The notes under the pieces are model-generated. The model was not told where the DNA came from, did no database searches, and worked only from the letters and a program-made list of their open reading frames with translations. Shown in pieces: positions 1-64,000 of a stretch of 64,000 nucleotides of DNA. Made by a program: the position numbers and the translations under genes. Origin of the DNA: Bacilli bacterium (GTDB taxonomy: Bacteria > Bacillota_I > Bacilli_A > RF39 > UBA660); assembly GCA_017433415.1 (NCBI GenBank), contig JAFRHI010000005.1:6516-70515 (forward strand), read 5' to 3'. The stretch's first letter is position 1. Every line of letters starts with the position of its first letter.

Positions 1-221
1 ATATCCTCTTTTTGTATAGAAGAAGCTTCACTTGGATGATACCCAATCGTTAAATAAAGATCATTGTATTTAGAAGAAAGAGAAAGCCCTTCAATAATTG
101 AACTCTTATCACAACAAGAAACAATTATCTTATCAATTCCACTCTCTCTATTTTCTTTAATTACTAAATCAATATCATCATAATCATCTTTTGATAAATG
201 ACAATGTGTATCAATAAACAT
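1..221 (-). CDS. tatD: TatD-family metal-dependent hydrolase/DNase, N-terminal 73 codons only (gene continues past the left edge)
   Basis: Not in the ORF track because it is truncated. My translation of the minus strand from ATG at 219-221 gives MFIDTHCHLSKDDYDDIDLVIKENRESGIDKIIVSCCD...LTIGYHPSEA. The DTHCHL and GYHP motifs are TatD hallmarks. It lies directly downstream of metG, as yabD does in B. subtilis. Confidence 0.8.
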   Translation of the reverse strand, partial: MFIDTHCHLSKDDYDDIDLVIKENRESGIDKIIVSCCDKSSIIEGLSLSSKYNDLYLTIGYHPSEASSIQKED

Positions 222-258
222 CTAATCACCTCTAATCTAAAAAGATGCTAAAAGCATC

Positions 259-1797
259 TTACTTAGTATTATCAATTCTCATAAACAATGGACTAGGAGT
301 ACCTAATTCATAATTATTATCTTCTTCAAATGCAAATGATTTAACTGAATTACTCAATTGCTTAAATATCTCCTCACTTGTTTTTGTTAAGAACGGTTCT
401 AATAACACAGCACAAACTCTTATTGATTCTAATAAATTATAGATTACTGTTTCTAATCTATCTTTTTTACTATCATCCTTAGCTAATATCCATGGTGTTG
501 TATCATCAATATATTTATTACTTGCACGTAAAACATTAAATATTTCACTAATTGCATCACTTATCTGCAACTGATCCATTTTTTCAGATACTTTATCATA
601 AAGTCTATTTATATTATGAATAAAAGCATTATCAACATCTTCTTTTACTTTCTTATTGGAAACTTTTCCAGAAAAATATTTATTACCCATAGAAATAGTT
701 CTTTGAACTAAATTACCTAAAATATTAGCTAAATCACCATTAATTCGTTCTATTAATAAATCTCTAGTAAACACTCCATCACTAGCAAAAGGAATTTCAT
801 GAAGGAAATAATATCTAACTGCATCAACACCAAATTCTTTAACTAAATCATCAGCATAAATAACATTCCCACGAGATTTACTCATTTTACCATCATTCAT
901 AATTAACCATGGATGTCCAAAAACTTGCTTTGGAAGTGGTACATTTAAACTCATTAAGAAACAAGGCCAATAAATAGTATGAAATCTAATAATATCTTTT
1001 CCAATTAGATGCAAATCAGCTGGCCATTTATATTTAAATTCGTCAGTTCCGCCATCAATATCATAACCTGGAAAAGTAATATAGTTTGATAAAGCATCAA
1101 GCCATACATAAACAACATGCTTTGGATCAAAATCTACTGGAATTCCCCATTTAAATGATGTTCTTGAAACACATAAATCTTGTAATCCTGGTTTAATAAA
1201 ATTATTAATCATCTCATTTTTACGTGCAACCGGCTGAATAAACTCAGGATGAGATTCAATATATTCTTCTAACTGCTTTTGATATTTACTTAATTTGAAG
1301 AAATAAGCTTCTTCTGATTTTTTCTCAACTGGTCTTCCACATTCAGGACAAACTAATTCCCCATCTTCGTTTTCCACAACTTGTGTTTCTGTCCAGAAAG
1401 CCTCATCTGGAGTACAATACCATCCTTCATATTTACCTAGATAAATATCCCCTTTATCGTACATGTATTTAAAGATATGTTGAACAACTTCTTCATGACG
1501 TTTATCTGTTGTACGAACAAAGCGATCATAACTAGTATTCATAATATCCCATATTTCTTTTATACCAGCTGCTTTTTCATCTACAAACGCTTGAGGATCC
1601 ATACCTGCTTCTCTAGCTTTTATTTCTATTTTTTCTCCATGTTCATCAGTACCAGTTTGAAAATAAACATCATATCCCTGTAATCTCTTAAATCTAGCAA
1701 TAGCATCAGCTAAAACTATTTCATAAGTATTACCTATATGTGGTTTACCAGATGTATAAGCAATTGCTGTTGAAATGTAGTATTTTTCTTTTTCCAT
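259..1797 (-). CDS. metG: methionine--tRNA ligase (short form without C-terminal tRNA-binding appendage)
   Basis: 512-aa ORF with a HIGH-type motif (KPHIGNTYE), a KMSKS motif (GKMSKSRGN) and a CPECG zinc knuckle. It is preceded by a T-box leader. Confidence 0.95.
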   Translation of the reverse strand: MEKEKYYISTAIAYTSGKPHIGNTYEIVLADAIARFKRLQGYDVYFQTGTDEHGEKIEIKAREAGMDPQAFVDEKAAGIKEIWDIMNTSYDRFVRTTDKRHEEVVQHIFKYMYDKGDIYLGKYEGWYCTPDEAFWTETQVVENEDGELVCPECGRPVEKKSEEAYFFKLSKYQKQLEEYIESHPEFIQPVARKNEMINNFIKPGLQDLCVSRTSFKWGIPVDFDPKHVVYVWLDALSNYITFPGYDIDGGTDEFKYKWPADLHLIGKDIIRFHTIYWPCFLMSLNVPLPKQVFGHPWLIMNDGKMSKSRGNVIYADDLVKEFGVDAVRYYFLHEIPFASDGVFTRDLLIERINGDLANILGNLVQRTISMGNKYFSGKVSNKKVKEDVDNAFIHNINRLYDKVSEKMDQLQISDAISEIFNVLRASNKYIDDTTPWILAKDDSKKDRLETVIYNLLESIRVCAVLLEPFLTKTSEEIFKQLSNSVKSFAFEEDNNYELGTPSPLFMRIDNTK

Positions 1798-2040
1798 TTT
1801 TATCCCTCCAAAAAAAAATTATTATAAACATAAGGACGAATTACTCGCGGTACCACCTTATTTTATAATAATCAATATTATACACTTAAATAGTTAACGC
1901 CTATCTACGTTTATACCTACATATCGATATAAAAGTTCCGAAGCCATACTAATATAAGAATTCATACTCTTTTTCACCAACCGAGCTCTCTAAAATGAAC
2001 AACAATATATTAGCTCTCCATCAACACATTTAAAACACGA
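1798..2040 (-). promoter_or_regulatory. T-box riboswitch leader of metG
   Basis: The minus strand shows the T-box core AAGGTGGTACCGCGAG (1844-1860). Stem I elements are GTTGATGGAGAG (2014-2025, GA/K-turn motif) and AGAGAGCTCGGTTGGTGAAAA (AG box plus distal loop, from 1991 downward). Two AUG-purine candidates for a Met specifier lie at 1963-1965 and 1945-1947. A T9 run precedes the GGAGGG RBS, but I could not fold a convincing terminator hairpin by eye. Confidence 0.8.
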
Positions 2041-2075
2041 AGCTATTGTATCATAGCATTTTATAAAAAATCAAC

Positions 2076-2732
2076 CTATTTATCTAAATCATTAAGAATT
2101 CTCGAATTATTTAAAGTAAATTTATATCTTTCATTTTGCTCTTTAATACTATTAATTAACGTAGTATCCTTAACAAGTATCTTAATATCGAAATTTTCAA
2201 GCAATTGCTTTAAATAGTTATTTTTAATATACTTAGTAATTTCATTAATAATTAAATTTTTAATTTTAACATCAATATCTTCACTAAATATACATTCAAG
2301 TTTATTCAATAAACTATCAACTGATTCATCAAATTCTGACTTAAATATTTTCTTTATTTCTCGGTTAATATCTATAAAATCTTTCTTATTTATTTTTATA
2401 ACTTCTTTATCAGTAATCTTTTCTCGCTTTACTATCTCAGTCAATCTTTTAACTCTCAGTTCTTCTATTTCAACACATATTTTAAGAAGATTATTTCTAA
2501 AACCATCTATTTTTTTATCCAATTTAACAGTATTTAAAATAACCTTATTCTTTTTTGCCAATGATAAAAATCTTACTTTAATTAAATCCATTGTTTCAAG
2601 AGGTGGTTTTTTAATTAATATTCTAATATCACCAATTAAAGCAGAAGTATTATTACTTATTATATCCAAAATAGCATTCTTATAATTATTTACATGCTGC
2701 TTTTTCATTTGTTCTAACGCTTTATTTTCCAT
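2076..2732 (-). CDS. hypothetical protein (Lys/Ile/Asn-rich, helical)
   Basis: The ORF track gives 2076-2783. I prefer the internal ATG (MENKALEQMKK...) at 2730-2732, which removes the overlap with mfd. I recognise no motif. Confidence 0.45.
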   Translation of the reverse strand: MENKALEQMKKQHVNNYKNAILDIISNNTSALIGDIRILIKKPPLETMDLIKVRFLSLAKKNKVILNTVKLDKKIDGFRNNLLKICVEIEELRVKRLTEIVKREKITDKEVIKINKKDFIDINREIKKIFKSEFDESVDSLLNKLECIFSEDIDVKIKNLIINEITKYIKNNYLKQLLENFDIKILVKDTTLINSIKEQNERYKFTLNNSRILNDLDK

Positions 2733-2775
2733 AACATACACTCCTAGTATCTTAAATTTAGCAAGCAAAAAAATA

Positions 2776-5700
2776 TTAGTCAATAGAATTTTCTATTTTA
2801 GAAGAAATTTTATTTAATAATTCAACCAAATAATAAATTGGGTGCTTATCTAACTTTATAAGATCTAAAACAATTACCAAATTTGTTCCTCTACTTAAAA
2901 ATCTGAACATATTAGTAATTTTAAAAGCATCCATAAATACTTCTTCTGTATCCATATTTTTAACTGTTTTTTCCGGAAAAATAAGCTCAATTGAATTTTT
3001 TGATTGATTAACATGTGTAATTTCTAATTTAGCAGCAAGCTTCTCAAACCACTCTTCATACATATAAATGATTAAAGACTCATCAAGCACTCCAAATCTA
3101 TCCTCTAATTCTTCTCTTACACTATTAAAAGTTTCTAAACTATCAATTGAATTAATCTTTCTATGTATCTCTATTTTTAAATCTGTATCATCTACATAAT
3201 CGTCTGAAATATGAGTTGAGACGTTCAATAATGGTTTTGTATCTTCTTCATCTAAATTTGAATCAATAGAATTATTATTAATTCTATTTACTTCATCATT
3301 TAACATCTTTAAATATAGATCAATCCCTACACTATCTATAAATCCAGCTTGTTCACTACCTAAAATATCCCCAGCACCACGAATCGATAAATCTCTAGTA
3401 GCAATAGAAAAACCACTACCTAACTCTGTAAATTCTTTTATAACATTAAGCCTTTTCTTTGCTGTTTCAGTCAAGTTTTTAAATGGTTGATACATCAAGT
3501 ATGCATAAGCAAATTTATCACTTCGCCCTACTCTACCTCTTATTTGATATAATTGGCTAAGACCAAATCTATCAGCATCAAGAATTATTATTGTATTAAC
3601 ATTATGAATATCAATTCCTGTTTCAATAATAGTAGTACAAATCAAAACATCAAAACGATAATTAACAAAATCATAAATTGTGTTTTCAAGTTCTATCTTA
3701 CTCATTTGACCATGAGCTATTCCAACTCTAGCATCTGGCACCAAATCTTTTACCCTATTTGCTACTTCATCAATAGATTGAACCCTATTATGAAGAAGAT
3801 AAACCTGACCACCTCTTGATAATTCTTTATAAATTGCATCTTTAAGTATTTGTTTATTTTCTTCTATAACATAGGTTTGAACAGGATATCTATTAATTGG
3901 AGGTGTTTCTATTAAAGATAAACTTCTAATACCAACTAAAGACATTTGTAATGTCCTAGGAATAGGAGTTGCTGTTAAAGTAAGAACATCAACATTTGTT
4001 TTATACTGTTTAATTTTTTCTTTATGAGCAACACCAAATCTTTGCTCTTCATCAATTACTAATAATCCTAAATCTTTCAATTTAACATCATCACTAAGTA
4101 AACGATGCGTACCAAAAACCAAATCTATTGTCCCATTTTCTAAACCAGATAATATTCTTTTTGTCTCCTTTGGAGTCGTAAATCTATTTAATAACCCTAT
4201 ATTAACTGGAAAATTTTTAAATCTAGATAATGCATTTTCATAATGCTGATTTGAAAGTATAGTTGTTGGACATAGGAATAAGACTTGCTTTGAATCGAGT
4301 ATTGCCTTAAATGCCGCAATAAAGGCGACTTCTGTTTTACCAAAACCAACATCACCACACAATAATCTATCCATTGGATTAGGCCGTTCCATATCCTCTT
4401 TTATCTGAACAATTGCTCTTTTTTGATCCACTGTTAACTCATAAGAAAAATCATTTTCAAAATCATTTAACATATCACAATCCTTAGAAAAAGAAAATCC
4501 TTGTCTAGCTTCCCTTTCAGCATATAATTTAATAAGTTTATCAGCCATATCAGTAACTCGAGATTTAACTCTAGCTTTAGTTTTTTGCCATTCTGTACCA
4601 CCAAGTTTATTAATTTTAGGAACAACACCCTCTCTACTAGAAAACTTAGTAAGTAATTCTATCTTTTCTACAGGTATGTATATCTTATCTGTTCCTTGAT
4701 ATAAAACCTCTAAATAATCCTTTATAATCGAATTTAATTCCAATGTTTTAATACCATTATATATACCAATACCATGGACATTATGAACAACATAATCTCC
4801 AACATTTAACTTATTAACATCACTTATAGATGTAGAATACTTATACTTTGTGTTATATTTTTTCTTATGCTCAACACTCTTAAATAATTCAAAAGCCGTT
4901 AATAAAACAAAATCATTATAAATAAATCCTCTATCAACAGCAACATCTACAATATTCACTGTATTCAACTTAATATTATTAAAATCTGTTTTATAGACTT
5001 TCATATTTAAATGCTTCAATATACTCTTTATTTGATATGCTTTCAAACTAATAATAACCGTTTTTTTATTTATAATACAATCGTTAATAAACAAATTAAT
5101 TGCTTCGACATCTTCATTAAAATTATTAATTGTTTTTACATCAAAACTATGTAAATTATTTATATAACTACCTGATTTTAAATTATTTAGTGAAGAATAA
5201 TAAATTGGAAAATCAACTACCAACTTATTAAAATCAAACATATACTCATAATCAAATAATGCATCTTTTTCTTTTTTGTAATCTATAGTCTCTAAAGTTG
5301 TATTTTTATAAGAACTAATTAGTTGATCATAATCTTTAAAAACAGTAAAATGATCACCTAAATAATCACCAATATTAACCACTTTCTCATAAAGCTGAAG
5401 ATACTTTTGTTTACCAAAATGTTCTTCTATTACTTTTTTATCGGTCAAAAATTCAAAAAAAGGCGTAATTTTAATTTGCGAAACACTATTAATAGATTTC
5501 TGAGTCGAAGGATCAAAATAACGAATAGATTCTATTTCATCATCAAAAAATTCAATTCTAATAGGGTTATCATCATCAACAAAAAAAGCATCTATTATAA
5601 ATCCTCTAACAGCAAATTCTCCAGTTTTATTAACTATTGTCGTCCTCGAATAACCCGCAGAAATTAATCTCTCAACCAGTTTACTTGGCGCGACTATATC

Positions 5701-6093
5701 ACCAACTTTTAATTCATAAATAAATTTTTCATAAGTAGATGGTGGTGATAAAAATCTTAAATAACCCATTAAATTTGTAATAATTATTCTACCAGTAAAA
5801 TTAAATGTATTCTTTATTGTCTCCATCCTATTAGCCATTAAATCAAAAGACATAGCTAAAGCTTCACTAGTTAAAAAATCATCCATAGGAAACAAATACA
5901 CATTAGAATTATAAGAACTTAAAGAAGAATATAACTTATTTGCCTCATACAAACTATTAACTACAACTAATATATTTTTATTATTCTTTCGATTTATATA
6001 ATTAATGAACAAACAAAAAAACTCATCGGTCATATTACATATACCCATGCTTTTTTCTATTTTTAAATTAATTAATTCATCAAAAAATTTCAC
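2776..6093 (-). CDS. mfd: transcription-repair coupling factor
   Basis: 1105 aa with SF2 helicase motifs GDVGFGKTEVA, DEEQRFG and RGRVGR. It has a UvrB-homology N-terminal region. The pth-mfd adjacency matches Bacillus. Confidence 0.95.
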   Translation of the reverse strand: MKFFDELINLKIEKSMGICNMTDEFFCLFINYINRKNNKNILVVVNSLYEANKLYSSLSSYNSNVYLFPMDDFLTSEALAMSFDLMANRMETIKNTFNFTGRIIITNLMGYLRFLSPPSTYEKFIYELKVGDIVAPSKLVERLISAGYSRTTIVNKTGEFAVRGFIIDAFFVDDDNPIRIEFFDDEIESIRYFDPSTQKSINSVSQIKITPFFEFLTDKKVIEEHFGKQKYLQLYEKVVNIGDYLGDHFTVFKDYDQLISSYKNTTLETIDYKKEKDALFDYEYMFDFNKLVVDFPIYYSSLNNLKSGSYINNLHSFDVKTINNFNEDVEAINLFINDCIINKKTVIISLKAYQIKSILKHLNMKVYKTDFNNIKLNTVNIVDVAVDRGFIYNDFVLLTAFELFKSVEHKKKYNTKYKYSTSISDVNKLNVGDYVVHNVHGIGIYNGIKTLELNSIIKDYLEVLYQGTDKIYIPVEKIELLTKFSSREGVVPKINKLGGTEWQKTKARVKSRVTDMADKLIKLYAEREARQGFSFSKDCDMLNDFENDFSYELTVDQKRAIVQIKEDMERPNPMDRLLCGDVGFGKTEVAFIAAFKAILDSKQVLFLCPTTILSNQHYENALSRFKNFPVNIGLLNRFTTPKETKRILSGLENGTIDLVFGTHRLLSDDVKLKDLGLLVIDEEQRFGVAHKEKIKQYKTNVDVLTLTATPIPRTLQMSLVGIRSLSLIETPPINRYPVQTYVIEENKQILKDAIYKELSRGGQVYLLHNRVQSIDEVANRVKDLVPDARVGIAHGQMSKIELENTIYDFVNYRFDVLICTTIIETGIDIHNVNTIIILDADRFGLSQLYQIRGRVGRSDKFAYAYLMYQPFKNLTETAKKRLNVIKEFTELGSGFSIATRDLSIRGAGDILGSEQAGFIDSVGIDLYLKMLNDEVNRINNNSIDSNLDEEDTKPLLNVSTHISDDYVDDTDLKIEIHRKINSIDSLETFNSVREELEDRFGVLDESLIIYMYEEWFEKLAAKLEITHVNQSKNSIELIFPEKTVKNMDTEEVFMDAFKITNMFRFLSRGTNLVIVLDLIKLDKHPIYYLVELLNKISSKIENSID

Positions 6094-6097
6094 TAAA

Positions 6098-6667
6098 TCA
6101 CCTGTTCTTTCTATTGTATTTGCTCATTAAATCTGAAAAAGGCAGATGAAAATAATCGTCTATTAATAAACAAAGTTTATCAAATAAATCATTAATCACT
6201 TTTGAATCTTCAACCGACAAATTACCAAGAACATAATCTTTTGTATCAATATCATTATCTTTTGATATTCCAATTTTTAATCTTTTAAAATCATCTGTAT
6301 TTATATTATCAGAAATATTCTTTAAACCATTATGTCCCCCACTAGAACCACAAGATTTTATTTTAAAATTACCAACTTTTAAATCTAAGTCATCACTAAC
6401 AACCAATAAATCTTCTACTGATATATCAAAATATTTCATACACTTATTTACTGAAAACCCAGAAAGATTCATATATGTTTGCGGTTTCAAAAATATTACT
6501 TTTTCCCCATCAATTAAAGTTTGAATATATAATCCATCAAACTTACTTTGCCACTTTTCACTTATACCCTTATATTTAACATAATAATCAATAAAACTAA
6601 AACCAATATTATGTCTAGTGTTTTTATATTTTTTATCAGGATTACCTAATCCAACAATAAGTTTCAT
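6098..6667 (-). CDS. pth: peptidyl-tRNA hydrolase
   Basis: MKLIVGLGNPDKKYKNTRHNIGF is the canonical Pth N-terminus. I moved the start to ATG 6665-6667, which has an AGGAAGTGAT RBS upstream. The ORF-track start lies 9 codons further up. Confidence 0.9.
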   Translation of the reverse strand: MKLIVGLGNPDKKYKNTRHNIGFSFIDYYVKYKGISEKWQSKFDGLYIQTLIDGEKVIFLKPQTYMNLSGFSVNKCMKYFDISVEDLLVVSDDLDLKVGNFKIKSCGSSGGHNGLKNISDNINTDDFKRLKIGISKDNDIDTKDYVLGNLSVEDSKVINDLFDKLCLLIDDYFHLPFSDLMSKYNRKNR

Positions 6668-6671
6668 ATTA

Positions 6672-7511
6672 TCACTTCCTATTATGATATTCATTATAAA
6701 TAACTGATTTAGCTACATTTCTTTCCTTAGCCACAAGTTTGATAGCATCCATCTCATTAATACCATCAGCAAGAAAAATTTTTACATGCTCAACAATATC
6801 TAAATCACTATAATCAACCTGTTCTTTATTTCCCTCTACGACTATTACAAATTCACCTTTCATACTAGATACTAATGGCAATATATTACTAATTCTATCT
6901 CTACAAACTTCTTCATGAATTTTTGATAATTCTCGACAGATAGCAATTTGCCTATCACCAAAAACTTCAAGCATATTTTTTAATGTCATCTCAATTCTAT
7001 GAACCGATTCATAAAAAATAATTGAATATTTTAATCTTTCTAAACTTCTTAATTCTGTTAGTTGTCTACTTTTTTTTGAATTTAAAAAACCATAAAACAA
7101 GAAAGGTGAAGGATCAATTCCTGATATAGTTAACGCCGGAACAAAAGCAGTAGCACCAGGTAAACTTACCACATTAAATCCAGCTGCTATTACAGTTTTG
7201 ACAATTATATATCCAGGATCACTAATAATTGGTGTACCTTGATCAGTAACTAAACCTATATTTTTACCTTCTTTAAGCATTTCTACAACAGAACCAGAAA
7301 TTTTTTCTTCATTAAATTCATGACAACTAATTAATTTTTTCTTAATGTCATATTGCCTTAATAAAATGCCTGTATCCCTTGTATCTTCGCATAAAACAAC
7401 ATCTACCATTTTCAATGTATTAAGAGATCTAATAGTTATATCTTCTAAATTTCCAATAGGCGTTGGAATAAGATATAAAGCCTTTTGTCCATCATAACTT
7501 TTTTGTATCAT
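6672..7511 (-). CDS. rsmI: 16S rRNA (cytidine1402-2'-O)-methyltransferase
   Basis: 279 aa with a tetrapyrrole-methylase-fold N-terminus, LYLIPTPIGNLEDIT, typical of RsmI/YabC. Confidence 0.9.
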   Translation of the reverse strand: MIQKSYDGQKALYLIPTPIGNLEDITIRSLNTLKMVDVVLCEDTRDTGILLRQYDIKKKLISCHEFNEEKISGSVVEMLKEGKNIGLVTDQGTPIISDPGYIIVKTVIAAGFNVVSLPGATAFVPALTISGIDPSPFLFYGFLNSKKSRQLTELRSLERLKYSIIFYESVHRIEMTLKNMLEVFGDRQIAICRELSKIHEEVCRDRISNILPLVSSMKGEFVIVVEGNKEQVDYSDLDIVEHVKIFLADGINEMDAIKLVAKERNVAKSVIYNEYHNRK

Positions 7512-8236
7512 ACCCTCACCTCTTCTTGAAGCAATTTATATTCATCAGTGATACTACCATCTTTATTATATAAAATCAAAGGTTTTTCTATTTTTAGACC
7601 AGTCTTACCACATTTTTGTCCTTCAATAAGCACCAAAAAAGATTCTTTTTCAATAGTTTCATATATAAATTTAATTTTCTTTGGTTCAATATTATTTTTC
7701 TTTAACTCTATCAAAATATCCATTAACCTATCACTACGATGAATTAAGCAAAAATTACCATGATCCTTTAAAATTTTTTTTGCACATGCACAAAGATCAC
7801 TTAAAGTAATAAACACTTCATGTCTAGCAACCATTTTCTCATAAGAAATATTAAATTGAGTTCCTTCAGTAACTTTAAAATAAGGTGGATTACATAGCAC
7901 CAAATCAAAACTATCACTATTTTTCTTAGAAAAATCTTTTATATCCTCACAAAATATTTCTATTTGATTATCAAGATTATTATAACTAACAGAATCTTTT
8001 GCTAACTTAGCAATTTTTTCCTGTAATTCTACACCAATAATTTTATTAGATGTTCGCCTACTTAAAATAAGAGGAACAACTCCATTACCAGTACAAAAAT
8101 CAACAATAGATCGATCTCTTAACCTTATTGTTGCATAATTTGCTAAAACTATACTATCCAAAGAAAAAGAAAAATAAGAAGAGTTTTGATAAATCTTTAA
8201 GTTTTTATATCCTAATACATCATCAATCCTATCCAT
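7508..8236 (-). CDS. SAM-dependent N6-adenine methyltransferase, YabB/TrmN6-like
   Basis: 242 aa with motif I DFCTGNG and motif IV CNPPYF. It occupies the same position as B. subtilis yabB, between ricT and rsmI. Confidence 0.7.
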   Translation of the reverse strand: MDRIDDVLGYKNLKIYQNSSYFSFSLDSIVLANYATIRLRDRSIVDFCTGNGVVPLILSRRTSNKIIGVELQEKIAKLAKDSVSYNNLDNQIEIFCEDIKDFSKKNSDSFDLVLCNPPYFKVTEGTQFNISYEKMVARHEVFITLSDLCACAKKILKDHGNFCLIHRSDRLMDILIELKKNNIEPKKIKFIYETIEKESFLVLIEGQKCGKTGLKIEKPLILYNKDGSITDEYKLLQEEVRV

Positions 8237-9021
8237 TATTCATCATCCTTAGAAAACTCAACAATACCTTTTTCCTTTAAATCAACAGAATAAGTTTTTT
8301 TGAATATATCAACAGAAACAACCTTTCCCATACCAAGTGGTGTTTCTGTAACTAATCCTACCTTTGGTAAATCCTTTTTCATCTCAGTATAATTATCATT
8401 TTCATAAGCAAGACAACATAACAACCTGCCACAAATACCATTAATTTTTGTTGGATTCAAAGCCAACATTTGATTCTTAGCCATATTTATAGAAACACTA
8501 TTAAAATCTGTTAGAAAAGAATTACAACATAAAAACAAACCACAAGGACCTAATCCACCTATTCTTTTTGATTTATCTCTAACCCCTACCTGTCTTAATT
8601 CAATCCTTGTTTTATATTTAGATGCAAGTTTTTTAGCCAACTCTCTAAAATCAACTCTATTATCAGAAAGAAATAGAAAAACCAATTGTGAACAATCCAA
8701 AGAATAAAATGCATCTATAAAATTCATTTCCAAATCTAAACTTTTACTTATTTTTTTAGCATCATTCAATGCTTTAATTGCGGCCTTTTGATTTTTATTT
8801 TCAGTTTCTAAATCCTTATCAGAAGCCATTCTTATAATTTTATTAAGTGGCAAATCCAAATTTTCTGCTTTTTCTTCATAAATTTCTTTGCAAACACGAC
8901 CAATTAATAAACCATTATCAGAATCAAAAACAACCAAATCATTTTTTTTCGGTGTTAGACCATTAGGTGATAAATAATATATATTATTAGTTTTTTCATC
9001 ACTTATAACCACTACTTCCAT
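8236..9021 (-). CDS. ricT: PSP1-domain protein RicT/YaaT
   Basis: 261 aa with the PSP1 C-terminal domain and Cys clusters (GPCGLFLCC, CGRLLCCL). It follows holB, as yaaT does. Confidence 0.85.
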   Translation of the reverse strand: MEVVVISDEKTNNIYYLSPNGLTPKKNDLVVFDSDNGLLIGRVCKEIYEEKAENLDLPLNKIIRMASDKDLETENKNQKAAIKALNDAKKISKSLDLEMNFIDAFYSLDCSQLVFLFLSDNRVDFRELAKKLASKYKTRIELRQVGVRDKSKRIGGLGPCGLFLCCNSFLTDFNSVSINMAKNQMLALNPTKINGICGRLLCCLAYENDNYTEMKKDLPKVGLVTETPLGMGKVVSVDIFKKTYSVDLKEKGIVEFSKDDE

Positions 9022-9025
9022 TAAA

Positions 9026-9880
9026 CTAACCTCCTATAGAAAATCTAGAGAAAAGGCAATCAAGCCACAATTTGTAATTAACATTATAATCTATTCTAGT
9101 AATTTCCTGTTCTAAAATAGAAATATTTCTAATTAAAATTTTCTCATCGATATTATTAAACAATTCAAATATTTTTTTATCAACAAATATGTTTTTTCCA
9201 CAATGCTTTTGATTTAAATAATTAACAATTAGCTTTTCAATAATAATAAATTTTTCTTTCAATTCATTTTTATCTCTAATAATATCATTTATAAAATAAT
9301 TATATTTTTTATAAAAAATTACTGGATCTAACATAGCTTTTAACAACTCAATTATATCATCATCACAACTAACATCAAAAAAAGAATCGCGCAAATTTAA
9401 TATTTGACAACGAGATAAGATTGTCTCTAATACTTTAAATCTATTTTCAGTAAGCAAAAATGCTATTATATCATCCTCTGGTTCTTCTAAAAACTTTAAA
9501 ATAGTATTAGCAGATGAAGAATTTAATTTTTCACAATGCATTATTATATATATTCGTTTATTACCAAGAAGAGATTTATTAACAAATTCCTTTTGTAAAT
9601 CCAATAATTGCCCCTTTTTTATAAAATTACCATCTGGTTCTATTACCATAATATCAGGATAATTACCACTATCAATTAAATTAATTATTTGATTATTTAA
9701 AGATTTAAGTTCTTCATAAGAAACATTACATAAAATCATTTTAATAAAATCATAAATAAACAATAAATCTTCATCATAATTTTCTATTTCAATCAAATAG
9801 CTATGTGAAACACGCTTATTTTCAATTATTTTATTAATATAGTCAATATAATTTTTTTTAACAATAGATAATTCCTTCAT
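9026..9880 (-). CDS. holB: DNA polymerase III subunit delta'
   Basis: 284 aa with clamp-loader motifs SHSYLI, LKFLEEP and SRCQ. Synteny with ricT supports the call. Confidence 0.8.
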   Translation of the reverse strand: MKELSIVKKNYIDYINKIIENKRVSHSYLIEIENYDEDLLFIYDFIKMILCNVSYEELKSLNNQIINLIDSGNYPDIMVIEPDGNFIKKGQLLDLQKEFVNKSLLGNKRIYIIMHCEKLNSSSANTILKFLEEPEDDIIAFLLTENRFKVLETILSRCQILNLRDSFFDVSCDDDIIELLKAMLDPVIFYKKYNYFINDIIRDKNELKEKFIIIEKLIVNYLNQKHCGKNIFVDKKIFELFNNIDEKILIRNISILEQEITRIDYNVNYKLWLDCLFSRFSIGG

Positions 9881-9886
9881 AATTCC

Positions 9887-10084
9887 TCACAATATTAAAT
9901 ATTTGAATAAAACCAATACAAACAATCCAATGGACCCAAATAAAGAAACAAAAGATAAACTTATTATATTTATTGGTAGCATTAAAGAAAAATTAACAGA
10001 TATTAAGTTATATCCATAAATCAAAAATGCTGAACAAATAATTCTTTTAATAATATTTTTAAATAATTTAATAACTATCACCAA
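9887..10084 (-). CDS. small two-TM membrane protein, BofA-like
   Basis: 65 aa. The C-terminal LPINIISLSFVSLFGSIGLFVLVLFKYLIL resembles B. subtilis BofA, recalled from memory as VPINLVTTAISGILGIPGIAALVVIKQFII. It also sits downstream of recR, where bofA lies in Bacillus. Confidence 0.5.
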   Translation of the reverse strand: MVIVIKLFKNIIKRIICSAFLIYGYNLISVNFSLMLPINIISLSFVSLFGSIGLFVLVLFKYLIL

Positions 10085-10109
10085 TAAAATATATTAAAAA
10101 CAAAAAATA

Positions 10110-10706
10110 TTATTCGATATTTTTTCTATCATTTAATGCTCTTTCAAGTGTTAAACTATCAACATATTCAATATCTGCACCTATTGGAACACCACTAGCT
10201 AAACGAGTAATTTTAATATTTAATCCTTCCAATATTTTTTTTATATAAAGTGCTGTCGTCTCTCCTTCAATACTAGGTTTAAATGCAAAAATTATTTCTT
10301 CAAATTTTTCAGAATTAATTCGATCTAAAAGTTTATTTAAACCAATATCTTCCGGATTTATGCCATCAAGAGGAGAAATCAATCCTTCTAAAACATGATA
10401 TTTACCTGTAAAAATACCTAATTTTTCAAACAAAAAAACAGTTTTTGAATCTTCAACAACACATAAAGTATTTGAATTTCTTGATAAATCCTTACAAACA
10501 AAACACAAATCAGCATCAGTTAAAGTATTACAAATTGAGCAATTATGTATTTTTTCAAAAGCTTCATTAATACTAGATGAAAACAAATCAATCTGTTCTT
10601 CATCTAAATCAAGTACAGCAAAAGCTAATCTTTCAGCAGTTTTTTCTCCTATTCCTGGTAAAAACTTAAATGATTCTATTAAATTATTAATACTTTCCGG
10701 ATACAT
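10110..10706 (-). CDS. recR: recombination protein RecR
   Basis: 198 aa with HhH N-terminus, a C4 zinc finger (CSICNTLTDADLCFVC) and a Toprim domain. Confidence 0.95.
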   Translation of the reverse strand: MYPESINNLIESFKFLPGIGEKTAERLAFAVLDLDEEQIDLFSSSINEAFEKIHNCSICNTLTDADLCFVCKDLSRNSNTLCVVEDSKTVFLFEKLGIFTGKYHVLEGLISPLDGINPEDIGLNKLLDRINSEKFEEIIFAFKPSIEGETTALYIKKILEGLNIKITRLASGVPIGADIEYVDSLTLERALNDRKNIE

Positions 10707-10715
10707 AAAACTTAC

Positions 10716-11009
10716 CTAAAACAATCCAGGTATATTACCATATTTACTCATTTTTTTCTCTGTTTCAGCATCAATTTTTTTATTAGCATTATTAACAGCA
10801 ACCATTAACATATCTTGCAATGCTTCAATATCATCCTTATCTAAAGATTCAGCATCAATTTTTACAGCAATTACCTCTTTAGTACCCTTTAATACAACCT
10901 TAACAAAAGAACTTTCTCCTTCAAATTCAGAATTATCAATTTCTTCTTTAGCCTTCATCATATCTCTTTGCATAGCTTGAGCTTGTTTTAACATAGCTTG
11001 CATATTCAT
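10716..11009 (-). CDS. ybaB: YbaB/EbfC family nucleoid-associated protein
   Basis: 97 aa starting MNMQAMLKQAQAMQRDM and ending in a PGLF tail. The dnaX-ybaB-recR order is conserved. Confidence 0.9.
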   Translation of the reverse strand: MNMQAMLKQAQAMQRDMMKAKEEIDNSEFEGESSFVKVVLKGTKEVIAVKIDAESLDKDDIEALQDMLMVAVNNANKKIDAETEKKMSKYGNIPGLF

Positions 11010-11023
11010 AAATAATCTCTCCT

Positions 11024-12682
11024 TTATTCAACTTCAACAATATCACCAAATAGTTCAATTGCATCATTACTTATTATATCATCTTTATCTATTTCTTCCA
11101 AGATAACTTCAGGTTCTTTTAAAATTTCATATTTTATATTATTTTTAAGATCAACAATATATTTATCTTTAGTCCTATTCCATTCCTCATCAGAAATAAT
11201 AGCAATAAGTTTATTAGAACTTGTAATTTTATTATAAGTATCAGATAATTTAGTAATAATATCCAAGTTTTGTTTAACATTAGAGTCATAAGCAAAACTA
11301 ATTATCATACTATCAGGACTAACAACCCTAACTTTAGAATCTAATAAGGCACAAGCAATATAACCAATTTTTGGATCAAAAGTATAATCTTTTAATAACT
11401 CAAACAATTTTAACTCTTCCTTTAAAAGGGTTTTATTAGCAGCTGCTAAAGTATTATTAATACGTATTTTCATAATCTCATCAATATTTAATATCTTTTG
11501 ATCTACAGAAACATAATTACTTTTCGAATTAGATCTTTTAGAATTTTTCTTTTCAATTAAAACAGAATTATTATTATTATCATTAACATTAGATTTAATT
11601 AAATCATTATTAACCCTATTTTCGTTAGAAGTAACAGAAATTATATTTATATTATCATTAATAAATTTCAATAAACATATTTCCACATAAATTCTAACAT
11701 TACCGCTTCTTTTTATATCGAACAAACATTCGTTAATATAATTAGCTAATTTAAGTAATTTATCATCAGAATAATTAATACTACTTTTTTCCACATAGAA
11801 AGAAACAAGCAAATTTCTTATATAATTAAGTAACTGTATTAATATATAAATTAAATTTTTACCATTATTATCAAACAAATTTAACAAATTAAGTAATATA
11901 CCTGTATTTCCTTCTAAAATAGATCCTAATAATTTTTCCAAATCCTCTTGTAATACAATAGCATTAACTTCAGAAAACTGCTTCATAGTAATTTTCTCAT
12001 CTGAATAAGAAACAAGTTTATCAAGCATTCCCAAAGCATCCCGCATACCACCATCAGAAAGCATTGCGATATTTTCCAGAACATCTTTTTCTATTTTAAT
12101 TTTTTCCTTAGAACAAATTTCCACAAGCTTTTCTACTACTATTTCTGGAGCAATCCTACTAAAAGAAAAGCATTGACACCTAGAAACAATAGTTTCAGGA
12201 ACTTTTTGAGGATCAGTTGTTGCTAAAATAAAAATTGCATGTTCAGGTGGCTCCTCCAAAGTTTTCAACAATGCATTAAAAGCACCAATCGATAACATAT
12301 GAACTTCATCTATTATATAAACTTTATATTTAAGTTCACTAGGAACTAAAGAAATTTTATTTTTTAATTCTCTAATTTCATCAACACCATTATTGGAAGC
12401 CGCATCAATTTCAATAATATCAATACAATCATGAGAAAAAGAAACCTTACAAGATTCACATTTTCCACACGCCAAACCATTTTTAGATTTTAAGCAATTA
12501 ATATTTCTAGCAAATATTTTAGAAACTGTAGTTTTTCCAGTACCCCTAGGTCCAAAAAACATATATGCATGGGAAAAATTTTTGTCCACAATTGAATTTA
12601 CAAGAGTTTTTACAATAACATCTTGGCCAACTACAGAATCAAAATCTATAGGACGATATTTTCTATATAAAGCTTGATACAT
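11024..12682 (-). CDS. dnaX: DNA polymerase III subunits gamma/tau
   Basis: 552 aa with AAA+ motifs GPRGTGKTT, DEVHML and SRCQ, plus a zinc module CGKCESC. Confidence 0.95.
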   Translation of the reverse strand: MYQALYRKYRPIDFDSVVGQDVIVKTLVNSIVDKNFSHAYMFFGPRGTGKTTVSKIFARNINCLKSKNGLACGKCESCKVSFSHDCIDIIEIDAASNNGVDEIRELKNKISLVPSELKYKVYIIDEVHMLSIGAFNALLKTLEEPPEHAIFILATTDPQKVPETIVSRCQCFSFSRIAPEIVVEKLVEICSKEKIKIEKDVLENIAMLSDGGMRDALGMLDKLVSYSDEKITMKQFSEVNAIVLQEDLEKLLGSILEGNTGILLNLLNLFDNNGKNLIYILIQLLNYIRNLLVSFYVEKSSINYSDDKLLKLANYINECLFDIKRSGNVRIYVEICLLKFINDNINIISVTSNENRVNNDLIKSNVNDNNNNSVLIEKKNSKRSNSKSNYVSVDQKILNIDEIMKIRINNTLAAANKTLLKEELKLFELLKDYTFDPKIGYIACALLDSKVRVVSPDSMIISFAYDSNVKQNLDIITKLSDTYNKITSSNKLIAIISDEEWNRTKDKYIVDLKNNIKYEILKEPEVILEEIDKDDIISNDAIELFGDIVEVE

Positions 12683-12727
12683 ATGACATCACTCCACTAG
12701 ATATTATAACATATAAAAAACAAAGAA

Positions 12728-13177
12728 CTATTTTTTTCTTTGTTTTTCAAAAAAAGAATTTAATTTTTTTTTTGCTCTTTCAGATTGCAAATCAGATAAA
12801 AAATTAACAGATGGATTAGTATTGTCACCCAAAAAAATTTTATTAATAATTTCAGAATTATTAGAATCAGAATTAGATAATGCAGAATAAACATTAGCAA
12901 TACGCGATTGCTTAATAGCACTAGCACACATAGGACAAGGATCTAACGTAACATATAAATCACAGCCATCTAAACGCCAATTATTCAATTTTTTTTCTGC
13001 CGATTTAATCGCAATTAATTCTGCATGACCCAAAACTGTATTCTTATGCTCTTTATTATTATAACCATAAGAAATTACTTCCCCATCTTTAACTATAACT
13101 GCTCCAATTGGAACTTCATTATTTAAAAACGCTTTCTCCGCATAAAAAAAAGCTAAATTCATAAATTCTAAATTCAT
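12728..13177 (-). CDS. tadA: tRNA-specific adenosine deaminase
   Basis: Carries the deaminase zinc motifs HAELIAI and PCPMCA. I moved the start to ATG 13175-13177 (GGGTGA RBS upstream). The ORF-track extension to 13240 runs into the SRP RNA gene. Confidence 0.9.
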   Translation of the reverse strand: MNLEFMNLAFFYAEKAFLNNEVPIGAVIVKDGEVISYGYNNKEHKNTVLGHAELIAIKSAEKKLNNWRLDGCDLYVTLDPCPMCASAIKQSRIANVYSALSNSDSNNSEIINKIFLGDNTNPSVNFLSDLQSERAKKKLNSFFEKQRKK

Positions 13178-13200
13178 TATGATCACCCATAAACAAAAAA

Positions 13201-13271
13201 GTGCACATGAATGTTGGTTCTTAAGGCTGCTATCTTCCAATCCTGACCTGGTTCAAACACATCCATTGCAC
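13201..13271 (-). ncRNA. ffs: signal recognition particle RNA, short (4.5S/Mycoplasma-like) form
   Basis: The minus strand reads GTGCAATGGATGTGTTTGAACCAGGTCAGGATTGGAAGATAGCAGCCTTAAGAACCAACATTCATGTGCAC followed by TTTTTT. It contains the domain IV core CCAGGUCAGG...GGAA...AGCAGCC. The 5' and 3' ends are complementary. The gene is adjacent to tadA/dnaX, as scr is in B. subtilis. Confidence 0.8.
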
Positions 13272-13277
13272 AAGTAA

Positions 13278-13306
13278 ATTTTAATATAAAAATTAAATAA
13301 AGTAAA
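13278..13306 (-). promoter_or_regulatory. candidate sigma-A promoter of the SRP RNA
   Basis: On the minus strand, TTTACT (13301-13306) is followed by 17 nt, then TAAAAT (13278-13283), then 6 nt to the first paired G of the RNA. Confidence 0.4.
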
Positions 13307-13353
13307 CAAATAATGATATTTATTATGTTTTTAATATATAAAGGCTTTTTTCA

Positions 13354-13369
13354 TGTTTCACGTGAAACA
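13354..13369. promoter_or_regulatory. parS (ParB/Spo0J binding site), copy 1
   Basis: TGTTTCACGTGAAACA is a 16/16 match to the perfect palindromic parS consensus. Confidence 0.85.
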
Positions 13370-13388
13370 TCACACTTTTCATCTTAAT

Positions 13389-13404
13389 TATTTCCCAGGA
13401 AATA
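13389..13404. promoter_or_regulatory. NBS (Noc-binding site), copy 1
   Basis: TATTTCCCAGGAAATA is a 15/16 match to the B. subtilis NBS palindrome TATTTCCCGGGAAATA (core ATTTCCCGGGAAAT). Confidence 0.75.
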
Positions 13405-13421
13405 TTTTTTATACTTTTTTA

Positions 13422-13437
13422 TGTTTCACGTGAAACA
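13422..13437. promoter_or_regulatory. parS, copy 2
   Basis: TGTTTCACGTGAAACA, a 16/16 match. Confidence 0.85.
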
Positions 13438-13456
13438 TTCCACTTTTTATCTTAAT

Positions 13457-13472
13457 TATTTCCCGGGAAATA
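13457..13472. promoter_or_regulatory. NBS, copy 2
   Basis: TATTTCCCGGGAAATA, a 16/16 match to the NBS palindrome. Confidence 0.8.
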
Positions 13473-13491
13473 TTTTTTATATTTTTTTCTA

Positions 13492-13507
13492 TGTTTCACG
13501 TGGAACA
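13492..13507. promoter_or_regulatory. parS, copy 3
   Basis: TGTTTCACGTGGAACA is the reverse complement of TGTTCCACGTGAAACA, the common natural B. subtilis parS variant. Confidence 0.85.
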
Positions 13508-13517
13508 TATTACAAAC

Positions 13518-13544
13518 AAAAAAAAAGAAGAGCTATTACTCTTC
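13518..13544 (-). terminator. intrinsic terminator of gyrA
   Basis: The minus strand reads GAAGAG-TAATAG-CTCTTC followed by T9. The hairpin loop contains the gyrA stop codon. Confidence 0.7.
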
Positions 13545-15971
13545 ATTATCTGTAGATTCTTCTTTTTCAACAAGTGCTACTGTTGATACTTTTTGATTGT
13601 CTTTAAGATTTATTAATCTAACACCCTGTGTTGCTCGCTTCAAAGTAGATACTTGCTCCAACGGTAATTTAATAATTATTCCACTATCTGTAATAATCAT
13701 TAAATCTAAATCAGCAGCAGGTTTTAAACATTTTAATGAAGCCATCATTCCATTTTTTTCTGTTACATTTAATGCCTTAACACCCTTACTTCCTCTATGA
13801 GTAAGTCGATATTCATCAATTAATGTTTGTTTTCCATACCCATTTTCTGTAACGATTAATACCAAATGACCTGATTCAACAACTTCTGCACCTACTACAA
13901 TACTTCCACAAAGATCCATTCCTTTAACGCCAGTGCTATTTCTACCCATAGATCTAACTTCAGATTCATTAAATCTGACTAATCGACCGTTACTAGCTCC
14001 GATTACAATTTCGTTTTTTCCACAAGTGCTTTTTACGCTGATTAGTTCATCATTTTCTTTTAATACGATAGCAATTTTACCACTTTTTCTAATATTATCA
14101 AACTCTTCTATAGGAGTCCTTTTAACAATTCCATTTTTTGTAGCAAACATTAAATATTTAGTAAAATCATCATCTCTTTTAATATTAACTATCGAACTAA
14201 TGTTCTCATTTTTTTCTAATGGCAATAAGTTTACTATAGGCAATCCTTTTGATTGTCTAGAAAATTCTGGTATTTCATAACCTTTCATTCGATAAACACG
14301 ACCTCTATTAGAGAAGAACAAGATATAATCATGAGTATTCATAGAAATTAGATGTTCAACAAAATCTTCCTCATTAGTAGTCATACCCTTAATACCTACT
14401 CCACCTCTATTTTGAGTTTTATAAGTATCAGTTCTTAACCTTTTAATATAACCATTTTTGGTCAAATTAATTATTATATCTTCTTCAGGAATTAAAGATT
14501 CATCTTCAATGTATTCTATTGCTGTCATATCAATATTAGTACGTCTCTCATCACCATATTTTTGTTTAATTTCTAAAAGTTCATTCTTAATTACTTCTAA
14601 AATCTTTTCATCACTAGCTAAAATTGCTTTTAATTCAGCAATTGTTTTTAACAATTCATTCAATTCGTTTTCAATTTTTTCACGTTCCAAACCAGTCAAA
14701 CGACGCAATCTCATTTCTAAAATTGCATTTGCTTGAATTTCAGTTAAACCAAAATTGCTCATTAAACCATTTCTAGCTTCTTCATCAGAATCAGAACCTC
14801 TAATAATTTTGATAACAGCATCAATATTATCAAGAGCTATTTTTAATCCTTCTAAAATATGAACTCTTTTTTCTGCAACATCCAAATCAAATTTTGTTCG
14901 TCTTATAATTACCTCTTTTTGATATTCAATATATTTAGATATTATTTCCTTTAATCCTAAAGTTTTTGGAACACCTTGATCTAACATTAAGAAAATAATT
15001 CCATAGGTTGTTTGAAATGAAGTATGCTTATATAACTTATTCAAAACAACTTGCGCATTAGCATCTTTTTTCAATGTAATAGTTATTTTTATACCATTTT
15101 TTAAATCAGAATGATAATCAGCAATACCATCAATTATTTTATTATGAACAAGTTCAGCAACTTTATTCTTCAGTTCCAACGTATTAACACCATATGGAAC
15201 TTCATCAATAATAATATGTTGTCTACCATTACTCTCTTCAATTGTTGCTTTACTTCGAATTGTAATTGATCCCCTACCAGTTTCATATGCTTTTCTAATT
15301 CCACTATTTCCAAGAATTATAGCACCAGTAGGAAAATCAGGACCTTTAATATGCTTCATTAATTCGTCCAATTCAATATCAGGATTATCAATATAAGCAA
15401 CACATCCATCAATTACTTCACTTAAATTATGTGGTGGAATATTAGTAGCCATACCAACAGCAATACCTGTTGTTCCATTAACTAAAATATTAGGAAATCT
15501 TGATGGTAAAACCTCTGGTTCTCTTTCACTTTCATCAAAGTTAGGAACAAAATTAACTGTGTCTTTATTAATATTTCTAAGTAACTCCAAAGAAATTTTA
15601 GATAATCTAGACTCCGTATAACGCATTGCTGCAGCACCATAACCTTCAATGTTACCAAAATTACCATGTCCATCTACTAACATATATCTATATGAAAAAT
15701 CTTGGGCCATACGAACCATTGCCTCATAAATTGAAGAATCACCATGAGGATGATATTTTCCCATTACATCTCCAACTATTCTAGCACTCTTTTTGTGAGG
15801 TTTATCAGGAGTATAACCAGATTCATACATAGAATATAAAATACGTCTATGAACCGGTTTTAATCCATCTCTTAAATCTGGAAGAGCTCTAGCAACAATA
15901 ACACTCATAGAATACTCTAAAAATGAATCTTGAACTTCTTTTACAATATTATTTTTTTCTAATCTGTCCAT
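13536..15971 (-). CDS. gyrA: DNA gyrase subunit A
   Basis: 811 aa with the catalytic Tyr context AAMRYTE, the QRDR segment [13 protein letters not shown] and a C-terminal beta-pinwheel. Confidence 0.97.
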
Positions 15972-15982
15972 CTAAAACCCTC

Positions 15983-17911
15983 CTAAACATCCAAGTTTTC
16001 TACATAAGTAGCGTTTGTTTCAATAAACTCACGACGTGGTTCTACTTCTTCACCCATCAACTTAGAGAAAACTTCATCAGCAGCAATAGCATCATCTACC
16101 GTTATTTGCCTTAAAATACGTTTATTTATATCCATTGTAGTTTCATTTAATTCTTCAGCATCCATTTCTCCCAATCCTTTCATACGAGCTATATCATATT
16201 TAGTATTTGGAGATAAGGTAGCTAGATACTCATCTCTTTCCTCTTCATTTAAAACATATTTAATAGTTTTACCGTGTTTTATACAGAATAATGGAGGTTG
16301 AGCAGCATATACATGTCCCGCCTCAACAATCGGCCTAAAAAAGCGATAAAATAAAGTTAGCAATAAAACTCTAATATGACTACCATCAACATCAGCATCA
16401 GTCATTATTATAATCTTATGATAACGAAGCTTTGATAAATCAAATTCTTCACCAATTCCTGTTCCAAACGCTGTAATAATTGTCCTAATTTCTTCATTTC
16501 CTAAAGCTCTATCTAGTCTAGCTTTTTCAACATTTAAAATCTTACCACGCAAAGGAAGAATTGCTTGTGTCATTGAATCTCTACCTTTAATTGCAGATCC
16601 ACCTGCTGAATCACCCTCAACCAAAAATATTTCACTTACACTAGCATCTTTACTTTTACAATCAGATAATTTTCCATAAAAGTTAGTTATATCTAAATCT
16701 CCTTTTCTTCTAGTAAGTTCACGTGCTTTTTTAGCAGCTACTCTCGCTCTACTAGCAGTCATAGATTTATCAACTATAACTCTGGCTTGATCAGGATTCT
16801 CTAATAAAAATCTTTCAAAAGCAGCAGAAAATATCTTATCTGCTATTCCCCTTACTTCACTATTACCAAGTTTTGTCTTAGTTTGACCTTCAAATTGAGG
16901 ATTAGGATGTTTAATAGAGATAATCATTGTAAGACCTTCTCTAACATCATCACCAGTAAGAGGATCATCTTTTTCCTTTAAGAATCCATTTGTAGTAGCA
17001 TATTTATTAAGAATTCTTGTTAAAGCTCTTCTTACACCATCTTCATGAGTACCACCTTCAGGTGTAGTTATATTATTAACAAAAGAATAAATACTAGAAT
17101 TATATGTTTCATTATACTGTAATGCTACTTCAACTTTTATATCTTTCTCAATTCCTTCAACATCTACAATAGTTTCATGAATAGGTCCTTTGTTTTTATT
17201 TAGCATTTGAACATACTCAACTAATCCGCCTTCATAATAAAACGAATCTTTTTTATCAGCCTCACGATCATCAAATAAAGAAATTCTAAGACCTTTATTT
17301 AAAAATGCTAATTCTTTTAACCTATTTCTTAATATTTCATAATCAAATACTGTTGTTTCAGTAAATATTTCATCATCTGGAAGAAATTTAACAGTTGTAC
17401 CAGTCCTATCTTTATCGCATTTATCGATAATTTTTAATTCATCATCGGCATGTCCACCATGACTATACCTTTGATAATAAACATTTCCATTCTTATAAAC
17501 TCTTACTTCTAACCAATCACTTAAAGCATTAACAACACTAGCACCTACTCCATGAAGACCACCAGATACTTTATATCCGCCACCTCCAAATTTTCCACCA
17601 GCATGTAATACCGTATAAACTGTTTCTACAGTACTTTTTCCTGTTTTTGGATGTGTTTCTACTGGAATTCCTCGTCCATCATCTTTTACTGTAATACTAT
17701 TGTCCTTACCTATTGTAACTTCAATATGTGAACAATATCCAGCAAGTGCTTCATCAATAGCATTATCAACAATTTCCCAAACTAAATGATGAAGACCTCT
17801 AGAACTAGTAGTACCAATATACATACCGGGTCTTTTTCTAACTGCTTCTAATCCCTCTAACACTTGAATGGATGATGAATTATATTCTTCGTTTACTTTT
17901 TCTTCATTCAT
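15983..17911 (-). CDS. gyrB: DNA gyrase subunit B
   Basis: 642 aa with a GHKL ATPase domain (EIVDNAIDE), Toprim EGDSAGGS and [10 protein letters not shown]. Confidence 0.97.
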
Positions 17912-17919
17912 TTTATAAC

Positions 17920-19032
17920 CTACTTTCTTTCAACATTACCATTAAAAACTTTGAATATTATTGCATTTTCTATATATTTTTTACTTATATTTTTTAAATC
18001 AGTTGTTGTTAAAATACTTTGAATATCCTTTTCTGAAATCATTTTCAACAGTTTATTTCTTTTCTTTATATCAAACTCACTAAAAATATCATCAAGTAAT
18101 AATACTGGAGAAGATCCACAAATATCTTTAAAAATATCTATTTCAGCTAATTTAAAAGATAATATTGCTAATTTTTGTTGTCCTTGAGATCCATATAATT
18201 TTAAATCATGATCATTAAAATTAAATAAAAAATCATCTCTATGTGGTCCATAAATAGTCATACCGTAATTTAATTCCTTAAGATAGTTTTTCTTATATGT
18301 ATGTTTCAATTTTTTCCTTAAACTCTCATTATCATAATTATCAAAATCTATATTTGGCACATATTCAATAGATATTCCCCTATTTGATGAAATATTATAA
18401 AATATTTTATCAATAGATAAATTAACTAAATCAATATATTCCTTACGTTTTTGATATATTATAATTGCCTTTTCTATTAATTTATCAGTAATAATATCTA
18501 AATAATTTTTGTCAGCAATACTATTATTAAATAATATTTTTAAATATTCATTTCTTGTTTTCAATAATTTATTATATTCATTATAAGTTTTTAAATAGAT
18601 TTGTGATATTTGTGATAACTGTATATTTAATAAATTTCTTCTAACATTTGGGGATCCTTTAACTATTTCTAAATCATCAGGAGTAAACATGATAATATTT
18701 AAATGAGATACATAGTTAGCTACTTTACGTATTTCTGTCTTATTAATCCAAAATCTTTTTATATCGCCATTAATCTCTATTTCCATTTTTGATAATATTT
18801 TATTATTTCTTATAGTTCCACTTATTTTACAAGAATTTCTATCAAACATTATCAAATTAGGATTAACACCTACACGATGTGATTTTGTTAATGCCAAAAC
18901 AGTAATTGCCTCTAAAATATTTGTCTTTCCTTGAGCATTATCACCAACAAATATATTTTTGCCATTACCCAAATTTAGTGAAAGTTTAGAATAATTTCTA
19001 AAATTAACCAAATTTATTTTACTAATTTTCAT
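17920..19032 (-). CDS. recF: DNA replication/repair protein RecF
   Basis: 370 aa with Walker [14 protein letters not shown], signature SQGQQK and Walker B LLLDDI. Confidence 0.95.
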
Positions 19033-19145
19033 TTAAAACCGTAAAAAAGACCCATACGCTTCACCTATCCCCTATACAGTATTCCTATACACACATACCT
19101 ATTATAGCACAAATAAGCGTTAAATACACTAAAAAAATAGTTAAA

Positions 19146-19592
19146 TTAACTATTTTTGTGATTTCTTAATATTAAATCTAATCTGGAAGCCCTAGATAAT
19201 TGATTTTCAAAAGTTCGATATGAACAATCAATAATCAATTCTTTATTATTATCAAAAATAACTTTTGTATAATTATTTTCAATTTTTTCTATTTTTTTGA
19301 CTCTTCTTAATGATATCCAAACACAATCATCTGCCGATGGAGATGTTGTTGGAAACACAATTAAATTATTACTATCTTCTATTACGATAGGTACCTTATA
19401 TTCTGCACCAAGTATTTCTCTGGCTCCATTTTTTCTACCTTCATAAGTACTTCCAAAATATTTGCAACTTTCCTCCATTATTGAAAAAGGTGTTTGATCA
19501 ATAATATACCTTTCTTCATCCTCATACACTATACTACTATAATTTTCATTAGGAACAATTGCTAAAGTTCCTTTACTTATTTCATATTTCAT
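19146..19592 (-). CDS. comK: ComK-family transcription factor (short, 148 aa)
   Basis: SCKYFGSTYEGRKNGA, YKVPIVIEDSNNLIVFPTTSPSADDCVWIS and SYRTFENQLSRASRL align with B. subtilis ComK segments recalled from memory (SCRFFGSSYAGRKAGT, HKPPIMVDPSNQIFLFPTLSSTRPQCGWIS, SYNSFENQVYRTAWL). Confidence 0.8.
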   Translation of the reverse strand: MKYEISKGTLAIVPNENYSSIVYEDEERYIIDQTPFSIMEESCKYFGSTYEGRKNGAREILGAEYKVPIVIEDSNNLIVFPTTSPSADDCVWISLRRVKKIEKIENNYTKVIFDNNKELIIDCSYRTFENQLSRASRLDLILRNHKNS

Positions 19593-19649
19593 AAATTTTC
19601 CCCCTATCGAAAGCCATTAATTGCTTTCAAAACATTTATATCATAATTA

Positions 19650-19678
19650 TTTGTCAAAATTTGTCTTATTTTGACAAA
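19650..19678. promoter_or_regulatory. 11-bp perfect inverted repeat upstream of the comK-like gene (candidate operator)
   Basis: TTTGTCAAAAT-ttgtctt-ATTTTGACAAA lies 58-86 bp upstream of the comK-like start codon. Confidence 0.35.
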
Positions 19679-19726
19679 AATTATTATTTCTTAATTATAT
19701 AATACTCAAAATAATTAAAAATCCAC

Positions 19727-19752
19727 AAAAAAAGAGGAAAATTCCTCATTTT
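19727..19752 (-). terminator. candidate intrinsic terminator of dnaN
   Basis: The minus strand reads GAGGA-ATTT-TCCTC followed by T7, immediately after the dnaN stop. The stem is short, so the call is moderate. Confidence 0.5.
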
Positions 19753-20880
19753 TTAATAAGTTCTAATTGGTAATACAAGTTGTGTTAAAGTTTCATCCTC
19801 TGTTGATTTTATCAAAATAGGTTTTATTTCACCAACAAAATGTAAATCCACAGAATCTGTTGAAAAACTTTTTAATGCTTCCATCATATATTTAGCACTG
19901 AATGAAATTTTTATATCTTCGTCGTTATTTTTATTTATAACCATTTTTTCTTCTACACGCCCTATTTCTGCTGAACTACTACGTAAAACTAAAGTATTTC
20001 CATTAGTTTCTAATGTAACTATATTTTTTTCTTTATCACTAGTCAAAATACTAACTCTATCAATAACACTATAGAAATTATTCAAATTAGTACTAATAAC
20101 TAATAAAGCCTCATCTGGCAATAGATTTGAAGTGTTTGGATATGTGCCATTAATCAATCTTGATTCAAATTTTAAATTACCTGTTTTAAATAATATTTTA
20201 TTGCTAAATACATGTAATTCAACATTATCAGTATCATCGTCTAATATTTTTGTAAATTCCAATAAATTATGACTAGGTATTACAATATTATAATTTTCTT
20301 CAGATTCTTTATTTAATTTCACAACTTTTCTAGCTAATCTATAAGAATCTGTAGAATTACACTCCAAAATATCACCAACAATATTGAAATTAATTCCAGT
20401 TAAAACTGGTTTTGTTTCCTCATTTGAAGAAGCAAATGCTGTTTGAAAAACTATACTCTTTAAAGTTCCAGCGGATATATCTATTTTCTTCTTACTTTCT
20501 TCTAAACCAATATTAGGATATTCACTATCACTAATTCCATTAAGATTAAATTCACTATTTTCAGTATAAATAAGAATTTTTAATTCATCTATAACTTCTA
20601 AATTAATATATTCTTCAGGTAATTTTCTAACTATATCTAATATATATTTACCTTGAATAATAATACTTCCTTCACTCTCAATTTTAAAATCATCTGAATT
20701 ATCAGCATCTATAATAGTTTGGATAGTAATATCATTATCACTAGCTGTTAAAGTTAGTTTTTTCTTTTTTAATTCAAATTTAATACCAGCAAGTACAGGA
20801 ATTAAATTTTTTGTAGAAATAGCTTTTGATACTTTTATTAAAGCTTCTAATAACAATTGTTTTTTTATTGAAAATTTCAT
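19753..20880 (-). CDS. dnaN: DNA polymerase III beta sliding clamp
   Basis: 375 aa, directly downstream of dnaA. The length, the N-terminus MKFSIKKQLLLEAL and the C-terminus LVLPIRTY are typical of a beta clamp. Confidence 0.95.
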   Translation of the reverse strand: MKFSIKKQLLLEALIKVSKAISTKNLIPVLAGIKFELKKKKLTLTASDNDITIQTIIDADNSDDFKIESEGSIIIQGKYILDIVRKLPEEYINLEVIDELKILIYTENSEFNLNGISDSEYPNIGLEESKKKIDISAGTLKSIVFQTAFASSNEETKPVLTGINFNIVGDILECNSTDSYRLARKVVKLNKESEENYNIVIPSHNLLEFTKILDDDTDNVELHVFSNKILFKTGNLKFESRLINGTYPNTSNLLPDEALLVISTNLNNFYSVIDRVSILTSDKEKNIVTLETNGNTLVLRSSSAEIGRVEEKMVINKNNDEDIKISFSAKYMMEALKSFSTDSVDLHFVGEIKPILIKSTEDETLTQLVLPIRTY

Positions 20881-20983
20881 ATATATATTCCTTCTTTCTT
20901 TTAAATTATTTCTATTATTATAGTGGAAAAAGTTAAAAAATCAATTTTTCCTTTATTATTCAAAGACTTAGCAATTTTTTTAT

Positions 20984-20992
20984 TGTGGATAA
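20984..20992. promoter_or_regulatory. perfect DnaA box in the dnaA-dnaN spacer
   Basis: TGTGGATAA is the reverse complement of TTATCCACA. The surrounding spacer (20881-21013) is AT-rich. Confidence 0.7.
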
Positions 20993-21013
20993 TTATTTAA
21001 AAACTCCTTTTTT

Positions 21014-22393
21014 TTACACAATGCCTATATCCTTTTTTAATTTTTCAATAATATTTGCTAAATCTTTGTTATTTTTAATTTCTTTTTCAATTTTCTCAAC
21101 AGAATGCATTACAGTAGTATGATCTTTACCACCAAACTCTGTTCCTATTCTAGGAAAAGATTCACTAGTCAATGTTCTACACAAATACATAGCAATCTGC
21201 CTTGGAAAAGAAATATTAGAACTTCTTTTTTTACTCCTTATATCTTCAACAGTTATCTGAAAATATTCCGAAACTATTTTTTGAATTCTAGAAATATCAT
21301 CCTTTTCCCCTATTCCTTTACTAATAAAATCTTGTAGAGCATCAATAGCTAAATCTAAAGTAATATCTTTACCACCCCAAATAGCTGAATATGCTAAAAC
21401 CCTTGTAATAGCACCTTCTAATTGCCTAACATCTGGGCCTATATTAGAAGCAATATATTCAATTACATCATCTGGTATATCTTGTTCAAAATTTCCTGCA
21501 ACAATCTTCTTTTTTAAAATTTCCATTTTTAAAGCAAAATCTGGAGGAAATATATTTACTGTTAATCCCCAAGTAAATCGAGTTTTTAAACGTTCTCCGA
21601 ATGATTTAAAATCATTTGGAGATTTATCTGATGAAATAATAATTTGTTTACTATCATTATATAAATTATTAAAAGTATGAAAAAATTCTTCTTGAGATTT
21701 TTCAGCCCCATTTAAAAATTGAATATCATCAATAATTAATACATCAATATTTCGATATTTTTCTTTAAAAAAATCGACATAATTAAAATTTGTACCCGAA
21801 GAATCCTTTTTATTAGCTTGAACAAAATCTTTTATAAATTGTTCACTAGTAACATATAACACCTTTTTATCAGAATTCTCCGTAATATAGTTACCAATAG
21901 CATGCATTAAATGAGTCTTACCTAATCCACTATTTCCATATAAAAATAAAGGATTATACATTTTTCCAGGATTTTCAGCAACACTTAAAGCAGCTGCATG
22001 AGCAAATTTATTACTATTTCCAACAATAAAATTATCAAAAACATATTTTTTATTAAGATTAGAATTAATATTAGTGTTAGTATCAATCGAAGAAACAACA
22101 TCTTTTTCTTCTTTAATTAAGTTAATACTACTATTTTTTTCTTCTATTTCTTCTTTTAAAGTAAAAATCAAATCATAATTAAAACCAAATTCTTCATTTA
22201 ATTTATTAGAAATAAGATCATAATAATTGTCATTTAAATGTTTTTTGTGAATTGGCATAGGGACAATAATATATGCTTTATCCTCTTCCAACTTAAATAA
22301 TTCTGTATCCGCAAACCACGTATTATAAGATAGAGAAGTTAGTTCGTCTTTTATTTGATTAAGAATTTTAGACCATATAATATCTATATTCAT
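21014..22393 (-). CDS. dnaA: chromosomal replication initiator protein DnaA
   Basis: Carries AAA+ Walker A GNSGLGKTHLMHA and the domain IV DNA-binding helix (FGGKDHTTVMHS). I moved the start to ATG 22391-22393 (MNIDIIWSKILNQI), six codons inside the ORF-track start. Confidence 0.95.
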   Translation of the reverse strand: MNIDIIWSKILNQIKDELTSLSYNTWFADTELFKLEEDKAYIIVPMPIHKKHLNDNYYDLISNKLNEEFGFNYDLIFTLKEEIEEKNSSINLIKEEKDVVSSIDTNTNINSNLNKKYVFDNFIVGNSNKFAHAAALSVAENPGKMYNPLFLYGNSGLGKTHLMHAIGNYITENSDKKVLYVTSEQFIKDFVQANKKDSSGTNFNYVDFFKEKYRNIDVLIIDDIQFLNGAEKSQEEFFHTFNNLYNDSKQIIISSDKSPNDFKSFGERLKTRFTWGLTVNIFPPDFALKMEILKKKIVAGNFEQDIPDDVIEYIASNIGPDVRQLEGAITRVLAYSAIWGGKDITLDLAIDALQDFISKGIGEKDDISRIQKIVSEYFQITVEDIRSKKRSSNISFPRQIAMYLCRTLTSESFPRIGTEFGGKDHTTVMHSVEKIEKEIKNNKDLANIIEKLKKDIGIV

Positions 22394-22478
22394 CGAACCA
22401 TCTCCCCACAAGAATCATTAACAAAATTTATTCTACATTAATTTAAAAAAAAAAGGAATACAAAATTACTATTTTTTT

Positions 22479-22610
22479 TAATCCACAAAAAATCCACATG
22501 ATTATCCACAGATAATTTGTCGAAATAAAAGGAAATAAAACACTTTTCCACATTTTCCACAAATTTTTATTAACATATGTAGAAAAAATAATTAACATAC
22601 TTGTGGAAAT
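22479..22610. promoter_or_regulatory. oriC DnaA-box cluster (dnaA-rpmH spacer)
   Basis: Six box-like 9-mers: TAATCCACA 22479-22487, AAATCCACA 22490-22498, TTATCCACA 22502-22510 (perfect), TTTTCCACA 22544-22552 and 22553-22561, and TGTGGAAAT 22602-22610 (inverted). Gene orientation diverges here. Confidence 0.85.
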
Positions 22611-22652
22611 TGTTAATTATAAAAAAATAAAAATCAAATTAATAAGTTTTAA

Positions 22653-22682
22653 TTGACAAAATCACCATAATATTATTATAAT
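22653..22682 (+). promoter_or_regulatory. candidate sigma-A promoter of rpmH
   Basis: TTGACA (22653-22658), then 18 nt, then TATAAT (22677-22682), about 30 nt upstream of the rpmH start. Confidence 0.5.
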
Positions 22683-22712
22683 AATGTAGATTTATGTCTG
22701 GAGGTGTAACAA

Positions 22713-22835
22713 ATGAAAAGAACATATCAACCAAATAATCGTAAAAAATCAAAAAGACTTGGTTTTTTCGCACGAAAAAAAACAAATATATTAAATCGTC
22801 GTCGTCGTAAAGGTCGTAAAGTACTTTGCAAATAA
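22713..22835 (+). CDS. rpmH: 50S ribosomal protein L34
   Basis: Missing from the ORF track because it is only 40 aa. My translation is MKRTYQPNNRKKSKRLGFFARKKTNILNRRRRKGRKVLCK. A GGAGGTG RBS lies at 22700-22706. Confidence 0.95.
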   Translation: MKRTYQPNNRKKSKRLGFFARKKTNILNRRRRKGRKVLCK

Positions 22836-22838
22836 AAT

Positions 22839-22863
22839 ACCGCTGCTAAACAGTGGTTTTTTA
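22839..22863 (+). terminator. hairpin plus T-run between rpmH and rnpA (partial terminator/attenuator)
   Basis: ACCGCTG-ctaaa-CAGTGGT followed by TTTTTT. rnpA starts 20 nt later, so some read-through is required. Confidence 0.5.
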
Positions 22864-22882
22864 CTATAAAAGGATTGATAAT

Positions 22883-23218
22883 ATGAAAAAAAAAGAAATT
22901 GTTAAGAATTCATGGGAATTTGAAGATATAATCAAAAATGGTAAATGTATAAAGAATAAATATTATGTGATTCACTATAAAGAAAACAAATTATCATATG
23001 ACCGTTATGGAATATCTGTAAGTAAAAAATTAGGAAATGCTGTTTTCAGGAATAAATATAAAAGAAAAATAAGATCAATTATAGATAATTATAAAAAAAG
23101 CTATGTTAATTCTAATGATTATATTATAATATTAAGGAAAGAAGCAATCCAAAAATCACATAGTATTCTAGAAAGTGAATTCTTTGCTTTAATGAATAAT
23201 CAAAAGAAAGGAATTTAA
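22883..23218 (+). CDS. rnpA: ribonuclease P protein component
   Basis: Carries the RNR-type motif KKLGNAVFRNKYKRKIR. I chose the ATG at 22883 (MKKKEIVKN) as the start. The ORF-track start at 22853 lies inside the rpmH terminator. Confidence 0.9.
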   Translation: MKKKEIVKNSWEFEDIIKNGKCIKNKYYVIHYKENKLSYDRYGISVSKKLGNAVFRNKYKRKIRSIIDNYKKSYVNSNDYIIILRKEAIQKSHSILESEFFALMNNQKKGI

Positions 23219-23219
23219 A

Positions 23220-24155
23220 ATGACAAAAAATAAAAGAAAAATAAAAATTATAATAGTACTTGCCCTATTACTTTTAACAACAGGATGTACAAAAACATTA
23301 ACTGACAATAATAAAAAACCAGTTAGAAATGAATTAACTGGTCAAACTTTAACAAAAAACATAATATGTAAACCAACAAATAAGAAAACATCAGAAATTT
23401 ATAAAAAATACAAAGTAAATATTGATAAATTACCAGAATGCAAAGATTTTAAAATAACATCTGGAAAATATGAAGGGTTATGGACAAGTTTCTTTGTAAA
23501 ACCACTTGCTTATATTCTTTTGCGTTTAGGAAGATTTGTTAAAAACTATGGTGTATCAGTAATTATAGTTAGTTTAATAATAAGATTAATTGCTTTTCCT
23601 ATCACAAAAAAAACAGCCATGCAGTCAGAAATGATGAAAAAAGTTCAACCTGAACTAAATAGAATTCAAAAAAAATATGAGAATAAAAAAGATCAAGAAT
23701 CAATGATAAAACAAAATCAAGAAATGATGGCTATTTATAAAAAATATAATGTAAGTCCAATGTCTGGTTGCTTATTTGCCATGATTCAATTACCTATCTT
23801 TGTTGCTTTTTTCGAAGCTGTCCAAAGAACACCAGTAATATTTGAAGATAAATTTTTAGGATTACAATTAGGAACAACTCCATCAGTAGGAGTAACTAGT
23901 ATAACATTCTATTCATATATAGTATTAATGGTTTTAATAGCTGCAACAACATTTTTCTCATTCAAAATGAATTCTGCTGGTAATTCAGATGATCCAACAA
24001 TGAAAATGATGCCAGTCATGATGTCTATAACTATTATCATTACAGCAATGTTTATGCCAACAGGATTAGGAATATATTGGGTAACATCAAATTTATTCAC
24101 AATTGGTCAAAATATATTAGTTAAAAGGAGTAAAAAAGCACATGGAAAAGCATAA
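23220..24155 (+). CDS. yidC: membrane protein insertase YidC/SpoIIIJ (lipoprotein type)
   Basis: 311 aa with lipobox LLLTTGC, the conserved insertase core and a basic tail. Confidence 0.9.
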   Translation: MTKNKRKIKIIIVLALLLLTTGCTKTLTDNNKKPVRNELTGQTLTKNIICKPTNKKTSEIYKKYKVNIDKLPECKDFKITSGKYEGLWTSFFVKPLAYILLRLGRFVKNYGVSVIIVSLIIRLIAFPITKKTAMQSEMMKKVQPELNRIQKKYENKKDQESMIKQNQEMMAIYKKYNVSPMSGCLFAMIQLPIFVAFFEAVQRTPVIFEDKFLGLQLGTTPSVGVTSITFYSYIVLMVLIAATTFFSFKMNSAGNSDDPTMKMMPVMMSITIIITAMFMPTGLGIYWVTSNLFTIGQNILVKRSKKAHGKA

Positions 24156-24756
24156 CTATGTAGGAAAAACAAAAGAAGAAGCTATACAATTAGCTAAAGA
24201 AGAATTACAAGAGGTTGAAGAAAATTTATTTATAAAAGAATTAGAGTCAACAAAAGGCGGATTATTCAAAAGTAAAAAAGTAGAAATAGAAGTTATAGAA
24301 AAAAGAGAAGTTGTAAAAGGAATAAAAGATTACCTATTAAAAATATTAAAAGCTATGGGATATAATGTGAACATTGAAGTTAAAAATAAGGAAGAAGTTC
24401 CAAAATACATTATTTTTTCTGATAATGATGCTTTATTAATAGGGAAAAATGGTAAAAATTTAAAAGCTTTATCAACAATAGTTAGTCAATACTTAAATAC
24501 AGAATTAGGAAAAAATTATAAATTTATTATAGATGTTAATGAATACAAAGAAAAAAGAGAACATTCTCTAGAAAGATTAGCAAAAAGAATAGCTAGAGAA
24601 GTTGCTCAAACAAAAGTAGAAGTAAAACTAGATTCAATGAATTCATATGAAAGAAGAATTATTCATAATATATTAACTAATAATAAAAAAGTTTATACAG
24701 AAAGCGAAGGAGAAGAACCAAATCGCTATGTTGTAATAAAACCAAAAGAAGATTAA
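24142..24756 (+). CDS. jag: RNA-binding protein Jag/KhpB (Jag_N-KH-R3H)
   Basis: 204 aa with a KH region (IGKNGKNLKAL) and R3H (YERRIIHNIL). It follows yidC, as in most Bacillota. Confidence 0.9.
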   Translation: MEKHNYVGKTKEEAIQLAKEELQEVEENLFIKELESTKGGLFKSKKVEIEVIEKREVVKGIKDYLLKILKAMGYNVNIEVKNKEEVPKYIIFSDNDALLIGKNGKNLKALSTIVSQYLNTELGKNYKFIIDVNEYKEKREHSLERLAKRIAREVAQTKVEVKLDSMNSYERRIIHNILTNNKKVYTESEGEEPNRYVVIKPKED

Positions 24757-24770
24757 TAATCTTCTTTTTT
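24747..24770 (+). terminator. intrinsic terminator after jag
   Basis: AGAAGATT-aat-AATCTTCT followed by a T-run. It overlaps the jag stop codon. Confidence 0.7.
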
Positions 24771-24914
24771 TACACTATTGACAGCTAATTATAATAAAAA
24801 AGCAATTACAAATGTAAAAAAATGATATCATTATAATAATATGGGGTATTATGGAGAAAAAATAGCTTCTTTTTTTAAATTGTGCTATAATATACCGGAA
24901 AAAGGAGGGATACT

Positions 24915-26276
24915 ATGAATGATACAATTTGTGCAATATCAACTTCTCAAGGAGTAGGAGCAATTTCAATTGTTCGTGTATCTGGAGAAGAAGCAATTGA
25001 AAAAGTAAATAATATCTTCAAAGGAAAAGATTTAACAAAAGTAAATACACACACAATAAATTATGGTCACATTGTTGATAAAAAAGAGATAATTGATGAA
25101 GTTTTAGTATCCGTAATGAAATCTCCAAAGACTTTCACAACAGAAGATATAGTAGAAATAAATACCCACGGCGGAATAGCTTCAACAAATAGAGTATTAG
25201 AATTATTATTAGAAAATGGTTGTCGTCTAGCTGAACCAGGAGAATTTACTAAAAGAGCTTTTTTAAACGGTAGAATTGATCTACTTGAAGCAGAAGCTGT
25301 TATGGACATGATTGATGCAAAAACAGAAACACAGCTAAAGATGGCAGTTAATCAAATAGATGGAAAAACATCCTCATTAATAAATGAATTACGTGATGAT
25401 ATGATCCAAATAATAAGCAATATCAACGTAAATATAGATTATCCAGAATATGATGATGTTGAAATAATTACCAATGACATATTAAAACCAAAAATTAGTA
25501 AATTAAAAGACAGGATAAAAAAAATATTAAAAGAATCAGAAAATGGCAAAATAATAAAAGAGGGAATTAATACATCAATAATAGGAAGACCAAATGTCGG
25601 AAAAAGTTCATTATTAAACGCTTTATTAGAAGAAGAAAAAGCAATTGTCACTAATATTGCCGGAACAACTAGAGATATAGTTGAAGGCCAAATATCCATT
25701 AATGGAATAGTATTAAATATAATAGATACAGCAGGAATAAGAAAAACAGAAGATATTATTGAAGCAATTGGTGTAGAGAAAAGTCTAAGAATAATGGAAG
25801 AAGCAGATTTAATTTTATTAATGCTAAATAACAATGAAGAATTATCAAAAGAAGTCGAAGAATTAATAGAAAAAATAAAAAATAAAAAGTACTTAATACT
25901 AATAAATAAGATTGATTTAGAAAACAAATTAGATAGAACTAAATTATTACTAAATTCTAATAAAATAATAGAATTAAGTATCACTGAAAATAAAGGTATT
26001 GATAAATTAAAAGAAAAAATAATAGAAATGTTCAATCTAAATGAATTAGAAACCAAAGATCCTACATATTTAAGTAATACAAGAAGTATAAGTATTTTAA
26101 AGAGATGTCTAAAAAGTATAGAAGATATAGAAATAGCAATAGAAAAAAATATGCCAATAGATATGATTGAATTAGATATAAAGAATATATGGGAAGAATT
26201 AGGAACAATTAATGGTTCAACATACGAAGAAGAATTATTAGATGAAATGTTTAAAAGATTTTGTTTAGGAAAATAA
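24915..26276 (+). CDS. mnmE: tRNA modification GTPase MnmE
   Basis: 453 aa with G1 GRPNVGKSSLLN, G3 DTAG and the C-terminal CLGK motif. Confidence 0.95.
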   Translation: MNDTICAISTSQGVGAISIVRVSGEEAIEKVNNIFKGKDLTKVNTHTINYGHIVDKKEIIDEVLVSVMKSPKTFTTEDIVEINTHGGIASTNRVLELLLENGCRLAEPGEFTKRAFLNGRIDLLEAEAVMDMIDAKTETQLKMAVNQIDGKTSSLINELRDDMIQIISNINVNIDYPEYDDVEIITNDILKPKISKLKDRIKKILKESENGKIIKEGINTSIIGRPNVGKSSLLNALLEEEKAIVTNIAGTTRDIVEGQISINGIVLNIIDTAGIRKTEDIIEAIGVEKSLRIMEEADLILLMLNNNEELSKEVEELIEKIKNKKYLILINKIDLENKLDRTKLLLNSNKIIELSITENKGIDKLKEKIIEMFNLNELETKDPTYLSNTRSISILKRCLKSIEDIEIAIEKNMPIDMIELDIKNIWEELGTINGSTYEEELLDEMFKRFCLGK

Positions 26277-26289
26277 AGAAGGTGAAAAA

Positions 26290-28161
26290 ATGGTAGAAAT
26301 AATAGTAGTAGTAGGTGCAGGACATGCAGGATGTGAAGCAGCCTATGCTGCTGCTAAAAAAGGTCATAAAACACTACTAATTACTAGTAATATTAATAAT
26401 ATTGCTGATATGCCATGTAATCCCCATATTGGTGGTAGTGCTAAAGGTATAGTTGTTAGAGAAATAGATGCTCTAGGTGGAATTATGGGTAAAATTGCCG
26501 ATAAAACTCATCTTCAAATAAAAATGCTAAATAGCGCCAAAGGACCAGCTGTTCAGTCATTAAGAGCTCAAGGAGATAAAGTAACCTATCCACAAGAAAT
26601 GTTAAAAACTCTAAAAACTCTTGATACTCTTGAAATAAAAGAAGCAATGGTTGAAGATCTAATTATTGAAGATAATACTGTAAAAGGAGTAATATTAGAA
26701 AGCAACGAAAGAATAGAATCAAAAATAGTCATTTTAACGACAGGAACATACTTAAAAGCCGATATTTTAGTAGGAAATACTAGGACAAGACAAGGACCAC
26801 ATGGAGAAAAACCATCCCTTCATCTAAGTGATAAATTAAGAGAATATGGCTTTGAAATTAAAAGACTAAAAACAGGAACTCCTCAAAGAATTGATAGAAA
26901 GACAATAGATTTTTCCAAAACAAGAATCGAACCGGGAGATAATAAGTATTTAACATTTAGTTTTGATCTAGAACCACAATACAAAATAGAAGATCAATTA
27001 CCATGTTACTTAACATATACAACAGAAGAAACACATAGGATAATTAGAGAAAATCTAAACAAATCATCAATGTATGGTGCTCTAGATGATATTGAAGGAA
27101 TTGGCCCAAGATATTGTCCATCAATAGAAGATAAAGTAGTAAGATTTGCCGATAAGGAGAGACATCAATTATTTATTGAACCTGAAAGTAAATATTATGA
27201 TGATATGTATCTTCAAGGTTTTTCAACATCAATGCCAAAAGAGGTTCAAGATTTAATGGTTCATTCATTACCAGGATTTGAAAAAGCTAAAATATTAAAA
27301 TATGGCTATGCAATCGAATATGATGCTATTTATCCTACTCAATTAAATGCTTCATTAGAAACAAAAATAATCAAAAATTTATATACAGCAGGGCAAATAA
27401 ATGGAACTAGTGGCTATGAAGAAGCCGCTTGTCAAGGACTAATGGCAGGAATAAATGCAAGTTTAAAATTAGAAGGAAAAGAACCTCTAATTTTAAAAAG
27501 AAATGAAGCATACATAGGAGTTTTAATTGATGATTTAATAACAAAAGGAATTAGAGACCCATATCGCTTATTAACGAGTAGAGCAGAATTTAGATTAATT
27601 TTAAGAAGTGATAATGCTGATCAAAGATTGAGAAGATATGGTTATGAAGTAGGTTTAATTGATAAAGAACAAATATCACGTTTAAATCAAAAAGAAAAAG
27701 AGATAGAAGAATGTTTAAACTGGTTAAAAGAAACACGTTTAAAAATAACCTCTGAAGCAAAAAAAATATTTGTAGAAAATAATATTCCTATTCCAAATGC
27801 AACTATGACTTTTGAAAACTTATTAAAAAGACCTGAGATCACTGTGGAATTTCTAGAAAAATTTCAAGAATTTCCATACAGAGAAGAAATAAAAGAACAA
27901 GTAGAAATATTTCTAAAATATGAAGGATATATTATAAAAGCATATAAAGAGGCAGAAAAACTTTCAAAATTAGAAAAAAAGCAAATTCCTACTGATATTG
28001 ATTATGATAGAGTAAAAAATCTTGCTTCAGAAGCAAGACAAAAACTAAAAGAAGTTAGACCAAGAACAATTGCCCAAGCTATAAGGATTAGTGGAGTCAA
28101 TCCTTCAGATATTTCAATCCTTTCAGTATACTTAAAAAAGGAGTATGGAAAAGATGACTAA
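26290..28161 (+). CDS. mnmG: tRNA uridine 5-carboxymethylaminomethyl modification enzyme MnmG
   Basis: 623 aa with the FAD-binding motif VGAGHAGCEAA. The mnmE-mnmG-rsmG order is conserved. Confidence 0.95.
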   Translation: MVEIIVVVGAGHAGCEAAYAAAKKGHKTLLITSNINNIADMPCNPHIGGSAKGIVVREIDALGGIMGKIADKTHLQIKMLNSAKGPAVQSLRAQGDKVTYPQEMLKTLKTLDTLEIKEAMVEDLIIEDNTVKGVILESNERIESKIVILTTGTYLKADILVGNTRTRQGPHGEKPSLHLSDKLREYGFEIKRLKTGTPQRIDRKTIDFSKTRIEPGDNKYLTFSFDLEPQYKIEDQLPCYLTYTTEETHRIIRENLNKSSMYGALDDIEGIGPRYCPSIEDKVVRFADKERHQLFIEPESKYYDDMYLQGFSTSMPKEVQDLMVHSLPGFEKAKILKYGYAIEYDAIYPTQLNASLETKIIKNLYTAGQINGTSGYEEAACQGLMAGINASLKLEGKEPLILKRNEAYIGVLIDDLITKGIRDPYRLLTSRAEFRLILRSDNADQRLRRYGYEVGLIDKEQISRLNQKEKEIEECLNWLKETRLKITSEAKKIFVENNIPIPNATMTFENLLKRPEITVEFLEKFQEFPYREEIKEQVEIFLKYEGYIIKAYKEAEKLSKLEKKQIPTDIDYDRVKNLASEARQKLKEVRPRTIAQAIRISGVNPSDISILSVYLKKEYGKDD

Positions 28162-28789
28162 GGAAGAATTTATAAAAGCTTTAAAAGAAATAGGAATAAA
28201 CATTAGTAGTGAACAATTGCAACAATTGAATGAGTTTTATCAGATATTATTGGAATGGAATAAAAAAATCAATTTAACAAGAATAACATCAGAGAAAGAA
28301 GTTTATTTAAAACATTTTTATGACAGTTTAACCCTAAATAAAGTTGTTTCTCTTGAAAAAATAAAAACAGTTTGTGATGTGGGTACAGGAGCAGGATTTC
28401 CAGGTATAGTTTTAAAAATATGTTTTCCACATCTAAAAATAACATTAGTTGATTCATTACAAAAAAGAATAAACTACCTTAATTATGTAATAAACCAATT
28501 AAACTTAAAAGATATAGAGGCTATTCATACAAGAGGAGAAGAATTCAGTGGAAAATATGAATTAGTAACTGCTAGAGCAGTGGCTAATATTGAAAAACTA
28601 TTAGGTTACACAATGCATTTGGTAGATAAAAATGGTATATTTGTTGCTATGAAAGGAAATATAGAAGATGAATTAACACCACAAATTAGTAAAAAAATAG
28701 AATCTAAGTATAAAATTATAAAAATAGAAAAATTTAAATTACCCCAAGAAGAAAGTCAAAGAAGTCTAATATTAATAAAAAATAAATAA
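28154..28789 (+). CDS. rsmG: 16S rRNA (guanine527-N7)-methyltransferase
   Basis: Carries the SAM motif DVGTGAGFPG. I moved the start to ATG 28154 because GGAG at 28139-28142 is too close to the ATG at 28145. Confidence 0.9.
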   Translation: MTKEEFIKALKEIGINISSEQLQQLNEFYQILLEWNKKINLTRITSEKEVYLKHFYDSLTLNKVVSLEKIKTVCDVGTGAGFPGIVLKICFPHLKITLVDSLQKRINYLNYVINQLNLKDIEAIHTRGEEFSGKYELVTARAVANIEKLLGYTMHLVDKNGIFVAMKGNIEDELTPQISKKIESKYKIIKIEKFKLPQEESQRSLILIKNK

Positions 28790-28852
28790 AGCACGATATT
28801 GCTTAATAGCTAAAAAAAATATTATAATTGCATCATAATAGGAGGTCTAGTT

Positions 28853-29060
28853 ATGAAAACACTAATGATGGCAATTATAATTTTTAATTCTAATAAATAT
28901 CTTTATTTTAACTGAAGTTTTTTGGTTATCTCTTCCTTGGTGGATCTATATATTATTAGTAGGATGTATATTAATTGCTTTTGCTATAAAAAATGAAATA
29001 TCAGAAAAGAACACTAAAAAGAGTTCTTTAAAAGAACTAGCAGAAAAAATGAATTTATAA
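28853..29060 (+). pseudogene. small two-TM membrane protein gene split by a frameshift at a T5 run
   Basis: A strong RBS (AGGAGGT) precedes ATG 28853, giving MKTLMMAIIIFNSNKYLYFN then TGA at 28913-28915. The +1 frame continues FLILINIFILTEVFWLSLPWWIYILLVGCILIAFAIKNEISEKNTKKSSLKELAEKMNL to TAA at 29058-29060. Removing one T from T5 (28881-28885) fuses them into a 68-aa ORF. Confidence 0.35.
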
Positions 29061-29155
29061 TCCATTTTATAAAAATATGTTGAAATAAAAACAAAAATAA
29101 ACTATAATGCTATTATAGGAAGAATATAAAAAGAATAAAAAGAGAGGTGAAATCT

Positions 29156-30490
29156 ATGTATCCTGGAGAAAATGATGAAGTAGTTCAATTATACTTAGAT
29201 GATATAATTCCAAATAGATTTCAACCACGTGAAGTGTTTGATGAAAAAGCTCTAAAAGAGCTAGCAGTCTCTATTAAAGAACATGGAGTTATTCAACCAA
29301 TAATAGTTCGAAAAGTAAATGAAAAATATGAAATAATAGCCGGAGAAAGAAGGTATAAAGCTTCCGCTCTAGCAGGACTTACAAAGATACCAGCTATTAT
29401 TAGAGATTTAGATGATAAAGAAAGTTCAAAAGTGGCCCTACTTGAAAATCTTCAAAGAAAAAATTTAAACCCAATTGAAGAAGCAAGAACATATCAAAAA
29501 ATATTAGAAATAGATCAAATGACTCAAGAACAACTTGCTAGAACTATGGGTAAAAGTCAATCAGCTGTTGCAAATAAAATAAGATTACTTTCATTACCTG
29601 AGGAAATACAAGAGGCTTTATTAAAAGAAGAAATATCAGAAAGACATGCTAGAACGTTACTAAATATACCAGATGCCAAAAAACAAAAAGAAATGTTAAA
29701 AAAAGTAATAGATAATAAAATGAGTGTTAAAAATTTAGAAGATGAAATCAAAAGTTTATATCCAAAAGGAGAGTCTCAAACAGTGACAGCACCAGTAAAA
29801 GAAGAAGTAATTGCAACCGCTAGTGATTTTGTTAATAGTAATCCATTAATCCCAACTGCAGAAATACCAGAAGAAACATCAAATTATGGAAAAGTTGTTA
29901 TAGCTCCTCCAGAAGGAGAATCTATGCCAACAGGTAAATACATAAATTATGGTGAAATAGAGAAAGATGAAGAAAAAGAAATAGACAACTCACTTAATAT
30001 TCCAACACAAGTACCTTCAGTAGATATTAATGCCATAAAAGAAAATGCAACAGATATTAATACTGCACCAGGTAATGAAGCAGCCTTAGACAACTTATTA
30101 AATTTAAATTTAAATAATGTTGGAACGAGCAATGATTATATTACTCCGGGTGAAAAAATTGTAAAAACAGATACAGCAGAGTTAGATGATGAACAATCTG
30201 ATTATTTCCAAACACCAGATTTATCATCACTACAAGTTGCTTCACCGGTAATACCAACCTCAACAACTCCTGAAACATCAAGCATTTTTGAATTAGAAGC
30301 AACACCACAAGGATTACCAGAAAGTGATTCAAGTACTCCAGCACCTTCTAAAGATACAATAACTGTTGCAGTTGATAAGATAAGAATTCTAGCAGAAGAA
30401 TTAAAATCATCAGGATTAGGTGTTACTCTAGATGAAATGGATTTTGATAATACATATCAAATAATTATCAAAATAGATAAAGAAAGTTAA
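29156..30490 (+). CDS. noc: ParB-family protein, Noc-like, with a long disordered insertion
   Basis: ATG 29156 follows the RBS AGAGAGGTGA. The sequence has a ParB N-domain (IIPNRFQPR, IIAGERRYKAS, ENLQRKNL). The HTH segment MGKSQSAVANKIRLLSLP resembles B. subtilis Noc (GQSTIANKLRLL, from memory). The C-terminus DTITVAVDKIRILAEELKSSGLGVTLDEMDFDNTYQIIIKIDK resembles the Noc C-terminus. The gene sits in the rsmG-noc-soj-spo0J position. Confidence 0.7.
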   Translation: MYPGENDEVVQLYLDDIIPNRFQPREVFDEKALKELAVSIKEHGVIQPIIVRKVNEKYEIIAGERRYKASALAGLTKIPAIIRDLDDKESSKVALLENLQRKNLNPIEEARTYQKILEIDQMTQEQLARTMGKSQSAVANKIRLLSLPEEIQEALLKEEISERHARTLLNIPDAKKQKEMLKKVIDNKMSVKNLEDEIKSLYPKGESQTVTAPVKEEVIATASDFVNSNPLIPTAEIPEETSNYGKVVIAPPEGESMPTGKYINYGEIEKDEEKEIDNSLNIPTQVPSVDINAIKENATDINTAPGNEAALDNLLNLNLNNVGTSNDYITPGEKIVKTDTAELDDEQSDYFQTPDLSSLQVASPVIPTSTTPETSSIFELEATPQGLPESDSSTPAPSKDTITVAVDKIRILAEELKSSGLGVTLDEMDFDNTYQIIIKIDKES

Positions 30491-30518
30491 AAGAAGATAA
30501 AAATATCTTCTTTTTTTT
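30491..30518 (+). terminator. intrinsic terminator after the noc-like gene
   Basis: AAGAAGATA-aaaa-TATCTTCTT followed by a T-run. Confidence 0.75.
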
Positions 30519-30584
30519 CCAAAAGCATTTAAAAAAAATATAATATTTGATACAATATATTAGTAAATGAAAATGGGTGATTAG

Positions 30585-31373
30585 ATGGGAAAGATTATAT
30601 CATTAGTTAATCAAAAAGGCGGAGTAGGAAAGACCACAACCAGTATCAATCTTTCTGCGTCACTAGCTGAGTTAGGAAAAAGAGTTTTATTGATAGATTT
30701 AGATCCTCAAGGAAATACAACTACCGGAGTAGGAATAAATAAAGGTGAAATAGATAAAAGCATGTATGAAGTTTTAATAGGTGAAGCAAAAATAACAGAT
30801 GCTATGATTAAAACCAAATATAAAAATCTATATGTTTTGCCGGCGTCAATTAATTTAGCTGGATTAGATAATGAATTTAATGAAAAAAGCCACACCGAAA
30901 AGGGCTTTCAAAGAGGAGAACAACTAAAGAATAAAATTACAGATATTAAAGATAGTTTTGATTTTATAATAATTGATTGTCCACCATCGTTAGGAATAAT
31001 TACAACAAACGCATTAACTGCTTCAAATTCTGTTATCATTCCAGTGCAATGCGAATTTTTTGCCCTAGAAGGAATAACTCAATTATTAAAAACTATTATG
31101 ATAGCTCAAAAAAGATTAAATCCAACACTAGATATCGAAGGAGTACTTCTAACAATGCTTGACTCCAGAACAAATTTGGGATTCGAAGTAGTAGAAGATA
31201 TTCGTAAATTTTTTAAAGAAAAAGTATATAACACCATAATCCCAAGATTAGTAAGATTAACAGAAGCACCATCGCACGGTGAACCAATAATAGTATATGA
31301 TCCAAAAAGTAGAGGGTCTGAAGCTTACTTAAACTTAGCAAAGGAAGTGATTGAAAGAAATGGAAACAATTAA
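30585..31373 (+). CDS. soj: chromosome partitioning ATPase Soj/ParA
   Basis: 262 aa with the deviant Walker A NQKGGVGKTTT and DCPPSLG. Confidence 0.95.
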   Translation: MGKIISLVNQKGGVGKTTTSINLSASLAELGKRVLLIDLDPQGNTTTGVGINKGEIDKSMYEVLIGEAKITDAMIKTKYKNLYVLPASINLAGLDNEFNEKSHTEKGFQRGEQLKNKITDIKDSFDFIIIDCPPSLGIITTNALTASNSVIIPVQCEFFALEGITQLLKTIMIAQKRLNPTLDIEGVLLTMLDSRTNLGFEVVEDIRKFFKEKVYNTIIPRLVRLTEAPSHGEPIIVYDPKSRGSEAYLNLAKEVIERNGNN

Positions 31374-32265
31374 TCAAACAGAAAGCGGAATTCCAAAAAG
31401 AAGAGCTTTAGGACGAGGACTAGAAGAATTATTTAATAGTGAAGTACTAGACTATAATTCTGTCGAAGAAAAAATAGTAAATGATACTCCAAAAGAAGAA
31501 ATCACTATGGTAAAAATAAGTGATTTAAGAAGTAATCCATACCAACCAAGAAAAAATTTTGATGAGGAAGCTCTAAAAGAATTAGCAGCCTCAATAAAAG
31601 AACATGGTGTCTTTCAACCAATTATTGTAAAAAAATCAATAAAAGGATATGAAATAATAGCTGGAGAAAGAAGAGTTAAAGCATCTGAAATGGCTGGAAA
31701 AGAAGAAATACCAGCTATTATTAGAGACTTTAATGATACTCAAATGATGGAAATAGCTCTTTTAGAAAATTTGCAAAGAGAAGATTTAAGCGCTATTGAA
31801 GAAGCAAATGCTTATAAAAAACTTCAAGAAACATTATCATTAACTCAAGAAGAATTAGCAAAAAGATTGGGTAAGAGTAGAAGCCACATCACAAATATGC
31901 TTGGTCTACTTACATTACCACCAGAAGTTCAACTAGCAGTAAATAATAAAGAATTATCAATGGGTCATGCTAGAGTATTGAGTAAATTAGAAAATCCAGA
32001 AGAGCAATTACAATTAGCATATAAAATTATATCTGAAGGAATGAGCGTTAGAGGAATTGAAGAATTAACAAGCAATCCAACAATAATCAAAGCAAATCCT
32101 CAAAAAGCAAGAACAAAAAAAGATAATGAATATAGTTATTTAGAAAGTGAATTAAGTGAGAAATTAGGCACAAAAGTAACAATAAGAAAAAATAAAATAG
32201 AAATTAGATTTGTAAATAGTAATGACTTAAACAGATTACTAGAATATATGAATATAGAGGTTTAA
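31360..32265 (+). CDS. spo0J: chromosome partitioning protein ParB/Spo0J
   Basis: Carries the N-terminal ParA-interaction peptide (RALGRGLEELF), the CTP-binding patch IIAGERRVKAS, ENLQRE and the HTH LGKSRSHITNMLGLLTLP. The HTH resembles B. subtilis Spo0J (SRPHIANHLRLL, from memory). I prefer ATG 31360 to the TTG at 31351. Confidence 0.9.
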   Translation: METINQTESGIPKRRALGRGLEELFNSEVLDYNSVEEKIVNDTPKEEITMVKISDLRSNPYQPRKNFDEEALKELAASIKEHGVFQPIIVKKSIKGYEIIAGERRVKASEMAGKEEIPAIIRDFNDTQMMEIALLENLQREDLSAIEEANAYKKLQETLSLTQEELAKRLGKSRSHITNMLGLLTLPPEVQLAVNNKELSMGHARVLSKLENPEEQLQLAYKIISEGMSVRGIEELTSNPTIIKANPQKARTKKDNEYSYLESELSEKLGTKVTIRKNKIEIRFVNSNDLNRLLEYMNIEV

Positions 32266-32266
32266 A

Positions 32267-33079
32267 ATGTTAAATATATTTAAATTTCAAATAGATATAA
32301 AATTGATTATTTTGCCCATTATCTATATAGTAATAGGGGTAATTGCTTTTAAATTTTTGAAAAGAATAATCAAAAGAAGCACTCAAAGAAAAACGATATT
32401 AAAGGCAAGTCAAAAACAAAGAATTGATACTTTAGTAGGATTAATAATTAATTTAATAAAATATCTTACTGTAATATTAGTAATCTTAGCAATTTTATCG
32501 GTTTATGGAATCAATATTAAATCAATTTTAGCGGGCTTAGGAATAGGAACAGCAATTATTGGTTTAGCCTTTCAGGATTTAGCAAAAGATTTAATTGCTG
32601 GTTTTTCAATAATTACAGAAGGAGAATATGAAATAGGGGATACAATTGAAATTGATGGATTCATGGGGGAAGTTGTTTTCATAGGTTTAAGAACAACAAG
32701 AATTAGAAATTTTAAAGGAGCAACAAAAATAATTGCCAATCATTACATGGATAATATCATCAATTATAGTAATAATAATTCCCTAGCTGTTGTTGATGTT
32801 TCAATAGCATATGAATGTGCAGAAGAAAAAATAGAAAAGGCTTTTGAAAACTTATTTAAAAAGCTAAATGGAAATGTACCATTTGCGAAAAAAGATTTAG
32901 AACTATGGGGAGTTAATGAATTGGCTGATTCAGCGGTTGTATATAGAGTTGTTGTTGAAACAGAACCAATGAAACAATTTGTAGTTGAGAGATATCTTCG
33001 TAAAGAAATAAAAAAAGAATTTGATCAAGAAAACATAAAAATACCATATCAACAAATAGAGGTGCATAATGGAAAATAA
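32267..33079 (+). CDS. mechanosensitive ion channel, MscS family
   Basis: 270 aa with three N-terminal TM helices followed by the MscS beta-domain (GDTIEIDGFMGEVVFIGLRTTRIRN). Confidence 0.85.
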   Translation: MLNIFKFQIDIKLIILPIIYIVIGVIAFKFLKRIIKRSTQRKTILKASQKQRIDTLVGLIINLIKYLTVILVILAILSVYGINIKSILAGLGIGTAIIGLAFQDLAKDLIAGFSIITEGEYEIGDTIEIDGFMGEVVFIGLRTTRIRNFKGATKIIANHYMDNIINYSNNNSLAVVDVSIAYECAEEKIEKAFENLFKKLNGNVPFAKKDLELWGVNELADSAVVYRVVVETEPMKQFVVERYLRKEIKKEFDQENIKIPYQQIEVHNGK

Positions 33080-33254
33080 TAATTATGGCTTAGGAACAAT
33101 AGTAATCATGAAAAAACAACATCCATGCGGTACCAATGAATGGGAAATTGTACGTGTGGGAGCTGACATAAAAATAAAATGTTTAAACTGTGGAAGGACT
33201 GTCTTAATTCCCAGAGTAGAATTTAATAAAAAACTAAAAAAGATCAAATCATAG
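33069..33254 (+). CDS. DUF951 family protein (YyzM-like)
   Basis: 61 aa with the zinc-ribbon-like pattern HPCG...CLNCGR. The same small gene sits near ychF and spo0J in Bacillus. Confidence 0.7.
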   Translation: MENNNYGLGTIVIMKKQHPCGTNEWEIVRVGADIKIKCLNCGRTVLIPRVEFNKKLKKIKS

Positions 33255-33265
33255 AAAGGAAAAAT

Positions 33266-34858
33266 ATGAGAGATAAAAGAAAATTAAAACTAAAGAAATT
33301 TTATTTTCACCCAATAACAGTTTTCATATTTTTAATATTTTTAACTGTAATACTTAGCGGGATATTTTCAGCGTTTCAAATGCAAGCTACATATAATGTA
33401 GTTAACCCGAATACAAAGGAATTAGAGCCCGTACTTATAACAGTAGAAAACATGTTATCATTTGATGGATTAAAATTTATTATTAGTAACGCCGCTAAAA
33501 ACTTTTTGAGTTTTGGACCATTGGGAATGTTATTGTTATCTCTAATTGGTTTAACAATTGCTGAAGGAACAGGTTTTATAGAGGCATTTACAAAAAGACA
33601 TATAAGTAAATTATCAAAAAACACCTTAACTTTTATTATTATATTTTTAGCTACCATATCATCATTAATAAATGAGGTTGGATATGCTATTTTAATACCA
33701 TTAGCAGCTTTAGTATATTTCATAAATAATAGAAATCCAATTCTTGGTATTATAACAGCTTTTTGTGGTGTTTCGTTTGGCTATGGTGTATCTATATTTG
33801 TTGGTTCAATGGAAGTTTCACTAATGAACTACACAAGTAAAGCAGCATTATTGGTGTCTTCTACTCACATTGCACTTACGTCAAATTTAATATTTATAAT
33901 TGTTGCTTCAATTGTTCTATCAATAGTAGGAACTATAATCATTGAAAAAATAATTGGACCTAATCTTGGTAAATACAAAAGAGAAGATGAATTTTCAAAG
34001 ACTGAACAATATCATCCAATAACAATAGAGGAAGCTGAACAGCAACAATTGGAAAAAGAAAAATATGAGAAAAAAGGTTTAAAATCCGCTTTAATAATGG
34101 CAATAATCGTATTATTAATATTTGTGTATTCATTAATACCTAATTTACCTTTTTCAGGAATGCTTTTAGATATGAAAGAGACAACTTATTTAAAGCAATT
34201 GTTTGGCGATAATTCATATTTTCAAGATGGTTTCACATACCTAGTAGCATTAGTGTTTATATTATCAGGTATTGCCTATGGAGTAAGTAGTAAATCAATT
34301 AAGAATGATAAAGAAATAATTGAAAATGCTAGTAAAAAATTTGGAAATATCGGAAGTGTTTTAATATTACTTTTTGTAGTTTCCCAGTTTATTGCGGTTT
34401 TCAGAAATAGTAATATCGGTATGATAATAACTGCTTGGCTAGCATCATTACTTGAACATATTGAATTGAGAGGAATTGTTTTAATCCTTATCACAATGCT
34501 TTTAATTGCTATATCAAACTTCTTACTTACTTCACCAGCAAGCAAATGGATGATTTTTTCACCAGTAGTAGTACCAATGTTTATGCAATCAAATATTACA
34601 CCACAATTTGCTCAGATAGTTATGCGTGCTGCAGATTCAATGACAAAAGGATATACACCTTTATTAGCATCTTTTGCTATTTATATTGGTTATTTAAATA
34701 TGTATAATCTTCAAAAAGACAAACCCTTTACTATTAAGAATTCATTAAAATTAATTTCTCCATATTTTTTAATTATTTCAATAACATGGATTTTACTAGT
34801 AGTTGGATGGTATATAATTGGATTACCAATAGGACCAGGTGTAATGCCAACAATATAA
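33266..34858 (+). CDS. AbgT family transporter
   Basis: 530-aa polytopic membrane protein. VENMLSFDGLKFIISNAAKNFLSFGPLGMLL and the C-terminal WYIIGLPIGPGVMP match E. coli AbgT segments recalled from memory (VKNLLSVEGLHWFLPNVIKNFSGFAPLGAIL, WYLVGLPIGPGIYP). Confidence 0.8.
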   Translation: MRDKRKLKLKKFYFHPITVFIFLIFLTVILSGIFSAFQMQATYNVVNPNTKELEPVLITVENMLSFDGLKFIISNAAKNFLSFGPLGMLLLSLIGLTIAEGTGFIEAFTKRHISKLSKNTLTFIIIFLATISSLINEVGYAILIPLAALVYFINNRNPILGIITAFCGVSFGYGVSIFVGSMEVSLMNYTSKAALLVSSTHIALTSNLIFIIVASIVLSIVGTIIIEKIIGPNLGKYKREDEFSKTEQYHPITIEEAEQQQLEKEKYEKKGLKSALIMAIIVLLIFVYSLIPNLPFSGMLLDMKETTYLKQLFGDNSYFQDGFTYLVALVFILSGIAYGVSSKSIKNDKEIIENASKKFGNIGSVLILLFVVSQFIAVFRNSNIGMIITAWLASLLEHIELRGIVLILITMLLIAISNFLLTSPASKWMIFSPVVVPMFMQSNITPQFAQIVMRAADSMTKGYTPLLASFAIYIGYLNMYNLQKDKPFTIKNSLKLISPYFLIISITWILLVVGWYIIGLPIGPGVMPTI

Positions 34859-34882
34859 AAATGCTCATATGAGCATTTTTTT
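34857..34882. terminator. bidirectional terminator between abgT-like and araC-like genes
   Basis: The palindrome ATGCTCAT/ATGAGCAT is flanked by an A-run and a T-run. Confidence 0.7.
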
Positions 34883-35348
34883 ATTTAAAAATAGATAAAA
34901 CTTTAGTTTTTGTTTCAGGTTCTAAATTCTTCATATATTTATCAACAATTTTCAATTTTTGCTGAATAGAATCAATATTTTTACTTATAGTATTTGCCGT
35001 TTTGAGTGACAAATTAATATCTCTAAGAATAAATTTTCGACAAATAGAAGGTGAACAACCTATATACTTTTTAAATATTTCCGAATAATATTCTTGAGAA
35101 TAAAAACCAGAAAGAATAGATATTTTAAGGAGAGAACAATCACCATCAGCTAATAAATTAATAGAAGAATATACTTTTTTAATATTTATATATTCAACAA
35201 TAGTTATTCCTAATTCACGTTTAAATAAACGCATAATATAATCACGATTATAGTGAAAAAATTTTTCCAATTCACTAATACTGATTTTTTTATATAGATT
35301 TTTATTTATATAAGTTAATATATCTACCACTAATTTATTAGAAAACAT
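34881..35348 (-). CDS. AraC-family helix-turn-helix transcription regulator (DNA-binding domain only)
   Basis: 155 aa with the tandem HTH pattern (ISISELEKFFHYNRDYIMRLFKRELGITIVEYIN ... SGFYSQEYYSEIFKKYIGCSP) typical of AraC/XylS. Confidence 0.8.
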   Translation of the reverse strand: MFSNKLVVDILTYINKNLYKKISISELEKFFHYNRDYIMRLFKRELGITIVEYINIKKVYSSINLLADGDCSLLKISILSGFYSQEYYSEIFKKYIGCSPSICRKFILRDINLSLKTANTISKNIDSIQQKLKIVDKYMKNLEPETKTKVLSIFK

Positions 35349-35381
35349 AAACTCACCACTGCTATTATATCATAAGTCGTT

Positions 35382-35397
35382 ATTGTTTAAAAACAAT
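35382..35397. promoter_or_regulatory. 16-bp perfect palindrome in the divergent araC / virD4-like spacer (candidate operator)
   Basis: ATTGTTTAAAAACAAT lies 34 bp from the araC-like start and 41 bp from the virD4-like start. Confidence 0.25.
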
Positions 35398-35437
35398 TTA
35401 AAAATAGTGTTAAAATAATCGTGAAAGGAGGAAAAAT

Positions 35438-36784
35438 ATGGGTTATGGAAGATGGTCCACTAAGGACGAACTAATAAGTAAACTAGATGGAATAACATAT
35501 GAAACAAAAATTGATAAGGGAGGAATACCAATAACTTATGATGATAATAAACTATATATTGATAGTAGTGAAAGTCATACATTGGTTATCGGTTCAACAG
35601 GAAGTGGTAAAACACAAGCAGTAATTCTACCATCTTTAAATTTAGCTTTAAAAGCAGGAGAATCAGTACTAATAAATGATCCCAAAGGAGAAATTTATAA
35701 AAATGTATCTACTAAATTAGAACAAGAAAATTATAAAACAATAATATTAGATTTCTCTGATCCAAATTGTGGTAATAACTGGAATCCATTATTCTTACCA
35801 TACAAACTATTTAAAAGTGGAAATCAAGATGCCGCGCTAAAAATAGTAGAGGAAATGGGTTATTATTTATTTACAGAGGAAAAATCACAGGCTGTAGATC
35901 CATTTTGGATTAATTCAGTAAGAAATTATTTTACTGGATTAGTTATGTATCTATTTGAACATGCTAAAGAAGAGGAAGTAAATTTAAAGAGTATAGAAGC
36001 CTTAAATAGTAAATTAGAAGATGAAGAATATGCTTCTAAATTGCTAGAAAATGCTAATAAAATAGTTTACTTAAATTTGAAAGGAATTCTTAAGTCACCA
36101 AAAGAAACAAAAGGAAGTATATTATCTGTTTTTTATCAACAATTAGCAAAATACTTAACTAAAGAAAAATTAAGTAATATGTTAATGAAAAGCGATTTCG
36201 ACATTACAAGCGTTCAAAAAGAAAAAACAGCCATTTTTGTAGTTAGTCATGGCGTAGATAGCAGTGAAAATCTAATACCTTTATTATTTAATCAAATAGT
36301 AGATGCAACAGTATTATTCCAAGCAGAAGACAAGAGATTAAACGTTTTCTTAGATGAATTTGATAGATTAGTTCCCATCAAAGATTTTGAGCATATGATT
36401 GCCTTTTGTCGCTCAGAAAAAATTAAAGTAACCGTATGCATTCAAAGTTTTGCTCATTTACAAAATATGTATAGCAAAGAAGAAGTAGAATTATTGAAAA
36501 TGTGCTTTGGAAATATAATTTACTTATTATCACAAGATATATATACTCTAGAAGAAATTGTAAAATACTGTGGAAATAAAGAAGAAAACGGCAAAATATT
36601 ACCGCTTATTACAGTAGAAGAATTAAAAACTTTAAAACCGTTTGAAGCAATAATTCTTATGCCACGCATGATGCCAAGCCGTACAAAAATGCTTCCAAGC
36701 TATGAAATTGATTGGGGATATAAATCTGAAGCAAAAGAGTTGCCAAAAAGAAACCCTGTCGAAGAAAAAATCTATAATGCATAA
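35438..36784 (+). CDS. type IV secretion coupling-protein-like ATPase (TraG/VirD4/TraD family), soluble and orphan
   Basis: 448 aa. HTLVIGSTGSGKTQAVILPSL...SVLINDPKGEIYK...NWNPL is the characteristic T4SS-DNA_transf N-terminal pattern. Walker B is VFLDEFDRL. No N-terminal TM helices are present. Confidence 0.7.
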   Translation: MGYGRWSTKDELISKLDGITYETKIDKGGIPITYDDNKLYIDSSESHTLVIGSTGSGKTQAVILPSLNLALKAGESVLINDPKGEIYKNVSTKLEQENYKTIILDFSDPNCGNNWNPLFLPYKLFKSGNQDAALKIVEEMGYYLFTEEKSQAVDPFWINSVRNYFTGLVMYLFEHAKEEEVNLKSIEALNSKLEDEEYASKLLENANKIVYLNLKGILKSPKETKGSILSVFYQQLAKYLTKEKLSNMLMKSDFDITSVQKEKTAIFVVSHGVDSSENLIPLLFNQIVDATVLFQAEDKRLNVFLDEFDRLVPIKDFEHMIAFCRSEKIKVTVCIQSFAHLQNMYSKEEVELLKMCFGNIIYLLSQDIYTLEEIVKYCGNKEENGKILPLITVEELKTLKPFEAIILMPRMMPSRTKMLPSYEIDWGYKSEAKELPKRNPVEEKIYNA

Positions 36785-36792
36785 TAATGCAT

Positions 36793-36822
36793 AAAAAAAG
36801 CTATTAATTAATAGCTTTTTTA
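36793..36822. terminator. bidirectional terminator between virD4-like and cofE-like genes
   Basis: The palindrome AGCTATTAA/TTAATAGCT is flanked by A7 and T6. Confidence 0.75.
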
Positions 36823-36823
36823 T

Positions 36824-38017
36824 TTATTCATCTGCTAGATTATCAAAATATCCTTGAATAAATACAACAGGAGTACCTTTGTCACCACTACCACTAGTTA
36901 AATCACATAAAGATCCAATTAAGTCAGTAAGTCTTCTAGGAGTTGTACCTTGTGTTATCATTTGACCTTTCAAATTAGCTTCTTTTTTTCTTATTTCTTC
37001 TTTAATGGCTTCTTTTAGTTCATCTCCGTGAAGATCAGGAAATTTATTATCAGAAACAAACTTAAGTTTTATTTCGTTAGGAGTGCCTTCAAGACCAGAA
37101 GTATAAGCTGGAGAGACTACAGGATCAGCAAGTTCCCATATTTTACCAACTGGATCTTTAAAAGCTCCGTCCCCATATACCATTACCTCAATAGTTTTAC
37201 CAGTTTTTTCTTTTAATTTTTTTTGAATATTATCAACTAATTCTTGTCCATGTTCTGGGAACAATTTAATTCTCTCTTCAGTAGATTTGTTAGAACCTAG
37301 TAATCCATATTTAGAATTATACCCAGACCCGTCAATAGAAGAAGTTAATATTTCATCCATACCTAATACTTTATTAGCACCAGCATTTTTAAGTTTCTTC
37401 TTAGTTCTTTCACGATCATGAATATTACAAACAATTACATCCTTTGTATAATCAAGAATTATATTGGCGTTATTTCCAAATACAAATTCAATTTCACAAT
37501 TTTCTTTATTAACTAATTCTCTAAAAAAATCAACATAATTAATTCCTGTAAAAGGATGGACTAAATCACCAAACAATTCTTGATATTTATCTTCAGATAG
37601 AACATCAATATATGGATTTAAATTATGTTTATCCATCTCTTCCTCAACGAAGAGTTCATTTCCAACTTCATCTCTTGGATAACTAAGTAACATAGTTATT
37701 TTCTTGCATCCTCTAGCAAAACCTTTTAATAATAGCGAAAAGCGGTTTCTACTCATAGGAGTCGGAAAAACCACACCTAAATGATCAGAATTAAACTTAT
37801 TCTTTATATCTTTTGCAATATCATCAACACTTGCATAATTACCTTGACTGATTCCTACAACAGCTTCTGTTACTGCTACTACATCACGATCATTAAATTC
37901 AAATCCTTCACTTTCTTTTGCTTTCATTAAAGAATCAACAACAATATCTTCTAAATTATCACCATCTTTAATGATAGGAGTACGAATTCCACGTACTACA
38001 GTACCAACACTTCTCAT
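36824..38017 (-). CDS. F420-0:gamma-glutamyl ligase (CofE)-family protein, function unclear
   Basis: About 397 aa. The N-terminal MRSVGTVVRGIRTPIIKDGDNLEDIVV...VVAVTEAVVGISQGN is CofE-fold-like. The start is ATG 38015-38017, behind a GGAAGGTGAT RBS. Confidence 0.55.
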   Translation of the reverse strand: MRSVGTVVRGIRTPIIKDGDNLEDIVVDSLMKAKESEGFEFNDRDVVAVTEAVVGISQGNYASVDDIAKDIKNKFNSDHLGVVFPTPMSRNRFSLLLKGFARGCKKITMLLSYPRDEVGNELFVEEEMDKHNLNPYIDVLSEDKYQELFGDLVHPFTGINYVDFFRELVNKENCEIEFVFGNNANIILDYTKDVIVCNIHDRERTKKKLKNAGANKVLGMDEILTSSIDGSGYNSKYGLLGSNKSTEERIKLFPEHGQELVDNIQKKLKEKTGKTIEVMVYGDGAFKDPVGKIWELADPVVSPAYTSGLEGTPNEIKLKFVSDNKFPDLHGDELKEAIKEEIRKKEANLKGQMITQGTTPRRLTDLIGSLCDLTSGSGDKGTPVVFIQGYFDNLADE

Positions 38018-38132
38018 ACAATCACCTTCCATTATAATTTTAACAAACTAATTTTTTAAAATCTATACTAATATTATAATTTACTTATAAAATTAAAAAT
38101 GCTATACTATAAAACGAAAGAAGAGGGATATT

Positions 38133-39233
38133 ATGAGTTTAACAGCAGGAATTGTAGGACTTCCTAATGTTGGAAAATCAACATTATTTAACGCAATAAC
38201 TAATCAAAAAATTTTAGCCGAGAATTATCCATTCGCAACAATTGAACCAAATGTTGGAGTAGTAACAGTACCTGATGAAAGAATGGATAAGCTAAAGGAA
38301 ATGTATAATCCAGAAAGATTTATACCAACAGCCTATGAATTCACAGATATAGCAGGTTTAGTAAAAGGAGCCTCAAAAGGAGAAGGTCTTGGGAATAAGT
38401 TTTTATCACACATAAGAGAGGTAGATGCAATTGTTGAAGTGGTTAGATGCTTTGATGACGGGAAAATAATACATGTTGAAGGAGATATAGATCCAATCCG
38501 AGATATAGAAACAATTAATCTAGAATTAGCAATTGCTGATTTAGATGTAATAAATAATAGATTAGAAAGAGTTTCTAAAAAAGCTCGAACTACTAAAAAC
38601 AAAGATGATCTTCTAGAAGTAGAAGTATTAGAAAAATGTAAAAAATCTCTAGAAGAAAACAAACCAATTAGACAAATAAATCTTAGTGAAGAAGAACAAA
38701 AAGTAATAAAGTCATATAGTTTTTTAACACAAAAACCAATTATTTATCTAGCTAATATTAAAGAAAGTGAATTAGGACAACAAGAAAACGAATATGTTGC
38801 ACAAGTAAAAGAATATGCAGATAAAGAAAAAGCTCGAGTTGTTAGCCTTTGTGCCAAAGTAGAAGAAGAACTAAGTGAATTAACAGAAGAAGATAAAAAA
38901 GAAATGTTAGAAGGATTAGGAATAGACATATCTGGACTAGATAAACTAATAAAAGCAACATATGATATCTTAGGATTAGCGACATATTTTACTGTAGGAA
39001 AAGATGAAGTAAGAGCTTGGACCTTTAAAAAAGGTATGAATGCTAAAGAATGTGCAGGAATAATTCATACTGACTTTGAAAAAGGCTTTATTAGAGCAGA
39101 AGTAATATCATATGAAGATTTAATAAAATATGGTTCTGAAATAAAAGTAAAAGAAGCTGGAAAAGCCCGCCTTGAAGGAAAAGATTATTTAATGCAAGAT
39201 GGAGACATTTGTCACTTCAGATTTAACGTATAA
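38133..39233 (+). CDS. ychF: redox-regulated ribosome-binding ATPase YchF
   Basis: 366 aa with G1 GLPNVGKSTLFNA and a C-terminal TGS-like domain (QDGDICHFRFNV). Confidence 0.95.
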   Translation: MSLTAGIVGLPNVGKSTLFNAITNQKILAENYPFATIEPNVGVVTVPDERMDKLKEMYNPERFIPTAYEFTDIAGLVKGASKGEGLGNKFLSHIREVDAIVEVVRCFDDGKIIHVEGDIDPIRDIETINLELAIADLDVINNRLERVSKKARTTKNKDDLLEVEVLEKCKKSLEENKPIRQINLSEEEQKVIKSYSFLTQKPIIYLANIKESELGQQENEYVAQVKEYADKEKARVVSLCAKVEEELSELTEEDKKEMLEGLGIDISGLDKLIKATYDILGLATYFTVGKDEVRAWTFKKGMNAKECAGIIHTDFEKGFIRAEVISYEDLIKYGSEIKVKEAGKARLEGKDYLMQDGDICHFRFNV

Positions 39234-39254
39234 AAAAAGAGCTTAAGCTCTTTT
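39232..39254. terminator. bidirectional terminator after ychF
   Basis: The palindrome AGAGCTT/AAGCTCT is flanked by an A-run and a T-run. Confidence 0.7.
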
Positions 39255-40059
39255 ATTTTTCACTGATTTCATACTCATCTGCATAAGGTTTAACAACATT
39301 ATCATATACTTCTTCTAAACTACCATAACCATAATAATAAGAAGATCCATCATCACCAAAATGATATTCTGGTGCTTGTAACTTTCCGTTTGCTAAATCA
39401 AATGATAAACTTTCTTTATCAACATCACTATAAACTATTGGCATATATAAAGTATATTGACTTTCTTGATGAAAGAAATCTTTATAGATACCTTTAAGTA
39501 CAATGATAAGATAATTGTTACCGTCTTTATATGCAACATAAATTTTTTCTTTTTCTAAATCACCGTCAAGCATATAACTATGTTGCGCATTATTAACACC
39601 CTTTGCCGTATGACTGATTTCCATTTTAGCATCAGAGTAAATAGAATCAACATCGTGATTTGATAATTCACTGGCATTGGTTAATAATTTTTCACTATCA
39701 TCCTCTTCTTCTTTAATCATATTTGATATAGGATTTTTACTAGAATTATTTTTATTATTAGATATTTGCTTATAAGCGCTGACTCCTATAATGATAAACA
39801 TAGCAAGTACGAATAAGCCAATTAATGCCCCAATAATATAATGTCCAATAACTACCCCACCAAAAATTTTTGCAGCTGTACTAGCAGTTCCTTTTAGTTC
39901 ACTTAGATTAAATTGTTCAGCAATATCAGCCACATTTATATTACTGTCTCTCTCAATTTCAAAAGCTCTATGACAATACTGACATTTACAACTCTTATCA
40001 GTATCATTAAACTCTAAACTTGCGCCACAATTAGGACATTTCTTCTCAATTAATCGCAT
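39253..40059 (-). CDS. zinc-ribbon membrane protein, hypothetical
   Basis: 268 aa with an N-terminal CPNCG...CQYCH zinc ribbon, one TM helix (IFGGVVIGHYIIGALIGLFVLAMFIIIGV) and an uncharacterised extracytoplasmic domain. Confidence 0.5.
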   Translation of the reverse strand: MRLIEKKCPNCGASLEFNDTDKSCKCQYCHRAFEIERDSNINVADIAEQFNLSELKGTASTAAKIFGGVVIGHYIIGALIGLFVLAMFIIIGVSAYKQISNNKNNSSKNPISNMIKEEEDDSEKLLTNASELSNHDVDSIYSDAKMEISHTAKGVNNAQHSYMLDGDLEKEKIYVAYKDGNNYLIIVLKGIYKDFFHQESQYTLYMPIVYSDVDKESLSFDLANGKLQAPEYHFGDDGSSYYYGYGSLEEVYDNVVKPYADEYEISEK

Positions 40060-40159
40060 ATTAATACCACCTTTTCACAAACATTATAACACAAAACAAT
40101 AATAAAAAAAGTTAATTTCAAAAAAATATAGACATTTTCATATTTTATTGTTATAATAC

Positions 40160-40215
40160 CTTCGAGTATTTCAATACTCCTTGCTGCAATTGCAGCCTAA
40201 TGTCCAAAAGGAGGT
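40160..40215 (+). promoter_or_regulatory. structured 5' UTR of the rpsF-ssb-rpsR operon (possible S6:S18 autoregulatory leader)
   Basis: An extended -10 (TGTTATAAT) lies near 40149-40157. Two hairpins follow: GAGTAT-ttca-ATACTC (40164-40179) and GCTGC-aatt-GCAGC (40183-40196), just before the RBS. I did not verify assignment to the published rpsF leader motif. Confidence 0.3.
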
Positions 40216-40221
40216 GCAAGA

Positions 40222-40509
40222 ATGAATAAATATGAAATAATGTTTATCGTTAGACCAGACATGGAGGAAGCTGAAATTAGAAAAACAGCTGACAGCATGA
40301 AAAAGGTTTTAACTGATGCTAAAGCAAAAGTTTTAGAAGAAAAAGCAATGGGACAACGAGAATTAGCTTATGAAATAAAAAAGTTTAATACTGGATATTA
40401 CTATTTATTCGTAGTAGAAGCTAGTAGAGAAGCAGAACAAGAATTTAATCGTGTTGCTAGAATTAATGAAAACTTACTTCGTCATTTAATCGTAAAAGTA
40501 GAAGAGTAA
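40222..40509 (+). CDS. rpsF: 30S ribosomal protein S6
   Basis: 95 aa starting MNKYEIMFIVRPD. The rpsF-ssb-rpsR order is conserved. Confidence 0.95.
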   Translation: MNKYEIMFIVRPDMEEAEIRKTADSMKKVLTDAKAKVLEEKAMGQRELAYEIKKFNTGYYYLFVVEASREAEQEFNRVARINENLLRHLIVKVEE

Positions 40510-40529
40510 GAGAAAATAAGAGGTAATTT

Positions 40530-41009
40530 ATGAATAAAGTTTTTTTAATAGGAAGATTAACAAGAGATCCTGAACTAAGATATACTGGCAATAATACTGC
40601 TGTTGCAACTTTTTCTTTAGCAGTTAATAGAAATTTTTCTAACCAACAAGGAGAAAGAGAAGCTGATTTTATTAATATAGTTGTTTGGAGAAAACAAGCT
40701 GAAAATGTTAAAAATTATTTAACACAAGGAAGTCAAGTTGCTATTGATGGTAGAATTCAAACAAGAAGTTACGATGATAATAATGGTCAAAAGAGATATG
40801 TTACAGAAGTAGTTGCTGATAATGTTGAATTTTTAGGATCAAAAAATTCCTCAAGTAATTCTAATAATATGAATGACTCTGGAAATAAAGAGCCAACACC
40901 TTATGACTTTGGCGATGCCAAAGAACCAAAGGGAACAGACGTAGACAGTAACCCATTCGCAGATTTTGGTTCAAGTATCGAAATAAGCGATGATGAGTTA
41001 CCATTCTAA
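40530..41009 (+). CDS. ssb: single-stranded DNA-binding protein
   Basis: 159 aa with an OB fold ([19 protein letters not shown]) and the acidic tail DDELPF. Confidence 0.95.
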
Positions 41010-41023
41010 AAAGGAGGATTATC

Positions 41024-41242
41024 ATGGCAGAATTTAACGGACGTAGAAAGAAAAAAGTATGTTTGATGTGTACTGGTAAAACAGTTGATTATAAAGACCC
41101 TGAAACACTAAAGAGATATATAAATGAAAAAGGAAAAATAGTTCCAAGACGTGTTACAGGAAACTGTGCCTTACATCAAAGATATACTACAATGCAAGTT
41201 AAAAGAGCACGTGCAATAGCACTATTACCATATTCAAAATAA
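41024..41242 (+). CDS. rpsR: 30S ribosomal protein S18
   Basis: 72 aa containing KKKVCLMC...[25 protein letters not shown]. Confidence 0.95.
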
Positions 41243-41243
41243 A

Positions 41244-41266
41244 ATGTAGGAAACTACATTTTTTTT
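41244..41266 (+). terminator. intrinsic terminator after rpsR
   Basis: ATGTAG-gaaa-CTACAT followed by T7. Confidence 0.8.
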
Positions 41267-41343
41267 GTTCAAATAATCTAAGCATATATTAGACAAATAC
41301 TATAAATTATTATATAATAATAATGACATTTATAGGAGGAACT

Positions 41344-42330
41344 ATGGGTATAATAAAAGAAAGAAAAAAACTTAATAAAGAAATAAGAAAAGCAAAAACA
41401 ATTTTCTTAATGGCACATAAAAATTTAGATTTAGATGCCTTAGGCAGTTCTATTGGAATGTACATGATTTTAAAAAGAAGAAAAAAGAATTGTTATTTAA
41501 TAATAGATGATAAAGAACATGAACAAGGTGTAGAAAAAGTCCTAAAAGAACTAGATGGTTGTATAGATATCATTAAAGGTGATGAAGTAAAAGAACACTT
41601 ATATCCAAGAGAATCAAAGAATTTGCTAATAGTATTAGATACCAACAAGTCAGAGTTAGTTCAAAATGAAAAAGTCCTAAACAAAATAGAAAATAAAGTA
41701 GTAATAGATCATCATGATTTAGGAAAAGGAACAATAAAAAATGCTCTAATGATAAATGATAATAAGGTTTCTAGTACTTGTGAAATGATTACTAGTATGA
41801 TTGAATATTATGATGTAGAAATTGATTCATACTATGCCACAATACTATTATCAGGAATCGTCTTAGATACCAACAATTTTACTTTAAATACAACATCAGA
41901 AACATTTTATATATCATATTATTTAACATCTCTAGGAGCAAGCGCTAAAAAAGTTCAATATCTATTAAAACAGGATATTGGTGAATATACAGAAAGACAA
42001 AAATTAATGTCTTCAATAGAGACAATAAACGGAAATATTGCTTTTACAAAAGCAACAGCTAACACTCAATACAGAAGAGAAGATTTAGCTAAAATTGCTG
42101 ATACATTACTATTCTTTAATAACATAGAAGCATCTTTCGTAATAGGAAAAATAAACAAGACAACAATTGGACTTAGTGCTAGAAGTTTAGGAAATTTTGA
42201 TATTGTTAAAATATTAGAAAAATTAGGTGGTGGAGGAGATACATATAATGGTGCTGCCAGATTTGAGGATACAACAATAAGTAAAGTAGAACAAAAACTA
42301 AAAAAATTATTAAAAGAAGAAGGTGAATAG
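41344..42330 (+). CDS. DHH/DHHA1 phosphoesterase (stand-alone, in the gdpP position)
   Basis: About 328 aa from ATG 41344 (RBS AGGAGG). Motifs are HKNLDLDALGS, VLDTN, VIDHHD, GIVLDTNNF and a DHHA1 glycine run LGGGGDTYNGAA. There are no TM, PAS or GGDEF regions. Confidence 0.75.
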   Translation: MGIIKERKKLNKEIRKAKTIFLMAHKNLDLDALGSSIGMYMILKRRKKNCYLIIDDKEHEQGVEKVLKELDGCIDIIKGDEVKEHLYPRESKNLLIVLDTNKSELVQNEKVLNKIENKVVIDHHDLGKGTIKNALMINDNKVSSTCEMITSMIEYYDVEIDSYYATILLSGIVLDTNNFTLNTTSETFYISYYLTSLGASAKKVQYLLKQDIGEYTERQKLMSSIETINGNIAFTKATANTQYRREDLAKIADTLLFFNNIEASFVIGKINKTTIGLSARSLGNFDIVKILEKLGGGGDTYNGAARFEDTTISKVEQKLKKLLKEEGE

Positions 42331-42331
42331 C

Positions 42332-42772
42332 ATGGAAGTTATTTTCATCAAAGATTTAAAAAACCAAGGTAAAAAGGGTCAAGTAAAGAACGTAAAAGAT
42401 GGCTATGCCGAGAACTTTCTTATAAAAAATGGTTATGCTGTAAAAAAGACAAAAGAAAATATGGCAAAATTAAGCCATGAAAAAGCAAAAAAAGCTGCAG
42501 AAGATGCCCAAAATAAGAAACAAGCAGAAGAAATGAAAACAAAACTTGCTAAAGAAGTGCTAGAATTCAAAGTAAAAACTGGTGCTGGAGATAAAGTTTT
42601 TGGAAGTATAAGTATTAAACAAATAAAAGATGCTTTACAAGAAAAAGGATATAAAATAGAAAAAAATATGATTGATCATGATAATTCAATCTCAAGCCTA
42701 GGCTTTCATAATGTTAAAATAAACTTATATCCAGATGTAGAAGCTATAATTAAAGTACATTTAATCAAATAG
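42332..42772 (+). CDS. rplI: 50S ribosomal protein L9
   Basis: MEVIFIKDLKNQGKKGQVKNVKDGYAENFLI is the canonical L9 N-terminus. The start is ATG 42332, behind a GAAGGTGA RBS. Confidence 0.95.
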   Translation: MEVIFIKDLKNQGKKGQVKNVKDGYAENFLIKNGYAVKKTKENMAKLSHEKAKKAAEDAQNKKQAEEMKTKLAKEVLEFKVKTGAGDKVFGSISIKQIKDALQEKGYKIEKNMIDHDNSISSLGFHNVKINLYPDVEAIIKVHLIK

Positions 42773-42782
42773 AGGTGATAAT

Positions 42783-44141
42783 ATGCCGGCCAGAACAATG
42801 CCCAATAATATAGAAGCAGAAGAATCAGTACTAGGTGCTTGTTTCTTGTCTAAATATGCCCTTCAAAAAGCAGCTGAAAGATTAATGCCAGATTCATTTT
42901 ACAATGAAAAAAATGGTAAAATCTTTGCGGCAATGACAGAGTTACAAGACTTAAAAAGTCCTATTGATATTACTACAGTAACAAGTCATTTAAAAAATAA
43001 GAATGAATTATCACTTGTAGGAGGAGTAGAATATTTAACAGAAGTATTAAATTATGTTCCTACAGCAAGTAACATCGATTTTTATATCCAAAGTGTAGAA
43101 GAATCAGCAATACTTAGAAATTTAATTTTAACGGCTGAAGAAATAGCAGCTGAAGGGTATAAAACCGATGAAACAATAAATGAGATATTAGATAATTCTG
43201 AAAAGAAAATTCTAAATATCATTAAAAATAGAAAAACAAGTGAATTTAGAACAATAAAAGATATTTTAGCTAAAACACAATCTGATTTAGAAATGCTATC
43301 AGAAAGAAAAGGAGATATAACAGGTTTAGCAACAGGCTGGTATGATTTTGATAGAATTACAACAGGACTACATCCTAATGAATTCATAATATTAGCAGCA
43401 AGACCAGCAGTAGGAAAAACTGCTTTTGCCCTTAATTTAGCCGTTCATGTTGCAATGACACAATCAAAGTCAGTAGCTGTATTTAATATGGAGATGAGTG
43501 CTGAACAATTAGCTATGCGTATTTTAGCATCTTTAGGTCAATTAGATGGATTTAAATTAAAAACAGGTAATCTATTGAATAATGATTGGAAAAGAATAAA
43601 CGAGGCATCAGCCCAGCTTGCTAATACCAATTTAGTTATAGATGATACACCAGGAATTACTATTGGTGAGATAAGAGCAAAATGTCGTCGTCTTGCTAGT
43701 AGTGAAACTGGATTAAGCTTAGTTGTAATTGATTATCTTCAATTGATATCTGGTGGAAAAAATTATGGTGCTAATCGACAACAAGAAGTATCAGATATTT
43801 CGCGTAGTTTAAAAACTCTAGCTATGGAATTAGGAGTACCAATAATTGCTTTATCACAACTATCTCGTGGTGTTGAATCAAGAGAAGATAAACGACCAAT
43901 GATGAGTGACTTACGTGAATCTGGTTCAATTGAACAGGATGCTGATATTGTAATGTTTTTATATCGTGATGATTACTATAATAAAGAAGCTCGTACCGAA
44001 GACAACAATAGTATAATTGAAATAAATATAGCTAAACATCGTACAGGTCCAACCGCAACAATTGAATTATTATTTAAGAAAAACACCCAAACTTTTTTAA
44101 ATTTAAGAAAAGAACATAAGGAGGGGAATCCTAGTGCCTAA
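42783..44141 (+). CDS. dnaB: replicative DNA helicase (DnaB family; DnaC in B. subtilis nomenclature)
   Basis: 452 aa with N-terminal NIEAEESVLG, Walker A ARPAVGKTAFALN and VIDYLQL. Confidence 0.95.
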   Translation: MPARTMPNNIEAEESVLGACFLSKYALQKAAERLMPDSFYNEKNGKIFAAMTELQDLKSPIDITTVTSHLKNKNELSLVGGVEYLTEVLNYVPTASNIDFYIQSVEESAILRNLILTAEEIAAEGYKTDETINEILDNSEKKILNIIKNRKTSEFRTIKDILAKTQSDLEMLSERKGDITGLATGWYDFDRITTGLHPNEFIILAARPAVGKTAFALNLAVHVAMTQSKSVAVFNMEMSAEQLAMRILASLGQLDGFKLKTGNLLNNDWKRINEASAQLANTNLVIDDTPGITIGEIRAKCRRLASSETGLSLVVIDYLQLISGGKNYGANRQQEVSDISRSLKTLAMELGVPIIALSQLSRGVESREDKRPMMSDLRESGSIEQDADIVMFLYRDDYYNKEARTEDNNSIIEINIAKHRTGPTATIELLFKKNTQTFLNLRKEHKEGNPSA

Positions 44142-45627
44142 AAAAATAAAATCAATATTTATCTTACTAGTGATAATATCACTAGTATTCACAACAGGAT
44201 TTACTAAAATGACAATGACTCCTCAAAACGTTTACCGCGTTTATTTAAAAGGAAAATCATTAGGATTGATAAAATCTAAAGCTTCATTAGAAGAATATAT
44301 TGATGAAAAAAATAATGAAATAAAAAAGAAATATAATGTTAAAAAAGTATATGCTCCAGGAGATTTAGATATTCTAAAAGAAATTACATATGAAGATAAT
44401 ATCAAATCAAATGAAGAAATATATAACGAAATAAAAGATATTTCCCCATTCATGATTGATGGCTATGTAATAAAATTAAAGGGATTGGATTCAAAGACAC
44501 CAGAAGGAAAAACAATAGAAGGAAAAGCTCAAACAATCTATGTTTTGGATAAAAAAGTTTTCACAAATGCCATCGAAAAAACAGTAAAGTCTTTTATACC
44601 AACAGAGGAATATGAAAACTACGCAAATGACAACCAAAAAGAAATAGAAGATGTCGGTAAAATAATAGAAAATATTTATATTAAAAACAAAATAACAATT
44701 AAAAAATCTAAAATACCAACAAATACTAAAATATATCAATCAGAAGATGAACTAAGTAAATATCTTCTTTTCGGAACAACCGAAGACCAAGCTAAGTACA
44801 CAATTAAAGAAGGAGATACAATCAGTGATGTAGCTTTTAACAATAGAATATCAGTTCAAGAATTCTTAATAGCTAATCCAAATTTACAGGATGAAAATAG
44901 CTTGTTATCACCAGGACAAGAAGTAACTTTAGGTATCTTAAAACCACAATTTAGTGTTGTTGAAGAAGATCATGTAGTATTAAGAGAAGAAAAAAATTAT
45001 ACTTCTGAAACAAGATATGATAATGATAAATATGTTGGTTATGAAGAAGTTATTCAAGCTGGAGTAAAGGGTGAAAATAAAGTTACTCAAAAAGTTCAAA
45101 AAATAAATGGTGAAATGGTTAATGCTGTTACAATTTCAACGGAAGTAATTAAAGAACCTATTAATGAAATAATAGTCAAAGGTGGAAAACAAACAAGTTA
45201 TTATGGCCGTGGTTATGGTAATGTAATCGCCACAAAAGGACAATGGGGCTGGCCAGCATCTTGCGCAACAGTTTCCAGTGGCTTTGGCTGGCGTTGGGGA
45301 GTATTACACGATGGAACAGATATAGCTGGTTGTGGATATGGTTCAAATATTTTCGCAGCTCAAGCAGGAACTGTAGTAGTATCATCTGTCAAAAGCGATA
45401 ATGGTCAATATATAGTAATAGATCACCACAACGGAATGTACACTATGTATGCCCACCTTTGTGAAGGATGTAGATATGTCCACGAAGGCGATTATGTAGA
45501 AAAAGGACAAGTAATAGGTGGAATGGGACGTACTGGAGCCGCAACAGGAGTTCACCTTCATTTTGCTATCTGGCAAGGATATCCATATCGTGGAGGAGTT
45601 GCACTAGATGCAATGCAATTCTATTAA
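44134..45627 (+). CDS. membrane-anchored LysM/G5/M23 peptidoglycan metalloendopeptidase
   Basis: 497 aa with a signal anchor, LysM (YTIKEGDTISDVAFNNRISVQEFLIANP) and a G5-like segment (AGVKGENKVTQKVQKINGEMV...IIVKG). The M23 catalytic motifs HDGTDIA and HLHFAI are intact. The start is GTG, behind an AAGGAGGGG RBS. Confidence 0.8.
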   Translation: MPKKIKSIFILLVIISLVFTTGFTKMTMTPQNVYRVYLKGKSLGLIKSKASLEEYIDEKNNEIKKKYNVKKVYAPGDLDILKEITYEDNIKSNEEIYNEIKDISPFMIDGYVIKLKGLDSKTPEGKTIEGKAQTIYVLDKKVFTNAIEKTVKSFIPTEEYENYANDNQKEIEDVGKIIENIYIKNKITIKKSKIPTNTKIYQSEDELSKYLLFGTTEDQAKYTIKEGDTISDVAFNNRISVQEFLIANPNLQDENSLLSPGQEVTLGILKPQFSVVEEDHVVLREEKNYTSETRYDNDKYVGYEEVIQAGVKGENKVTQKVQKINGEMVNAVTISTEVIKEPINEIIVKGGKQTSYYGRGYGNVIATKGQWGWPASCATVSSGFGWRWGVLHDGTDIAGCGYGSNIFAAQAGTVVVSSVKSDNGQYIVIDHHNGMYTMYAHLCEGCRYVHEGDYVEKGQVIGGMGRTGAATGVHLHFAIWQGYPYRGGVALDAMQFY

Positions 45628-46384
45628 AATGCAGTTTAAAACAATTGCTAGCGGTTCAAAAGGAAATTGTACAATTATCTTATGTGGAAATACAAATTTA
45701 ATTATTGATATGGGAATTTCCTACTTAACTTTAAAAAGAAGTTTAGAAGAAAATTCCCTTTCTTTTAATGACTTTTCAGGTATATTAGTAACACATAATC
45801 ATAGTGATCACATCAAAGGATTAGCATCACTAATAAGTAAAACATCACTACCTGTTTATATCCCAGAAGATATGTATGATGGCCTAAAAGAAAAAGTCCC
45901 ATATTCAAAATGTATATTTGTAGAAGATAAATTTCTAATCAACGATGTTGAAATAGAACTAATTCACACTTCACATGATGCTCCTTCATCAGTTGGATAT
46001 GTCATAAATTATAACGACAAAAGCATGGTGTATGTTACAGATACTGGTTATATAAATAGGAAATATCTTGCTAAAATGGTAGGAAAAGATGCTTATATAA
46101 TAGAGAGTAATCATGATGAAGTAATGCTGATGGATGGACCATACCCTAGATTTTTAAAAGAAAGGGTTATAAGTGATAAAGGGCATCTATCTAACAAAAC
46201 AACAGCTAAATATTTAAAAAAAATAATAGGTCCAAATACAAAGACAATTGTTCTTGCTCATTTAAGCGAGAAAAACAATACAGAGGAAAAAGCTCTTTCT
46301 GCAATAAGTGCAGAGGAATTACCTAACTATATTAACATTCATATCGCAAGACAAAATGAAGAAGGACCACTTATAGAGGTGTAA
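45608..46384 (+). CDS. MBL-fold metallo-hydrolase, YycJ/WalJ-like
   Basis: 258 aa with the HxHxDH motif (THNHSDHIKG). The ATG at 45608 has GGAGGAG 9 nt upstream. An alternative start at 45629 (MQFKTIASGSKGN) aligns better with WalJ N-termini. Confidence 0.8.
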   Translation: MQCNSIKMQFKTIASGSKGNCTIILCGNTNLIIDMGISYLTLKRSLEENSLSFNDFSGILVTHNHSDHIKGLASLISKTSLPVYIPEDMYDGLKEKVPYSKCIFVEDKFLINDVEIELIHTSHDAPSSVGYVINYNDKSMVYVTDTGYINRKYLAKMVGKDAYIIESNHDEVMLMDGPYPRFLKERVISDKGHLSNKTTAKYLKKIIGPNTKTIVLAHLSEKNNTEEKALSAISAEELPNYINIHIARQNEEGPLIEV

Positions 46385-46385
46385 T

Positions 46386-46841
46386 ATGCTAAAAATAATT
46401 TGTGTTGGTCAAATAAAAGAAAAATATTTAAAAGAAGCTATAGAAGAATATCTAAAAAGAATAAAAAAATATAACCACATAGAAATAGTAGAAGTAAAAG
46501 ATGAAGGTCTTGTTGAAAAAGTAAAAGAACTGAAATTAGAAGAAGAAAAAATATTAAAACATCTAAATGAAAAAGACTATATTATAACATTAGAAATAGA
46601 AGGAACCGAAATAACTTCCGAAGAATTTGCTAAAAAGATAGATAATGTTTTAATAGAGAACAGTAATATTACTTTCATAATAGGAGGCAGTTATGGCCTA
46701 TCAAATGCTATAAAAGAAAAAGCCAAATATCATTTGTCTTTTTCAAAACTAACGTTTCCTCACCAATTATTCAGAGTGTTACTTTTAGAGCAGATATATA
46801 GATCATATAAAATAAATAATAATGAAAATTATCACAAGTAG
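46386..46841 (+). CDS. rlmH: 23S rRNA (pseudouridine1915-N3)-methyltransferase
   Basis: 151 aa with the SPOUT fold (FIIGGSYGLS...LSFSKLTFPHQLFRVLLLEQIYR). Confidence 0.9.
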   Translation: MLKIICVGQIKEKYLKEAIEEYLKRIKKYNHIEIVEVKDEGLVEKVKELKLEEEKILKHLNEKDYIITLEIEGTEITSEEFAKKIDNVLIENSNITFIIGGSYGLSNAIKEKAKYHLSFSKLTFPHQLFRVLLLEQIYRSYKINNNENYHK

Positions 46842-46849
46842 GAGCTAAT

Positions 46850-47512
46850 ATGATAGGAAATAAATGGGATGAGTTATTAAAAGAAGAATATCAAGAAGAA
46901 TATTTTCAAAATCTTCTACAATTCATCAAGGAAGAATATAAAAAAAAGACAATTTATCCTAAACAAAATGAAGTGTTTAATGCTTTTCGTTACACAGATT
47001 TTGATAATTTAAAAGTTGTAATATTAGGTCAAGATCCTTATCATGGTCCAAATCAAGCAGAAGGTTTATCATTCTCAGTAAGTAACGAAGTATTAAAACC
47101 TCCATCATTAAAAAATATTTTTAAAGAGCTAGAAAGTGATATGAAAATACCATTTCCAGAAGCTAACTCATTAAAACCATGGGCAAAACAAGGTGTATTA
47201 CTCCTTAATGCAGTCTTAACTGTAGAAGAACATAAACCAACTTCCCACAAAGATAAAGGTTGGGAACATTTTACTGATGATATCATAAAAATAATAAACG
47301 AAAAAAAAGAACCAGTAGTATTCATATTATGGGGATCATATGCTAGAGATAAGAAAAAACTAATTACTAATCCAAATCACTATATAATAGAATCTGCTCA
47401 TCCATCTCCCTTTTCAGCAAGAAATGGTTTCTTTGGAAGTAGGCCATTTTCCAAAACAAATAAATTTTTAAAAAGTAAAGGAATCAAAGAAATAGACTGG
47501 AGAATTGAATAA
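46850..47512 (+). CDS. ung: uracil-DNA glycosylase
   Basis: 220 aa with motifs VILGQDPYHGPNQAEGLSFSV and HPSPFSA. Confidence 0.95.
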   Translation: MIGNKWDELLKEEYQEEYFQNLLQFIKEEYKKKTIYPKQNEVFNAFRYTDFDNLKVVILGQDPYHGPNQAEGLSFSVSNEVLKPPSLKNIFKELESDMKIPFPEANSLKPWAKQGVLLLNAVLTVEEHKPTSHKDKGWEHFTDDIIKIINEKKEPVVFILWGSYARDKKKLITNPNHYIIESAHPSPFSARNGFFGSRPFSKTNKFLKSKGIKEIDWRIE

Positions 47513-47526
47513 TAAGAGGTGAAAAA

Positions 47527-48555
47527 ATGAAAAATAAAAAAATTCTCTTTTTCATAGGAGCAGCAGTAATTATTATAGGATCAGTAGCAGTACTTATTTT
47601 TATTAAAACCAAAGAACAAAGTACACAACCATTACCAGAAAATAAAAAGAAATCAGTCAAAAAAGAAATATGCACCCCTATAACAGGTGGATCATTTAAT
47701 CTTATTTTTAATACTGATAGTGAACAAACAATAGATAATATGACTATTTGTATAGCTTGTGCACCAGATACTTATCAGGATTTACCAATTCCCATAAAAG
47801 AAGGATATGAATTTGATGGCTGGTATTATGATAATGAATTTATAAATAAAGTTGAAACTACAAATACTATAAATATAAAGCCAGTTCCTAAAAAGGATAA
47901 AGACTGTACAATAGGATATGAAGATATTACTTTATATGCGAAATATCTGAAAAATGAAGAAGAAAAACAAGAACAAAAAGAAATAGAAGAACAACCAATA
48001 TCTCAAGAAAAAGTTATAGAAAATAATGAAGCACCCTCACCATCCGAAGATCAATCTCAAGTTTCAGCATATACAGAAAAATTTAAAAAACCAAATGGAG
48101 CAGTACATTACTATGATGAGTACGGTTCATTTTCTTATCCACCGAATTATAGAGGTCCATATTTAGCAGTAAATGGTTCTAATATAGTAACAGCTATGGC
48201 TAATGGTGAAGTAATATCTGCTTTAGGCGGCTCAAGCGAATATGGGGGAATATTAATTACAAAACAAACAATTTTTAATAACGGAAAATTAGAAGACTAT
48301 TTAGTAGCAATAAATTATTATCGAGTACCAAATCTAAATCCAGGAGAAACATTTGAACCGGGTCAAGTAATAGCAAACTCGGCAACAAATCACAATACTG
48401 GTCAAGGACGTAGATATTCCATATATACGTATAAAGAATATAATGAGGACATGAAAAATAAAATATTGGCATGTGGAAACAGATATCAATGTATTGATGA
48501 TTTCTTAAGATCAATATTAAGATTAAGAATTGATCCTCGACCAATAATGGAATAA
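47527..48555 (+). CDS. membrane-anchored protein with a Listeria-Bacteroides-type repeat and a degenerate LytM-like C-terminal domain
   Basis: 342 aa with an N-terminal TM helix, EGYEFDGWYYDNEF (the GW repeat signature) and a Glu-rich linker. The C-terminal beta-rich region (VTAMANGEVISAL...PGQVIANS) resembles M23 but lacks the His ligands. Confidence 0.45.
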   Translation: MKNKKILFFIGAAVIIIGSVAVLIFIKTKEQSTQPLPENKKKSVKKEICTPITGGSFNLIFNTDSEQTIDNMTICIACAPDTYQDLPIPIKEGYEFDGWYYDNEFINKVETTNTINIKPVPKKDKDCTIGYEDITLYAKYLKNEEEKQEQKEIEEQPISQEKVIENNEAPSPSEDQSQVSAYTEKFKKPNGAVHYYDEYGSFSYPPNYRGPYLAVNGSNIVTAMANGEVISALGGSSEYGGILITKQTIFNNGKLEDYLVAINYYRVPNLNPGETFEPGQVIANSATNHNTGQGRRYSIYTYKEYNEDMKNKILACGNRYQCIDDFLRSILRLRIDPRPIME

Positions 48556-48588
48556 AAAAATCCACAAATTCTGTGGATTATTTTTTTT
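48554..48588. terminator. bidirectional terminator between the 47527 gene and pta
   Basis: AATCCACA-aattc-TGTGGATT is flanked by A7 and T8. It overlaps the pta stop codon. Confidence 0.75.
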
Positions 48589-49573
48589 GAGCTTGAACAG
48601 CAGTTATAGCGATAACACCAACAATATCATGAACATTGCAACCTCTACTTAAATCATTGATTGGAGCAGCAATACCTTGAGTAATTGGACCATATGCTTC
48701 AGCTTTGGCAAGCCTTTCCACTAATTTATAACCAATATTTCCGGCATCTAAGTCAGGGAAAATCAAAACATTAGCAAGTCCGGCTATTGTACTATCAGGA
48801 GCTTTAAAAGCAGCGACATCTGGAACAATTGCTGCATCTAATTGTAACTCACCATCTATTCTGTAATTACTATATTTTTCTTTAGCAATTTTAACCGCCT
48901 CAACAACTTTAGTAACATCAGCGTGTTCAGCACTACCTTTTGTTGAATGTGAAAGTAAAGCAACAATAGGTTCGCTTTCAACAAGTAGTTCAAAAGTTTT
49001 AGCACTAGTAGCTGCAATAGCTGCTAATTCTTCACTAGTTGGATTTTGAACAAGACCTGAATCAGCAAATACGAAAGTACCGTTAGCTCCATATTCACAA
49101 TCAGGAACAACCATCAAGAAGAATGCTGATACTAGAGGAACATCCTTATCTGCTTTAATAATCTGTAAGGCAGGTCTTAGTGTATTAGAAGAAGAATGAC
49201 AAGCACCAGAAACAACGCCATCTGCCCTACCAGTTTTAACTAGCATACAAGCAAAATACATATAATCTTCAAGAATTAATTTTTTCGCTTCTTCGTAAGA
49301 TAATCCCTTGTTTTTTCTAACTTCAACTAATTTATTAATCAATTCTTCAGTAATATCAGCTACATTAGGATCAATAATAGTTGTTTCACTAAGATCAAGA
49401 TCACTATTATTTGCCTCTATATCGATTTCATTTCCAATAATTATTATCTTAGCAATTTTTTCCTTAGAAGCAATTTCAGCTGCTTCTAATACCCTTCTAT
49501 CCATTGATTCAGGTAAAACAATCGTCTTTAAATTTGTTTTAGCTCTTTCTTTTATATTATCAATAAAACCCAT
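48578..49573 (-). CDS. pta: phosphate acetyltransferase
   Basis: 331 aa, PTA_PTB family (MGFIDNIKERAK...IVLPES, SHSTKGS, INDLSRG). Confidence 0.95.
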   Translation of the reverse strand: MGFIDNIKERAKTNLKTIVLPESMDRRVLEAAEIASKEKIAKIIIIGNEIDIEANNSDLDLSETTIIDPNVADITEELINKLVEVRKNKGLSYEEAKKLILEDYMYFACMLVKTGRADGVVSGACHSSSNTLRPALQIIKADKDVPLVSAFFLMVVPDCEYGANGTFVFADSGLVQNPTSEELAAIAATSAKTFELLVESEPIVALLSHSTKGSAEHADVTKVVEAVKIAKEKYSNYRIDGELQLDAAIVPDVAAFKAPDSTIAGLANVLIFPDLDAGNIGYKLVERLAKAEAYGPITQGIAAPINDLSRGCNVHDIVGVIAITAVQAQKK

Positions 49574-49581
49574 AATAAAAC

Positions 49582-50112
49582 CTACCTCCCATTTAAAATT
49601 TCAAAAATTTCTCTTTTTTCATTATTATAAAATTCAAGTTTTGTATATCTCTTAAAAAAAGCTAATATATTAGATGGAAAAGAAACAACCAACCTATTAA
49701 ATTCTACAACTGTATCATTATAAAATTTAATTGCTCCAACAATGTTTTCCTCATTAGTATTTAATTGTTCTAATATTGATAATAAACTCTCACTCTTCAT
49801 CAATTTTTCATTTTCATCTAATATTTTAAACAATTCATTATAAGCACTTTTTAATTTATTATGATTTTCTAAGTTTTTTTGTTCTTCAAATTCATTATCT
49901 AATTCTTCTAAAAACTCATCCAGTTTTAATTCTTTCTTAATAATAGGCCTAGCTCGATTTAATAGTTCTTGTTTCTTCATTAAATACATATCTATATCCT
50001 CATCTGCTTTGTCTATTTTAATAACGACTAATTGATAATTATTATTAATTATCACAAAAACAAATAATACTATTGATATTCCAACAATTATTCCTAATAT
50101 TATTTCTAACAT
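49582..50112 (-). CDS. LemA family protein
   Basis: 176 aa with an N-terminal TM helix and the LemA C-terminal signature (FYNDTVVEFNRLVVSFPSNILA). Confidence 0.8.
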   Translation of the reverse strand: MLEIILGIIVGISIVLFVFVIINNNYQLVVIKIDKADEDIDMYLMKKQELLNRARPIIKKELKLDEFLEELDNEFEEQKNLENHNKLKSAYNELFKILDENEKLMKSESLLSILEQLNTNEENIVGAIKFYNDTVVEFNRLVVSFPSNILAFFKRYTKLEFYNNEKREIFEILNGR

Positions 50113-50178
50113 CTACTTCACCATCCTAACTAATTATAACAAATTAAAAAAAATAGCACAATAAATGTACTATAAAAA

Positions 50179-52131
50179 CTAATTATTAATATTAATTTCA
50201 TCAAAAGTAGGATCTGTTTCTCTAGGTTCTGTACCTTTTAAAAAGTACATAAGTTTTGTATTTTTAGATGTATCACTAAGAGGCTTTCCAGAAATTGGTT
50301 CAACCAACAAACCAACTACATTTTTCGGTTTTTCATACCATCCATCATTAGAATCAACATCTTTTTGATATTCTTCCACAGTATTATACCAAATATTTTG
50401 TGCATATTTATAATCACTCTTTGTCAGTTCTTCATTATTATCATGTCCAACCCACACCGCACATAAAACATTTTTATTAAAGCCAATATTCCAATTATCT
50501 CCACTAGTAGTACCACTTTTTAATGCATAAGTATGTTTAAGTTTTCCAGATAAACTTATTGCGGTAGGATAATTATAATCTATATATAGTGGATCATAAG
50601 TAGCAGTTAAAACATTGTTTAAAATAAAGACTAAACTTGAGTTTAAGACTAATTCTTTATCCTCATTAACTTGATAAAGCAAGTTACCCTTACTATCTTC
50701 AACTTTCAATATAAAATGGGGTTCAACTTTATAGCCAAGATTAGCAAATGCAGAGTATCCAGCAGCCATATGCAAAATATTAATTTCATTAGTACCTAGA
50801 GGAAGAGAAGGAACAGGCTCAAGTTTTTCATCTATCCCAACTCTTTTTGCAACATTTATTAAGGCATCATTACCTAAAAACATATGTGTTTTAACAGCAT
50901 AAATATTATCACTATAAGCAACAGCTGTAGCCATTGAAATAGGCTTATTACCATAATTATCATTATAGTTATTAGGAGCATAAACTTCCTTATTATCTAC
51001 AGGAAAAGAAGTCTTTTCACTAGTAAAAGAAGTACTAGCAGTAAAACCATTTTCTAAAGCAGCGTAATAAAGATATGGTTTCATTGTAGAACCAACTTGT
51101 CTTGAAGAATATAAAGCCCTATTATATGGTGATTTATTATAATCTCTTCCTCCTACTAATGCCAAAACTCTACCTGTATTTGGATCCATAACTACACTAG
51201 CTGTTTCCAAAGTAGAATCATCAGGAAAAGTATCTTTAATATTTTTTTCTAAATTACTTTGTAAATTAAAATCAAAGCTAGTATATATTTTCAATCCACC
51301 TAAATCACTATAATTATCAGGAATAGTACTAATATTTTTTAATTCATCCATAACAGCATCTTGATAATAATTAATACTTGATAAATCCTCTCTTTCATTA
51401 TCACCAATAATTTTTATTTCTTCATTATATGCTAAATCTTTCTCTTCTTCACTTATTATTCCATTCTTAACCAAACTATTTAATACTAATAACTGTCTTT
51501 TCTTGGCATTATTATAATTAATAATAGGAGAATAATTACTAGGAGCTTTAGGTATAGCTGTAAGTATGCTAGCTTCTGCTAAAGTCAAATCTTTTGCTTC
51601 TTTTCCAAAATAAAACTTACTTGCATTCGCAATTCCATATTTACCATGACCATAATTAATAGTGTTCAAATACCCTTCTAATATTTCATCTTTACTATAA
51701 TTTGCCTCAATCTTCATTGTATACCACATTTCATTCCATTTTCTGGACCATGTCTTATCAAAATTCAAAAACAAATTTTTAGCATATTGTTGAGTAATAG
51801 TAGAAGCACCTTGATCATTACTTTTATTAGAAATATTTGTAATTATAGCCTTTCCTATCCTAAAAAAATCAAAACCCAAGTGTCTATAAAAGTTTTTATC
51901 TTCCGTATAAATAGTAGAATCAATAACATATGTATTAATATCTTTTAATTCAACCCATTCTTTTTCTTGACTTCCCTTAAAATAAACATTATTATCTTTA
52001 TCATATAAAATAATATTATTAGCACTATTAATTATAGGTTTAGGAGAAAGTTTCACATATAAGAAACATCCACTAACAATTAAAAGGAAAATTACTATAA
52101 AAGATTTTACTAATATACGGAATAATTTCAT
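50179..52131 (-). CDS. bifunctional class A penicillin-binding protein (glycosyltransferase/transpeptidase)
   Basis: 650 aa with GT51 motifs EDKNFYRHLG and GASTITQQ, and transpeptidase motifs STMKP (SxxK), SDN and KSGTT. Confidence 0.9.
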   Translation of the reverse strand: MKLFRILVKSFIVIFLLIVSGCFLYVKLSPKPIINSANNIILYDKDNNVYFKGSQEKEWVELKDINTYVIDSTIYTEDKNFYRHLGFDFFRIGKAIITNISNKSNDQGASTITQQYAKNLFLNFDKTWSRKWNEMWYTMKIEANYSKDEILEGYLNTINYGHGKYGIANASKFYFGKEAKDLTLAEASILTAIPKAPSNYSPIINYNNAKKRQLLVLNSLVKNGIISEEEKDLAYNEEIKIIGDNEREDLSSINYYQDAVMDELKNISTIPDNYSDLGGLKIYTSFDFNLQSNLEKNIKDTFPDDSTLETASVVMDPNTGRVLALVGGRDYNKSPYNRALYSSRQVGSTMKPYLYYAALENGFTASTSFTSEKTSFPVDNKEVYAPNNYNDNYGNKPISMATAVAYSDNIYAVKTHMFLGNDALINVAKRVGIDEKLEPVPSLPLGTNEINILHMAAGYSAFANLGYKVEPHFILKVEDSKGNLLYQVNEDKELVLNSSLVFILNNVLTATYDPLYIDYNYPTAISLSGKLKHTYALKSGTTSGDNWNIGFNKNVLCAVWVGHDNNEELTKSDYKYAQNIWYNTVEEYQKDVDSNDGWYEKPKNVVGLLVEPISGKPLSDTSKNTKLMYFLKGTEPRETDPTFDEININN

Positions 52132-52238
52132 TTTTATACCTCCATTCTTTAATAGTATTGAAAATAAAAGGAAAAATATGTATAAAAAAAAATAATATTA
52201 TGTTATAATCATTACAGCAAATTTTAAGAGGTGATTTA

Positions 52239-52592
52239 ATGCCTAAAAAAAATATTATTGTTAAAATATCTGATACTGAAAATGGTGAACATAAACACGA
52301 AACAATTGCAAATTTTGAAGAAGGCTATGTAGAATATATGGAAAGTGATGATTGTACTACAATTTTTAATTATACTAACAAAACTTTAAAAAGAGAAAAT
52401 AGTAGATTAATAATGGATGCGACATTCAAAGAAAATGAAGAAACTGAATGGTTAGTAACTACTAAAGAATTGGATAGAACTTTTCCTTTGAAAGTTAAAA
52501 CTACAAAACTAGAAATTGTTGATAAAAATATAAAAATAAATTATACAATAGAAGGAATTGATTTCTCATATAGTTTAGAGGTGAAAGAATGA
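52239..52592 (+). CDS. DUF1934 (YwiB-like) protein
   Basis: 117 aa, overlapping the argS start by 4 nt, as ywiB-argS does in Bacillus. The call rests mainly on position and size. Confidence 0.55.
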   Translation: MPKKNIIVKISDTENGEHKHETIANFEEGYVEYMESDDCTTIFNYTNKTLKRENSRLIMDATFKENEETEWLVTTKELDRTFPLKVKTTKLEIVDKNIKINYTIEGIDFSYSLEVKE

Positions 52593-54337
52593 GTATTTAT
52601 AATGAACTAGAAAAAGATTTAAAGGAAATAGTAAAAAAATCTGGTTATGATGTAGAAAATATATTTTTAGAACCATCTAATAGAAGAGATTTAGGAGAGT
52701 TTCAATTAAATGATGCTATGCAGTTAGTAAAAAAATATAAGACAAATCCACGTGAAATAGCTACTAAGATAGTAGAGCAACTAGAAAAGGATAATCGTTT
52801 CACTAATATAAATATAGCTGGACCAGGATTTATTAATTTTAGTTTAAGTGAAGAATATACAATAGAAATACTAAATAGAATTAATGAAAACATTTACTCA
52901 AATATTAATAAACATGAAAAAAAGAAAGTAGTAATTGATTATGGAGGCGCTAATGTTGCTAAAGCTCTACACGTTGGCCATTTAAGAAGTGCTAATATTG
53001 GTGAAGCCTTAAAAAGACTTGCTAAATTACTAGGATATGATGTTTTAGGAGATGCCCATTTAGGAGACTATGGTCGTCCTCTTGGCTTTGTAATCAAAGA
53101 AATCAAAGAAATGTATCCTAACCTTCCTTATTTTGATGAAACATATACTGGAAATTATGAAGATATAGATTTACCAATAACTAATGAAGATTTAGAAAGA
53201 ATATATCCCCTAGCATCAGCTAAAGCCAAAGAAGATGAATCTTACTTAGAAGATGGTCGCAATATAACAGTTAAATTTCAAAACGGCGAAAGAGGATACT
53301 ATGATTTATGGAAAAGAATAGTTGAAATATCCAAAGAAGATATAAAAGCAACCTATGATAGGCTAAATGTTTCATTTGAAATATGGAATGGTGAAAGTGA
53401 TGAGATGGCTTATTTCGATAAACTTCTAAAAATTTGTAAAGACAAAAATCTTGTTCAAGAAAGCGAAGGAGCAAAAGTAATTGATGTTAGTAAAGAAGAT
53501 GATAATGCTCCTATGCCACCATTACTTATGATTAAATCAAACGGATCAAAATCATATGATTCTACAGATCTTGCTGCAATTTTAGAAAGAAAAGAAAACT
53601 TTAATCCAGATGAAATATGGTATGTAGTAGATGGTAGACAAGCACTTCATTTCGAACAAGTATTTAGAGCAGCCAGAAAAGCTGAGTTAGTATCTGAGAA
53701 TGTTACTTTAGAACATATTGGTTTTGGGACAATGAATGGCAAAGATGGCAAACCATTTAAAACTAGAGATGGCGGCGTAATGTCATTAAAAAGTTTAATT
53801 GAACTAGTAAAAGAAGAAACATTAAAAAGAATTAATCCTGAAACAGTAAGCGAAGAAGAAAAAGATGAAGTAGCAGAAATAGTTGCTATAGCAGCCTTAA
53901 AATATGCTGATTTAGTTTCTTTCCGTGGAACAGATTATGTCTTTGAAATAGACAAATTTGCTAGTCTAGAAGGAAAAACAGGTCCATATTTACTATATTC
54001 AACAATTAGAATGAAATCACTTTTGACAAAATCAGGTGACTTTAGAAAAGAAAATATCAAGGTATTAAAGACACCAACAGAAAAAGATATAGCTTTAACT
54101 ATTCTTAATCTACCTAATATTCTAGACAAATCTCTAGCAACAAAATCCTTAAATGAAATAGCTGACTATCTTTATAATTTAACAGCTCTATATAACAAAT
54201 TTTATGCTGAGAATAAAGTTTTAACAGAAGAAAAACTTGCTTTAAAAGAGTCATGGCTAGTCTTAACAGACATTGTTTATAATATCAATATGTTACTACT
54301 AGATTTACTTGGTATAAAAGTTCCTAAAAAAATGTAG
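52589..54337 (+). CDS. argS: arginine--tRNA ligase
   Basis: 582 aa with the HIGH-type motif ALHVGHLRSA and a C-terminal DALR anticodon-binding domain. Confidence 0.95.
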   Translation: MSIYNELEKDLKEIVKKSGYDVENIFLEPSNRRDLGEFQLNDAMQLVKKYKTNPREIATKIVEQLEKDNRFTNINIAGPGFINFSLSEEYTIEILNRINENIYSNINKHEKKKVVIDYGGANVAKALHVGHLRSANIGEALKRLAKLLGYDVLGDAHLGDYGRPLGFVIKEIKEMYPNLPYFDETYTGNYEDIDLPITNEDLERIYPLASAKAKEDESYLEDGRNITVKFQNGERGYYDLWKRIVEISKEDIKATYDRLNVSFEIWNGESDEMAYFDKLLKICKDKNLVQESEGAKVIDVSKEDDNAPMPPLLMIKSNGSKSYDSTDLAAILERKENFNPDEIWYVVDGRQALHFEQVFRAARKAELVSENVTLEHIGFGTMNGKDGKPFKTRDGGVMSLKSLIELVKEETLKRINPETVSEEEKDEVAEIVAIAALKYADLVSFRGTDYVFEIDKFASLEGKTGPYLLYSTIRMKSLLTKSGDFRKENIKVLKTPTEKDIALTILNLPNILDKSLATKSLNEIADYLYNLTALYNKFYAENKVLTEEKLALKESWLVLTDIVYNINMLLLDLLGIKVPKKM

Positions 54338-54445
54338 AAAAAAACTATTGCGTATATATAAGATATATGTTATAAATTTAATTGTTAATTTTACAAACAC
54401 AGAAATTTTATAAATACATATAATGTTTGATATAGGAGGGCTACT

Positions 54446-54889
54446 ATGAGTCTTAAATCAATGAAAAAAGAAGAATTAGAATTATTATCAAATAAAGATA
54501 TTGCATATTTAATAATGCAAGAGATGAAAAGAAAATTAAATACTGCTGATTTATTTAGAAAGATTATGAAATTATTAGAATTACCAGAATCTGCATTTGA
54601 ATCTAAAATAGCTGATTTCTATACAGCATTAGCAACAGATAAAAGATTTATTTTACTTGATAATGGTAAATGGGATCTAAGAAGTAATCATACATCTGAT
54701 AAGATTGTAAAAGTATCTGAAGATGAAGAAGAAGAGGAAGATATCGAGGAAGAAGAGCAACAAGATGAAGAAGAAATAGAAGAAGATAACTTTGATGATC
54801 GTGAAGATGAAGATTATGATGATGATACAAATGAAGAATTAAAAGATTTGGTAGTAATAGATGAAAATGAATTAGAACTAGAAGAATAG
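54446..54889 (+). CDS. rpoE: DNA-directed RNA polymerase subunit delta
   Basis: 147 aa with an N-terminal HARE-HTH (FYTALATDKRFILLDNGKWDLR) and a highly acidic Glu/Asp tail. Confidence 0.9.
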   Translation: MSLKSMKKEELELLSNKDIAYLIMQEMKRKLNTADLFRKIMKLLELPESAFESKIADFYTALATDKRFILLDNGKWDLRSNHTSDKIVKVSEDEEEEEDIEEEEQQDEEEIEEDNFDDREDEDYDDDTNEELKDLVVIDENELELEE

Positions 54890-54945
54890 TCTAATTTTTT
54901 TCTTAAAATGTGATATAATATAACCAGTCACGAAAGGGTGATATA

Positions 54946-56010
54946 ATGATAGAACGTTTAGAAGCAACACTTACAAAATATAATGAATTACAAGCAGAAT
55001 TGACAAAACCAGAAGTACTAAGTGATATTAAAAAGACAAAAGCATATTCTAAAGAAATGGCCGATTTAGAAGATATTGTAACTTGCTATAAAAAGTATAA
55101 AAAAGTACTTCAAGGTATTGAAGAAACAAAAGAAATGACTAAAGATCCTGAATTAGGAGAAATGGCTAAAGAAGAATTAAAAGATTTAGAAGAAGAAAAA
55201 GAAAACCTTGATAAAGAATTAGAAATATTATTAATCCCTAAAGATCCTAATGATAGTAAAAATGTTATTATGGAAATTAGAGGAGCAGCTGGTGGAGATG
55301 AAGCAAATATTTTTGCTGGAGATTTATTTAGAATGTATACAAGATATGCTGAAAAACAAGGATTTTCCTATCAGGTATATAATTCAGTAGATGGAACAGC
55401 TGGAGGATTTAGTCAAATCGAATTAATAATCAAAGGTAAGGGAGCATATTCATTATTAAAATATGAAAGTGGATCTCATAGAGTACAAAGAGTTCCTGTT
55501 ACTGAATCAAATGGTCGGCTACAAACATCAACCGCAACAGTATTAGTAATGCCAGAAGCTGATGAAGATGTTGAGATTGAAATAAATCCTAATGATTTGA
55601 GAATCGATATTTATCGTTCAAGTGGCTGTGGTGGCCAAGGAGTAAATACAACAGATTCAGCTGTAAGAATTACACACCTACCTACAGGATTGGTTGTAAC
55701 CTGTCAAAATGAACGTAGTCAAATACAAAATAAAGAACAAGCTATGAAGGTATTAAAATCACGTCTTTATGAACTACAAGAACAAGAAAAAGCTGAAAAA
55801 GAAGGAAATGAACGCCGTAGTAAAATCGGAACAGGAGATAGAGCTGAAAAAATAAGAACTTATAATTATCCTCAAAACAGAGTAACTGATCATCGCATTG
55901 GCTATACTACAAATAACTTAGACAGAGTAATTGATGGTTATTTAGATGATATTATAAATGCTTTAATCCAAGAAGATCAAAAGCGAAAACTAGAAGGAAA
56001 TGAAGATTAA
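54946..56010 (+). CDS. prfA: peptide chain release factor 1
   Basis: 354 aa with the GGQ motif (SGCGGQGVNT) and the PVT tripeptide context (QRVPVTES). Confidence 0.95.
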   Translation: MIERLEATLTKYNELQAELTKPEVLSDIKKTKAYSKEMADLEDIVTCYKKYKKVLQGIEETKEMTKDPELGEMAKEELKDLEEEKENLDKELEILLIPKDPNDSKNVIMEIRGAAGGDEANIFAGDLFRMYTRYAEKQGFSYQVYNSVDGTAGGFSQIELIIKGKGAYSLLKYESGSHRVQRVPVTESNGRLQTSTATVLVMPEADEDVEIEINPNDLRIDIYRSSGCGGQGVNTTDSAVRITHLPTGLVVTCQNERSQIQNKEQAMKVLKSRLYELQEQEKAEKEGNERRSKIGTGDRAEKIRTYNYPQNRVTDHRIGYTTNNLDRVIDGYLDDIINALIQEDQKRKLEGNED

Positions 56011-56016
56011 AATATT

Positions 56017-56841
56017 ATGACAATAGATGAACTATTAGTGTTTGCTAATTCTCATATTCATAAGGATCATGCTCGAATTCTTCTTGCTGAAATAATAGGT
56101 AAAAATCCTTTAGAATTACTATCATATTTAGATGAAATTATACCTGAAGAAAAAGTAGCTTTATATAAAAAATCTGTCTTAGCCTTAGAAGAGGGAAAAC
56201 CATTACAATATATTATGAAACATATAAATTTCTATGGATTAAATTTTTATATTGATGAAAGAGTACTAATACCTAGATTTGAAACTGAAGAATTAGTAGA
56301 GAATACCATTAAGTATATTGAAAGAAATTTTAAAGAACCAATAGATTTAATTGATCTTGGCTGTGGTAGTGGAGTAATCGGTTTAACATTGGAAAAAAAA
56401 GTATCCACAAAAACTGTGGATTTAGTAGATATAAGTAAAGATGCTCTAGAAGTTACTAACATAAACTGTGGAAATTTAAATTCTCAGGCCAATTTAATTG
56501 AAAGTGACTTCTTCACTAATATTGATAAAAAATATGATGTAATAATAAGTAATCCACCTTATATTATGAATAATGAAGAAATAGAACAAATAGTAAAAGA
56601 TAATGAACCTCATTTAGCGCTCTATGCTGGAGAAGATGGTTTAGATTCATATCGAAAAATATTATCTACTATAAAGAATCATATGAAAGATAAGTGTTTA
56701 GTTGCCTTTGAAATTGGTTATAAACAAGCAGAAGCAATAATTAAACTAATAAACGAATATTTAGAAAATGTTAAAATAGAAGTAAAAAAAGATCTATCAG
56801 GTAAAGATAGAATGATTTTTATTTTTAAAAACATTGAATAA
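56017..56841 (+). CDS. prmC: release factor glutamine N5-methyltransferase
   Basis: 274 aa with DLGCGSG and NPPY. It follows prfA. Confidence 0.9.
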   Translation: MTIDELLVFANSHIHKDHARILLAEIIGKNPLELLSYLDEIIPEEKVALYKKSVLALEEGKPLQYIMKHINFYGLNFYIDERVLIPRFETEELVENTIKYIERNFKEPIDLIDLGCGSGVIGLTLEKKVSTKTVDLVDISKDALEVTNINCGNLNSQANLIESDFFTNIDKKYDVIISNPPYIMNNEEIEQIVKDNEPHLALYAGEDGLDSYRKILSTIKNHMKDKCLVAFEIGYKQAEAIIKLINEYLENVKIEVKKDLSGKDRMIFIFKNIE

Positions 56842-56887
56842 AAATATAAAATAAACCTCACAACTATTATGAAAGTGAGGTTTTATT

Positions 56888-57397
56888 ATGCGAAAAGCAA
56901 TTATAATATTAGCAATTATTATAACAGTTTTATCACTAAATAAAGCAAGCAAGGTAATTATCCCAAAAGAAGCAATACGCTTCCGAGTAATAGCAAACAG
57001 TAACAAAGAAGAAGATCAATTACTAAAAAAAGAAATAATAAAAAATCTTTCCCCAGAAATTGTGGAAAGTAGTAAAGCTAAAAATATCGAAGAAGCAAGA
57101 AAATATTTAAAAAATAATCTTCCCAAATTTGAAGAGATAGTTAATAAGACACTAGAAGAAAAATCAGCAAATAAAGAATTTAATATAAATTATGGAAAAA
57201 ACTACTTTCCCAAAAAAGAATATAAAGATATTATATATGAAGCAGGTGAATATGAATCATTAGTTATCAAACTAGGTGAAGGATCAGGTAAAAACTTTTG
57301 GTGTGTTTTATTTCCACCATTATGTTTAGTTGATGAGGATATGCCAAATGTTAAATATAAGTCATTAATAAAAGAACTAATAGATAAGTATTTTTAA
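56888..57397 (+). CDS. spoIIR: stage II sporulation protein R
   Basis: 169 aa with a signal anchor, IRFRVIANSNKEEDQLLK and NFWCVLFPPLC, which are SpoIIR signatures. It lies next to prfA-prmC, as in B. subtilis. Confidence 0.8.
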   Translation: MRKAIIILAIIITVLSLNKASKVIIPKEAIRFRVIANSNKEEDQLLKKEIIKNLSPEIVESSKAKNIEEARKYLKNNLPKFEEIVNKTLEEKSANKEFNINYGKNYFPKKEYKDIIYEAGEYESLVIKLGEGSGKNFWCVLFPPLCLVDEDMPNVKYKSLIKELIDKYF

Positions 57398-57431
57398 ATA
57401 AAAAAAAGAATAAAATATATAAGGTGATTAA

Positions 57432-57965
57432 ATGTCGCACATACTTATATATTTTTTTATTGCAATAGGATTAAGTATGGATGCTTTTTCTGTAGCTTTG
57501 TCGATTGGTACAATTAATCCATCAAAAAAAGATACTATAAAAACAGGATTAAGTGTAGGATTATTTCATTTTATAATGCCAACATTAGGTAGTATACTTG
57601 GAAAAATACTAAAAAGAAAAATAAATATAGGTACAAATTACATAATATCAATAATTTTTCTTGTTTTAGCTATAGAAATGTATTTTAATAAAGAAGAAAA
57701 AACAAAGATTGATATTCTAAATACAATAACCATTTTATTAATTAGTTTTTCCGTAAGTATTGATAGCTTCTCAGTTGGATTAGGAATATCACTATTAAAA
57801 AACAGTATTCTAATACCGAGTATTATTTTCTCAATAATAAGTATGACTTTCACAATTATAGGTATGTTTCTAGGTAAAAAATTAAAAAACAAATATAACA
57901 AAATTGCTACGAATATTGGAATAATAATATTAATATTATTATCTTTAAAATATTTGTTTTTCTAA
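57432..57965 (+). CDS. mntP: MntP/YtaF family (DUF204) membrane protein, putative manganese efflux pump
   Basis: 177 aa with duplicated DUF204 motifs (GLSMDAFSVALSIG, SVSIDSFSVGLGIS). Confidence 0.7.
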   Translation: MSHILIYFFIAIGLSMDAFSVALSIGTINPSKKDTIKTGLSVGLFHFIMPTLGSILGKILKRKINIGTNYIISIIFLVLAIEMYFNKEEKTKIDILNTITILLISFSVSIDSFSVGLGISLLKNSILIPSIIFSIISMTFTIIGMFLGKKLKNKYNKIATNIGIIILILLSLKYLFF

Positions 57966-58047
57966 TATTTACGACAAATTAATAGCTAATTAATTACTTT
58001 TATTGACAAAGAAAAATTAATTATCTATGATTAAGTTGGGTGATAAT

Positions 58048-58893
58048 ATGTTGGTAAATTTTAATGAAATGCTAAAAAAAGCAAAAGAAAATCATTATGC
58101 TGTACCACATCTTAATATAAATAATCTAGAATGGACAAAATATATTTTAGAAGAATGCCAAGAATTAGATGTGCCAGTAATATTAGGTGTTAGTGAAGGA
58201 GCTGCTAAATATATGGGTGGCTTTGAAGCGATTACTGGAATGGTAAGGGGTTTAATTAAAGACTTAAATATTAGTATTCCAGTATGTCTTCATGTTGACC
58301 ATGGTCAATCATTTGAAACATGTAAAAAAGCCATAGATGCAGGATTTACTTCAGTAATGATAGATGCATCAAAATTAGAATTAGATGAAAATGTAAGAAT
58401 AACTAAAGAAGTAGTTGATTATGCTCACGAAAGAGGGGTATCAGTAGAAGCCGAAGTAGGTCATATTGGCGGAACAGAAGACAATATAACAAGTTCTGCT
58501 ACAAACGCTACTGTAGAAGAATGTCTAACAATCTATAAAGAAACAGGTATTGATGCTTTGGCGCCAGCTCTAGGAAGTGTTCATGGTTTCTATAAAGGTG
58601 AACCTAACCTAGATTTTGAAAGAATGGAAATAATTAATAAGGAATTATCAATTCCATTAGTATTACATGGCGGAAGTGGTATTCCAGATGATAAAATCAA
58701 AAAAGCGATTGCATGTGGTATATCTAAAATAAATGTAAATACAGAATTACAATATGCTTGGTCAGAAGCAGTTAGAAAATTCTTACAAGAAGATAATAAA
58801 TCTTACGATCCACGTAAAGTAATTGGTAGTGGAGAACAAGCACTTAAAGATAAAGTCAGAGAAAAAGTAGTATTATTTGCTACTAAAAAATAA
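58048..58893 (+). CDS. fba: class II fructose-bisphosphate aldolase
   Basis: MLVNFNEMLKKAKENHYAVPHLNINNLEW aligns with the FbaA N-terminus. LHVDHG and LVLHGGSG are metal and phosphate motifs. The start is ATG 58048. Confidence 0.95.
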   Translation: MLVNFNEMLKKAKENHYAVPHLNINNLEWTKYILEECQELDVPVILGVSEGAAKYMGGFEAITGMVRGLIKDLNISIPVCLHVDHGQSFETCKKAIDAGFTSVMIDASKLELDENVRITKEVVDYAHERGVSVEAEVGHIGGTEDNITSSATNATVEECLTIYKETGIDALAPALGSVHGFYKGEPNLDFERMEIINKELSIPLVLHGGSGIPDDKIKKAIACGISKINVNTELQYAWSEAVRKFLQEDNKSYDPRKVIGSGEQALKDKVREKVVLFATKK

Positions 58894-58907
58894 ATCAGGA
58901 GGTAAGT

Positions 58908-60164
58908 ATGAAAATAATTGAAATAGAAGGTAATAGAAATTTAACTGGTCAAGTTCGCATTAGTGGTGCCAAGAATGCAACTGTTGCTTTGATACCAGCA
59001 GCAATCTTAACAGACGAAGAAGCCACAATTTGTAATGTGCCAGAAATTACTGATACTACAGCTTTATGTGATATTTTAGAACTATTAAAAGTAAAAGTTA
59101 ATAGATCAACAGAAAGTGTTGTAATAAATCCTCAAACAATGGAAAATGTAGAAATAGGTGAAGAATATTCCAAAAAGTTAAGAGCGTCTTATTACTTTAT
59201 GGGTGCCTTATTAGGTAAATATAAAAAGGCTGTTATGTATTTTCCAGGTGGTTGCTCAATTGGCGCTAGACCAATAGATTTACATCTAAAAGGATTTGAA
59301 GCCTTAGGCGCAACAGTAACAAATGAAGATAATAAATATATTGTCGAAGCAGAAGAATTAAAAGGAGCTAATATTTATTTGGATATTGCTTCAGTTGGTG
59401 CAACTATCAATATTATGTTAGCTGCAGTAAAAGCTAAAGGAAAAACAGTAATTGACAATGCTGCTAAAGAACCAGAAATAGTAAATGTTGCAACATTTTT
59501 AAATAATATGGGAGCAAAAATTTCTGGTGCAGGAACTTCAACAATTACAATTCAAGGAGTTGAAAAATTACATAAATGTTTTCACGAAGTAATACCAGAT
59601 AGAATAGAAGCTGGAACCTATATAATAATAGGAGCACTATGTGGAACAGATTTCAAAGTAGATAATGTTATACCAGAGCATATTGATTCTCTACTTTCAA
59701 AACTAAAAGAAATGGGAGTAAACTTAGAAATAGGAACAGATTATGTAAATGTTATTAATCGCAATGAAAAACTAAAAGCCACAAACATAAAAACAGCAGT
59801 TTATCCTGGATTTGCTACTGATCTTCAACAACCATTTACAGTTTTATTAACTCAAGCCACCGGTAAATCAAAAGTGACAGAAACAATCTGGGAAAATCGT
59901 TTTATGCACATCCCATATTTAAGAGAATTAGGTGCTAATATCGAAATAAAAAATCAAACCGCAACAATTATGGGACCAACAAAATTAAAAGGTGCAGAAG
60001 TAGTCGCAACAGACCTAAGAGCTGGAGCAGCTATGGTTGCTGCCGCACTTCTTGCTGAAGGAAAAACAACAATTACTAATGCAGAACATATTTTAAGAGG
60101 ATATGAACAATTAGTAGAAAAATTAACTGCCGTAGGTGCTAAAATAGCCATTAAAGAAATATAA
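58908..60164 (+). CDS. murA: UDP-N-acetylglucosamine 1-carboxyvinyltransferase
   Basis: 418 aa with the active-site Cys loop PGGCSIGARPIDLH. Confidence 0.95.
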   Translation: MKIIEIEGNRNLTGQVRISGAKNATVALIPAAILTDEEATICNVPEITDTTALCDILELLKVKVNRSTESVVINPQTMENVEIGEEYSKKLRASYYFMGALLGKYKKAVMYFPGGCSIGARPIDLHLKGFEALGATVTNEDNKYIVEAEELKGANIYLDIASVGATINIMLAAVKAKGKTVIDNAAKEPEIVNVATFLNNMGAKISGAGTSTITIQGVEKLHKCFHEVIPDRIEAGTYIIIGALCGTDFKVDNVIPEHIDSLLSKLKEMGVNLEIGTDYVNVINRNEKLKATNIKTAVYPGFATDLQQPFTVLLTQATGKSKVTETIWENRFMHIPYLRELGANIEIKNQTATIMGPTKLKGAEVVATDLRAGAAMVAAALLAEGKTTITNAEHILRGYEQLVEKLTAVGAKIAIKEI

Positions 60165-60197
60165 TTAAATAGTTATATTTCTTTTTTTGGAGGTTTT

Positions 60198-60893
60198 ATG
60201 ACTAAAACAATAAAATTAATTATTTTAATAATAATAAGTTGTTCAGTATATTTTATATACCAAGATACAAAAGGAAAAAATATGAATATCCTAAATATTG
60301 GTGATGGTCTAGCAGTAGGTATTAATTCCTATGGTATAAAAGAATATAGTTATATTGATTACTATAAAGATTATCTAAATAAAACAAAAAACGTAACCAT
60401 AGTAAATAACTATTCTAGAAAAGACCTATCCATTGATAAATTACTAGATACTATTAAAACAAATCCTAAATTAAGAAGAAGTTTAAACGAAGCTCATGAA
60501 CTAATTATAGTAGTTGGTTATAATGATATAAAATATAAAATGTCTTTAGAAAATAATATAACTAAAACTAAAATAGATTATATTATGGAAGATATAAATA
60601 AAAACTATGAAGAACTAATAAAAGAAATAAGAAAATACTATAAAAACAATATTTATATAATTGGCTATTATAATCATAGTATAGATAATTACTATTTAAA
60701 CTATAGTATAAGAAAACTAAATAATATTTTAAAAGAAAATCCCGAAATAATATTTATAAATACAGAAAATATTGCTAATAATCCAGATAAATATTTCTCC
60801 AATCCCAATAGTTATTATCCAAATAATTATGGTTATGAAGAAATTGCTAGGAGAATTATAAGAAAAACACTTGAAAAAAAAGAAAAACTTTGA
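60198..60893 (+). CDS. membrane-anchored SGNH/GDSL-like protein with Gly in place of the nucleophile Ser
   Basis: 231 aa with an N-terminal TM helix and block I reading LNIGDGLAVG (GDGL instead of GDSL). The fold assignment is tentative. Confidence 0.4.
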   Translation: MTKTIKLIILIIISCSVYFIYQDTKGKNMNILNIGDGLAVGINSYGIKEYSYIDYYKDYLNKTKNVTIVNNYSRKDLSIDKLLDTIKTNPKLRRSLNEAHELIIVVGYNDIKYKMSLENNITKTKIDYIMEDINKNYEELIKEIRKYYKNNIYIIGYYNHSIDNYYLNYSIRKLNNILKENPEIIFINTENIANNPDKYFSNPNSYYPNNYGYEEIARRIIRKTLEKKEKL

Positions 60894-60955
60894 TATATTA
60901 ATAACGCATTTAATTACTATGACATAAATTTTGTCATGGCGGAAGGAGAGATAGT

Positions 60956-61171
60956 ATGAAAAAAGATATACATCCAGAAATAAAAGATTGTAAAGTAACA
61001 TGTGCATGTGGAGAAACATTCACTTGTAAATCAACAAAATCAGAAATAAATGTTGAAATATGTTCTAAATGTCATCCTTTTTATACAGGAAAACAAAATA
61101 GAGCATCTCGTGCAGGACGTGTTGATAAGTTTAACAAAAAATATGGATTTACTGGAAAAGAAGCTGAATAG
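60956..61171 (+). CDS. rpmE: 50S ribosomal protein L31 (Cys-containing, zinc-ribbon type)
   Basis: 71 aa starting MKKDIHPE, with CAC...[12 protein letters not shown]. Confidence 0.95.
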
Positions 61172-61220
61172 TTTCTTTTTTTATTTTCAAATGTTATAAT
61201 AAAATAAGAGGTGAATTAAT

Positions 61221-61661
61221 ATGGTAATAGGATTCGCAAGTGATCATAGAGGATATAAATTAAAAGAAGAATTAAAAGAAAAATTACAAGAAAAATATGA
61301 AATAAAAGATTATGGTACTGATTCTGATCAATCTACTGATTACCCAGATTATGCCTTTAAATTAGGAGAAGCAGTACGTGATAAGAAAGTAAATTATGGT
61401 GTCGCTATTTGTGGATCAGGAATTGGTATAAGTATTGCCTGTAACAAAGTAAAGGGTATTCGTTGTGCTAAAGTTAATAATAAAGAAGAAGCCGAAGTAA
61501 CACGAGTAGATAATGATTCTAATATAATAGCCTTTAGTGAAAAAGTACCGTTACAAGAAGCGTTAGTAATGATTGAAACATTTATAAATACTCCTTGTTC
61601 AATGGAAGAAAAACACATAAGAAGACGTAACAAAATAAAAGAATATGAGGAACGTATATGA
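61221..61661 (+). CDS. rpiB: ribose-5-phosphate isomerase B
   Basis: 146 aa of the RpiB/LacAB family (GVAICGSGIGISIACNK). It ends in a TGA that overlaps the next ATG. Confidence 0.9.
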   Translation: MVIGFASDHRGYKLKEELKEKLQEKYEIKDYGTDSDQSTDYPDYAFKLGEAVRDKKVNYGVAICGSGIGISIACNKVKGIRCAKVNNKEEAEVTRVDNDSNIIAFSEKVPLQEALVMIETFINTPCSMEEKHIRRRNKIKEYEERI

Positions 61662-61855
61662 CAGGTAAATTTTTTCTTTATATTTTAGTAACTATAATAG
61701 TAATATGGGCAATGGATTCAGTTAATATTAATCAAATATTTAAGAAAAACAAAATTCTTCAAGCTCGAGTATTTTATTTTTTACTAGGATTATCACTTAT
61801 TTATTTAGTAACAAATTTTTTCATGGATTTATTCTCTTCAGTAAAATTTTTCTAA
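61658..61855 (+). CDS. DUF1146 (YwzB-like) small membrane protein
   Basis: 65 aa. KKNKILQARVFYFLLGLSLIYLVTNFFMD resembles B. subtilis YwzB, recalled from memory as KANKVFQARLLMILLTIAIGSAVSNFFLD. Confidence 0.7.
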   Translation: MTGKFFLYILVTIIVIWAMDSVNINQIFKKNKILQARVFYFLLGLSLIYLVTNFFMDLFSSVKFF

Positions 61856-61906
61856 AAAAGAGTATAAATTCTTTTTTTTTGTAAAAACTTTTATTGAGGT
61901 GAAATA

Positions 61907-62539
61907 ATGAAAGAAAAAAGAATCAAGCTAAAAAAAATTCCGTTATTAGTAGCTATTCTGTCTTTAATTCCCATTCTAAGTTTTGCATTTATTTATAATA
62001 ATAATCTAGAAAAAGATATAACTAATCCTGATTTTGTTACAGAAGAAGTATTAGAGGAAACAACTCCTGTCATAAACGAAACAAAAAAAATAATCAATCC
62101 ATATCTAGCTCAAGATGTTACTATAGGAAAATCATATTATGATTACAATGGTCAAGAAGAAGAACAAATTAATTCAATAACAGTTCATGATAATACATAT
62201 ATGCAAAATACTGGTATTGACTATGTAAGTGAAAATGAATTTGAAGTAGTTGCAATTTTAGAAGGAACAGTAGTAGATGTAAAGGAAGATGATATATCAG
62301 GAAAAACAGTTCAAATAAAACATGATAATGGTTATGTATCAAATTATCAAAGCTTAGGAGAAGTAACAGTAAAAAAAGATGACATTATAAGCCAAGGACA
62401 AGTAATTGGTAAAAGTGGAACAAATGAGTTAGAAAAAGAATTAGGTAATCACTTACATTTTGAAATTTATGTAAATGGTCAAGCTGTAAATCCCATTGAT
62501 TACTTAGATAAGGAATTAAAAACAGAAAAGGAGAATTAA
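61907..62539 (+). CDS. membrane-anchored LytM/M23-domain protein with degenerate first metal motif (SpoIIQ-like)
   Basis: 210 aa with an N-terminal TM helix. The HxxxD motif reads NTGIDY (Asn replaces His), while HLHFEI is retained. It lies immediately upstream of mreB/mbl, as spoIIQ does in clostridia. Confidence 0.55.
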   Translation: MKEKRIKLKKIPLLVAILSLIPILSFAFIYNNNLEKDITNPDFVTEEVLEETTPVINETKKIINPYLAQDVTIGKSYYDYNGQEEEQINSITVHDNTYMQNTGIDYVSENEFEVVAILEGTVVDVKEDDISGKTVQIKHDNGYVSNYQSLGEVTVKKDDIISQGQVIGKSGTNELEKELGNHLHFEIYVNGQAVNPIDYLDKELKTEKEN

Positions 62540-62623
62540 TTCTTCTTTTTTTCTTAAAATATAAGTATATTTTTCTATGAAAAAAATAAAATTATGGTAA
62601 AATAAGAAATGGAGGAATGACAT

Positions 62624-63619
62624 ATGCTAGCACATGATATTGGAATAGATTTAGGTACAGCAAATGTATTAATATACATAAAAGGTAGAGGAATAGTTCT
62701 CAATGAGCCAAGTATAGTAGCGGTTGATACAGAAACAAAAAAAGTAATTGCAGTTGGTAAAGAGGCAAATGAAATGCTAGGAAGAACACCTGGTAAAGTT
62801 AAAGCGATAAAACCCCTAAAAGATGGAGTAATTGCTGATTTTGAATTAACAGAAATAATGCTAAATACATTTATAAAAAAGATTAAAGCTAAGAGACTTT
62901 TCTCCAGACCAAGAATTCTAATTTGTTGTCCAACCAATATTACCCAAGTTGAAAAAAACGCTATTAAAGAAGCAACAGAAAGAACAGGTGCTAGAAAAGT
63001 ATATATCGAAGAAGAACCAAAAGTTGCTGCTATAGGAGCAGGAATGGATATTTCTAAGCCAACTGCTAATATGGTTTTAGATATAGGTGGTGGAACTACT
63101 GATATTGCCATTCTCTCATTAGATGGTATTGTCTCATCAGAATCAGTAAAAATAGCCGGTAATACTCTTGATCAAGATATTATAAAATACATAAGAGAAA
63201 AATATAAATTATTAATTGGTGAAAAAACAGCCGAAGATATAAAAATAAAGTTTGCCAATATTTATAATCCAGATGAAAAAGAAATAATGGAAATTAAGGG
63301 GAGAAACCTAATTACTGGTCTTCCTCAAGCAATAGAAATAAAACAAACAGAAACCAAAGAAGCCTTAGAAGATAGCATTCATAGGATAGTGAAAGCCATA
63401 AAAGGTGTTTTAGAAATGACACCACCAGAATTATCCGCAGATATTGTGGAAAAAGGAGTTATACTAACAGGAGGTGGTTCATTATTAACAGGTCTTGTAG
63501 ATTATTTAGAAGAAGAGTTAACTATACCAGTATTAATAGCTGAAACACCACTAACATGCGTCGTAGAGGGAACAGGTATATTATTAGATAATATTAAGAA
63601 GTTAGAAGAAGAACAATAA
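62624..63619 (+). CDS. mreB: rod shape-determining actin homologue MreB/Mbl
   Basis: 331 aa with DIGIDLGTANVL, DIGGGTTD and the GGGSLL phosphate/adenosine motifs. Confidence 0.95.
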   Translation: MLAHDIGIDLGTANVLIYIKGRGIVLNEPSIVAVDTETKKVIAVGKEANEMLGRTPGKVKAIKPLKDGVIADFELTEIMLNTFIKKIKAKRLFSRPRILICCPTNITQVEKNAIKEATERTGARKVYIEEEPKVAAIGAGMDISKPTANMVLDIGGGTTDIAILSLDGIVSSESVKIAGNTLDQDIIKYIREKYKLLIGEKTAEDIKIKFANIYNPDEKEIMEIKGRNLITGLPQAIEIKQTETKEALEDSIHRIVKAIKGVLEMTPPELSADIVEKGVILTGGGSLLTGLVDYLEEELTIPVLIAETPLTCVVEGTGILLDNIKKLEEEQ

Positions 63620-63679
63620 ATGTTTTTCTTTTTATTTAAATATTTATTTGATATAATTTTTTTAGAAAGAAGTGATTTT

Positions 63680-64000
63680 ATGAAGTATCAAATCTTATCT
63701 GCCTCAAAAATAGTATTAATTACTTTTGTTTTTTCGGCACTAATTATGTTTTTAATGCGACGAGTAGCAGTTCATATTGGAGCATTAGACATTCCAAGAA
63801 GTGATGAAGAAAATCGTCATATTCATAAAAAAACGACACCTAAATTAGGAGGAGTTGGAATATTTTTAGCCTTCTTATTTGGTTATATGCTATTTGGAGA
63901 ACAAAGTATTAGAATGAACTCTATTCTTATTGGTAGTTTCATTATAGTATTAACTGGTATTGTAGATGATATAAAATCGATACGAGCAAGTCACAAAATG
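63680..64000 (+). CDS. glycosyltransferase family 4 (MraY/WecA/TagO-like undecaprenyl-phosphate sugar-phosphate transferase), N-terminal part
   Basis: Not in the ORF track because it is truncated at the right edge. My translation is MKYQILSASKIVLITFVFSALIMFLMRRVAVHIGALDIPRSDEENRHIHKKTTPKLGGVGIFLAF...GIVDDIKSI, which shows the typical WecA/TagO N-terminal motifs. Confidence 0.75.
   Translation, partial: MKYQILSASKIVLITFVFSALIMFLMRRVAVHIGALDIPRSDEENRHIHKKTTPKLGGVGIFLAFLFGYMLFGEQSIRMNSILIGSFIIVLTGIVDDIKSIRASHKM

What the first reader, a model, noticed from the sequence alone, without database searches (positions are those of the whole stretch)
13345..13510. Alternating parS / Noc-binding-site array: three ParB sites interleaved with two NBS inside a 68-70 bp tandem repeat near oriC
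Seen directly: the three parS sites are TGTTTCACGTGAAACA (13354-13369), TGTTTCACGTGAAACA (13422-13437) and TGTTTCACGTGGAACA (13492-13507). Between them lie TATTTCCCAGGAAATA (13389-13404) and TATTTCCCGGGAAATA (13457-13472). Centre-to-centre spacing is 33-35 bp, because all five sites are carried by a 68-70 bp direct repeat.

Established knowledge: TGTTNCACGTGAAACA is the parS site bound by Spo0J/ParB. ATTTCCCGGGAAAT (16-bp form TATTTCCCGGGAAATA) is the Noc-binding site defined in B. subtilis. The two palindromes differ at only two positions per half-site. Both ParB and Noc are CTP-gated clamps that load at their site and then slide or spread.

Inference: in B. subtilis, parS and NBS occur as dispersed single sites, and I know of no description of a strictly alternating parS/NBS array. 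Here it sits about 9 kb from the DnaA-box cluster, between the gyrA terminator and the SRP RNA promoter. Both cognate-looking paralogues (29156-30490 and 31360-32265) are encoded on the other side of oriC. The array would load two different clamps onto the same roughly 150 bp. That could give a mixed centromere/nucleoid-occlusion complex, mutual roadblocking, or competition. It could also be a snapshot of parS-to-NBS diversification by tandem duplication. I saw no other parS or NBS in this window by eye, including inside spo0J.
Basis: partly seen in the sequence, partly recalled or inferred. Interest (0 to 1): 0.85.

Follow-up and report, generated by a model that had tools for sequence, protein, structure and literature searches.

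The report
Mixed parS / Noc-site centromere array
Next to the replication origin of this small-genome gut bacterium lies a short tandem array that alternates the docking site of the chromosome-partition protein ParB with the docking site of its sister protein Noc, and the same mixed arrangement recurs in the same place in well over a hundred related uncultured species, which suggests a two-protein centromere that has not been described.

Summary
Window 13345-13510 holds 2.4 copies of a 68-70 bp unit, giving parS-NBS-parS-NBS-parS at 35/33/35/35 bp. There is no other parS or NBS in the 64 kb.

The array lies between the gyrA terminator and the SRP-RNA gene, about 9 kb from the DnaA-box cluster.

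Both readers are encoded across oriC:
- A ParB/Spo0J with parS-type specificity residues (R..G).
- An rsmG-linked Noc-type paralogue with NBS-type residues (Q, K, S, R).

The array is not a one-off:
- A pattern scan found at least 120 species genomes with adjacent parS and NBS, 118 of them in the same gyrA-dnaX slot.
- In a sample chosen only by GyrA similarity, 49 of 63 loci carry both site types there.
- A strain 99.94% identical to the window has 9 sites instead of 5.

Sites fall into two discrete classes with no hybrids. Neighbouring parS-NBS distances are helically phased at about half-integer turns; same-type distances are not.

The Noc-type protein lacks the membrane-targeting helix that defines Noc function. 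It belongs to a large unnamed subfamily with a long disordered linker.

Best reading: a composite loading platform for two CTP clamps. This is a new variant of known systems. No binding has been tested.

The parts
13345..13510 (.). Tandem array: 2.4 copies of a 68-70 bp unit, each unit carrying one parS and one NBS
   Evidence: TRF gives period 68, 2.4 copies and 90% matches. A same-species strain, L206, has 4.4 copies.
13354..13369 (.). parS 1, TGTTTCACGTGAAACA (perfect)
13389..13404 (.). NBS 1, TATTTCCCAGGAAATA (1 mismatch, at the central position)
13422..13437 (.). parS 2, TGTTTCACGTGAAACA (perfect)
13457..13472 (.). NBS 2, TATTTCCCGGGAAATA (perfect 16-mer)
13492..13507 (.). parS 3, TGTTTCACGTGGAACA (1 mismatch, at the degenerate position)
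13527..13544 (-). Intrinsic terminator of gyrA; the boundary of the array on the gyrA side
   Evidence: 7-bp stem followed by a T9 run
13536..15971 (-). gyrA, the conserved upstream neighbour of the array throughout the clade
   Evidence: NCBIfam gyrA at 1162 bits. gyrA lies next to the cluster in 97 of the 120 pattern-selected loci.
13185..13282 (-). Small SRP RNA gene (ffs), the conserved downstream neighbour. A promoter-like site lies at 13306-13278.
   Evidence: Rfam RF00169 at 55 bits. Promoter scan. Same arrangement in 5 of 5 relatives tested.
22479..22561 (.). DnaA-box cluster (oriC), about 9 kb from the array
   Evidence: Four boxes within 83 bp upstream of dnaA. GC-skew sign change.
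29156..30490 (+). Noc-type ParB paralogue (444 aa), the predicted NBS reader. Specificity residues are Q135, K141, S146 and R163, which correspond to Q173/K179/x184/R201. The CTP motifs GERR and ENLQR are present. There is no N-terminal membrane helix and no ParA-binding motif. About 230 aa of low-complexity linker precede a Noc-type C-terminal domain.
30585..31373 (+). soj (parA)
   Evidence: ParA/MinD-family hits
31351..32265 (+). spo0J/parB, the predicted parS reader. Specificity residues are R, M, T, G (R173/G201 type). The N-terminal LGRGL ParA-binding motif is present. The best solved-structure match is B. subtilis Spo0J.
28145..28789 (+). rsmG (gidB). It gives the gene order rsmG, Noc-type gene, soj, spo0J, as in B. 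subtilis.
   Evidence: The B. subtilis gene order is from my own knowledge.

Best explanation
The array is the principal origin-proximal centromere of this chromosome, built in composite form. A unit of about 68-70 bp carrying one parS and one NBS has been tandemly amplified between the gyrA terminator and the ffs promoter.

Proposed mechanism:
- ParB/Spo0J dimers (R173/G201 type, with a ParA-binding N-terminus) nucleate on the parS sites.
- Dimers of the rsmG-linked Noc-type paralogue (Q173/K179/R201 type) nucleate on the NBS sites.
- Both proteins keep the CTP-binding motifs. Each is therefore expected to close into a clamp at its own site and slide onto the same flanking DNA, giving a mixed nucleoprotein complex of two clamps about 9 kb from oriC.
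- The Noc-type protein lacks the membrane helix and the ParA-binding motif and instead carries a long disordered linker. Its role here is therefore more likely to modify or extend the partition complex, for example its size, its material properties or its partner recruitment, than to cause classical membrane-tethered nucleoid occlusion.
- Array length changes between strains by gain or loss of whole units, which alters the number of loading sites for both proteins together.

What is shown:
- The identity, position, conservation and discreteness of the sites.
- The matching specificity residues.
- The helical phasing of neighbouring parS and NBS.
- The copy-number polymorphism between strains.

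What is inferred:
- Binding by the two proteins.
- CTP-dependent loading and co-spreading.
- The functional purpose of the arrangement.
For: Sites:
- The motifs match the consensus exactly and are far above chance.

Readers:
- The first paralogue matches Noc structures best (7nfu, 218.9 bits, against Spo0J 176.4). The second matches Spo0J best (6sdk, 217.7 bits, against Noc 169.5).
- The specificity residues are QKSR and RMTG.
- Jalal 2020 shows that Q173 reads A1 and R201 reads C6, that one Lys at 179 or 184 suffices, and that R173/G201 are invariant in ParB.
- All 120 close homologues, and 147 of 150 representatives of 50%-identity clusters, are QKxR.

Conservation:
- At least 120 species-level genomes have adjacent parS and NBS, and 118 of them have the cluster in the gyrA-dnaX slot. 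GyrA identity to the window ranges from 60 to 92%.
- In a sample selected only by GyrA similarity, 49 of 63 loci have both site types downstream of gyrA.
- ffs flanks the array in 5 of 5 relatives tested.
- Unit periods differ between near relatives (61, 62, 64, 68, 75, 76, 83, 84, 115, 119 bp). The sites are kept while the spacers turn over.

Selection on the DNA itself:
- 263 of 318 clustered NBS are perfect 16-mers.
- Isolated perfect NBS inside dnaX are read in two different reading frames in different species.

Two separate readers:
- There are 628 parS-type and 416 NBS-type palindromes and no mixed ones.

Geometry:
- parS-NBS neighbour distances peak at about 26, 36, 47, 57 and 68 bp.
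- Over all loci, after collapsing similar spacers, R = 0.24 at a 10.5 bp period (n = 225, p about 2e-6).
- In loci not chosen by the pattern, R = 0.33 (n = 73).
- None of 1000 jitter nulls reaches the observed value.
- The phase is 0.46 of a turn.
- parS-parS and NBS-NBS distances show no phasing (R = 0.03-0.04).

Dynamics:
- L206 is 99.94% identical to the window over 19.5 kb but has 9 sites against 5. L201, L202 and L203 have 7, 5 and 7 sites.

Uniqueness:
- In 20-kb oriC loci, the array holds the only parS and NBS present.
Against: - No binding, loading or localisation data exist for any member of this clade. Everything rests on homology and comparative genomics.
- One related species (L233-L240) has the Noc-type gene, but the visible 740 bp past gyrA holds only parS. 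In the GyrA-selected sample, 6 loci have parS only and 6 have NBS only. Interleaving is therefore frequent but not obligatory.
- The excess of heterotypic adjacency over random order is only a trend in the GyrA-selected sample: 152 observed against 117 expected, with a per-locus sign test of p = 0.08.
- The phasing test still carries some phylogenetic non-independence. The window's own spacings (35 and 33 bp) sit on the shoulder of a peak rather than on it.
- I could not test whether NBS are also spread chromosome-wide, as in Bacillus. If they are, classical roles remain possible.
Confidence: 0.6

Rival explanations
1. Antagonistic tuning. The interleaved NBS load a ParA-inert clamp whose job is to restrain ParB. 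It could do so as a roadblock, by competing for the DNA track, or by diluting ParB-ParB bridging. Alternatively ParB restrains the Noc-type protein. On this reading the array is a rheostat, not a cooperative platform.
For: - The two site types lie 18-50 bp apart, so clamps released from one must immediately meet the other.
- The Noc-type protein lacks the ParA-binding motif.
- The number of sites varies between strains.
- That sliding ParB clamps cannot pass tightly bound proteins is established knowledge from my memory of the ParB literature. I did not retrieve it here.
Against: - Both proteins are expected to leave their sites after CTP binding, so neither should be a stable roadblock.
- Half-turn phasing is more easily read as allowing simultaneous occupancy than as exclusion.
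- Units amplify both sites together, so their ratio is not changed.
Confidence: 0.2
2. Neutral hitch-hiking. An NBS happened to lie beside a parS and was copied along with it by replication slippage. The two proteins act independently and the proximity has no function.
For: - Strict alternation follows trivially from duplicating a two-site unit.
- The arrays are unstable between strains.
- Some relatives have arrays of one site type only.
Against: - The mixed state persists across GyrA divergence down to 60%, with many independent unit lengths.
- 78% of the loci selected by GyrA similarity have both site types.
- Heterotypic neighbours are helically phased while homotypic ones are not.
- Heterotypic neighbours are much closer (median 44 bp) than parS-parS neighbours (median 105 bp).
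Confidence: 0.08
3. Classical nucleoid occlusion focused on the origin. The Noc-type protein tethers origin DNA to the membrane and blocks division over it, as B. subtilis Noc does, and the array is simply its strongest site.
For: - The NBS motif is identical to that of Bacillus and Staphylococcus.
- The rsmG-noc synteny is kept.
- Dispersed perfect NBS exist near the origin in relatives.
- Spo0J and Noc jointly prevent premature Z rings in B. subtilis.
Against: - The N-terminal amphipathic helix is required for Noc function and was present in all homologues examined by Adams 2015.
- That helix is absent here, in all 120 close homologues and in 150 cluster representatives, where a median of 16 residues precede PNRFQPR.
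- The protein begins roughly where the helix-less crystallisation construct of Geobacillus Noc begins.
- It scores below the NCBIfam Noc cut-off.
Confidence: 0.07
4. The palindromes are not protein sites. They act as RNA or DNA structures, for example terminators, REP-like elements or recombination hot spots.
For: - The region folds strongly as single-stranded DNA (z = -8).
- It lies between two transcription units.
Against: - The fold score is a trivial consequence of repeated palindromes.
- The real gyrA terminator lies outside the array, and no T-run follows the palindromes on the transcribed strand.
- The unit is not dispersed.
- The same two 16-mers, not merely any palindromes, are conserved across the clade and match the specificity residues of the two proteins.
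Confidence: 0.02

Closest known systems
ParB/Spo0J-parS chromosomal centromere (B. subtilis, Caulobacter)
   Same: - The 16-bp parS palindrome.
- Origin-proximal clustering.
- A cognate ParB with R173/G201, the CTP motifs and a ParA-binding N-terminus.
- An adjacent soj gene.
   Different: - The parS sites are interleaved at 18-70 bp with the sites of a second ParB-family protein.
- The sites sit in a tandemly amplified, strain-variable array rather than as single sites spread over tens of kilobases.
- There is no parS inside spo0J.
Noc-NBS nucleoid occlusion system (B. subtilis, S. aureus; Wu 2009, Adams 2015, Jalal 2020 and 2021, Pang 2017)
   Same: - An identical NBS 16-mer.
- Q173, K179 and R201 specificity residues.
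- The CTP motifs.
- The gene sits directly after rsmG.
- A Noc-type C-terminal domain.
- Isolated NBS also occur in relatives.
   Different: - No N-terminal amphipathic membrane-targeting helix.
- Position 184 is never Lys.
- A disordered linker of 100-500 aa.
- NBS are concentrated with parS at the centromere. In Bacillus about 70, and in S. aureus about 41, dispersed sites are reported.
- The protein scores below the NCBIfam Noc cut-off.
Tandem-repeat plasmid centromeres (for example F sopC, 12 x 43 bp; from my own knowledge)
   Same: - Iterated units each carrying a palindromic ParB-family binding site.
- Copy number is variable.
   Different: - Each unit here carries two different sites, for two different paralogues.
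- The element is chromosomal and fixed next to gyrA.
Multi-ParB genomes with orthogonal parS types (for example the Burkholderia multipartite replicons; from my own knowledge)
   Same: Several ParB paralogues, each with its own cognate palindrome, kept strictly orthogonal.
   Different: In those genomes each site type marks a different replicon. Here the two orthogonal site types are deliberately placed together on one stretch of 150-700 bp.

Membership tests
Chromosomal ParABS centromere (parS) | 16-bp palindrome TGTTNCACGTGAAACA | tested here: met
   Two perfect copies and one copy with 1 mismatch; 0.19 matches expected by chance.
Chromosomal ParABS centromere (parS) | Origin-proximal location | tested here: met
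   About 9 kb from the DnaA-box cluster and the GC-skew switch.
Chromosomal ParABS centromere (parS) | Cognate ParB with parS-type residues (R173, G201), a ParA-binding motif and an adjacent parA gene | tested here: met
   Specificity residues RMTG; LGRGL motif present; soj lies upstream; best PDB match is Spo0J 6sdk.
Chromosomal ParABS centromere (parS) | ParB binds the site, loads with CTP and spreads | not testable with these tools
   Needs biochemistry or ChIP-seq.
Noc-NBS nucleoid occlusion system | NBS palindrome TATTTCCCGGGAAATA | tested here: met
   One perfect copy and one copy with 1 mismatch. 263 perfect copies occur in the clusters of relatives.
Noc-NBS nucleoid occlusion system | Specificity residues Q173, K179, K184, R201 | tested here: met
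   Q, K and R are present and position 184 is Ser. Jalal 2020 reports that one Lys at 179 or 184 suffices. The same pattern holds in 120 of 120 homologues and 147 of 150 cluster representatives.
Noc-NBS nucleoid occlusion system | Conserved N-terminal amphipathic helix that targets the membrane and is required for function | tested here: not met
   Only 18 residues precede PNRFQPR, they are acidic, and a ribosome-binding site fixes the start codon. The alignment starts at residue 24 of Geobacillus Noc. The feature is absent clade-wide. The requirement comes from Adams 2015.
Noc-NBS nucleoid occlusion system | NCBIfam TIGR04285 score above the curated cut-off | tested here: not met
   298.9 bits against a cut-off of 315.
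Noc-NBS nucleoid occlusion system | [quoted passage not shown] | tested here: inconclusive
   In the window, NBS occur only in the array. Relatives have isolated perfect NBS near the origin, about 1 per 22 kb of flanking DNA. No whole genome could be scanned.
Noc-NBS nucleoid occlusion system | CTP-binding ParB N-domain (GERR and ENLQR boxes) | tested here: met
   The motifs are present and invariant in the alignment. CTPase activity itself was not tested.
REP-like or dispersed palindromic repeat | Many copies dispersed around the chromosome irrespective of locus | tested here: not met
   The spacer of the unit is found only in the array. In relatives the clusters are in the same gyrA-dnaX slot in 118 of 120 loci. 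No sites occur elsewhere in 20-kb oriC loci.

The most novel reading that the evidence does not exclude
ParB and a membrane-helix-less Noc-type paralogue assemble a stereospecific two-clamp centromere. Their nucleation sites are placed on opposite faces of the helix so that both dimers load side by side, and the mixed train of clamps forms one origin complex. The paralogue's long disordered linker, with its short conserved motifs, would recruit an unknown partner.

On this reading the ancestral job of Noc-type proteins would be as a co-factor of the centromere. Nucleoid occlusion in Bacillales would be a later innovation, arising through gain of the membrane helix and dispersal of the NBS.
Probability: 0.3. 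Interest if true: 0.88.

Novelty: new variant of a known kind. Interest (0 to 1): 0.76.

Why it matters
ParB and Noc are the two best-studied CTP-gated DNA clamps, and they have been treated as working at separate places for separate purposes. A natural, widely conserved locus puts their loading sites within 2-7 helical turns of each other, with helical phasing. That makes several open questions directly testable with a 150-bp DNA and two purifiable proteins:
- What happens when two orthogonal clamps share one DNA track?
- Do ParB-family paralogues interact with each other?
- What did Noc do before it acquired membrane binding?

The finding also defines a large unstudied subfamily of Noc-type proteins that lack the feature thought to define Noc function. 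These proteins occur in very common, uncultured, small-genome gut bacteria. In addition, the system offers a ready-made orthogonal pair of sites and proteins for DNA-labelling tools.

Tried and rejected
- **Exact-protein look-up of the window's GyrA.** It is not on record.
- **Homologue search with a 76-aa DnaN fragment from a parS-only relative (L180).** The aim was to reach that contig's noc region. Only fragments on short contigs came back, so this was a wasted search.
- **Negative co-variation test.** I wanted to know whether genomes whose array lacks NBS also lack the Noc-type gene. This was not achieved. The L34-based look-ups returned lineages that all carry the gene, including one species whose visible array is parS-only.
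- **Deep-mutational-scan fitness of QKSR and related variants in the supplement of Jalal 2020.** The variant table is not held. I relied on the text, which states that one Lys suffices.
- **Single-strand folding of the array.** The strongly negative z-score is a trivial result of palindromes pairing.
- **Terminator reading of the palindromes.** Rejected. The only terminator-like site is the gyrA terminator, which lies outside the array.
- **'Site diversification in progress'.** Rejected, because there are no hybrid or mixed sites.
- **General 10.5-bp periodicity of AT-rich DNA as the cause of the phasing.** Rejected, because parS-parS and NBS-NBS distances show none.
- **Taxonomic labels.** 'Muribaculaceae' and 'Bacteroides helcogenes' on some loci were ignored as mis-binned, because the loci carry the same Bacilli-type synteny.
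- **GTDB placement of the clade.** I could not verify it. My guess of RF39-like is from memory only. NCBI files one named member under Bacilli incertae sedis.
Full report
**1. The observation**

- parS at 13354-13369 and 13422-13437, both TGTTTCACGTGAAACA.
- parS at 13492-13507, TGTTTCACGTGGAACA.
- NBS at 13389-13404, TATTTCCCAGGAAATA.
- NBS at 13457-13472, TATTTCCCGGGAAATA.

Tandem Repeats Finder gives period 68, 2.4 copies and 90% matches. The repeat finder gives unit spacings of 68 and 70 bp. Site-to-site spacings are 35, 33, 35 and 35 bp.

Shuffles of the window predict 0.19 parS-like and 0.51 NBS-like matches even when 3 mismatches are allowed. No other site with 2 mismatches or fewer exists in the 64 kb. 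The spacer of the unit occurs nowhere else in the window.

**2. Context**

- GC content is about 27%.
- GC skew changes sign at 22-24 kb.
- Four DnaA boxes cluster at 22479-22561, upstream of dnaA.
- On the minus strand the gene order is dnaA, dnaN, a ComK-family gene, recF, gyrB and gyrA (13536-15971). After gyrA come its terminator (13544-13527), the array, a small SRP RNA (13185-13282), a tadA-like deaminase, dnaX and recR.
- On the other side of oriC the order is rpmH, rnpA, yidC, jag, mnmE, mnmG, rsmG, a ParB paralogue (29156-30490), soj and a second ParB paralogue (31351-32265).

**3. The two readers**

The first paralogue matches Noc structures best: Geobacillus 7nfu at 218.9 bits, against Spo0J 6sdk at 176.4. 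The second matches B. subtilis Spo0J best: 217.7 bits, against Noc at 169.5.

Jalal et al. 2020 established four specificity positions:
- ParB has R173, T179, A184 and G201. R173 and G201 are invariant in ParB.
- Noc has Q173, K179, K184 and R201.
- Q173 reads base 1 of the NBS and R201 reads base 6.
- A single Lys at position 179 or 184 is enough.

In the window, the first paralogue has Q, K, S, R. The second has R, M, T, G and also carries the LGRGL ParA-binding motif. Both keep the GERR and ENLQR boxes of the CTP pocket.

**4. The paralogue is not a canonical Noc**

- It starts at ATG 29156, behind a good ribosome-binding site.
- Only 18 acidic residues precede the PNRFQPR box.
- Its alignment to Geobacillus Noc begins at residue 24 of that protein, beyond the amphipathic helix. 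The crystallisation construct that lacks both N-terminal helices begins at residue 27.
- Adams et al. 2015 found the N-terminal helix in all Noc homologues they examined and showed that it is required for function.
- The protein scores 298.9 bits on the NCBIfam Noc model, whose cut-off is 315.
- It has about 230 residues of low-complexity linker before a Noc-type C-terminal domain.

This is a family trait. All 120 close homologues are QKxR with 14-19 N-terminal residues. The best 150 representatives of 50%-identity clusters, taken from 1.84 billion proteins, are also almost all QKxR (147 of 150). In them position 184 is never Lys. They have a median of 16 residues before the box and a median length of 471 aa.

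**5. The array is a clade-wide architecture**

Nearly all are uncultured low-GC gut 'Bacilli', 'Tenericutes', 'Mollicutes' or 'Clostridium sp. CAG' genomes.

Many carry long, strictly alternating arrays:

| Locus | Arrangement | Spacings (bp) |
|---|---|---|
| L081 | nine parS-NBS pairs | 40/35 |
| L012 | eight pairs | 26/38 |
| L046 | six pairs | 49/35 |
| L056 | six pairs | 32/44 |

In 118 of the 120 loci the cluster lies in the same slot as in the window. It is next to gyrA (97 loci) and/or dnaX (86 loci). GyrA identity to the window ranges from 60 to 92%.

That set was selected for the pattern, so I drew a second sample of 80 metagenome loci chosen only by GyrA similarity (70-93%). Of the 63 loci with at least 400 bp beyond gyrA:
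- 49 have both site types.
- 6 have parS only.
- 6 have NBS only.
- 2 have neither.

The SRP RNA gene flanks the array in 5 of 5 relatives tested.

**6. Dynamics**

An exact-sequence look-up of ribosomal protein L34 returned 20-kb oriC loci that contain both the array and the noc-soj-spo0J genes.
- L206 is 99.94% identical to the window over 19.5 kb but has nine sites (PNPNPNPNP) instead of five.
- Three strains of a sister species have 7, 5 and 7 sites.

Arrays therefore grow and shrink by whole parS+NBS units within species. Unit lengths also differ between close species. In these loci the array holds the only parS and NBS within 20 kb of oriC.

**7. Two discrete site classes under selection**

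I examined 1,072 sites that share the scaffold TxTTnCxC/GxGnAAxA. Of these, 628 are pure parS and 416 are pure NBS. None combines a parS half-site with an NBS half-site. Only about 30 have any off-class half-site.

Among the 318 clustered NBS, 83% are perfect 16-mers.

Sixty-one isolated perfect NBS also occur in the flanks, where about 0.0002 would be expected by my own base-composition estimate. Most are inside dnaX. Some species read them as ..IISREI.. and others as ..NYFPGN.., so selection acts on the DNA and not on the peptide.

This rules out the 'snapshot of diversification' idea. It argues for two strictly orthogonal homodimeric readers.

**8. Geometry**

Adjacent parS-NBS pairs are close together, with a median of 44 bp. 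Adjacent parS-parS pairs have a median of 105 bp.

The parS-NBS distances pile up at about 26, 36, 47, 57 and 68 bp. After collapsing related spacers:

| Set | n | Rayleigh R at 10.5 bp | p |
|---|---|---|---|
| parS-NBS, all loci | 225 | 0.24 | about 2e-6 |
| parS-NBS, loci not chosen by the pattern | 73 | 0.33 | 3e-4 |
| parS-parS | 60 | 0.03 | not significant |
| NBS-NBS | 27 | 0.04 | not significant |

None of 1000 jitter controls reaches the observed values for parS-NBS pairs. The phase is about 0.46 of a turn. The two kinds of dimer therefore tend to sit on opposite faces of the helix. This points to simultaneous occupancy with a structural constraint.

The window's 35-bp spacing lies on the 34-37 bp mode; its single 33-bp spacing does not. 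Some phylogenetic non-independence remains, so I treat the phasing as a well-supported lead and not as proof.

**9. Limits**

- Interleaving is not obligatory. One species (L233-L240) carries a QKTR paralogue, yet the visible 740 bp past gyrA holds 7-8 parS and no NBS.
- In a sub-lineage the Noc-type gene stands alone after rsmG, followed by a penicillin-binding-protein gene, with soj and spo0J elsewhere.
- The excess of heterotypic neighbours over random order is only a trend in the GyrA-selected sample (p = 0.08).
- I could not obtain whole genomes, so the chromosome-wide distribution of NBS is unknown.
- I could not complete a negative co-variation test.

**10. Interpretation**

The best-supported reading is a composite centromere, in which ParB and a helix-less Noc-type paralogue are loaded side by side and spread over the same origin-proximal DNA.

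The rivals are listed with their evidence in the structured fields:
- Antagonistic tuning.
- Neutral hitch-hiking.
- Classical membrane-tethered occlusion.
- A non-protein structure.

**11. Novelty**

Four full-text searches and readings of the key Noc and ParB papers found no description of mixed parS/NBS arrays or of Noc-type proteins without the membrane helix. The 2025 survey of the ParB-CTPase fold describes Noc only in its canonical form.

The components are known. The new elements are:
- Their combination at one locus.
- The conserved position of the array.
- The helical phasing.
- The helix-less subfamily.

I therefore rate the finding as a new variant of a known kind.

Noticed in passing
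related loci L001-L240 plus window 13354-13507: Centre-to-centre distances of neighbouring parS and NBS are helically phased, with peaks at about 26, 36, 47, 57 and 68 bp and a phase of about half a turn. parS-parS and NBS-NBS distances are not phased.
   Followed up: yes
for example L002:3792, L006:4702, L023:2298 and L170:8843; the equivalent gene in the window is dnaX 11024-12682: A perfect 16-mer NBS sits inside the dnaX coding region in many relatives. Some species read it as IISREI and others as NYFPGN, so the DNA motif, not the peptide, is conserved. The window's own dnaX has none.
   Followed up: partly
window 29156-30490, residues about 215-400; alignment A1: The long low-complexity linker of the Noc-type protein contains short conserved motifs. 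The window's lineage has GKVVIAPPEGE, INYGE and DYFQTPD. A distant lineage has EPPTDLETSAPNL and IETFDMFGD. These may be docking motifs for an unknown partner.
   Followed up: no
window 19146-19592 (-): A ComK-family gene (Pfam PF06338, 160.9 bits) sits between dnaN and recF in the core oriC gene block and is conserved there across the clade. Some relatives also have a TfoX_N gene inserted between parts of the array (L209-L211).
   Followed up: no
L218-L227 and L233-L240, about 16.2-18.5 kb: In a more distant sub-lineage the Noc-type gene (QKNR or QKTR) stands alone after rsmG. It is followed by a class A penicillin-binding-protein gene on the opposite strand, and soj and spo0J are not adjacent.
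   Followed up: partly
L166:6501-6660, L179, L134: Extreme arrays occur in relatives. L166 has seven parS at exactly 26-bp spacing, L179 has four parS at 105 bp, and L134 has 23 mixed sites.
   Followed up: no
window 13185-13282 (-): The SRP RNA is of the small (4.5S-like, 97-nt model) type. From my own knowledge, Bacillus has the large type. This is consistent with a reduced genome.
   Followed up: no
window 1829-2033 (-) and 60917-60948 (+): A T-box leader lies upstream of the ORF at 259-1797, and there is an L31-Firmicutes ribosomal-protein leader. Both are ordinary cis-regulatory RNAs.
   Followed up: no
L005, L006, L013, L031 and others: Several genome bins labelled Muribaculaceae or Bacteroides helcogenes carry this Bacilli-type gyrA-array-dnaX locus. 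These contigs are probably mis-binned or mislabelled.
   Followed up: no
window 28855-29060 (+): There is a gap of about 370 bp between rsmG and the Noc-type gene. It holds small hydrophobic ORF-like stretches of unknown significance. Relatives have different unannotated ORFs inserted at the same place.
   Followed up: no
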